Positions 1 through 39,941 of a stretch of DNA of 39,941 bases are shown here, piece by piece. A model generated the notes under the pieces. The model saw only the letters and a program-made list of their open reading frames with translations. It was not told where the DNA came from and ran no database searches. Both the position numbers and the translations under genes were made by a program. Positions within the stretch are counted from its first letter, which is position 1. Each line of letters starts with the position of its first letter. This stretch comes from an uncultured Alphaproteobacteria bacterium (GTDB taxonomy: Bacteria; Pseudomonadota; Alphaproteobacteria; Sneathiellales; Sneathiellaceae). The stretch lies in assembly GCA_937910835.1 (NCBI GenBank), contig CALEMG010000132.1:1-39941 (forward strand), read 5' to 3'.

Positions 1-172
1 AGTTCGGTTATTATTGTTTTCAAGGAAGACTCCAGTTGATTGTTGTTTTTATTCTTTATAGGAAGCGAACTCTCATACTGCAACAACCAGTCGCAAGAGG
101 CTATCCTTTTGGCCAATTATTTAACGATCTACCGATCGAATTAGCAATCATCAATTGCCCTTTTGCCATAAA

Positions 173-1843
173 TCACATTACTGCGCCGGCCCGAACAAGA
201 ATCGCATCGAAGTCGATGTCCTCCGGCAAAGTTCCATAGGCACCAGACCAATAGTCGCCAAGACGCGAGGCGCAAAAGGCGTCAGACACTGCCGACGGCG
301 CATGCTGCACAAGAAGCGCGCCCTGCCAAGCAAGCGCCATCATCTCCGTTATCCGGCGGGCACGGGTTTCAAGGCCACCGGTTTCAGCGACCTCGGCATT
401 CAGGCGCGCCATATAGTTGTCAAGCAGGCGATTGCCGCCTTTGGCCTGTTCTATTTCTGCAAAAAACGCAGGTAACGCACTTGCATCTTTATAAAGCGCA
501 CGGAGCACATCAAGGCAAATCACATTCCCCGATCCCTCCCATATGCTGTTGACCGGCGCCTCGCGATAGAGCCGCGGCAGGATGCTTTCCTCGATATATC
601 CGGGGCCACCATGACATTCCATCGCCTCATAGACATGACCCGGCGTCCGCTTGCAGATCCAGTATTTCCCAATTGCTGTACCGATACGTGCGAGTGCCGC
701 TTCCGCGGGGTCCGTCTCACTCGCCCCAATGGCACGGCCAAGGCGCAGAAAGAGGCTCGTCGCAGCCTCCGATTCCAGCGCAAGATCAGCAAGTACATTC
801 TGCATCAACGGCTGTTGGATCAGTTTTCTCTGGAAAGCAGAGCGATAGCTTGCATGGTGAATAGCTTGGGTAAGCGCCTGACGCATCAATGCCGCCGAAC
901 CGACCGCGCAATAGTAGCGGGTTCCCTGCACCATCTCGATGATGGTGCGAACACCGCGCCCCTCCTCACCCAGCATCAAGCCCCAGGCATCGACGAATTC
1001 CATCTCGCTTGATGCGTTGGATTTGTTCCCGAGCTTGTCCTTCAACCGCTGAATATAGAGACCGTTGCGTGCGCCATCCGGACGCCATCTCGGCAGCAGA
1101 AAACAACAGAGACCATTCTCCGTATAGGCAAGGGAGAGAAAGGCATCCGACATCGGCGCCGAGCAGAAAAATTTGTGACCAGTCAGGATGTAGGACGCGC
1201 CAGGACCTGTGGCCGATCCTTCGGGCCGCGCTTTCGTTGAGTTCGCGCGCACGTCGGAGCCGCCCTGCTTCTCCGTCATGAACATACCCATGGTGATGCT
1301 CTTCTTCTCATTCGCCGGAATATCGCGCGAGTCATACTCCGTCGCCAACAGGCGCGGGATCCATTCCTTCGCAATTTCCGGTGTAGCCTTAAGGGCAGGC
1401 ACCACCGCATAGCTCATCGCCATCGGACACAGAACGCCGCCCTCAATCTGATTGAGCAGATAGGAGAGCGCGCCATGCGCCACATGATTGCCATCACGCG
1501 GATTATTCCACGCAAAACTCGGCACGTCATGAGCAATCGCAAGATCCATCAGGTTGTGATAGGCCGGATGAAAGGTCACCTGATTGATCCGCATGCCATT
1601 ACGGTCAAAGGCTTTTATCTCAGGCGGATATCGGTTGGCCTGATTGGCCCATTCAAGCGTTTTTTCCGATCCTGCCTTCATGGCGAAATCGATAACTTCC
1701 CGTTCCGCCCATCCGGCCCCCTCCCGCTGCAATCCTTCCTGCAATGGCAGATCCTTCCCAAAAAGATCCTGATCCCCCAGTATCGGCGGCACATTAGTCA
1801 CCTCATGGGTTGGCAAGTTGGAAATCGGGCTACGGATAGTCAT
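173..1843 (-). CDS. aidB: AidB-like acyl-CoA dehydrogenase
   Basis: 556 aa; N-terminal THEVTNVPP, CPMAMSYA, MTEKQGGSDV, GHKFFCSAP, RLKDKLGNKSNASSE, RLYREAPVNSIWEGSGNVICLD match the AidB subfamily. Confidence 0.85.
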   Translation of the reverse strand: MTIRSPISNLPTHEVTNVPPILGDQDLFGKDLPLQEGLQREGAGWAEREVIDFAMKAGSEKTLEWANQANRYPPEIKAFDRNGMRINQVTFHPAYHNLMDLAIAHDVPSFAWNNPRDGNHVAHGALSYLLNQIEGGVLCPMAMSYAVVPALKATPEIAKEWIPRLLATEYDSRDIPANEKKSITMGMFMTEKQGGSDVRANSTKARPEGSATGPGASYILTGHKFFCSAPMSDAFLSLAYTENGLCCFLLPRWRPDGARNGLYIQRLKDKLGNKSNASSEMEFVDAWGLMLGEEGRGVRTIIEMVQGTRYYCAVGSAALMRQALTQAIHHASYRSAFQRKLIQQPLMQNVLADLALESEAATSLFLRLGRAIGASETDPAEAALARIGTAIGKYWICKRTPGHVYEAMECHGGPGYIEESILPRLYREAPVNSIWEGSGNVICLDVLRALYKDASALPAFFAEIEQAKGGNRLLDNYMARLNAEVAETGGLETRARRITEMMALAWQGALLVQHAPSAVSDAFCASRLGDYWSGAYGTLPEDIDFDAILVRAGAVM

Positions 1844-1900
1844 AACGAAGCTCCTGTATCGTTAGAATATGCAAAGTTCCTCTTTATATGGGGCACGATA

Positions 1901-3787
1901 TCAACCCTGCCAAACTACCTCGTGACGGAGGGTATAGGCCCCAAGCTTCTCCGTAATCTGCTCACCAAGCACCGCTTTATCTCCACCGCTGACCGTAATC
2001 GTCGCCACGCTGCCATGCACAGGATGGTTATTAACACTAACCGCGATTGAAGCGCCGTTTGCATTAAATGGTTCCAATTCAGCCGAGAATACCTTCACGG
2101 CTGCATCATGGCGCAATGTCGGCTTGAATATTTTCCCGACGCCGGTAAGCGGCATTTCATCGATTATCGTGAGATCAGCCGGATTGGCTGCCCGCTCCGG
2201 AATTCTCTCCCGAGCAAAATCCTTAAGCTCGTCCGGTGTCACCTTCGCATCCGGTTTCAATTGAACATAGGCTACGGGGATTTCCCCTGCGTAGGTATCC
2301 GGTCGGCCAACAGCGGCGGCCAGTTCAACGGCGGGATGCTCGTGTAGCGCCTCCTCTATAATGGAGGGGGCAATATTATGACCGCTCCTGATAATAATGT
2401 CCTTTGCACGTCCAGTAAGCCAGATATAGCCTTCGGCATCAATGCGACCAAGATCGCCGGAGCGGAGCCAGCCGTCCGTAGTAAAGGCCGTCGCGTTATA
2501 GTCCGACTGAACGTAACCCGGCGTTACACAGACGCCCTTCATGATAATCTCACCAATTTCCTCTGGATCGGCAAATCGGGTGATGTTCCCGTTCTCATCA
2601 ATATGAGCGGACTTGACCTCGACAAAAGGAAAACGCAAGCCCACAGAGCCAAATCGCACTTCTCCATTTTGCGGCTGCATGGTGGTAAAGCAGGTCACTT
2701 CCGTCATGCCGTACCCTTCAAGCATTGGCACCCCGGAAAGATCACTGATCGCCTTTAGAACCTCGACAGGCGCGGCCGACCCGCCGGTAAGGCCTGCGCG
2801 GAGCGAACTGATGTCCGCATCTCCAACTGGCACATTCAGTAGCGCAGACATCATGGTCGGCACCCCTCCCAGAACCGTGACGCCGTATTTTTCGATCAGC
2901 CGCCAGTAATTGCCAACGACTAGCGGATCGCGAAACCCTTGTGGTCTGCTGATCACTAATGTTACCCCATTTATCATGGGCACCAACCCAACGACGATTG
3001 AGCCGCTGATATGAAACATCGGGAGACCGGCCAACAGGCAATCCGCCTCTGAATAACCAAGGCCAAAGCCGCTCATCGCGATTTGGGAGAGCTGCATCCT
3101 GTTTGTATGCGGCGCGAGTTTCGGAACGCCGGTCGTACCGCCCGTGTGATAATAGCCGATGACATCATCCGGCGCGTCATTGCGCGGGCCGTTTATGGCA
3201 CTGGCGTCCTGCTTAGCGATCATTTCATCATATGGGAAGATTTTCTCGCCATCACATTCCGCTCCGCCACCAAGGACGTAGACAGCCTTGAGATTTGGCA
3301 TTCGCTCTATGACATAGGCGGCCTTCTCCCAGAGTTCCGGACTCAATGCCTGTCCCGTTGCGATCAGGATTGTGGCGTTTGCCGCTTCGGCAATGCCAAG
3401 GATATGCTCGGGCTCCAGCAGGGGGTTAACGGCGTTTACTGTGCCCACGGCTTCAGCGCCAAGCATCGTGAAATAGGCTTGCGGACATAGCGGGATGAGG
3501 TAGGTTACCGTCTCTCCCTTTGCAAGACCTGCGGAGAGAAACAGATTTGCGGTCTGATTGACCTTGGCGAGCAACTCACGGTAGGTAATTGCCTTGCCAT
3601 CGCCCATCGGGTCCCCGGGCGGCAATGCGATCAAGGCCGGTTTTTCGGCATATTGTTCAACTGCCGCGCAGAAAACATCATACACATTCTGAAACGGCAT
3701 CCATTTTTCAATGGGCGTTTTCTCAAATTCCTCTACATCCGCGAGGCTAACAAACGGCAAATTGAACTTGCTGATGGTTTCCACCAT
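1901..3787 (-). CDS. Acyl-CoA synthetase / AMP-binding ligase
   Basis: 628 aa; adenylation motifs YYHTGGTTGVPKLA, EGYGMTE, GWLRSGDLG, GRAKDIIIRSGHNI, LTGVGKIFK. Confidence 0.9.
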   Translation of the reverse strand: MVETISKFNLPFVSLADVEEFEKTPIEKWMPFQNVYDVFCAAVEQYAEKPALIALPPGDPMGDGKAITYRELLAKVNQTANLFLSAGLAKGETVTYLIPLCPQAYFTMLGAEAVGTVNAVNPLLEPEHILGIAEAANATILIATGQALSPELWEKAAYVIERMPNLKAVYVLGGGAECDGEKIFPYDEMIAKQDASAINGPRNDAPDDVIGYYHTGGTTGVPKLAPHTNRMQLSQIAMSGFGLGYSEADCLLAGLPMFHISGSIVVGLVPMINGVTLVISRPQGFRDPLVVGNYWRLIEKYGVTVLGGVPTMMSALLNVPVGDADISSLRAGLTGGSAAPVEVLKAISDLSGVPMLEGYGMTEVTCFTTMQPQNGEVRFGSVGLRFPFVEVKSAHIDENGNITRFADPEEIGEIIMKGVCVTPGYVQSDYNATAFTTDGWLRSGDLGRIDAEGYIWLTGRAKDIIIRSGHNIAPSIIEEALHEHPAVELAAAVGRPDTYAGEIPVAYVQLKPDAKVTPDELKDFARERIPERAANPADLTIIDEMPLTGVGKIFKPTLRHDAAVKVFSAELEPFNANGASIAVSVNNHPVHGSVATITVSGGDKAVLGEQITEKLGAYTLRHEVVWQG

Positions 3788-3928
3788 TCTTTTTCTCAGT
3801 TAGGTTTATCATTGCGAGGGCGTTGAGCCGCCCTTCTGTTGAACTTTATGATGCCAGATACAAAGCAAGATACAATTGAAATTTGTGCAGCTTGAGGCGT
3901 ATTTATCCTCAATATGCTGAGATCAGGG

Positions 3929-4765
3929 TTATTCCCCTGTTCTTAGTTGCTGATATTCCGCGAGCGCATCCTCCATGGTCAGGAATCTCGCCCCACGGTC
4001 CATAAGCTCCACAATTAACTTTTCCAGCATCAACATACGGTGCCCTCGACCAATGCAGAATGGATGGCAGGTATAGGTAAGAATGCCCCAGTCGAGTTTT
4101 TGCTGCATATAGTCGAAATCTCCCAACCAGTTTTCCAGCACGTCGCTACCCGGACGCAAGCCCGGCAAAACGGAACCCTTATTGCGGATATATTCGAAAT
4201 GAGGGAAATCATCTGTGGACCAGCTAATCGGCATTTCAATCAGCTCGGTTGGTTTGCCAAAGTCTACCCGCGCATCCGGGTGGATTACATCGCCCGTGCG
4301 GGCCGGATATGGCATGTAATCATTCCCCATCATGCTACTGTCATAGAGAAGTCCCTCTTCAAGCAGAAGTTCAACGCTATGGGGGCTCAAATCCCAGGAC
4401 GGGGAGCGATAGCCACGAGCTTTCTTGCCCGTCAGTTTCTGGATAGCCTGATTTCCGCGGATAAGCTGTTCATGTTCCTCTTCCCGAGAGAGTCCAGTCG
4501 GCGGAATATGGGACCAGCCGTGATGACCTATCTCATGGCCGCCTGCCGCAATCCTCTCACAAACTTCAGGATAGCTGTACAATGTCACGCCAGGGATAAA
4601 CCAGCTGCTCATGATGTTATACTCTTGCAACAAATTGAGTATACGCGGAGCACCGACGGCGCCGAATTCTCCACGCGACATCATAGTTGGCGTCGTCCGG
4701 CCATTCACAATCCAACTGGAAGCAGCATCAAAGTCGAATGACAGGCAAACAATATAAGGGCTCAT
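3929..4765 (-). CDS. Polysaccharide deacetylase (CE4/NodB fold, PuuE/PgdA-like)
   Basis: LSFDFD, HEIGHHGWSH, GYRSPSW, YDSSMM, TCHP motifs; start moved to ATG 4765, which has GAGGA upstream. Confidence 0.85.
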   Translation of the reverse strand: MSPYIVCLSFDFDAASSWIVNGRTTPTMMSRGEFGAVGAPRILNLLQEYNIMSSWFIPGVTLYSYPEVCERIAAGGHEIGHHGWSHIPPTGLSREEEHEQLIRGNQAIQKLTGKKARGYRSPSWDLSPHSVELLLEEGLLYDSSMMGNDYMPYPARTGDVIHPDARVDFGKPTELIEMPISWSTDDFPHFEYIRNKGSVLPGLRPGSDVLENWLGDFDYMQQKLDWGILTYTCHPFCIGRGHRMLMLEKLIVELMDRGARFLTMEDALAEYQQLRTGE

Positions 4766-4886
4766 ATTTTTATCCTCGCCCACTGCACCGAATGGTGTTT
4801 TATTGATCAAAACAGGCTACAGTGTATGGTCGCGCTTCGCAATGGCAGGAGCATTATAAACAAGTGGCAAGGCTAAGATAAGCAGT

Positions 4887-5945
4887 ATGAAATCATTCTC
4901 CCAGTTGAATGCGCTCACAGTTGGTTCGGCGACCATCGATATCATCGCCTCGGGCGACGATCAGGACATTGAGCGGATGACAATGCATAATGCCACATCG
5001 TCTTTTCTTTTACTTGAGGAAGGAAGAAAAATTGATGTGAGCTCCATTAAATCTTCTATCGGCGGTGGCGGAACCAACTCCGCAGTCGCCCTATCCCGGC
5101 TTGGGTATCAGACAACCGCCCTCCTGCGTGTGGGAAAAGATCTTGAAGGAAAGAAAATCAGGGACGTACTGACCTCGGAAAAAGTCAATGCCGATATGAT
5201 GATAGAAGATGACACCCTGCCTACGGGTCAGGCAATCATGATTATGTCGCATGCCCGTAATCCCACGATTTTTACGAACCGCGGCGCTAATACCGCCTTA
5301 TGCGAGGATGAGATTGGCCCGGAGTTCTTTCAAAACCAGGATCTTGTCTATATTGCCAGCCTGTCCGGCAACTCCGCCGCGTGCCTTACGAAAATCTCCC
5401 GGCTTGCGAAGGAAGCCGGCGCTTTTGTCGCCACAAATCTCGGCATCCGGCAAATCACTTACTGGTCAGGTGATATTATTGAAGCCCTTTCCCATATCGA
5501 TCTGCTCTCCATCAATGCGGTGGAGGCGGAACAACTCGCACTCACCCTGTTACCGAAGGGACAGCCAACGACTGACAAAAAGCCAACCGGAAAGGGGCCC
5601 GTCTTGCTGGAAAAGGGCTTGGGCGGGCGAGCGTTCGAGAGTGTTGTCCAGGAAGTGTGCAAGATAGGACCACGAATTGTTCTTGTAACTAACGGTGCAG
5701 AGGGAGCGTATGCGGGAACGCTGGACGGCATTAGCTTTCATCCGGCAAAAAAATCCGAGGTCAGCAGTACGGCAGGCGCCGGCGACGCATTCGCGACAAC
5801 TTTCTCTGCTTATGCCGCTATTGGCGCAGATTTGGACCTCTGTCTTGAAGTGGCGACAGCAAACGCCCTTTCTGTTATTGCGGCACCAGACACGCAAAGT
5901 GGATTACTCAGGAAAGCCGAGATAGACGCTGCGATTTGTGCCTGA
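4887..5945 (+). CDS. PfkB/ribokinase-family carbohydrate kinase
   Basis: GGGGTNSAVALSRLG, VTNGAEGA and TAGAGDAF signature motifs. Confidence 0.9.
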   Translation: MKSFSQLNALTVGSATIDIIASGDDQDIERMTMHNATSSFLLLEEGRKIDVSSIKSSIGGGGTNSAVALSRLGYQTTALLRVGKDLEGKKIRDVLTSEKVNADMMIEDDTLPTGQAIMIMSHARNPTIFTNRGANTALCEDEIGPEFFQNQDLVYIASLSGNSAACLTKISRLAKEAGAFVATNLGIRQITYWSGDIIEALSHIDLLSINAVEAEQLALTLLPKGQPTTDKKPTGKGPVLLEKGLGGRAFESVVQEVCKIGPRIVLVTNGAEGAYAGTLDGISFHPAKKSEVSSTAGAGDAFATTFSAYAAIGADLDLCLEVATANALSVIAAPDTQSGLLRKAEIDAAICA

Positions 5946-6026
5946 TCTCACAAACGACTGTGAATCGCATAGTACCTTTTTGTTTCTTGGTTTACATTCA
6001 GACTGAACAATAAGGACGGCATCGAC

Positions 6027-6659
6027 ATGCTTAAAAATCTATTATTAGCCATTGGGTTTCTGATTGCCAGCGCAGTCTATGTACCCTTTCCCGCCTTAGC
6101 CGAAGATGAAGACGTCGCGACAGTTTCAAGGCTTAGAAACACGGCTGTTGTTCTTAGGAAAGGCCAGCAAATAGATATTCGGCCCAGTTTTAAGCTGCAA
6201 AAATTTGATGAAATAAAATCGGGAGAAAATGCCCGGGTTGAAGTTATTTTCAATGATGGCACGAAACTGAATATCGGTGCGGATTGCCATATTGTTATCG
6301 ACGAATTTTTGTTCGACCCTGATAAAAATATCGGCATTGCAATCCTGCGTGAGCTGCAAGGGCCTTTTCGCTTCATTACAGGGCGTATCGGAAAAGTCCT
6401 ACAGCCGCAGGTCGTCGTTCAGAGTCGGTTTGGCGTCGTCGGCGTTCGCGGTACGGATTTTTGGGCCGGCCCCTCAAGAGGCGTTTACGGAGTTCTCTTG
6501 CTGGATGGGGCAATCTCGGTCACAAATCCGGCGGGCCAACGCAGCCTCACTCCTGCGGGAACCGGTGTCAATCTGACCGATAATAATGTGCCACCCGGAG
6601 AGGTGACAGTCTGGGGCGCCGACCGCGCACAAGAAGCTCTGGCAGACGTTGCTTTCTAG
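6027..6659 (+). CDS. Secreted FecR-domain protein (paralog 1)
   Basis: Signal peptide ending ALA; RVEVIFNDGTKLNIG, G-FRFITG, GVRGTDFW are FecR-domain motifs. Confidence 0.8.
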   Translation: MLKNLLLAIGFLIASAVYVPFPALAEDEDVATVSRLRNTAVVLRKGQQIDIRPSFKLQKFDEIKSGENARVEVIFNDGTKLNIGADCHIVIDEFLFDPDKNIGIAILRELQGPFRFITGRIGKVLQPQVVVQSRFGVVGVRGTDFWAGPSRGVYGVLLLDGAISVTNPAGQRSLTPAGTGVNLTDNNVPPGEVTVWGADRAQEALADVAF

Positions 6660-6830
6660 TTGGCCGCTGTCGGTAGACTATTCATTTCCGACTTCTCGCC
6701 ACATAAAATTTTGGGGCAAGGTGATCTTTTCGCACGGTCACCTCGTAAAAACATTAATGGGACAGTGTATCGCAGTTGAAAACGCGATCAGGAAGCATTT
6801 ATTCCCCAATATACGATGTAGGAGAGCGGG

Positions 6831-7466
6831 ATGTTCAAGAATCTGATTTTGATATTGTCTCTGACGACAGGGTTAGTATTTGCATTCGCGGAGAACGGCA
6901 ATGCCGCCAATTCTAACGTCGGCACGATCACCCGCCTTCAAAGCGATGCGAAAATTATCAGAGACGGCCAGACAATTCCCATGGAAGTCGGGTCAGCGAT
7001 ACGAGAAAACGATGAAATCAATTCAGAAGATATGGCCCGTATCGAAATCACCTTCACGGACGGAACAACGCTGCTTATCGGCGAGAACGCCCGCGTAGAA
7101 ATCGACGAGTATCTTTACGATCCCGACAACAATATCGGGACCGCAATTATAGGCGCGCTTCAGGGCCCATTTCGGTTTATCACCGGAAAAATAAGCCAGT
7201 TGAAGGACAAACGTGTTGAAATAAAAAGCAGCGTTGCAACAATTGGTGTGCGCGGTACTGATTTCTGGGGTGGACCATCACAGGGAACTTATGGTGTATT
7301 CCTGTTTGAGGGGACTATTGTTATCTTCAACGCCGAAGGCGGGCGGATAGTAAGTGCCCCGGGAACCGGTGTAGACCTTGACGGTATCGATAAAGTGCCG
7401 GGAGAGGTCACCGTTTGGAGCGCTTCACGTGCCCAGGCGGCACTTGCAACTGTGACTTTTAAGTAG
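6831..7466 (+). CDS. Secreted FecR-domain protein (paralog 2)
   Basis: Signal peptide; IEITFTDGTTLLIG, QGPFRFITGKI, IGVRGTDFW; aligns along its length with paralog 1. Confidence 0.8.
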   Translation: MFKNLILILSLTTGLVFAFAENGNAANSNVGTITRLQSDAKIIRDGQTIPMEVGSAIRENDEINSEDMARIEITFTDGTTLLIGENARVEIDEYLYDPDNNIGTAIIGALQGPFRFITGKISQLKDKRVEIKSSVATIGVRGTDFWGGPSQGTYGVFLFEGTIVIFNAEGGRIVSAPGTGVDLDGIDKVPGEVTVWSASRAQAALATVTFK

Positions 7467-7491
7467 GGAAACGTTCCCCTTTAGGCGCTAA

Positions 7492-8001
7492 ATGGACCGA
7501 CTAGAGACAGATCTACCGATTTCTTCTGAAATCCTTATGGAGATACGGGATTATTGGGTGGATCTAAAGCAGAACAGGTTAATGCCCTTGAAACAGGAAT
7601 TCAATCCAGCTGCCATCGTACGGCATCTGCCCTATGTGGTGCTTGTCGATGTCTTTCAGGATCCGCTGCAGTTTCGATATCGCCTTTTAGGAACCAAAAT
7701 CACGGAGCTCGCGGGGCGAAACGTAACCGGTAAGTGGTTGGACGAGGAGCTCTATGGTGACAGAACAGATGATATGTTATGGATGTTCAGAAGCTGCGCA
7801 TCTTCCAAGCGACCCGTTGCGGTCCGCGAGCAAGTTCAGTTTGTCGATAAATCATGGGTGAATGTCGATGTTGTCGCCTTCCCATTGAGTGACGCAGATG
7901 GAAATATAACTGTAATCTTGAGTGCCGTCGATTTGACACATGTAAATGCGAAGCTTCCCTTGTCCGGGACGGGCTTTATTCTCAACTGGCAGACAACCTA
8001 A
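7492..8001 (+). CDS. Stand-alone PAS-domain protein (PAS_5-like)
   Basis: YW..LK..RLMP...FNP, FRYRLLGT, GRNVTGK, AFPLSD pattern typical of alphaproteobacterial PAS_5 proteins. Confidence 0.75.
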   Translation: MDRLETDLPISSEILMEIRDYWVDLKQNRLMPLKQEFNPAAIVRHLPYVVLVDVFQDPLQFRYRLLGTKITELAGRNVTGKWLDEELYGDRTDDMLWMFRSCASSKRPVAVREQVQFVDKSWVNVDVVAFPLSDADGNITVILSAVDLTHVNAKLPLSGTGFILNWQTT

Positions 8002-8074
8002 GCAACGCCTCAATCTTCCCCAGAGCCTCAATCCGAAGCCTAAAAGCCCCACGAAGGAGCGAAGCTACTGAGTA

Positions 8075-8093
8075 TAAAATGAGGCTGGTGGCA
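8075..8093 (+). repeat. Candidate degenerate att core (left junction)
   Basis: TAAAATGAGG-CTGG-TGGCA vs TAAAATGAGGTTCTGGCTGGGGTGGCA at 20106-20132 (tRNA 3' end and flank): 10 bp exact, then a gapped match. Confidence 0.5.
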
Positions 8094-8111
8094 TCATTCA
8101 CTTTTATATAT

Positions 8112-8124
8112 TAACTAATTGATA
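8112..8124 (-). promoter_or_regulatory. IHF-binding consensus site in the att region
   Basis: Minus strand TATCAATTAGTTA fits WATCAANNNNTTR exactly, between the putative core and the arm repeats. Confidence 0.55.
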
Positions 8125-8157
8125 TAAAACAAATTACATAAAAGTGAATTATAAATA

Positions 8158-8178
8158 TACCCCCAATTATACCCCCAA
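8158..8178 (+). repeat. Integrase arm-type sites, left end (2 x TACCCCCAA)
   Basis: Copies at 8158-8166 and 8170-8178, 12-bp period; the same motif and spacing occur at the right end. Confidence 0.75.
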
Positions 8179-8330
8179 TTAAATTTCCGCTTACTGCCCA
8201 CACTGGTAAGGAAATATTCTTGAGTACTATTCAAATTCAGAGGAAACCAGTAGTCTATAGTTACCCTCCATCAACACCGTTGCTTAACAAAAGGGCCGCA
8301 CATATTTTGTCATAGACAAAACGTGCATAA

Positions 8331-9362
8331 TTAATCTTGATCTTCTATGATATCTGGAACATAAATCTGGCGCAGCGGAATCAGGGTCCTATAGCGAGCC
8401 GATAATTTTTCATAATGCTCAAAAATAAGTTCCACCAACTGTTCGCCGCCGATCAAACGCAGCTTAGCTTTGTTGCGCTCTAGGACCCTAGCTGGCTTGC
8501 TAAATGATCCTAGATTTACAAACAAGGCAAATTCACCCTCACCCAAGGTCCCAAGCAGCTGGCTAACCTCAGGCTCGCCGGTTTGCTCCGTAATACGTTT
8601 ACATTGAACCTTAATAATTGGCGGCTCAAACCCCAACTCATCCGTATGAGCGATAATATCAACGCCGCCATCACCTGATTTCTCGGATACTCTAGCGGTA
8701 TATCCCATACATTCCAGTAAATGCGCTGTAAAATGCTCGAATTCATATCCATTGAGCCGAGACATAATTCGCTTGATCACATAGTCATGGGTCGTCTCAA
8801 CTGCCTGCTGTGACACATTCTTGGTAATGCTAACATCATCACCACTTTCCTCATTCTCCGTCTCATCATTTTGCTCAATTTGGCCGATTTCTATTTTAGC
8901 CAAAAATTCTTTCTGATGTCTTTTGATAGCAAAAAGTGTGATGAAAGCTCCGATTTCGTAAAGAGCAGATTGTGAAAATTCGCTGCGCGGAAAATGTCCG
9001 ATCCACTCAACGCTTCTGCGGTTAGGATAGCTTTCGTCTTCCTCGCCTTCCTCGGCAGGAACAAAGAAGCCTTCACCCTTAAAGCGCCCGATGTTTACCA
9101 TCCTATCATTCTTTGATGGGTAGACCACATAGTCACCCTCCTTCACCTCATGCGCAAAGCGATAAAGGATACCAGCCTGAACCGGCAATGAGCCCTCCGT
9201 AATGTTCGGGCTCGAACTTCGAAGTGCCTCTTTATACTTTTCACGATCACCCTCAATCTTGAAAATATTCCCAATTAGCGGCCAGCTTATGCCTACATAG
9301 CCAAATTCGATTGGATCGTGGCCGACCCACTCTTGCATATGAATTCCCCATACCTGAGCCAT
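8331..9362 (-). CDS. Mrr-like (type IV) restriction endonuclease
   Basis: C-terminal Mrr catalytic domain: FEHFTAHLLECMGY, GDGGVDIIA, KVQCKR, LRLIGGEQLVELI; separate N-terminal putative recognition domain. Confidence 0.85.
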   Translation of the reverse strand: MAQVWGIHMQEWVGHDPIEFGYVGISWPLIGNIFKIEGDREKYKEALRSSSPNITEGSLPVQAGILYRFAHEVKEGDYVVYPSKNDRMVNIGRFKGEGFFVPAEEGEEDESYPNRRSVEWIGHFPRSEFSQSALYEIGAFITLFAIKRHQKEFLAKIEIGQIEQNDETENEESGDDVSITKNVSQQAVETTHDYVIKRIMSRLNGYEFEHFTAHLLECMGYTARVSEKSGDGGVDIIAHTDELGFEPPIIKVQCKRITEQTGEPEVSQLLGTLGEGEFALFVNLGSFSKPARVLERNKAKLRLIGGEQLVELIFEHYEKLSARYRTLIPLRQIYVPDIIEDQD

Positions 9363-9406
9363 ACTAAAGGTCCATTTCTATTTTTATGCTTCGTTACAAT
9401 GCTAAT

Positions 9407-12238
9407 CTAATCAACGCCATCAATAAAGGTTTCGACAAAGCTACGGATTTTATCAATAATGCGCTCCGCTGTAGTACCCCGCTCCCGCAGTGAGGGGCGT
9501 TTATCCATGATCTCAATCACCTCATCGCGCATAGGCGGTTTTTCTGTAAACAGATAGTTGCCAAGAACCTTTTCCAACCCTTCCGGGTCAAGCCCTTCCT
9601 CTTCACCCATTGTCGCTAGGGCTTTACGCTTCTCTTCTGTCCAGTAAGCATCAAACTCATCCCCAACATCCGCAGTGGCTGGCATATCGGGAAAATGCTG
9701 CGAAATAAATTTTTCGATCAGTTCCTTTTTGCTTCTGAGCTGGGCTTCAGTATCCAGAAGATCCATAATCGACTTGCGGGCTTTCGCCTGCTCTTCCGGT
9801 TTCTTATCCTGCATATTGCGAAGCAGGCCGATGATATAGCTGACATTGATTTTATCACGGCTGATCAGTTCAATCTCAAAATCAAGATCATCCAGAATTG
9901 AAATCTTCTCTTTTTCTTTTTCGCTGCGCACCTTGTCATACAAATCAAGATACTTGCTCCGGAAATCTGAAAAGAGCTGCTCACTCATAGGCAGATCGTC
10001 AAAGGTAAACTCGGTGAAGCAGTCAAGAACGTTCTTGATCCGGATAACTTCGCGGAAAGCCTGAATAAACTTCGCTTCGTCTTCTTCAGTTAAGAGCTTA
10101 TCGACACTGTCTACATCCGGGGTAATCGCGAGAAGGTTGGCAACGGCTTGCCCAAATTTCCGAACATAATCTTCATAAGGCGCGAGGATAATATCTTCCT
10201 GCGCGTCCTTATTGGCAAAAAGCTCAATGGCCTTATCCGTCGCTGGCTTGAGGTTCCGGAAACAAACGATATTCCCCTGCGACTTCTTTTGCCCCATCGT
10301 TCTGTTCGTGCGGGAATAGGCTTGCAAAAGGCCGTGGAATTTCAGGTTTTTATCAACATAGATGGTATTCAGCGGTTTGCTGTCAAAGCCTGTCAGAAAC
10401 ATGTTTACAACCAGGAGAATATCGATTTCCTTGTTCTTCACCCGCTAGCCGACATCCTTGTAATAGGCATAAAACGATTTGCTATCTTTTGTCGTGTAAT
10501 TCGTGCCGAACATCTTGTTGTAATCAGCGATATACTCATCCAGCTTTTCACGGCTATGTTTGTTCTCAGGGGCATCGTCATCCGGCATATCATCGCCGGT
10601 CCCCATGCCATCGGCATCAGCATCTTCTTCATTCGCCTGATAGGAGAAGATCGTGGCAACTTTCAGGTCATGCAGTCCCGCTTCTTTCTTGGCGCGGAAT
10701 AGCTCGTAATAGGCTGTGAGCGTTTTCACATTGGACACGCAGAACATAGCCGTGAACTCGCGGGAATGTGTTTTCCGGTCATGGTTGGCAATGATGTAAT
10801 CAGTGATTTTTTCCAACCGCTCCGGCGCCTCCATAACTTCCGCCGTATCAATCGCCTCCACTTCAATATCGACAACCTCCTCTTTCTTTTTGAAGGTGCG
10901 AATATACTCAACGGAGAATTTCAGGACATTCTCATCCCGAATGGCGTCGGTAATCACATAGCTATGGAGCTGCTTTTCAAACAGGTCTTTGGTTGTGCGT
11001 TTGCCAAGTGCGTTCTTGGCGGCGTTTTCGGCAAAAATCGGTGTTCCCGTAAAACCGAACATCTGCACATTGTCGAAATATTCTTTAATCCGCCTGTGCG
11101 TTTCGCCAAACTGGCTGCGATGACATTCATCAAAGATGAAAACCATCTTCTTGTCTTTTAGGTCATCCATTGTTTTCAAATGGCGCTTTTTGCTAATCGC
11201 AGCATTCAGCTTCTGCAATGTCGTAACGATCAGAGGCGTATCGTTCCCGAATTGCTCAACCAGCTTGCCCGTGTTGTTTGTCGCGTCAACACTGCCCTCC
11301 TGGAAGGCGTTGAACTCCGCTATGGTCTGATAGTCGAGATCCTTACGATCAACAACGAAAACAACCTTATGCACTTTGGGGTTCTGGGTAAGGATCTGCG
11401 CCGCCTTGAAAGAGGTGAGCGTCTTCCCTGAGCCTGTTGTATGCCAGATATAGCCGTTTTTATTAGTGGTCAGAACCTGTGCGACAATTGCCTCCACCGC
11501 GTAATATTGATAGGGGCGCAGCGCCATCAGCATTTTGTGGCTCTCGTTCAGGACAATGTATTTTGTGATCAGCTTGGAAAGCTGGCATTTTTCAAGGAAG
11601 ACATCCGCGAATTTGCTGAGCTGCGTTATGCGGTTATTCTGCTTGTCTGCCCAGAAAAATGTCTGCTTGAAATCCCGCTTGGTGACGGGATTGTTCGCAT
11701 AGTATTTGGTATTCACGCCGTTGCTGATCACAAACATCTGGATATAGCCGAACAATCCATAGCCCGCCGCGAAGCTGTGCCGGTGATAGCGGTTTGTCTG
11801 GTTAAACGCCTCTTTCATCTCAAGGCCGCGCCGTTTCAGCTCGATCTGGCAGAGCGGCAAGCCGTTCACCAGCAATGTCACGTCATAACGATTGGTATAT
11901 TTCCCCACCATCGTAATCTGATGCGTGACTTGGTATTCGTTCTTGCACCAATGGACCTGGTTTATCAGCTCGATATAGCCCGTCGTGCCATCATCCTTTG
12001 TATAGTCGATCTTATCTCGCAGGATTTTGGCTTTTTCGAATATATTCCCCCGCGCCAGCTTGTTCAAAACCTGCCGGAATTCATAATCAGAGAGCAAAAC
12101 CTTGTTGTGCTTTTCGAGCTGCCGCTTGAGGTTGACCAGCAAGTCCTCCTCATTGGCAATCGCAACCTTCTCCCAGCCCAGCGTTTCAAGCTGGGCAACA
12201 AGGGCATTTTCCAGTTGCTGTTCGGTCTGCGTGCTCAT
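9407..12238 (-). pseudogene. hsdR: Type I restriction enzyme R subunit, interrupted by one in-frame TAG at 10445-10447
   Basis: Nuclease RYDVTLLVNGLPLCQIELK, HTTGSGKT, DECHRS, FTGTP; then KDVG*RVKNKEIDILLVVNMFLTGFD and QAYSRTNR continue in the same frame. Confidence 0.9.
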
Positions 12239-12753
12239 TAGGGATCTGAATTGCGCTTTTTTGCTCGTTCATCGGCAATGAATGATTTCATAGCTTCAAT
12301 CATTTCTAGCGCAAAACGCTTATGATACGACAGGCTTTGATGTTCGTAAAAATAGCGAAACTCTTCAAATCCATTGCTAATTATATCCATATTTTCCTTA
12401 TATTGATCGAATGTCACGTAATTATATTTTTTCATATGAATATTAAAAATAGCGGTCTGGGCGTCTTCAGGAAGTTTCTCAAAAAGTTTCCTGATGTTAT
12501 GACCTCTTTGCTTTCTACCTATCACTTCAAAAACTGCTTTAATGTATAGTTCAACAGCAAATGCTAAGCAGACAAAATCTGCAACACCTATTTGTTGATC
12601 TGTTGCATATCCAATTTCTTCTACTTTATCTTCAGGGTTTTCAGCGTTATGTCTTCGCGCTCTCTCCACTCGAAGCCTAATTAACTCGTTATCATGACGT
12701 TCCAGAATATAGAATGAGTTTAGAAAATGCTCTGCTTGCGTTGTTATTGCCAT
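12238..12753 (-). CDS. HEPN-like protein B embedded between hsdS and hsdR
   Basis: LAFAVELYIKA, GHNIRKLF, RYFYEH resemble HEPN helices/motifs; ATG 12753 follows AGGGGGTG; stop overlaps hsdR start (TAATG). Family call is by eye. Confidence 0.65.
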   Translation of the reverse strand: MAITTQAEHFLNSFYILERHDNELIRLRVERARRHNAENPEDKVEEIGYATDQQIGVADFVCLAFAVELYIKAVFEVIGRKQRGHNIRKLFEKLPEDAQTAIFNIHMKKYNYVTFDQYKENMDIISNGFEEFRYFYEHQSLSYHKRFALEMIEAMKSFIADERAKKRNSDP

Positions 12754-12765
12754 ATTGAACACCCC

Positions 12766-13944
12766 CTACACGAACATCTGTTGCAAAAGGCCTTTTTTAA
12801 AAATCTTGGCTTTATTCAGCTCTCCAGAAACCAGTGCGATTTTGTTGTCAATTTCAGATAAAAAATCAGCGATTTTCTTTTGTTCGTCTAGGTGCGGTAT
12901 TGGAAGGGCTATCTCTTTAAGAATGCTGAAGTGTCGCTTATACCCTTCTGCTTCAACATTGAAGAATTGTAACGCGTAGTATAGATATCTTATCTTGTCC
13001 CCTTTGGAGCTAAGTATTTTTGTACCATCTGCGCCAACCACGAATTTAAAATCTAAAAATTTGACTGCCGTTGTGTGATCACCAAAAATTACTACAGGGA
13101 TCTCTTTTGCGTTAAAAATCTTATTTTCTTGATCTGTGTAGCCTGCTATAGAGCTTTGTCCCTGATCAACTACAGGAATTTCCCCAGTCTCCAAAATTTC
13201 GTTGCTTTTTATTTGAAACCGCTTGGTTGGAATTGGCGAAAATGCGTTTGCAACCGTTTTTTTACCCCAATCAGGGAAGGGGTTGCCGTTGTCGTCGGTG
13301 AAGCGGATAGCCTGAGAAAAGAGCTTTTGCATACAGCCCTTTTTATAGACCTCCAGCAGGTCTTTCTTTTTCTGGAGCTGGGCAATCTTCTCATCCACCG
13401 CCCCCAAAAACGCCGCGATTTTTTTCTGTTCGGGAACTTTGGGAAAGAAAAATTTATAGCTACGAAGCTTTTCAAGTGTAATTCTTGTGATCGCCTGTCC
13501 CGCAATAGACTCCAAAATTCTTCTCTGACCGTTGCCCGAGGCTAAAATTTGATAAAGAAAAGAATGCAAACATTTTTCTGGATTAGCTCTTAAAAAAGCT
13601 ACACTAGATAATAAGCTAAATGGCTCTTTCAATGTATTAATACATACGTTTCCTGTACTAGCTCCATCTTTAGTAAGCAAAACATCGTTTTCCGATACAT
13701 CACATCGCTTGTAAATATTACGGTGCTCATGCTCACTTACAAAGGATACATCGTTTAAATCTAAATACCCCATACGAATATTTTTTGACGTTATATATAA
13801 ATACTTACCGTCTTCAGTAAGCTGCGGCGAAAAATGTGTTCCATCTTGAATTTTTGACGTAACAGCATTTAGAGCCAAATAATGCCAATCCCCATCAAAC
13901 TCAGGAAATCTTAACGCGGGAGTATTCTGCTCTTGCTTTGGCAT
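12766..13944 (-). CDS. hsdS: Type I R-M specificity subunit
   Basis: PALRFPEF start, two TRDs each followed by EQKKIAxFL...KKG(C/L)xQxxF repeats. Confidence 0.95.
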   Translation of the reverse strand: MPKQEQNTPALRFPEFDGDWHYLALNAVTSKIQDGTHFSPQLTEDGKYLYITSKNIRMGYLDLNDVSFVSEHEHRNIYKRCDVSENDVLLTKDGASTGNVCINTLKEPFSLLSSVAFLRANPEKCLHSFLYQILASGNGQRRILESIAGQAITRITLEKLRSYKFFFPKVPEQKKIAAFLGAVDEKIAQLQKKKDLLEVYKKGCMQKLFSQAIRFTDDNGNPFPDWGKKTVANAFSPIPTKRFQIKSNEILETGEIPVVDQGQSSIAGYTDQENKIFNAKEIPVVIFGDHTTAVKFLDFKFVVGADGTKILSSKGDKIRYLYYALQFFNVEAEGYKRHFSILKEIALPIPHLDEQKKIADFLSEIDNKIALVSGELNKAKIFKKGLLQQMFV

Positions 13945-13947
13945 CGC

Positions 13948-15537
13948 TTACCCCTTCAAACCAAACGGGGCTTTAATACCAAGCTCTTCGCAAAATCCGG
14001 CGATGACACTATCCGTTTCCTCTATTCCATCCTCAAGCTGGATAAGCTCGTTCGCCACAGCCTCCAGATCGACCGGCTCTTCCTCCTCAAACGTATCGAC
14101 ATAGCGCGGAATGTTGAGGTTATAGCCGTTTTCAGCAATCTCAGCTAATGGCGCGGCGTAGGCGTATTTGTCAACGCTCTCCCGCTTGGCATAGGCATCG
14201 ACAATCTTTTGAACATGAAGATCGGTCAGCCTGTTTTTATTGCCCTCTTTTTCGAAGTCCGCGCTCGCGTCAATAAACAGGATATCGTCATCCTGCTTGC
14301 GGCATTTTTTCAGCACCAGAATACAGGCGGGGATGGACGTGCCGTAAAACACATTCGGCGGCAGGCCAATCACCGCATCCAGATAGTTTTGATCCTTGAT
14401 AATATATTCGCGGATTTTCCCCTCCGCTGCGCCCCGAAACAGCACGCCATGCGGCAACACAACCGCGCCTGTGCCATTATCCGCCAGTTGGTAAATGATA
14501 TGCTGCACGAACGCGAAATCCGCCTTTGACGTCGGTGCAAGCGCCCCATATTGACTGAACCTGTCATCGGTTTCATTGAGCGGGTTATCCTTGCCCTTCC
14601 ACTGCGCCGAGAACGGGGGATTGGCGACAATCGCCTCAAACTCCATGCCTTCATGCTGCGGCTCCTCCAGTGTGTCTTCCTGACGGATATCAAAGCGGCT
14701 GTAATGCACGTCATGCAGGATCATATTCATACGGCAGAGGTTATAGGTAGTGCGGTTAAGCTCCTGCCCGAAAAATTCTCCCACCTTGGTTTCCCTGCCA
14801 ATCCGCAAGAGCAATGAACCCGATCCGCAAGCCGGGTCATAGGCGTTTTTAATCTGCCCCTTGCCCATGGTGACAATCTTGGCCAGAACTTTTGATACTT
14901 GCGCCGGTGTATAAAATTCCCCCGCCTTTTTACCCGCGCCCGATGCAAATTGAGCGATCAGATACTCATAGGCATCCCCCAGAACATCGGAGTCAATTTC
15001 CTCAAGCCGGAAATCCACCGCATCAAGATGCGCGAGAACTTTGGCGATCAGGTTATTGCGCGCGTTGGGGCTACGCCCAAGCTTCGTGCTGGCAAGATCG
15101 ATATCTTCAAAGAGCTTGTTAAAATCATCCTCGCTCTCGTTCCCCATCGTGCTTTGCTCGATGGCGTTGAGGATGGATTGCAGATCTTCCAGAATGAAGT
15201 TGTCGGTGGCTTCCTCATCATCCTCATCAATCTTGATGTTGCCCTTTATGGTGAGGGCGCTGAACAGCTCATCCGGGCGCAGGAAATAGCCCAGCTTTTC
15301 CAGGGATTCTTCCTTGATCGCATCAAGGTCTTCCTCATCCTTCAGGTGCGCGTAGTCCTTAATGCTTTCGGTTTCCAGCAATCTATTGGCAAAGAGATTC
15401 TGCTTTTCAGACAGGTATTTATAGAAAATAAAGCCAAGAATATAATCGCGGAATTCATCCGCCCCCATCTTGCCCCGCAATTCGTTAGCGATCTTCCAAA
15501 GCTGGGCTTCAAGCTTTTGCTTCTGTTCTTCTGTCAT
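13948..15537 (-). CDS. hsdM: Type I R-M methyltransferase subunit
   Basis: LWKIANELRG, GEFYTP, YDPACGSGSLL, VANPPFS, VLPHGVLFRG, YNLNIPRYV. Confidence 0.97.
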   Translation of the reverse strand: MTEEQKQKLEAQLWKIANELRGKMGADEFRDYILGFIFYKYLSEKQNLFANRLLETESIKDYAHLKDEEDLDAIKEESLEKLGYFLRPDELFSALTIKGNIKIDEDDEEATDNFILEDLQSILNAIEQSTMGNESEDDFNKLFEDIDLASTKLGRSPNARNNLIAKVLAHLDAVDFRLEEIDSDVLGDAYEYLIAQFASGAGKKAGEFYTPAQVSKVLAKIVTMGKGQIKNAYDPACGSGSLLLRIGRETKVGEFFGQELNRTTYNLCRMNMILHDVHYSRFDIRQEDTLEEPQHEGMEFEAIVANPPFSAQWKGKDNPLNETDDRFSQYGALAPTSKADFAFVQHIIYQLADNGTGAVVLPHGVLFRGAAEGKIREYIIKDQNYLDAVIGLPPNVFYGTSIPACILVLKKCRKQDDDILFIDASADFEKEGNKNRLTDLHVQKIVDAYAKRESVDKYAYAAPLAEIAENGYNLNIPRYVDTFEEEEPVDLEAVANELIQLEDGIEETDSVIAGFCEELGIKAPFGLKG

Positions 15538-15632
15538 GATTTCTTCTTTTAATGATGCTTACTCTGAAACGACGCAAATCAGACTGCGATTGAATTCGAT
15601 GAAAATCGCAATCCTCCCCCCTCACTTTCTTA

Positions 15633-16658
15633 TCATGCAAAACCAATCTTGGCCTCCGAAATAATCCGTCTTTGTTCCATCACAGACAACTGACCATAGC
15701 TGTTGAGCGTTGTATCAATAGACATATGCCCCAGGTTCTGCCGGACAGCATTCAGGAACGCCGGGCTTTGAGACTCTGCATATCGCGCCAATGTCTTGCG
15801 GAAGGAATGGGGTTTGATATATCCGTACCCCGCACTTTCAAACGCATTTTTGAATATACCCCTGATTGTAGTGTTAGACTTGATTTCCTCTTTTTTGATT
15901 TTCTGTTCAAGCAGATTATTCCGCGCGAAATGATTGTCAACTCGCGGGAAAAGAGGATCTGAATCCTTGAAACCCAAAGTGCCCAAGTATCCATGCCACT
16001 CAATTACGCTGGCGATAACGTCATCCGGAAGCGGAATAAAAACCGCATGACGCGTTTTGGCGAATTTGACGCTCATGTTCTTCGGGGTGACATAGATAAA
16101 ATACTGCCCGTCTTCCTCAACCAGGCTGTTCATTTTCACCGTTCGCAATTCCGAAATGCGAAGCGTACTTAGTGCTTGCAGGGATATGATCGCTTTATCA
16201 CGCTTTTCCTTATCCGTATCGCCCGGCATTTGGCGGATTGTCTGGATGATCTGATCATATTTATACGCCTTTTGGTATTCCGCCGCCTTTGCCGTTTTCC
16301 GCTGATTCCGGGAAACATTCAGATAATCAATATGATTGTAGTTGATCTTGCTGCGATAACCGCGCTGGCGCTCCAGCCAGTTTAGAAAATCTTTGAGGGC
16401 GCGGATATTATCGGTGATATAGGAAAGCGAGAGATTGGCGCTAAACATCCCTTGGATATATTTGTCCGCGACGTAATCGTTGAATTTCTCAAATCCCGCA
16501 AATCTCATGAAGATCTCGAAATCACGAATATGCTTCAGGGCTGCAAGAATAGTCTTCTCATCCTTCTGGCCAATGCGCCGCAAATGTTTGCGATACTTAT
16601 ATTTCATGCGCTCACTCACAGGGTTGTACTGATCCGGATTTTTGTCACGTTTCTTCAA
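15633..16658 (-). CDS. Tyrosine recombinase (second, non-P4 type)
   Basis: Catalytic set visible: LRISE (R), VKFAK (K), HSFR, LGH, SYG (Y); start overlaps the upstream gene's stop by 4 nt. Confidence 0.85.
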   Translation of the reverse strand: MKKRDKNPDQYNPVSERMKYKYRKHLRRIGQKDEKTILAALKHIRDFEIFMRFAGFEKFNDYVADKYIQGMFSANLSLSYITDNIRALKDFLNWLERQRGYRSKINYNHIDYLNVSRNQRKTAKAAEYQKAYKYDQIIQTIRQMPGDTDKEKRDKAIISLQALSTLRISELRTVKMNSLVEEDGQYFIYVTPKNMSVKFAKTRHAVFIPLPDDVIASVIEWHGYLGTLGFKDSDPLFPRVDNHFARNNLLEQKIKKEEIKSNTTIRGIFKNAFESAGYGYIKPHSFRKTLARYAESQSPAFLNAVRQNLGHMSIDTTLNSYGQLSVMEQRRIISEAKIGFA

Positions 16659-17170
16659 AATAGATCCCCCTGCAAGGACTCACTTGTCGCGTTTCGCACT
16701 TGTGCCGGAATGTGAGTCTTACCGGTGGAAGCTGCAAAATCGTATAATTCCAAAACATCAACCAGTCTGAATTGATGCCTAAGCGGCGGCATATCAGTCA
16801 GCTTGTAGTTTTTGAACATTACATTTTTGCACTCTCGACAAGCACCTTGGACCTTCAAAAATTGTGCATTTTGTTCCACAGATATCTTGTTTCTGAAAAT
16901 AGGCCGCGCATCCTGACATCTCATGCAATACATCTCGCCAAAGGCGGTTTTACATTTGTTGGCGTTGTTATTCTTTTTGAGAAACTCGATCAGATCGCAC
17001 CCATATACCAAGGCAGGTTTTCCGGCATCTATGGTTTTCAAGCCTTTTCTGAACCATTTCCTGACCGTCTGGGCATGCAATCCAAAATCAGAAAACAGGG
17101 CGCAAATATCATCAATGTCATAGACAAACCAATATCGCACCCGCTTATGTGGGTACAAACGCTTGGACAC
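16655..17170 (-). CDS. Xis/MerR-like helix-turn-helix protein with C-terminal Cys4 motif
   Basis: YDIDDICALF..GLHAQTVRKWFRKGL (HTH), then CMRC and CREC pairs. Confidence 0.7.
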   Translation of the reverse strand: MSKRLYPHKRVRYWFVYDIDDICALFSDFGLHAQTVRKWFRKGLKTIDAGKPALVYGCDLIEFLKKNNNANKCKTAFGEMYCMRCQDARPIFRNKISVEQNAQFLKVQGACRECKNVMFKNYKLTDMPPLRHQFRLVDVLELYDFAASTGKTHIPAQVRNATSESLQGDLF

Positions 17171-17173
17171 GGC

Positions 17174-17356
17174 CTAATCCTGCTTAGACGTTATCAGCTC
17201 TCTTATATCCTCAACCCGCCAGGCTGTGATCTTTGGACCTAACTTCACCGGCTTTGGATACCGCCCTTCTTTCACTCCTGCCCACCAATGGGACCTGCTA
17301 ACAGGGTAGACTTTCAGGACATCAGGAAGGCGGACAAATCCGACCTCAGGTAAAAT
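17174..17356 (-). CDS. alpA: AlpA-family excisionase/regulator, no canonical start codon
   Basis: Translated by hand: ILPEVGFVRLPDVLKVYPVSRSHWWAGVKEGRYPKPVKLGPKITAWRVEDIRELITSKQD*; not in the ORF track; true start uncertain. Confidence 0.85.
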   Translation of the reverse strand: MLPEVGFVRLPDVLKVYPVSRSHWWAGVKEGRYPKPVKLGPKITAWRVEDIRELITSKQD

Positions 17357-17448
17357 AGAATCAAACTCCGTTTCATTAAATCCAGAGCGATATATCTTGA
17401 TTTTTCTTGAGACTTGAACGTTGAAAGGGTTTCGTGAGCGATAAATTC

Positions 17449-17507
17449 AAGGGTGACACCCTTAGATATTTTCGCACAATTTCAATGTGTTAATGGGAGA
17501 CACCCTT
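17449..17507. promoter_or_regulatory. Two palindromic boxes upstream of alpA
   Basis: AAGGGTGACACCCTT (17449-17463, perfect 7-1-7) and ATGGGAGACACCCTT (17493-17507). Confidence 0.5.
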
Positions 17508-17521
17508 TGTTGATTTAAGAC

Positions 17522-18172
17522 CTATTCCCAAGGGGTATTGCCACCCTTCTTATCTTCTGGACGGCGCAACATTGTCGCCATTGACTCAATCATCCTGTCA
17601 GATTTTCCCTCAAGATCAGCAGGCCAGTTCTGTCTCAGCCAATCGATAATTACGCTTTTGCTAGTCCGCTTCTCTGGTGTTAATTCGAGGGCATTAACAG
17701 CCTGAATCATGAACTGAATATAGGGTGGAAAATATTGTGTGTTTACCCGCTGCTCAACTTTTGTGCTAGGCTCTTCCTCAACAGGCTTACCTTCCAGAAA
17801 GTCATTGAATTGGTTTCTATCAACATAGAGATATCTGCCACTTCTCCCGCGAGAGAAACCCTCATTCCCATATGGGATATTTCCTCTCAAAAAGCACTCA
17901 ATAGCCTTACCGCTCCGAAAAAAGCCGTCGCCTATAGGAAGTTTTTCGCCGTCTAAGCCATCAATTGTGAATATGCTAAATCCGGGTGTACTGAGTTTAT
18001 AGTAGATTAGGTGTTGAGCTATCACATCCTTACCGGAAACAGGCTGCCCTCTTTCGCTTTCCTTTTGAGCGAAAAGCCGCATTGCTTCCCAGATCCAAAT
18101 CGCCTCAGGAATAACTACCCCATATGGTGTAATTTCTTTCTCTGAAGAAGTTGTAGAATCCGATTTATCCAA
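17522..18172 (-). CDS. Hypothetical island protein
   Basis: 216-aa ORF co-oriented with the island genes, filling the gap; TTG start uncertain; no recognised family. Confidence 0.65.
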   Translation of the reverse strand: MDKSDSTTSSEKEITPYGVVIPEAIWIWEAMRLFAQKESERGQPVSGKDVIAQHLIYYKLSTPGFSIFTIDGLDGEKLPIGDGFFRSGKAIECFLRGNIPYGNEGFSRGRSGRYLYVDRNQFNDFLEGKPVEEEPSTKVEQRVNTQYFPPYIQFMIQAVNALELTPEKRTSKSVIIDWLRQNWPADLEGKSDRMIESMATMLRRPEDKKGGNTPWE

Positions 18173-18258
18173 TAACTTGCGCCCTAACCGACCAAGACTT
18201 TGTTGATGCCTGCATTACTAGAACGAGATTATACTTTGTTTCCGCGAGTGTTGGTAAT

Positions 18259-18723
18259 TTATCGTGCACGCTCTGCATCAGAGGCAGATTTCACGGACTC
18301 TATGAGAGCCAAGACAAACGATTCTTCATACTTTAACATCTGTTTTTCGTGAGCATAACGCCACTCTTTAAAGCCATTGCTTATTGTTCTTATTTGATCA
18401 ACGAACCGATCATAAGGAGTGTAGGCCTTATCATATAGTTTAGGTGAAAAGATATCCCCTCTGGTGTTGAATGGGTTTTGACGGATAGAATCGTGAGCAA
18501 AAATCTCTTGCTTGATTTGTGACGGTAACATTTCAAAAAGTTTTATGATGTCATGGCCACGAGGCGCTTTACCTTTCAGTGCTGAATGAAGCTCTTTAAA
18601 ATAAAGCTCTAGCGAAAATGCCAAGCATACGACGCTTGGACCAACTATGAGCTCGCTATGGTTTTTCAATACTTTGTAAGCATTAAAAAAGTCATCGGCT
18701 TGTATCCGTATATGCCAAGACAT
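18259..18723 (-). CDS. HEPN-like protein A, directly after the integrase
   Basis: VCLAFSLELYFK, RGHDIIKLFEMLP, ISNGFKEWRYAHE; clear paralog of 12238-12753; ATG abuts the integrase TAG. Confidence 0.65.
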   Translation of the reverse strand: MSWHIRIQADDFFNAYKVLKNHSELIVGPSVVCLAFSLELYFKELHSALKGKAPRGHDIIKLFEMLPSQIKQEIFAHDSIRQNPFNTRGDIFSPKLYDKAYTPYDRFVDQIRTISNGFKEWRYAHEKQMLKYEESFVLALIESVKSASDAERAR

Positions 18724-19953
18724 CTAAGCTTTCTTTCTATTTACAAAATCTCCAGAAATTGTAACTCCACTATTAGCAACTTCATCTAGATAATCAGCCC
18801 ATTCCTGCATCATAACCTTGCGTTCATTGAGGAACAAAGCCCGGTCATAAGCTTTGTCGATCTTGTTTCGCGGAACATGGGCAAGTTGTCGGTCAACGAC
18901 CTCGTGTCGATAACCAAGCTCCTGTTTAATGCCACTCATTGCCAGAGCCCGAATACCATGACCAGTCATGCGGCCCTGATAGCCGAGACGCTTCAGCGCC
19001 CCCAGTATCGTATTATTACTGATCGAATTACGTGGCTTGACGCTGCTGGGAAAAACCAGTGGCCAGTGCCCGGCAAGAATTTTCTGATTTTCAAGCACCT
19101 CAATTGCCTGTCGGGATAGCGGAACAATATGTTCCCTTCCCATCTTCATCCGTTCCGTCGGGATAATCCATTCTTTCTTGTCGAAATTGATTTCCTCCCA
19201 TCTTGCGTTAATCAGCTCACTCGTGCGCACGAACGTCAGCATAATCAGCTTGAGAGCGTTCCGGGTACTTTGATAAAGCCGGGCATCGTTTCTTTCCAGT
19301 GCCGCAATAAACTCCGGCAACTCCCCTACATCCAATGCCGCGAAGTGTTCCTTCTTAACCGGTTTTAAGGCTTCCTTGATATCCTGAGATGGATCGCGCT
19401 GCGCTTTACCAATCGCAATCGCATACCGGAAAATTTCACCGCATTTTTGCAGTTGTCGCTTTGCCAGTTCATGCGCCCCGCGATTCTCTATTTTCCGGAT
19501 GACTTGCAACAGCAACGGCGGTTCAATTTCCAAAATCGGAAAACTGCCAATCTCCGGAAATATATCTTTTTCAAGTCGGGTGATAATCTCTTCCGCGTAT
19601 CGCTTCCGCCAGCGGCTTTTGCGATTGTCGTACCATTCTCGTGCAATTACTTCGAAAGTGTTTTCGGCATTCTCTTTCGCTAATGCCTTTTTTTTCTTCT
19701 TATCCTGAGAGGGATCAATTCCATTCTCCAGCAATTTGCGAGCACGGAGGAGCCTACCCCTTGCTTCTGCTAATGAGGTTTCTGGATATACCCCCAAAGC
19801 CAGAAGCTTTTCCTTGCCGACAAACCGATATTTATAACGCCAGTATTTGCTGCCATTAGGCCGGATCTCCAGATAAAGGCCTTTTCCATCGGACAGCTTA
19901 TAAGCTTTTTCCTTCGCTCCTGCCTTCTTGATTTTGATATCGGTTAGCGGCAT
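18724..19953 (-). CDS. P4-family tyrosine integrase with N-terminal arm-binding domain
   Basis: MPLTDIKIK..YKLSDGKGLYL..GSKYWRYKYR..LALGVYP; FVRTSEL, MKMGREH, HGIR, LAH, AY. Confidence 0.95.
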   Translation of the reverse strand: MPLTDIKIKKAGAKEKAYKLSDGKGLYLEIRPNGSKYWRYKYRFVGKEKLLALGVYPETSLAEARGRLLRARKLLENGIDPSQDKKKKKALAKENAENTFEVIAREWYDNRKSRWRKRYAEEIITRLEKDIFPEIGSFPILEIEPPLLLQVIRKIENRGAHELAKRQLQKCGEIFRYAIAIGKAQRDPSQDIKEALKPVKKEHFAALDVGELPEFIAALERNDARLYQSTRNALKLIMLTFVRTSELINARWEEINFDKKEWIIPTERMKMGREHIVPLSRQAIEVLENQKILAGHWPLVFPSSVKPRNSISNNTILGALKRLGYQGRMTGHGIRALAMSGIKQELGYRHEVVDRQLAHVPRNKIDKAYDRALFLNERKVMMQEWADYLDEVANSGVTISGDFVNRKKA

Positions 19954-19954
19954 T

Positions 19955-20007
19955 TTGGGGGTACATGATTTTTGGCATTTTCAATGTACCCCCAATCTTA
20001 CCCCCAA
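19955..20007. repeat. Integrase arm-type sites, right end (one inverted, two direct TACCCCCAA)
   Basis: TTGGGGGTA 19955-19963; TACCCCCAA 19987-19995 and 19999-20007. Confidence 0.75.
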
Positions 20008-20118
20008 ATTTTCTGGATGCAAGAGGTTAATATCGGATTATATAAGACGTGAAATTCCAATATATCATTGTTTTTATTGAATATTTTGGATAACATTGGA
20101 TTAAGTAAAATGAGGTTC

Positions 20119-20193
20119 TGGCTGGGGTGGCAGGATTCGAACCTGCGCGTGACGGGATCAAAACCCGCTGCCTTACCGCTTGGCTACACCCCA
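20119..20193 (-). tRNA. tRNA-Gln(TTG)
   Basis: TGGGGTGTAGCCAAGCGGTAAGGCAGCGGGTTTTGATCCCGTCACGCGCAGGTTCGAATCCTGCCACCCCAGCCA: cloverleaf, TTG anticodon, GTTCGAATC T-loop, CCA end. Confidence 0.97.
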
Positions 20194-20276
20194 ATGAGGA
20201 GCCTCTTTCTATCCAAAGGGTCGACTAAGCTCAAGCCAAATTTTGAAAAAATCAGGAAAAGGCATAATCCCAAGAA

Positions 20277-21131
20277 TTATGAGCCCACGGCCGCCGCCTG
20301 CACCCACCAGTCAGGATGATGCGCCTGTATGTCACGCGCTGCTATCTGCGCGGCCTCTGCTTCTTCGAATAATCCGAAGCAGGTTGCACCACTCCCACTC
20401 ATTCGCGCAAGTTGGCAATGTTTCTGCTCTCTGATCATCGAAAGAACAGAGCCAATTACGGGGGCGACTTCAAGTGCCGGGGTCTCCAGGTCGTTCCGCA
20501 TCGAGGCAAGACTGGTGAATAATTCCAGAGCTGTTAGCTCATTAAGGTCAACTGGGAAGGATACTTTTTCCGCAATTTCAAGCCGACCGAAGACATTTTT
20601 TGTTGCAACCGAAATTCCCGAATTAACCAGTAAAATATAAAATTTCGGAAATTTGCGGAGCCCAGATATCCGCTCTCCCACGCCCGACATGATTGCTGGC
20701 TTTCCATACAGACAGACAGGAACATCCGCACCCAGAGCTAGTCCGATCTGGCGCAGCTGAACCTCGGAGAACCCTATATTCCATAATATGTTAAGAGATT
20801 TGAGTGTGGCTGCTGCATCAGCGGAACCACCGCCGATCCCGGCAGCGACTGGTAAGTTCTTCTCCAGAATTATATGCGCACCTTCTTCTGTCCCGCTTTC
20901 AGATCTCAATAAATACGCCGCTTTCATGGCGAGGTTTTCTTCGGTACTACCAACCAAATGGGAAAAGCGCCCAATTACTTCAAGCGTGAGTTCCTTGCCC
21001 TTTTTCACGGTTATTCTGTCCCCACAATCAGGGAAGACCACAAGGCTTTCAAGCAGGTGATATCCATCCGCCCGTTTGCCTGTGACGTGCAGAAAAAGAT
21101 TGACCTTGGATCGAGCAACGGAGGTAAGCAT
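20277..21131 (-). CDS. ispE: 4-diphosphocytidyl-2-C-methyl-D-erythritol kinase
   Basis: KVNLFLHVTGKRADGYHLLESL, LPVAAGIGGGSADAA, LGADVP, RMSGSGAT. Confidence 0.97.
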   Translation of the reverse strand: MLTSVARSKVNLFLHVTGKRADGYHLLESLVVFPDCGDRITVKKGKELTLEVIGRFSHLVGSTEENLAMKAAYLLRSESGTEEGAHIILEKNLPVAAGIGGGSADAAATLKSLNILWNIGFSEVQLRQIGLALGADVPVCLYGKPAIMSGVGERISGLRKFPKFYILLVNSGISVATKNVFGRLEIAEKVSFPVDLNELTALELFTSLASMRNDLETPALEVAPVIGSVLSMIREQKHCQLARMSGSGATCFGLFEEAEAAQIAARDIQAHHPDWWVQAAAVGS

Positions 21132-21145
21132 AGCGACGCGCCGGC

Positions 21146-22888
21146 TTATTTCTGAGCCTTGATATCATCCCTTAGGCCGGATTTCAGCTTTTCCTTGATA
21201 ACTGGAACCTGGTCTTCCGCAGGATCGAGCCAAAGCGCTCGCTGCCACTGATAGCGTGCTTCCTCTCGGCGGCCAACGCGCCAATAGGCATCCGCAAGAT
21301 GATCTGTAATCGTTGGATCCGCCGCCTCCAGAGAGACAGCTTTTTCCAGCTGAGCAACCGCATCGTCGAATTCGCCGAGTCGGTAATAGAGCCACCCCAA
21401 GCTGTCGATGATAAAGCCATCACGCGGTCGAAGTGAAACCGCCTTGATCAGCATATCTTTAGCCCGTTCCAGATTTTCATTTCTGTCCACCCAAGAGTAA
21501 GCAAGATAGTTAAGAACCTGCGGATGATCGGGCCGAAGCTCAAGAGATTTCAAAAGGTCGGCTTCCGCAAGTGACCACTGCTCGGACTGTTCGTAAGCAA
21601 TCCCGCGAGCATAGAAAAGCGACCAATGTCGTTCCTGAAGCGCGGGAAGCCGTCCAATAGCGCGGCCGTAATTGCGCGCCGCTTCTTCCCAGTCTTTCGA
21701 ATCCCGGCTGACATCGGCAAGAACGACCAGCGCTTCAATATCGTCCGGATAGCTGGCGGCAACCGCCTCAAGCCGATCTTTCGCGTCTTCTATACGACCA
21801 AGCCGATAGGATACCCAAGCAGCTCTAATCCGGGCATTTTTGCCATAGGCAGACATAGGGTTGATCTCGCTATAAAGATCAAACGCTTCCTGCCATTTAT
21901 CACGATCCTCCGCGGTTTCAGCAAGCAGCATTTGCCCCATCGGGAAATCCGGCTTTAACTGAAGTGCGAAGTTGATATATGTCGCCGCGACGCCGACGGC
22001 GCGCTCCTGTCCGATAATTGAGGCCGCACTATAAAGAGCTTCCGCCGCGCCTTCAATTGGGTCTTTTGCGATCGGTGTGATCGGTCGTCCTTCATCCAAT
22101 TCAGCGAGTTCAAGACGGATAGTCGGGCTCAGCGGATACCTCTCGATATAGTCGTCAAAAAGCTTTCGAACGTCATTTCGCCGATCTGTACGATCAAGGT
22201 AAGCCCCATACGCCTGGACCAGACGAACGGCCCGCCCCGATGGCCCGGCAAGTGCCACCTCATAATTTTGATCAGCCAGTTTCTGATCTCCGGAGACATC
22301 GCTTAGCAAAGCCGCCTGATACTGCTTGAGCGCCTCAAATCCATTGTATTTATCAAGTGCGTTGAGTTCCGCGAGAGCCCCGTCGGTATCCCTCTGCCCC
22401 AGCTTTATCCAGGACATAAGCAAAGGCTTCAACAAAACGTTGAAACCATTTTCTGCTGTTTTCTCAAGATTGCTTTGGGCTAAGACATAGTCCTTTTCGC
22501 CGAGCGCTTTGATGGTCATGACGAGATATGCTGTTGAACTATCATCGTCCAACTCGATTACCTTTGGCGCCAGCGAGATAGCCCGCTTTATATCCCCTTT
22601 TGAAAGCGCCGCCTGCAACGCGATATTCAGAAGAATTCCGTCATCACCGCGCTCGCCCAACGCATCTTCAAAATATTCAAGGGCAGCGGACGCATCTTGC
22701 TCGCGAAGGGCTTCGCGGCCCGCCAGATATTCGCCAAAGTATGACGAGGGAAACATTTCTGCTGTACCGCCGGCATCCTGAAAAGCATCGGGCAAAGAAT
22801 GGCGTTCGCTTGACGCGCTGTTCGCTGCACATGCCCCCAGCGCCGCCGTCATAATAAAGCCGCCAATAACCAGTTTGAACTTATTCAC
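21146..22888 (-). CDS. Tetratricopeptide-repeat lipoprotein
   Basis: Lipobox LGAC after a hydrophobic stretch; TPR motifs LNYLAYSW, DSLGWLYY, DHLADAYW; start GTG 22888 or ATG 22903. Confidence 0.85.
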   Translation of the reverse strand: MNKFKLVIGGFIMTAALGACAANSASSERHSLPDAFQDAGGTAEMFPSSYFGEYLAGREALREQDASAALEYFEDALGERGDDGILLNIALQAALSKGDIKRAISLAPKVIELDDDSSTAYLVMTIKALGEKDYVLAQSNLEKTAENGFNVLLKPLLMSWIKLGQRDTDGALAELNALDKYNGFEALKQYQAALLSDVSGDQKLADQNYEVALAGPSGRAVRLVQAYGAYLDRTDRRNDVRKLFDDYIERYPLSPTIRLELAELDEGRPITPIAKDPIEGAAEALYSAASIIGQERAVGVAATYINFALQLKPDFPMGQMLLAETAEDRDKWQEAFDLYSEINPMSAYGKNARIRAAWVSYRLGRIEDAKDRLEAVAASYPDDIEALVVLADVSRDSKDWEEAARNYGRAIGRLPALQERHWSLFYARGIAYEQSEQWSLAEADLLKSLELRPDHPQVLNYLAYSWVDRNENLERAKDMLIKAVSLRPRDGFIIDSLGWLYYRLGEFDDAVAQLEKAVSLEAADPTITDHLADAYWRVGRREEARYQWQRALWLDPAEDQVPVIKEKLKSGLRDDIKAQK

Positions 22889-23027
22889 GCCCGCGCCCGC
22901 CATTTCTGTCAAATTACCTTTACGTTTTCGATCCGACGCATGGTTCGCCGGGAAAGCCACATTCCCATAGTATGTAGGGCGTCCCCAACCTGCATGAAAC
23001 AAATTTCAAGAAATCCGTGCTAATTTT

Positions 23028-24677
23028 CTACATATTCGGATAGTTTGGCCCGCCGCCGCCTTCAGGAACAACCCAGTTAATATTCTGCGTCGGATCCTTG
23101 ATATCACAGGTTTTGCAGTGAACGCAGTTCTGTGCATTTATCTGCAGGCGCGGGTTGGATCCGTCATCGTCCGTCAGGAATTCATAAACGCCGGCAGGGC
23201 AGAAACGCTGCTCCGGCCCGGCATATTCCGCATAATTTATAGAGACCGGAACACTGTCATCTTTCAATGTAAGATGGATGGGCTGATCTTCTTCATGGTT
23301 GGTGTTGGAAAGAAATACCGACGACGGTTTATCGAACGTGTATACACCGTCATATTTCGGATAGTCGATCTTCTTGCAATCCTTCGCTTTTTTCAGCGCC
23401 GAATGATCATCATGATGCTTGAACGTCCAAGGTGTCTTGCCACCCAGGATTTTCAAATCCAGACCCGTATAAAGAGTTCCGGCAAGCAAACCCCATTTAA
23501 AGGCTGGCCGGCTGTTGCGCACACGATAAAGCTCGTCATGGACCCATGATTCCTTATAAAGTGCCGGGTATGTATCCAGTACCTTGGCGGGCGCCTCCGC
23601 ATTCAGTTTCATTTCGGCAACAATGGCTTCCGCTGCCATCATGCCCGACTTCATGGCAGTATGGGATCCCTTGATTTTCGGCACATTCAGGAAGCCAGCG
23701 GTGCAACCAATCAACGCGCCGCCCGGGAACACGAGTTCCGGGACCGATTGGAAGCCGCCTTCGTTAATAGCGCGTGCGCCATATGAAATGCGCTTCCCGC
23801 CTTTCAGCATTTCCTTCATCATCGGATGGGTCTTGAACTTCTGAAACTCATCATAAGGCGACAGATAAGGGTTTTCGTAATCAAGCGCGACAACATAGCC
23901 AACATAGGCCTGATTGTTTTCCAGGTGATAAACAAAGGAACCGCCATATGTATTGCGGTCAAGCGGCCAGCCAAAGCTGTGGAATATCTGGCCTTCCTTG
24001 TGCTGCTCCGGGTCCAATTCCCAAAGTTCTTTGATACCGATACCAAAAGTCTGCGGGTCGCAGTTTTCACGAAGGTTGAATTTTTCAAACAAGGTTTTGG
24101 TCAAAGACCCGCGCACACCCTCCGCAAAGAGGGTGTACTTGGCATGCAATTCCATACCCGGCTCGTATGAGCCCTTGTTTTCACCGTCGCGCCCAACGCC
24201 CATATCACCGGTGGCGACGCCTTTAACGCTTCCGTCCTCGTGATAGAGGACTTCTGCGGCGGCAAAGCCCGGATATACCTCTACTTCCATCGCTTCGGCC
24301 TGCTCCGCGAGCCAACGGCAGAAATTGCCAAGGCTGATGATATAGTTGCCATGATTATGCAACTGTTTTGGCAATAAGAAGTTCGGAAAGCGAAGCTCGC
24401 TCGATTCGGTCATGAAGAAAAATTTCTCGGATTTTACCGGCGTGTTGAGCGGTGCGCCCTTTTCCTTCCAGTCCGGAATCAATTCATCCAGCGCTCGGGT
24501 TTCAAACACATTCCCCGAGAGGATATGGGCCCCAATCTCTGAGCCTTTCTCAAGAACGCACACCGAAATATCAATGCCGGCTTCAGCACTGAGTTGGCGC
24601 AACTTTATTGCCGCAGACAACCCGGCCGGGCCGCCGCCAACAATAACAACATCAAACTCCATAGCTTCGCGTTCCAT
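23028..24677 (-). CDS. Electron transfer flavoprotein-ubiquinone oxidoreductase
   Basis: [45 protein letters not shown]. Confidence 0.97.
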
Positions 24678-25001
24678 CAAAAGCCTCTTCTTGCCTTTCC
24701 GGCTGATTGACAGCCGTTATTTATCATTGAACCGATGCCATGCGTAAAGAGACCCCCTTTACCCAAATCCGGCAGATTTACTCCCGACACTATATTTTTT
24801 TTATTGCGCGTCAATCCCGATTGCAAGGGATTACGGCGGTTTTCGGCCATTTTGAGCGAAGCCTTCAAGATAATACATCGTTAAACGCGGCGGCAAACCG
24901 GAATACGACGCGTATGCAATTCACTTGGTATTTTTCTTTCAAGTCAAAAATCTTTCGCCGGCCATCTTCTCGAACTGGAAGAAGGGCTGCTATGATACGT
25001 C

Positions 25002-25802
25002 ATGCAATCTGAAATTGACATGGCGGCGCTGCTCCGCTTCTATCTGGACGCTGGCGTGACGGAGACTATTGGCGAGGAGCCCATTAATCGTTGTCAGTTG
25101 GCCGCGCGACAACCAATATCGCCCGGAGCACCTTCCGCCCGCCAGACGCCCGCTGTCAAGTCCGCCCATAAAAAACCCGCTATCCAGACAGCGCCTGTCC
25201 CTTCCCTCGCCGAAGGGATCCGCGAGGCCCATGAGATTGCCCGCAATTGCGAGAATATCGACGCGCTTCGCCATGCCCTTGAAAATTTTGAGCATTGCTC
25301 ACTGAAAAAGCTGGCGAGCCATACCGTATTCGCCGAGGGCACTCCCGGTGCAACGCTGATGGTCATTGACCGGCAACCATCCAGTGACGAAGACCGCAGT
25401 GGACACCCCTTCTCAGGAGCGGCCGGACAATTACTCGATAAAATGCTGGCTGCCATCGGCTTTGAACGCAGTGACGGCTATCTTGCTGGTGTGATTCCCT
25501 GGCGACCACCTGGAGGCCGGGCCCCAACGGATGAAGAGCGCGCACTATGCCTGCCCTTCGCCCTCCGTCATATTGAACTTGCCAAACCCACCTTTATTCT
25601 GGCCTGCGGGGAGGCAGCGGGATACCTACTGGACCGCAGGATTGGCATCAACAAACTCCGAGGCGTGTGGAATGATTTGCAAATTGGTGATGTTCACGCA
25701 AGAATGCTGCCGATTTTTCATCCAGCCTTTCTGATTGAACAACCAGGATCAAAATAACTTGCCTGGTCGGACCTGCTCAGCTTAAAGGCGGAAATGGAAT
25801 AA
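25002..25802 (+). CDS. Uracil-DNA glycosylase family-4-like protein, divergent, with in-frame TAA at 25755-25757
   Basis: HPFSGAAGQLLDKML, PWRPPG, FHPAFL; the family-like tail LAWSDLL lies beyond the TAA in the same frame. Confidence 0.8.
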
Positions 25803-25873
25803 GAACGATAACCTTTTCCTAACGGGTTGAATTTACCCTGTGGGTCACATTATTATTTTTTGTTGTCTGGTCT

Positions 25874-27649
25874 ATGAAGTATTTCTCCAGATTTATCGCC
25901 GCGATGGCGTTATTGATGTCCGCCCTCATGATGACGAGTTCGCCTGCTGTGGCAGATACGGTCCCGTCCGTTCTTTCGCCTGCGGATGTGGAAAAATATC
26001 GCGAGATATTTGCCTTGCAGGAGCAGGGGCACTGGAAGAAGGCTGATAAACTGATAAAGGCCCTCTCGAACAACACTCTCCTCGGCCATGTCAGGTTTCA
26101 GCGCTATATGCATCCCACGAAATACCGGGCAAGCTATGAGGAACTTCATCTTTGGATGAAGTCTTATTACGATCACCCGAGAGCGCATCGCCTTTATAAA
26201 CTTGCTAAAAGTCGGCGGCTTAAAGGATGGAAGCCCCTGCCCGAGCCGCTTCATGGCCGTTATCTGGGAGGAACTGGTCCTGGCCAGCCTGTCTTCCTCT
26301 CCCGACCCTATAAAAGCAAGCGTAAAAGATCGGCGCAAACGCGCAATGATGTCGCTCATGCCAAACGTGCCGTAAAGCGGTATCTCTATCGAGATCAGCC
26401 AACCAATGCCGCAAAATATCTTCGGCAGAAAAAAATCAGGAAGCTACTCGATCAGGTGGAGTTTGACCAACTTCGGGAAAAAATCGCAAAAAGCTATTTC
26501 TTGTATGCCCGCGATGAACAAGCGATTGAATTCGCCGAAGCAGCCCTCAAAAACTCACGCAAATATGTTCCTCTTGCGGATTGGACAGCCGGACTTGCAG
26601 CTTGGCGCTTGGGCAAAATTGACAAAGCCGCAGAACATTTCTCCGCACTGGCGGAAGTCAGCCGGATTTCGGACTGGAATTATACGGCCGCCAACTGGTG
26701 GGCATCGCGCGCCTACCTGAAACTTGGCCAGCCCGAAAAGGCATATCTTTTCCTTGAGCGGACTGCGAGCCAGCCGCGAACCTTCTATGGCCTGCTCGCG
26801 CTGCGCCAACTCGGTGTCGAGAAACCCTTCAGCTGGGATTTGCCCGCGCTGACGTCAGAGCAAATTTCCTGGTTGATGAAAATTCCATCCGCCAAGCGTG
26901 CCGTCGCTCTGAGTGAGATCGGACTATATGACCTTGCGGCCCAAGAACTAAGAGCGGCCTTTCCCAGCGCAAATGACAAGCTCGCACCACTGCTGCTGGC
27001 CCTATCAGAGCAGATTGGCGCGCCGTCCGTCGCCATGCGCATAGGGCTTTACCTTTGGGAGAATGAGGATGAGGCCTGGGATGCCGCGATTTATCCAATG
27101 CCGAAATGGCATCCGAAAAACGGCTTTAAAGTGGATCGGGCTCTACTTTATGCATTTATGCGTCAGGAATCTGGCTTCTATTCCCTTGCACGAAGCGGCG
27201 CTGGCGCAAAAGGCCTGATGCAAATCATGCCGTCTACAGCTAGCTATCTTTCAGGCGATAGATCGCTTCGCAACAGGAATAACAAAAAACTCTTTGATCC
27301 GGCCTATAATCTGGAACTCGGTCAGAAATATCTAACCTATCTGATGAAATATAAAGATGTCGACACCAATCTCTTCAACCTAACGGCGGCCTATAACGGC
27401 GGCCCTGGAAATCTGAAGAAATGGAAGTCGGAAACAAAATACAATGATGACCCGCTCTTCTTTATCGAGGCGATGCCAAGCAAGGAAACCCGGAATTTTA
27501 TCAAAAGGGTTTTGACAAATTTCTGGATTTACCGTCATCGTATGGGACAGGCCCTGCCCGCGTTGGATCAGATTGCGCGTGGTGAATGGCCCGAGTATCA
27601 ACAACTAGATCACTGGGAAAACGAGGTCGCGGACAATGCCCGGAATTGA
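25874..27649 (+). CDS. Soluble lytic murein transglycosylase
   Basis: Signal peptide, helical repeats, SLT motifs RQES, GLMQIMP, AAYNGGPG, ETRNF. Confidence 0.92.
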   Translation: MKYFSRFIAAMALLMSALMMTSSPAVADTVPSVLSPADVEKYREIFALQEQGHWKKADKLIKALSNNTLLGHVRFQRYMHPTKYRASYEELHLWMKSYYDHPRAHRLYKLAKSRRLKGWKPLPEPLHGRYLGGTGPGQPVFLSRPYKSKRKRSAQTRNDVAHAKRAVKRYLYRDQPTNAAKYLRQKKIRKLLDQVEFDQLREKIAKSYFLYARDEQAIEFAEAALKNSRKYVPLADWTAGLAAWRLGKIDKAAEHFSALAEVSRISDWNYTAANWWASRAYLKLGQPEKAYLFLERTASQPRTFYGLLALRQLGVEKPFSWDLPALTSEQISWLMKIPSAKRAVALSEIGLYDLAAQELRAAFPSANDKLAPLLLALSEQIGAPSVAMRIGLYLWENEDEAWDAAIYPMPKWHPKNGFKVDRALLYAFMRQESGFYSLARSGAGAKGLMQIMPSTASYLSGDRSLRNRNNKKLFDPAYNLELGQKYLTYLMKYKDVDTNLFNLTAAYNGGPGNLKKWKSETKYNDDPLFFIEAMPSKETRNFIKRVLTNFWIYRHRMGQALPALDQIARGEWPEYQQLDHWENEVADNARN

Positions 27650-28193
27650 TATCTCCCGTCCCTTTATCGCAGTGCGAATTGCCGTGCTTACCGTATCCGA
27701 CAGCCGAGGATTGGCGGAAGATAAGTCAGGCCAGACGCTCGTAGACCGACTTGAAGCGGCAGGGCATACGCTCGCCGACGGGCAGATTGTTCGCGATGAG
27801 ATTGCCGATATTCAAAAAATTGTCATTCAATGGCTCGACGATGAAAATGTCGACGTTGTGATCTCAACCGGCGGCACGGGCGTGACCGGGCGCGACATAA
27901 CCCCGGAGGCCTTTGATGCGCTGTATGAAAAGGAAATCCCAGGCTTTGGAGAGCTCTTTCGCATGCTGAGCTATCAGAAAATCGGCACCTCGACCATTCA
28001 GTCCCGGGCAAGCGCCGGAGTTGCGCGCGGTACTTATCTTATTGCGCTCCCCGGTTCGACCGGGGCAGTGAAGGATGCGTGGGACGATATCCTCGTCCAT
28101 CAGCTTGACTACCGATTTATGCCCTGTAATTTTGTCGAACTGTTTGACCGTTTACAGGAACATGAAAAACGATCGAAAAGTTCAACTAATTGA
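27636..28193 (+). CDS. moaB: Molybdenum cofactor biosynthesis protein B
   Basis: [41 protein letters not shown]. Confidence 0.95.
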
Positions 28194-28291
28194 TCTGAAA
28201 CCCGAACTTTCTGTCGCTAAGCAACTCATTTTTAATTTTTAGTCCACTAAGATGTTTCGGGACGCGCCTGCAAGGTGATCTAGAAATCGAA

Positions 28292-28651
28292 ATGAAACGC
28301 ATTATTATAACTACCGGATATCGCGGGCATACCCGCAAAGACCGCCGCTTTGAGATACCAAAGCTTCACCTGACTTTGGGGGAGCAAGAATTTGCCACCT
28401 ATGACTGGAGCCTTGGCGGGTTTCGCATAGATGACTTCGCGGGACGCCCACCGGTTGGCGAGAAGGTTTCCGTCCGGCAAATCGCCTATGATGCGGAAAG
28501 AACAGCGACCACAGATTCCATCGCCGTTGTGACACGAATTCTGCTTGGCAAGAACCAGGTTGCTTTCAGTTTTAATAAGCTGGACGAGACTGCCTATAAC
28601 TTTCTTGAAAAGGCCAGCATGCACCGGCTAACCCATTTGGCAAAAGGATAA
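28292..28651 (+). CDS. Stand-alone PilZ-like protein
   Basis: RKDRR (RxxxR) and DWSLGG (DxSxxG) c-di-GMP-binding motifs in a 119-aa ORF. Confidence 0.65.
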   Translation: MKRIIITTGYRGHTRKDRRFEIPKLHLTLGEQEFATYDWSLGGFRIDDFAGRPPVGEKVSVRQIAYDAERTATTDSIAVVTRILLGKNQVAFSFNKLDETAYNFLEKASMHRLTHLAKG

Positions 28652-28717
28652 CTTGCAGTAAAAAGCAGCGCGGAAACCATAAAACTAATTCCCGCACTGC
28701 CCGATCTTAATCTTGCG

Positions 28718-29419
28718 TCAGACGGAAATCCAATAACCTTCCGGCGACAGGCATGATTTCTCCACACTACTCGTCACGTGACCTCGATAGGATAACGTCT
28801 GCCTATATTGCTTACAGAGATTGCCTGATGCATCATATCCATCCCGAAGGATGACAATACTTCCGCTTCGGCCACCGTCGCGCCATCTGCTGACATGGCC
28901 GACAGGCGCGTCCAGCGCAGAGTATAAGGCCTGATGATGATGCGCAATCTGGCGCGATGTCAAATCGACTACAAAGCGCACATTGACGAATGGCCAGTAG
29001 TATCCCCGGTATGGGTGATAGCCATAATAGCGCGGCGCATGGGCAGGTTTTACTTAGACATATTTTGGCCGATACGACTTGTGATAAGGCTTCTTGTAGT
29101 AAGGTCTATGGTACGGCTTTACATAAACAACCTTCGGGGCGCGCCATTTTTGTGTCGCATGCTTTTTATGCGTCGCATGCAGTTTCGACGGCGGCGGCAC
29201 TTTTAGAACATGCTTTTTCTTTGAATGTTGTGGGCCGTAGGTAATGTTCCGTCCGGTATTCGGCTTATGTTTATGGCCCTTGCCATAGACTGTAGAGCCA
29301 TACCCTTTTGATCCCTTCGGCTCAGAGCCGTGTTTGTCGCTGTGCCAAGTATCAGCTTGCGCAACTGAAAAGCTACCGAACAGTATCATCCCAAGCAGGA
29401 GAATTCCGAGTTTTCGCAT
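28718..29419 (-). pseudogene. Secreted RT0821/Lpp0805-like protein, interrupted by in-frame TAA at 29054-29056
   Basis: The two track ORFs share a frame; signal peptide, basic low-complexity linker, C-terminal ..W...CKQYRQ...SC...G.W domain. Confidence 0.7.
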
Positions 29420-29499
29420 CTTCTCATTCCTTCCTCGTTGCCGACATATTAATTATACGTTCGACATTTTGGATTCCGTTGCACTATCTTACGTATTTT

Positions 29500-29514
29500 G
29501 TTCTTGTTTTGTTC
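29500..29514 (+). promoter_or_regulatory. Alphaproteobacterial LexA (SOS) box
   Basis: GTTC-TTGTTTT-GTTC, exact GTTC-N7-GTTC, 24 nt upstream of the radical SAM ATG. Confidence 0.8.
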
Positions 29515-29538
29515 TATAAAATTGAGTATTTTAACCAT

Positions 29539-30633
29539 ATGCAGGACAATCAGGTCATCCCGTTTGATAAAAACCGACGACACGGACGTGGCGCCACCGC
29601 CAACCCGGACGGCCGGTTTGAAGTTGCCGAACGGGATTTTATCGACGATGGTTGGGGAACCGCTGAGCCAGACGACACAGAACGGTTGAAAACGACTGTT
29701 ACAATGGAACGGCCAAAATCAATTCTCAGCCGAAATATGTCACCGGACCTTCCTTTTGACCGATCTGTTAACGCCTACCGCGGTTGTGAGCATGGGTGCG
29801 TCTATTGCTACGCTAGGCCGAGTCATGGCTATATGAACCTCTCTGCCGGCCTCGATTTTGAAAGCAAGCTGTTCGCCAAGCCGAATGCTGCGGAGTTGCT
29901 GGCGGCCGAAATATCCCGCCCCTCCTATCAATGCAAGCCCATCGCTCTCGGTACCAATACCGATCCTTATCAGCCAATCGAGAGAAAGCTTAAAATCACA
30001 CGAGAGATTATCGAACTGTTGGCCGAGACGAGACATCCCTTTACGATCACAACCAAGTCCGATCTTGTGCTGCGTGATCTGGATCTTCTGGCGCCGCTTG
30101 CAAAAGATAATCTTGTTTCCGTCGGCATATCGGTGACCACACTCGACAAAAGTCTCGCCCGCGTTATGGAGCCAAGAGCAAGCGCACCGCATAAGCGTCT
30201 CGCCGCGATCGAAGCTTTAAGCAAGGCAGGGATAAAGACATTAGTGCAGGCCTCCCCTATTATACCGGGCCTTAACGATCATGAACTTGAACGTATTTTG
30301 ATGGAATGCAGAGGCAAAGGCGCGGAAAGTGCGATTTATCTCCTCCTGCGGTTGCCGATGGACGTTGCCGGCCTCTTTGAGAACTGGCTTTGGGAAAATT
30401 TTCCGGACAGGGCCGCACGGGTGATGAAGCTTGTCCGCTCGACCCGGGGCGGGAAGAATTATGATGCGGAATTCGGAAAGCGCATGGTCGGAACCGGACC
30501 CTATGCGGCGCTTATCAACAAAAGGTTTCGTCTTGCCTGCCAGCAGCTCGGGCTTGAGGCCAGCAAGTATAATCTTGCAACTGATCTTTTCTTGAAACCC
30601 GGCCGCGACAAGCAACAAATGAATTTATTTTAG
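29539..30633 (+). CDS. PA0069/Rv2578c-family radical SAM protein
   Basis: HGRGA..N...RF, YRGCEHGCVYCYARPSH, GTNTDPYQPIE; start set at ATG 29539. Confidence 0.92.
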   Translation: MQDNQVIPFDKNRRHGRGATANPDGRFEVAERDFIDDGWGTAEPDDTERLKTTVTMERPKSILSRNMSPDLPFDRSVNAYRGCEHGCVYCYARPSHGYMNLSAGLDFESKLFAKPNAAELLAAEISRPSYQCKPIALGTNTDPYQPIERKLKITREIIELLAETRHPFTITTKSDLVLRDLDLLAPLAKDNLVSVGISVTTLDKSLARVMEPRASAPHKRLAAIEALSKAGIKTLVQASPIIPGLNDHELERILMECRGKGAESAIYLLLRLPMDVAGLFENWLWENFPDRAARVMKLVRSTRGGKNYDAEFGKRMVGTGPYAALINKRFRLACQQLGLEASKYNLATDLFLKPGRDKQQMNLF

Positions 30634-30659
30634 TGCGCAGCGCATGTTATTGAAGGGGC

Positions 30660-31277
30660 ATGAACCGCCCACTCCCTAAATCCCCAGACTTATCGTTTGA
30701 ATTACTTGAATCAGGGCGCGTTGCTGGCATTGATGAAGTTGGCCGCGGACCGTTCGCGGGCCCGGTGGTCGCGGCGGCGGTCATTCTTGACCAAAACAAT
30801 ATCCCAGATGGTATTCAGGACAGCAAAAAACTCTCAAAAGCGAAGCGCGAGGAACTTTTTTTAGCCATCCACGCTACTGCGGCTGTCGGCATCGGGGAAG
30901 CCAGTGTACAGGAGATTGACCGGCATAATATCCTGGAGGCGAGCCTGCTTGCCATGCGCCGCGCCATGGAAGCCCTTCCAACACGTCCAAACGCCGCCCT
31001 TGTCGATGGAAACAGGGACCCGAAACTCGGCCTACCGACGCGCCAGATCGTCAAAGGCGATGGCCGCTCTCTCTCCCTTGCGGCCGGCTCGATAGTGGCA
31101 AAAGTGACACGAGACCGGAAAATGTGCGCTCTTGCAGAAGTCTATCCGCAGTATGGATGGGAGAAAAACGCCGGATATGGCACGGCGGAACACCGCAAGG
31201 GATTGCGTGAATTCGGCATCACACCACAACATAGGCGAAGTTTCGCGCCCATACGCGCTCTCATCGGCAATGATTAA
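30660..31277 (+). CDS. rnhB: Ribonuclease HII
   Basis: GIDEVGRGPFAGPV, DSKKLS, VKGDG, AKVTRD, GYGT, HRRSF. Confidence 0.97.
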   Translation: MNRPLPKSPDLSFELLESGRVAGIDEVGRGPFAGPVVAAAVILDQNNIPDGIQDSKKLSKAKREELFLAIHATAAVGIGEASVQEIDRHNILEASLLAMRRAMEALPTRPNAALVDGNRDPKLGLPTRQIVKGDGRSLSLAAGSIVAKVTRDRKMCALAEVYPQYGWEKNAGYGTAEHRKGLREFGITPQHRRSFAPIRALIGND

Positions 31278-31381
31278 GCGAAAGTTCAGAATTATTCTCT
31301 AACATACTGATTCAACGAAATATATTGACGCAGAGAATCGAGCGAATCAGTATATTCGCAGTGAATAATTACAGAATAATT
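31274..31381 (+). promoter_or_regulatory. ccrM upstream region: CtrA-like box and three GANTC sites
   Basis: TTAA-N7-TTCA at 31274-31288; GANTC at 31309, 31335, 31344. Confidence 0.5.
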
Positions 31382-31384
31382 TGA

Positions 31385-32470
<1,086 letters not shown>

Positions 32471-32506
32471 GGGGTCTTGCGCCCCACCAATTTGGAAAGG
32501 GACGCA

Positions 32507-32923
32507 ATGAACAAACTTTTTTTAGCGATTGTCTTGGGCAGCACTCTGACTATGGCGATCAGTCTCCCTGCATTATCCTATGAAGAATCCCGTTTTCTTG
32601 GCATGGATAGAGATGCGGATGGCGCCATCTCACAGGCAGAAACGGAAGCCTATCGCGAGCGCCTGTTCAAGGAATATGATCTTAATTCCGACGGGAAGGT
32701 CGAGTATGAGGAGTATGTTCAGGCAGAAAGCCTCCGCTCCGTTACCGTGCCGGCCCACTCCGAAGTTCCCGTTCCTGATGAGTATAAAGAGATGGACACC
32801 AACGGGGACACAATTGTTACCTTGGAGGAAATCAAAGCCGCCGGTGTTATGCGTTTTAATAAGCTCGACAAAAACGCCGACGGGAAGGTATCGAAAGACG
32901 AATTCGTCAGTCCCGGTCTTTAA
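32507..32923 (+). CDS. Secreted EF-hand calcium-binding protein
   Basis: Signal peptide and four loops DRDADG, DLNSDG, DTNGDT, DKNADG. Confidence 0.85.
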   Translation: MNKLFLAIVLGSTLTMAISLPALSYEESRFLGMDRDADGAISQAETEAYRERLFKEYDLNSDGKVEYEEYVQAESLRSVTVPAHSEVPVPDEYKEMDTNGDTIVTLEEIKAAGVMRFNKLDKNADGKVSKDEFVSPGL

Positions 32924-33998
32924 TCACGGTCCGCGCAACCTTGGTCATCAGGGTTGGTAGGGCGTAGCGGCCAAACTCTTTCGGCTCAGCCCATTGACCG
33001 CGCGGCATAACGAACTTGTCCAATTCCTTGATTGAAATAACAACGGGCTGCAGTTCTAAATGGAAATGCGTGAAAGTATGACGAACCATAGCTTTCTCTG
33101 TGATTCGGTTCGCCCGCTTCTGAAAGTCGTTTGAGAAAAAGTTTTTGATAGCCGTCTCTACGGGAATTGTTTCCTCCTGCCACTCAGTTGAGGGAAACTC
33201 CATCATGCCTCCAAGCAGTCCTTTCTCCTCCCGTCGGCGCAGCAAAACAAAACCGTTGGGTCGCTCAAGCCAGAACACCACGGCACGCCGCGTTGGTTTT
33301 ACCTTCTTTGGCGCTTTTACCGGGAAGCGCTCCATATCCCCAGTCGCGCGGGCCGCGCAGAAATCGGACACGGGACACCCACCGCAACTCGGCGACCGCG
33401 GTGTGCATATGGTCGCCCCGATATCCATCAACGCCTGCGCGTAATCTCCGGCGCAGCGCTTTGGCGTTATCTCTGCCGCACGGATCGTTATCTCTTTTTT
33501 GGCCGCCGGAAGCGGCGTGTCGATGCGATAGAGACGGCTGACTATCCGCTCAATATTTCCATCAACAACAACTTCGGCCTTATCAAAGGCAATCGCCGAG
33601 ATCGCCGCGGCTGTATAGGGGCCAATGCCCGGAAGTGAAAGAAGCTGGTCCCGATCCTTCGGAAAATGCCCGTTAAATTCTTTGGATATGGTGATGGCAC
33701 ATTTATGGAGATTGCGTGCGCGAGCATAGTAACCAAGGCCTGCCCAAGCAGTGAGGATACCATCCAGCGGTGCCGCTGCCATGTCATGGACGGTTGGCCA
33801 AAGCGTCAGGAATTTATCAAAGTAAGGGCCAACGGTTACCACAGTCGTCTGCTGTAGCATGATCTCGCTCAACCAGACATGATAGGGGTCCGGACGCTCG
33901 CCGGGCGGACTTCGCCAGGGCAACCGGCGGGCGTGAATATCATACCAATTGAGGATGGCGGCAGAAAAAGGCTTTTGTGGCGGCTTTTGTTCGATCAT
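32907..33998 (-). CDS. mutY: A/G-specific adenine glycosylase
   Basis: WLSEIMLQQT, GLGYYARARNL, LPGIGPYTA, VDGN, Fe-S C-x6-C-x2-C-x5-C, HTFTHF; start set at ATG 33998. Confidence 0.95.
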   Translation of the reverse strand: MIEQKPPQKPFSAAILNWYDIHARRLPWRSPPGERPDPYHVWLSEIMLQQTTVVTVGPYFDKFLTLWPTVHDMAAAPLDGILTAWAGLGYYARARNLHKCAITISKEFNGHFPKDRDQLLSLPGIGPYTAAAISAIAFDKAEVVVDGNIERIVSRLYRIDTPLPAAKKEITIRAAEITPKRCAGDYAQALMDIGATICTPRSPSCGGCPVSDFCAARATGDMERFPVKAPKKVKPTRRAVVFWLERPNGFVLLRRREEKGLLGGMMEFPSTEWQEETIPVETAIKNFFSNDFQKRANRITEKAMVRHTFTHFHLELQPVVISIKELDKFVMPRGQWAEPKEFGRYALPTLMTKVARTVIKDRD

Positions 33999-34038
33999 AT
34001 TGCTACTCGTTATGGCGAAGTTTATATCCTGAGGCAAT

Positions 34039-34587
34039 GTGAAGTTTCCAGGATGGATAAGAGGCAAAGTGAGACAAGCAAAGGTAAGGGCCGGACCACG
34101 CGCGATCGCCAGCCTGATTGGAAAATCCTCAAAAGCGGCGCTGATCAAACGCGGCTTTGCTCAGGCTGATATCCTGACCCACTGGCCAGCCATTGTCGGA
34201 CCGAATCTCGCAAATTTTTCAAGCCCTGAGAAGCTCACCTATTCACGGCAAGGCAACAAGGATGCGACGCTTCGCATCCGGGTCGCGCCGGGCTGGGCCC
34301 CGGAATTTCAGCATTTTGAACCTCTGGTGATAGAGCGAATCAATAGCTTCTTCGGTTACAAGGCTATCTCCCGGCTACAATTGATCCAGGCGCCCGTGAA
34401 AAAGCCTGAAGTCAGGCAGGCGTCACTCCCCCTCCCCCTTACGGAATCCCAGAAAGTCTGGATCGAGACAATACTTTCCGATGTCACTGAGCCAGACCTG
34501 AAAAAACGATTGAAAAGCGTGGCCACATCAATGTTAAGCGCGAGAAACAAGACACAAAAACGTGATGACCTGGATGAGACCGATTAA
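34039..34587 (+). CDS. DUF721/DciA-family protein
   Basis: RGF...ILTHWPAIVG..LA, IERINSFFGY; usual position divergent from mutY. Confidence 0.85.
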   Translation: MKFPGWIRGKVRQAKVRAGPRAIASLIGKSSKAALIKRGFAQADILTHWPAIVGPNLANFSSPEKLTYSRQGNKDATLRIRVAPGWAPEFQHFEPLVIERINSFFGYKAISRLQLIQAPVKKPEVRQASLPLPLTESQKVWIETILSDVTEPDLKKRLKSVATSMLSARNKTQKRDDLDETD

Positions 34588-34654
34588 CCCCTACAAAATG
34601 CTTATTTTCCTATTATGTTGCAATAAATCACAGGAATCGTTTGAGGATTAAAGA

Positions 34655-35329
34655 ATGAAAAGTTATACTAACACCATATATAGTAGGAAAAATGACAAAT
34701 TGGCTATTTCTCGGCGACATTTTGTAGCAGCAGGCAGCTTCCTGCCTTTTGCGGCCACGGCTGCGACAGGAATTCTTGCGCCGCGCGAGGCGCAGGCTGC
34801 GAAACCGCAAATTCTGGAAAGTGACCATGTCCTCGGATTTCCGACGGCGCCCGTCACAATTATTGAATATGCATCGCTGACATGCGGCCATTGCGGCAAT
34901 TTCCACAATCATACATTTGGCGATATCAAGAAAGACTATATCGATACCGGCAAGGTGAAATTCGTTTATCGCCATTTTCCTCTCGACCGATTTGCCTTCA
35001 TTGCGGCGATTCTCTCGGAATGTGCCGGGGACGACAGCAAATTCTTCGAGATGATCGACGTTCTGTTTACTCAGCAGGAGGTCTGGACGCGACAGGAAGA
35101 TCCGGCCCTCGCCCTAATCGAGATTGGCGGAAATAATGGCGTCGCCTTGGAAGAGTTCGTGAATTGCCTGACCAATCAGGAGATGGTTGATGCAATCGCA
35201 TCCGAGAGCCTGATCGGCTCCTCCCAGTTTGGTGTCGATTCGACTCCGACACTCTTCATTCAGGGTGAAAAATACGAGCAGAGCAGAAGCTTTGAGGCTC
35301 TGGACAACTATTTAAAGACATTAACGTAG
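34655..35329 (+). CDS. DsbA-family thiol oxidoreductase with Tat-like signal
   Basis: SRRHFV, EYASLTCGHC, RHFPLD, STPT. Confidence 0.9.
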   Translation: MKSYTNTIYSRKNDKLAISRRHFVAAGSFLPFAATAATGILAPREAQAAKPQILESDHVLGFPTAPVTIIEYASLTCGHCGNFHNHTFGDIKKDYIDTGKVKFVYRHFPLDRFAFIAAILSECAGDDSKFFEMIDVLFTQQEVWTRQEDPALALIEIGGNNGVALEEFVNCLTNQEMVDAIASESLIGSSQFGVDSTPTLFIQGEKYEQSRSFEALDNYLKTLT

Positions 35330-35351
35330 ATTATCGGGCGATGGAGAGGCT

Positions 35352-38300
35352 GTGAAGTTTTCGCATTTACGACTGTCGGGTTTCAAATCCTTTGTGGAGC
35401 CGACGGAACTTCTGATTAAAGACGGCCTCACCGGAATTGTCGGCCCGAATGGCTGCGGCAAGTCAAATCTTGTCGAAGCCCTGACATGGGTGATGGGCGA
35501 AACCTCCGCACGAAACCTCCGCGGCGGTGCCATGGACGATGTGATTTTTGCCGGAACGACATCACGCCCCCCACGTAACGCGGCGGAAGTCACCCTTGGC
35601 CTAGATAATCGAGAGCGAACCGCCCCCGCCTCCTACAACGATTCGCCGGAGCTTGATGTCTCGCGCCGTATCCGGCGCGAAGCGGGATCGGATTATCGAA
35701 TCAATGGGAAAGTCGCCCGCGCTCGCGATGTACAGCTTCTATTCGCGGATCTTGCGACGGGCGCTCATTCCACAGCGATTGTCAGTCAAGGCCGCGTCGG
35801 TGCGCTTATCAATGCCAAGCCGAAAGAACGCCGGCATCTACTTGAGGAAGCCGCCGGAATCTCAGGATTACATTCCCGTCGGCATGAGGCGGAACTTCGC
35901 CTGAATTCAGCGGAGACCACCCTTGCGCGTGTTGACGATGTGATTGAACAGCTTGAAGTGCAACTCGGCAATCTGAAACGCCAGGCACGGCAGGCGAACC
36001 GCTATCGCAATATTTCGGGTCATATTCGCAAAACAGAAGCATTACTGCTCTTTCGCAAGCATCAGCAGGCGCAAGCAAAAGCAGCCGAAGCCCGAGAGAA
36101 ATATGAGCAGGCTGTCATGGCCGTTAACAAACTGACCCGGCAGGCGGCAGCGGCAGAATCGGCAACATTGCGCGCCAACGAGGCGCTAAAGCCTCTCCGC
36201 GATGCTGAGGCTGCAGCAGCCTCAGCAGTTCATCGCCTGACCGTCGCCCGTGAAAGTCTGGATGCGGAAGAAGAGCGAGCCAAACGGACTAAGCAACAGC
36301 TTGAAGACCGTAAAAGCCAGATCTCGCATGATATGGTCCGGGAGAAGGATCTCGAGAAAGATTCGGCGGAGGCAATTGCGCGTCTCGAAGAAGAGAAAAC
36401 AGCATTAAAAGAAGAGACTGAAACCGCGGGTCCGCGCGCGGAAGCTTTGCTAGCCAAGGTGAATGAAAAGGCAACCGCCCTTCAGGAGTTGCAATCTGCG
36501 TTCGATACGAAAACGGAAACAGTTGCCGCTGAACTTGCTGAACGCAACAGTCTTGTTCAACAGATTGAAACCGCTAAAACGCAGCTTGAAAAGATCAAGG
36601 CGCGGCTCGAAGAGCTTGATCGGGAAAAAGCGACGCTGCAAGAAAAAATAGAGGCGGATGGTGGTGGCGCCACCTCCTCCACCTCATTGCAAGAAAACAT
36701 CGCAGCGCTAAGCGATCTGAATACAGCATGTGATGAGGCCGAGATACTACGTCAGGCAGCAGATGGTGCTGAGCGGGAGGCACGGGAGAAAGTCAAGCTC
36801 GCCGAACGCGATGTCACCGCGCTAGAGACGGAGGAACGTACCCTCTCTCGCCTTCTGGAAAGTTCCGGAGATGGCGAATGGCCCGGTATTATCGAGGAAT
36901 TGACGGTTTCCAAAGGTTATGAAATTGCACTTGGCGCTGCGCTTGGTGACGAGTTGGAAGCCCCCGCCGATGACGCCGCTCCCGCATACTGGAAAACACT
37001 GGATGGCACTGCAATTTCCCAGGATTTCAAGGGCAGCACAGAGACGCTTGATCAATTTGTAAAAGGCCACCCGGCCCTCAAAGCCCGTCTCTCACAGATT
37101 GCCGTTATTGATGCCAAGGACGGCCCGGCGATGCAAGGTGCCTTGAAGCCCGGCCAGCGTCTTGTTACCAGGAATGGGGATCTCTGGCGCTGGGATGGTT
37201 TTATGCGCAAGGCAGGCGCGAAAACAACAGCCGCGGCCCGCCTTGAACAACGCAACCGCCTAGAGGAGATTGCAAAGGATCTCGCGAAGAAGCAGGATAT
37301 CCTGACCAACGTCACAAACGATCTGAAAGGATGCTCTGAGCTCCTCGGGAATGCCGCCGAAAAGGTGAAAGAGCTCCGGCGGCAGCAGCGGGAGCAGGAA
37401 CAGGAACTTTCCAAACAGCGGGCCGAAAACGCGGAGGAAATAAGGCAAAGCGCGGCACGCCAATCCCGCCTCACATCTCTGCAGGAGAATATTGCTGAAC
37501 TTTCCACAGAGAGCGAATCTCTCGCGGAAAGCCTCTCAGCAAAGCAGCTACTTCTGGACCGGTTGCCGGATACAGAAGGCAGCCGCAGCGAAATAGAGAC
37601 GTTACGGGCGGAACTTCATGAAAAACGTGATGAGCTCGCCGTACTGCGTAGCGAATCGGATCGCATGGAACGGGAAGCCGCCACCCGACGTGACCGCCTT
37701 GCCGCAATCGATAAAGAGATCATAAGCTGGATCGACCGCAACAAAAACATGGCAGCTCATTTTGTCCAGTTGGAGATGCGCTTCAAGGACACAGCAGAGG
37801 AACTCGCTGAAATCGAGAACAAGCCTGAAGAAATTGCGACCAAGCGCAACAACCTGATGGATGAAGTAGTCCGCGCCGAAGGGCGGAGAAATGGTGCTCG
37901 CGATAAGCTGGCCGATGCCGAATCGGTCCTTGCGGAATGTGATACCGCCCTTAAAAAATGTCAGGATGCACTGGCAACCTGCCGTGAGGAACGGGTACGC
38001 CATCAGGCCGATGTGGAGCATATGACGGAGGTCATGAAAGGACTCGCGGAGCAAACCCGAGAGAAACTGGAATGCTCTCCGGATCAGATCAAGGCCGCAG
38101 GCGGCATCGAAGAAGATGAGGAAATTCCCCCCGTTGAAGATAGCGAGCGCAAGCTGGAGCGGCTGAAGCGAGAGCGGGATAATATGGGGCCCGTCAACCT
38201 CCGTGCGGAAATTGAGGCCGAAGAAGTACAGGAGCAACTCACGACCCTGACGAATGAGCGCGAGGATCTGCTTGCTGCTATTGCCCGGCTTCGGCAAGGC

Positions 38301-38813
38301 ATCTCGGGCCTCAACCGCGAAGGTCGGGAGCGCCTGCTTGCAGCGTTCACCAAAGTTGACGAGCATTTTCAGCATCTCTTCAAGCAGGTATTCGGTGGCG
38401 GTCAGGCTCATCTGACCCTGACGGAATCAGATGATCCGCTCGCGGCGGGCCTAGAAATTATGGCGAGCCCTCCTGGCAAGAAACTCCAGCTCATGTCGCT
38501 GCTGTCTGGCGGAGAACAGGCGTTAACGGCGGTCGCACTTCTCTTCGCAGTTTTCCTGACCAACCCCGCGCCGATCTGCGTGCTCGACGAAGTGGATGCG
38601 CCGTTGGATGACGTCAATGTGGAACGTCTTTGCCATCTTTTGGATAGCCTTGCTCAACATTCTGACACCCGATTTCTGGTCGTTACCCACCACCCGATCA
38701 CAATGGCCCGCATGGATCGCCTGTTCGGCGTGACCATGGCAGAGCGGGGAATTTCACAACTTGTTTCCGTCGATCTGGAGCAAGCCAAGGAGATTACCGA
38801 AAACGCGGCTTAA
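35352..38813 (+). CDS. smc: Chromosome segregation protein SMC
   Basis: GFKSF, GPNGCGKSN, long coiled coils, LSGGE, LDEVDAPLD. Confidence 0.97.
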   Translation: MKFSHLRLSGFKSFVEPTELLIKDGLTGIVGPNGCGKSNLVEALTWVMGETSARNLRGGAMDDVIFAGTTSRPPRNAAEVTLGLDNRERTAPASYNDSPELDVSRRIRREAGSDYRINGKVARARDVQLLFADLATGAHSTAIVSQGRVGALINAKPKERRHLLEEAAGISGLHSRRHEAELRLNSAETTLARVDDVIEQLEVQLGNLKRQARQANRYRNISGHIRKTEALLLFRKHQQAQAKAAEAREKYEQAVMAVNKLTRQAAAAESATLRANEALKPLRDAEAAAASAVHRLTVARESLDAEEERAKRTKQQLEDRKSQISHDMVREKDLEKDSAEAIARLEEEKTALKEETETAGPRAEALLAKVNEKATALQELQSAFDTKTETVAAELAERNSLVQQIETAKTQLEKIKARLEELDREKATLQEKIEADGGGATSSTSLQENIAALSDLNTACDEAEILRQAADGAEREAREKVKLAERDVTALETEERTLSRLLESSGDGEWPGIIEELTVSKGYEIALGAALGDELEAPADDAAPAYWKTLDGTAISQDFKGSTETLDQFVKGHPALKARLSQIAVIDAKDGPAMQGALKPGQRLVTRNGDLWRWDGFMRKAGAKTTAAARLEQRNRLEEIAKDLAKKQDILTNVTNDLKGCSELLGNAAEKVKELRRQQREQEQELSKQRAENAEEIRQSAARQSRLTSLQENIAELSTESESLAESLSAKQLLLDRLPDTEGSRSEIETLRAELHEKRDELAVLRSESDRMEREAATRRDRLAAIDKEIISWIDRNKNMAAHFVQLEMRFKDTAEELAEIENKPEEIATKRNNLMDEVVRAEGRRNGARDKLADAESVLAECDTALKKCQDALATCREERVRHQADVEHMTEVMKGLAEQTREKLECSPDQIKAAGGIEEDEEIPPVEDSERKLERLKRERDNMGPVNLRAEIEAEEVQEQLTTLTNEREDLLAAIARLRQGISGLNREGRERLLAAFTKVDEHFQHLFKQVFGGGQAHLTLTESDDPLAAGLEIMASPPGKKLQLMSLLSGGEQALTAVALLFAVFLTNPAPICVLDEVDAPLDDVNVERLCHLLDSLAQHSDTRFLVVTHHPITMARMDRLFGVTMAERGISQLVSVDLEQAKEITENAA

Positions 38814-38973
38814 GGGTCTCTCCCCTTTCTTTTCGGCGATCACAATAAACATTCATGAATGTGGCGAAAAAGCCGCGCGTAGGGTCTTGACACTCCGGGG
38901 GGCAGACCGTATGTTTCCCGCGCTTTCTGTGGGGGTTGATGGACGGCATAATGCATTCCATCGGGAGACGCGA

Positions 38974-39291
38974 ATGAGTAAACCTGAACCCCCCTCGAAA
39001 GAAGAATTTAGAGCTCGGCTGAAAAAGGCGCAGCAGCAACAGGAGCAGGCTTCCTGGAACCGCAGCGAATTAAAAGTCGAGCAAAACAGTGCGGCCGGCA
39101 GGGCATGGCGACTATCCGTTGAGATGGTTGCTGCGTTGCTGGTTTGCGGCTGGATTGGTTGGTTGCTCGACAAGTGGTTGGACACGAAGCCTTGGTTAAT
39201 GCTGGTATTTTTGATTGTCGGTGCCGTTGTTGGTCTATACAACGTTATTAAAGTCGGCAAGCGCATGAATGACAGCGCGAATGAGGAATAG
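38974..39291 (+). CDS. atpI: AtpZ/AtpI-family membrane protein
   Basis: Two TM helices with GWLLDKWLDTKPW; GGAG upstream of ATG 38974; precedes atpB. Confidence 0.85.
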   Translation: MSKPEPPSKEEFRARLKKAQQQQEQASWNRSELKVEQNSAAGRAWRLSVEMVAALLVCGWIGWLLDKWLDTKPWLMLVFLIVGAVVGLYNVIKVGKRMNDSANEE

Positions 39292-39353
39292 ATATCCGGT
39301 AAGTGGCTGGATATTCTGGAACAAGTTGAAACAGTTAAGACGGGAACAGCATC

Positions 39354-39941
39354 GTGGCGTCAGAACATAGCCCTCTTGCACAATTTGAAATCAAGCGCCT
39401 GGTTGAATGGAACGTAGGTGGCCTTGACGTCTCTTTTACGAATGCTTCGCTGTTCATGGTTATCGCAATCGCAGCAATCACGCTTTTTCTGACATGGAGC
39501 ATGCGCGGGCGGGCCATGGTGCCGGGCCGCATGCAGTCTATGGCGGAAATCAGCTACGAATTCATCGCCAATATGATCAAGGACAATGTGGGGTCGGACG
39601 GACGCAAATATTTTCCGTTCATCTTCACCCTGTTCATGTTTGTGCTGTTCTGTAATTTGCTCGGAATGATCCCTTATACCTTTACAGTGACCAGCCAAAT
39701 CATTGTCACCTTTGCTTTGGCAGCGCTTGTCTTTATTGGGGTGACGGTTATCGGTATCATCCGGCATGGCTTCAAGTTTCTGACTTTTTTTGTTCCGAGC
39801 GGCGTGCCGGTTGTCTTGTTGATCATTCTGGTCCCGATTGAGGTAATTTCCTATTTCGTTCGCCCCATCAGTCTCTCTGTGCGTCTGTTCGCCAACATGC
39901 TGGCCGGACATACATTGCTGAAAGTGTTTGGCGGATTTGTC
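39354..39941 (+). CDS. atpB: F0F1 ATP synthase subunit a (cut by window end)
   Basis: Hand translation from GTG 39354: SPLAQFEI..SFTNASLFM..PGRMQS..RPISLSVRLFANMLAGH; not in the ORF track. Confidence 0.95.
   Translation, partial: MASEHSPLAQFEIKRLVEWNVGGLDVSFTNASLFMVIAIAAITLFLTWSMRGRAMVPGRMQSMAEISYEFIANMIKDNVGSDGRKYFPFIFTLFMFVLFCNLLGMIPYTFTVTSQIIVTFALAALVFIGVTVIGIIRHGFKFLTFFVPSGVPVVLLIILVPIEVISYFVRPISLSVRLFANMLAGHTLLKVFGGFV

What the first reader, a model, noticed from the sequence alone, without database searches (positions are those of the whole stretch)
12238..12753. Small HEPN-like gene hard-wired between hsdS and hsdR: candidate R-M-guarding toxin
Seen: an AT-rich 171-codon ORF starts 12 nt after hsdS and its stop overlaps the hsdR start (TAATG), so it is part of the hsd operon. 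It has HEPN-like blocks (LAFAVELYIKA, GHNIRKLF) and RYFYEH, which fits Rx4H. Known: the anticodon nuclease PrrC (ABC-ATPase + HEPN) occupies this slot in EcoprrI and fires when the R-M complex is attacked. Inference: this could be a minimal, ATPase-less back-up effector tied to a type I R-M system. No nucleotidyltransferase antitoxin is visible anywhere in the island.
Basis: partly seen in the sequence, partly recalled or inferred. Interest (0 to 1): 0.8.

Follow-up and report, generated by a model that had tools for sequence, protein, structure and literature searches.

The report
Roaming HEPN gene inside restriction operon
This small gene inside a DNA-restriction operon encodes a HEPN-fold protein whose relatives turn up in prophages and defence islands but not in this position, so it is likely a swappable, stand-alone anti-phage cargo gene (predicted to cut RNA, untested) and not a dedicated guard of the restriction enzyme.

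Summary
The ORF is real: 171 codons, 12 nt after hsdS, TAATG overlap with hsdR, 36% GC, HEPN fold (Pfam PF05168 above cut-off; best structural matches TT1696, AF0298, sacsin). (1) The Rx4H is incidental: H138 is kept in 19 of 139 homologues, while E68, K72, H85, R133, Y134 are near-invariant, the 'alternative histidine' HEPN-T signature. (2) It is not hard-wired to hsd: 0 of 49 non-redundant family loci have an hsd gene within 1.5 kb. The closest hsd operons have the slot empty (HsdR 86%, 79%, and a ~91%-nucleotide contig) or hold other cargo (Abi_C, Fic, PrrC); 0 of 27 carry this family. The nearest relative with context is an antisense insert in a prophage. A second, separately acquired paralogue follows the island's integrase, and hsdR has an in-frame stop in this assembly. 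Best reading: an MNT-less solo HEPN-T, probably a single-gene anti-phage RNase, carried as cargo in a known defence hotspot. The arrangement is published, and this scan noted it before in other genomes. The family is absent from PADLOC, NCBIfam and PHROGs, and its activity is untested.

The parts
12238..12753 (-). Focal gene: 171-aa solo HEPN-T (PF05168-type) protein; conserved E68-x3-K72, H85, F129-x3-R133-Y134-x-[YH]-E137; H138 not conserved
12766..13944 (-). hsdS, type I specificity subunit
   Evidence: Methylase_S, Specificity_I
13948..15537 (-). hsdM, type I methyltransferase
   Evidence: N6_Mtase + HsdM_N, MTase_I
9407..12238 (-). hsdR (EcoR124_C domain), interrupted by an in-frame TAG at codon 598
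10445..10447 (-). In-frame stop in hsdR; a real nonsense mutation or an assembly error (not resolved)
   Evidence: all 15 homologues aligned have a sense codon here; contigs of related operons in 3 of 3 runs differ at 10447
8331..9362 (-). Mrr-like nuclease, PADLOC candidate PDC-S02
   Evidence: Mrr_cat; PDC-S02 E 4e-131
15633..16658 (-). Second tyrosine recombinase of the island backbone
   Evidence: PF00589; recurs in L009, L016, L017
16655..18172 (-). Two backbone ORFs (171 aa, relatives carry HTH_17; 216 aa, no family)
18259..18723 (-). Second member of the same HEPN family (154 aa, 38% identical over 123 aa, ends RYAHEK), abutting the integrase stop; a different clade
18724..19953 (-). 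Integrase with Arm-DNA-bind_3 and Phage_int_M domains (P4-like label recalled)
20119..20193 (-). tRNA-Gln; the island lies at its 3' end
8075..8178 (.). Left end of the ~12-kb island: degenerate copy of the tRNA 3' end (read by eye) and a 31-nt repeat, 84% identical to 19977-20007

Best explanation
The gene encodes a stand-alone HEPN-T protein that moves independently of R-M genes and here occupies the variable hsdS-hsdR slot; it likely acts alone as a single-gene anti-phage effector, predicted to form a homodimer that would cut host or phage RNA once infection switches it on. SHOWN: HEPN fold; invariant E68/K72/H85/R133/Y134 and no conserved Rx4H; no MNT, ATPase or fixed partner gene beside relatives; independence from hsd genes; the slot is variable. 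PREDICTED: a homodimer through helix 1 and the start of helix 2. INFERRED: R133 with the alternative H85 (and E68) forms the active site, as proposed for AF0298-like HEPN-T; the protein is latent without an antitoxin and is switched on by a phage protein or infection stress, as HepS is; RNA cleavage stalls translation and aborts infection. In this operon it would borrow hsd transcription and translational coupling and add a second layer of defence without sensing the state of HsdMSR. My odds: conflict/defence role about 0.65, RNase chemistry about 0.45-0.5.
For: Fold: AF2 pLDDT 87.9; VIA-align Z 11.9 1ufb (rmsd 2.4, 112 aligned), 10.3 4nqf, 10.1 2hsb, 10.1 sacsin 3o10; the top nine rows are HEPN-family entries; the A2 profile aligns E-x3-K and GH to TT1696, weakly (E 0.048). 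Motif over 139 homologues: E68 139, K72 138, H85 136, R133 136, Y134 137, E137 132, H138 19. PMC3710099 proposes an alternative active site with an upstream H for such proteins (passages). Context: 0 of 49 loci with hsd within 1.5 kb and 0 of 49 with an adjacent MNT motif. By my reading of the neighbours scanned, 23 of the 35 loci with both flanks lie by a defence, TA, prophage or integrase gene: retron Ec67 (L003), GmrSD (L012), AbiE plus QatA (L024), AriAB-like (L088), BrxC/D-TerB (L086), terminases (L001, L089); 6 of the 9 from genome samples drawn without regard to context. Two viral contigs carry it 2-3 kb from a portal gene, resembling the P2 hotspot of PMC9122126. Integrase within 6 kb: 6 of 25 long loci against 116 of 1555 own-genome windows (rough). 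Dimer: ipSAE 0.52, best control 0.00; mark reached by 20 of 30 solved pairs and 1 of 23 single chains; runs agree in at least 88% of contacts, pLDDT at least 79; HEPN dimers are solved, so this may be likeness. Precedent: HepS, a solo HEPN that is latent and triggered by a tail protein (PMC13043305).
Against: No activity data. PF05168 (class II) HEPNs lack RX4H and had not been studied biochemically as of PMC7641770. HepS and AbiV both use an Rx4-6H, so the precedent is for the logic, not the chemistry. 11 of 35 loci showed no defence or mobile neighbour among the genes scanned and one was ambiguous; that composite count has no matched background, and kin are not independent. The integrase HMMs were built from these same loci. 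Several copies are broken or partial (L019, L020, L021, own-genome C191 fragment). I had no coordinates, so H85-R133 geometry was not measured, and neither residue is among the confident dimer contacts. No trigger was identified.
Confidence: 0.5

Rival explanations
1. Orphan class II HEPN with no RNase role: a nucleotide- or RNA-binding protein, or a toxin-antitoxin remnant, that drifts as near-neutral cargo through mobile elements, the hsd slot being one tolerant landing site.
For: No conserved Rx4-6H. Class II HEPNs have no recognised RNase motif (PMC7641770), and PMC3710099 notes motif-less HEPNs may be non-catalytic. About a third of loci sit among housekeeping or unknown genes; some copies are broken.
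Against: Five residues are invariant across 115 sequences down to 20% identity, as expected of a catalytic or ligand site under selection. No adjacent MNT motif at any of 49 loci, so these are not recent TA remnants. Recurrent placement in prophage and defence slots.
Confidence: 0.3
2. PrrC-like guard: the protein is held silent by HsdMSR and released when a phage anti-restriction protein attacks the complex.
For: It sits in the PrrC slot with tight translational coupling. PrrC or a fragment occupies the same slot in 4 of 27 related loci. PMC3710099 proposes this logic for R-M-linked HEPNs and lists HEPN-T as clustering with R-M operons. Three family loci have hsd genes 3-8 kb away.
Against: PrrC is almost exclusively embedded in type I RM (Payne preprint); this family is so in 0 of 49 other loci, including its four closest relatives with any context (L001, L002, L022, L023). 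The most similar hsd operons lack it. No ABC-ATPase or other extra domain. hsdR is interrupted here while the HEPN is intact (weak, one assembly).
Confidence: 0.08
3. A toxin kept off by an unseen partner: a small RNA, as in AbiV, or a nucleotidyltransferase acting in trans on the conserved Y134.
For: AbiV, once grouped with the alternative-His HEPN-T proteins, has an RNA antitoxin. The conserved Tyr of class II HEPNs was suggested as adenylylatable. AbiEii nucleotidyltransferases lie near 3 loci (L011, L021, L024).
Against: Only 12 nt upstream and an overlap downstream, so no room for a separate RNA gene here. Upstream neighbours differ between loci. No PF18765 match in the own genome, though that search is insensitive: the same search with PF05168 missed the focal gene.
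Confidence: 0.12

Closest known systems
HEPN-T / class II HEPN (PF05168; TT1696 1ufb, AF0298 2hsb, TM0613, sacsin HEPN); PMC3710099, PMC7641770 (passages read)
   Same: Pfam match above cut-off; best structural matches; E-x3-K, upstream alternative H, RY in place of Rx4H; standalone copies and R-M clustering already noted in 2013.
   Different: Longer (150-190 aa; extended helix 1 and an insert), own F-x3-RY-x-[YH]-E tail, never seen beside an MNT in 49 loci, found on mobile and defence elements.
Defence genes embedded in type I RM operons (Payne et al., 10.1101/2024.01.29.577857; DarTG2 between hsdS and hsdR, PMC12255303; passages read)
   Same: Unrelated cargo in the hsdS-hsdR slot; the slot is described as a potential recombination hotspot for defence systems.
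   Different: This family is not among the PADLOC 2.0 models (0 of 115 members). The preprint's supplementary family lists were not seen and could include it.
PrrC of EcoprrI (PMC3710099 and Payne passages)
   Same: Same slot of a related type I operon; HEPN superfamily effector.
   Different: No ABC-ATPase, no conserved Rx4-6H, no family-level linkage to hsd, no PADLOC PrrC hit.
HepS of prophage Gifsy-1 (PMC13043305, passages read)
   Same: Single-gene, single-domain HEPN carried as accessory cargo with no antitoxin; the best model for how it could work.
   Different: HepS has a canonical RX4H and is a tetramer; structural similarity is only Z 6.6, rmsd 4.2, 7% identity.
AbiV (10.1101/2024.05.05.592566, passages read)
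   Same: Small solo HEPN abortive-infection protein; the paper notes that R and H are not strictly conserved in its family.
   Different: Z 5.7 only; uses an RNA antitoxin and R91/H97; no Pfam or PADLOC AbiV match.

Membership tests
HEPN-T (PF05168) | Pfam PF05168 score above the curated cut-off | tested here: met
   27.5 against 22 bits; the paralogue is below cut-off at 15.8
HEPN-T (PF05168) | HEPN helical fold, closest to 1ufb/2hsb | tested here: met
   Z 11.9 rmsd 2.4 112 aligned; Z 10.1 rmsd 3.1 117 aligned; Foldseek best E 9e-3, same entry
HEPN-T (PF05168) | E-x3-[KR] in helix 2, conserved upstream H, R without the +4-6 H | tested here: met
Canonical HEPN RNases (HepT, HepS, PrrC) | Conserved Rx4-6H | tested here: not met
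   H138 in 19 of 139; the nearest H column (136) is R+3 and is H in 53, Y in 66
Canonical HEPN RNases (HepT, HepS, PrrC) | RNase activity | not testable with these tools
   needs biochemistry
Canonical HEPN RNases (HepT, HepS, PrrC) | Homodimer | tested here: inconclusive
   Model supports it (0.52 against 0.00) but may reflect likeness to solved HEPN dimers
PrrC | N-terminal ABC-ATPase | tested here: not met
   171 aa, all-helical, no ATPase family; no PADLOC PrrC hit
PrrC | Nearly always embedded in type I hsd operons | tested here: not met
   0 of 49 other loci
PrrC | Position between hsdS and hsdR in this locus | tested here: met
PrrC | Silenced by HsdMSR, released by anti-restriction proteins | not testable with these tools
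   no complex with Hsd subunits was modelled; needs experiment
HEPN/MNT toxin-antitoxin (class I or II) | Adjacent MNT gene with GSX10DXD | tested here: not met
   none among island ORFs; no motif in same-strand frames within 300 nt at 49 loci
Catalogued defence systems (PADLOC 2.0, NCBIfam 20.0) | Match to a system model | tested here: not met
   PADLOC 0 of 115 members; NCBIfam 0 of 8 members scanned; PHROGs 0 of 5; DefenseFinder not available
Type I RM-embedded cargo | Slot empty or differently filled in orthologous operons | tested here: met

The most novel reading that the evidence does not exclude
An uncatalogued, widespread, MNT-free branch of class II (PF05168, sacsin-like) HEPN proteins is a single-gene anti-phage RNase that uses a non-canonical E/H/RY active site in place of Rx4-6H and hops between prophage accessory sites, integrase ends and R-M slots. 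It would be a partner-free test of whether Rx4H-less HEPN-T domains are nucleases at all.
Probability: 0.4. Interest if true: 0.62.

Novelty: new member of a known kind. Interest (0 to 1): 0.36.

Why it matters
As an R-M guard it would have been a minimal PrrC analogue, but the genomics argue against that. What remains is a usable candidate: a small gene with no partner, absent from the defence catalogues searched, with a clean set of invariant residues. The 2013 proposal that AF0298-like HEPN-T proteins have an alternative active site, and the 2020 remark that class II HEPNs were biochemically unstudied, can be tested on it without an antitoxin in the way. The locus also shows how readily the hsdS-hsdR slot gains and loses cargo.

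Tried and rejected
Sequence search of PDB with the single protein gave only noise; the profile reached 1ufb at E 0.048, below two chance hits. Foldseek gave no E <= 0.001. tblastn of plasmids and phages: no match. Search for longer or fused forms: none among 7995 candidates, weak evidence; 14 longer hits showed no informative second domain. Own-genome searches for PF18765 and PF05168 were both blank, so that route is too insensitive to show absence of an MNT. No run held the stretch itself (share 0.05, no RNA holder listed), so expression and the hsdR stop could not be checked on this strain; lack of cover over the HEPN gene is not used, only the contig that joins across it. Promoter and terminator scan: at chance level. 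The careful tree did not finish; the quick tree is quoted, built without 23 duplicate loci and without domains under 95 aa. No other genome of the family (0 of 38) had this hsdR. Rejected: RYFYEH as Rx4H; a recent duplication as the origin of the two island HEPNs (38% identity, separate clades); MNT-HEPN TA; AbiV or HepS membership. 17 plasmid hsdR hits listed (H6, H7, H11-H25) and 1034 unlisted were not opened; P0002-P0005 and P0008 were not themselves placed on DNA. Nine literature searches listed no paper on this subfamily; most subscription papers are outside that library and no supplements were read.

Full report
OBSERVATION. The ORF is at 12753-12238 on the minus strand, 171 aa. It starts 12 nt after the hsdS stop and its TAA overlaps the hsdR ATG. 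It is AT-rich (35.9% GC; genome 53%). Its neighbours are hsdM, hsdS and hsdR. The cluster lies in a ~12-kb island at the 3' end of tRNA-Gln with an integrase, a second recombinase and an Mrr-like PDC-S02 gene.

FOLD. Pfam PF05168 scores above cut-off. The AF2 model (pLDDT 87.9, six helices) matches TT1696 (Z 11.9, rmsd 2.4, 112 aligned), 4nqf (10.3), AF0298 (10.1) and sacsin HEPN (10.1). Middling Z is common for helical bundles, but the top nine rows are HEPN-family entries, and the ESM Atlas agrees (0.94). A homodimer is predicted through residues 6-20 and 53-65 (ipSAE 0.52, best control 0.00; mark reached by 20 of 30 solved pairs and 1 of 23 single chains; runs agree in at least 88% of contacts, pLDDT at least 79; may be likeness to solved dimers).

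MOTIF. A profile search found 2034 clusters at E <= 0.001 and 171 at 1e-10; the weaker ones may include ordinary PF05168 proteins. I aligned the 139 of 179 fetched proteins that were 130-240 aa long: E68 139, K72 138, H85 136, R133 136, Y134 137, E137 132, but H138 only 19. The paralogue ends RYAHEK. So RYFYEH is not a conserved Rx4H. The pattern is the one PMC3710099 describes for AF0298-like HEPN-T: R present, H absent, and a second conserved H upstream that could form an alternative site (passages). PMC7641770 calls PF05168 proteins class II, says they lack RX4H and had no biochemical study (passages). RNase activity is therefore an inference.

IS THE FAMILY TIED TO HSD? After removing duplicates and own-genome copies, 49 loci remain: 35 with at least 500 nt on both sides, 12 on one side, 2 on neither. 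None has an hsd gene within 1.5 kb; three have one further off. L088 also has a short ORF 2.8 kb away that I read by eye as an HsdM end; no profile hit it. The closest relative with context (67%, L001) is an antisense insert between a methyltransferase and the large terminase of a prophage; L022 (69%) shares its upstream sequence; L023 (57%) lies near a primase-polymerase and integrase; L002 (57%) lies among unknown genes. In the quick tree the focal protein groups with these (SH-aLRT 98) and the paralogue groups apart (99) with other integrase-adjacent copies, so the island likely gained the family twice. By my reading of the neighbours scanned, 23 of the 35 lie by a defence, TA, prophage or integrase gene, 11 do not, and 1 is ambiguous. 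Only selected neighbours were scanned and this count has no matched background. The one control run is rough: integrase within 6 kb in 6 of 25 long loci against 116 of 1555 own-genome windows, with profiles built from these loci. No adjacent MNT motif at any of the 49.

IS THE SLOT TIED TO THIS FAMILY? I examined 27 loci with a related hsdR. None carries this family. In 9 hsdS abuts hsdR (4 of these hsdS calls are by eye), including the two closest: G447 (HsdR 85.8%) and a Sulfitobacter plasmid (78.6%). Nine hold other cargo: Abi_C in G323 (78.3%), an Abi-family protein, SoFic, DUF2971 plus Fic, an RNA-binding-domain protein, three PrrC and one PrrC fragment. Nine have no hsdS in the flank fetched. 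In run X2 one contig about 91-96% identical on its two matched sides joins the hsdR start to the hsdS centre with 564 letters between, room for the second half of hsdS only. This matches the literature: type I RM operons often hold embedded genes, with PrrC singled out as almost exclusively embedded (Payne preprint, passages), and the hsdS-hsdR site is called a potential recombination hotspot (PMC12255303, passages).

HOW IT MOST LIKELY WORKS. Shown: a partner-free HEPN-T with an invariant charged set, moving among mobile and defence sites. Inferred: it dimerises, R133 and H85 with E68 make an RNase site, it rests inactive and is switched on by infection, and RNA cleavage stalls translation. 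HepS shows that this logic works for a solo HEPN (PMC13043305, passages), though with a canonical motif. In this operon the gene would use hsd expression and add a layer without sensing HsdMSR. I give this 0.5, a non-catalytic orphan 0.3, an unseen antitoxin 0.12, and the PrrC-like guard 0.08. The hsdR stop fits independence from HsdR, but it comes from one assembly; all 15 homologues aligned have a sense codon there and related contigs in 3 of 3 runs differ at that base, so it is either recent or an error.

NOVELTY. The arrangement is known, and standalone HEPN-T near R-M operons was noted in 2013. Earlier notes of this scan reached the same cargo reading in other genomes; none concerns this protein. 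The subfamily has no model in PADLOC (0 of 115), NCBIfam or PHROGs, and nine paper searches listed nothing on it; DefenseFinder and the Payne supplements were not seen. Other papers consulted as passages: AbiV preprint, PMC13000451 (nothing on class II), PMC9122126. Verdict: real gene, right fold, wrong motif, not an R-M guard; a reasonable untested defence candidate. Interest 0.36.

Noticed in passing
window 18259-18723 (-): Second HEPN of the same family directly after the integrase stop. The integrase-HEPN pairing recurs in L009, L016, L020 and L091, and with one gene between in L017; several go on to a second recombinase and R-M cargo. It looks like an island backbone with a built-in HEPN.
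   Followed up: partly
window 10445-10447 (-): In-frame TAG splits hsdR at codon 598, so restriction may be off in this strain; mutation or assembly error unresolved.
   Followed up: partly
L070 5024-12658 (G011, same genus): The same island backbone (integrase 90% identical, HEPN paralogue, recombinase) after the same upstream genes, but carrying a type ISP R-M gene instead of hsdMSR.
   Followed up: partly
own genome C449 7168-15898: A second island in this genome with an integrase, a recombinase and relatives of both backbone ORFs, but no HEPN match.
   Followed up: no
L051 1498-1689 (own genome C191): A 64-aa fragment of the same HEPN family between an OprB porin and other genes: a third, decayed copy.
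   Followed up: no
window 8331-9362 (-): Mrr-like nuclease matching the PADLOC candidate PDC-S02 (E 4e-131) just downstream of hsdR.
   Followed up: no
L003 6229-8531: Family member 84 nt downstream of a retron Ec67 RT-Toprim gene on the same strand.
   Followed up: no
L087, L088, L089 HEPN genes: A divergent subgroup (tree support 95) with long, variable N-terminal extensions; in L089 the open frame runs into an upstream phage-like region beside HNH and terminase genes.
   Followed up: no
L097 1216-3471: An apparent HsdM-HsdS fusion (752 aa) directly before hsdR on a viral contig.
   Followed up: no
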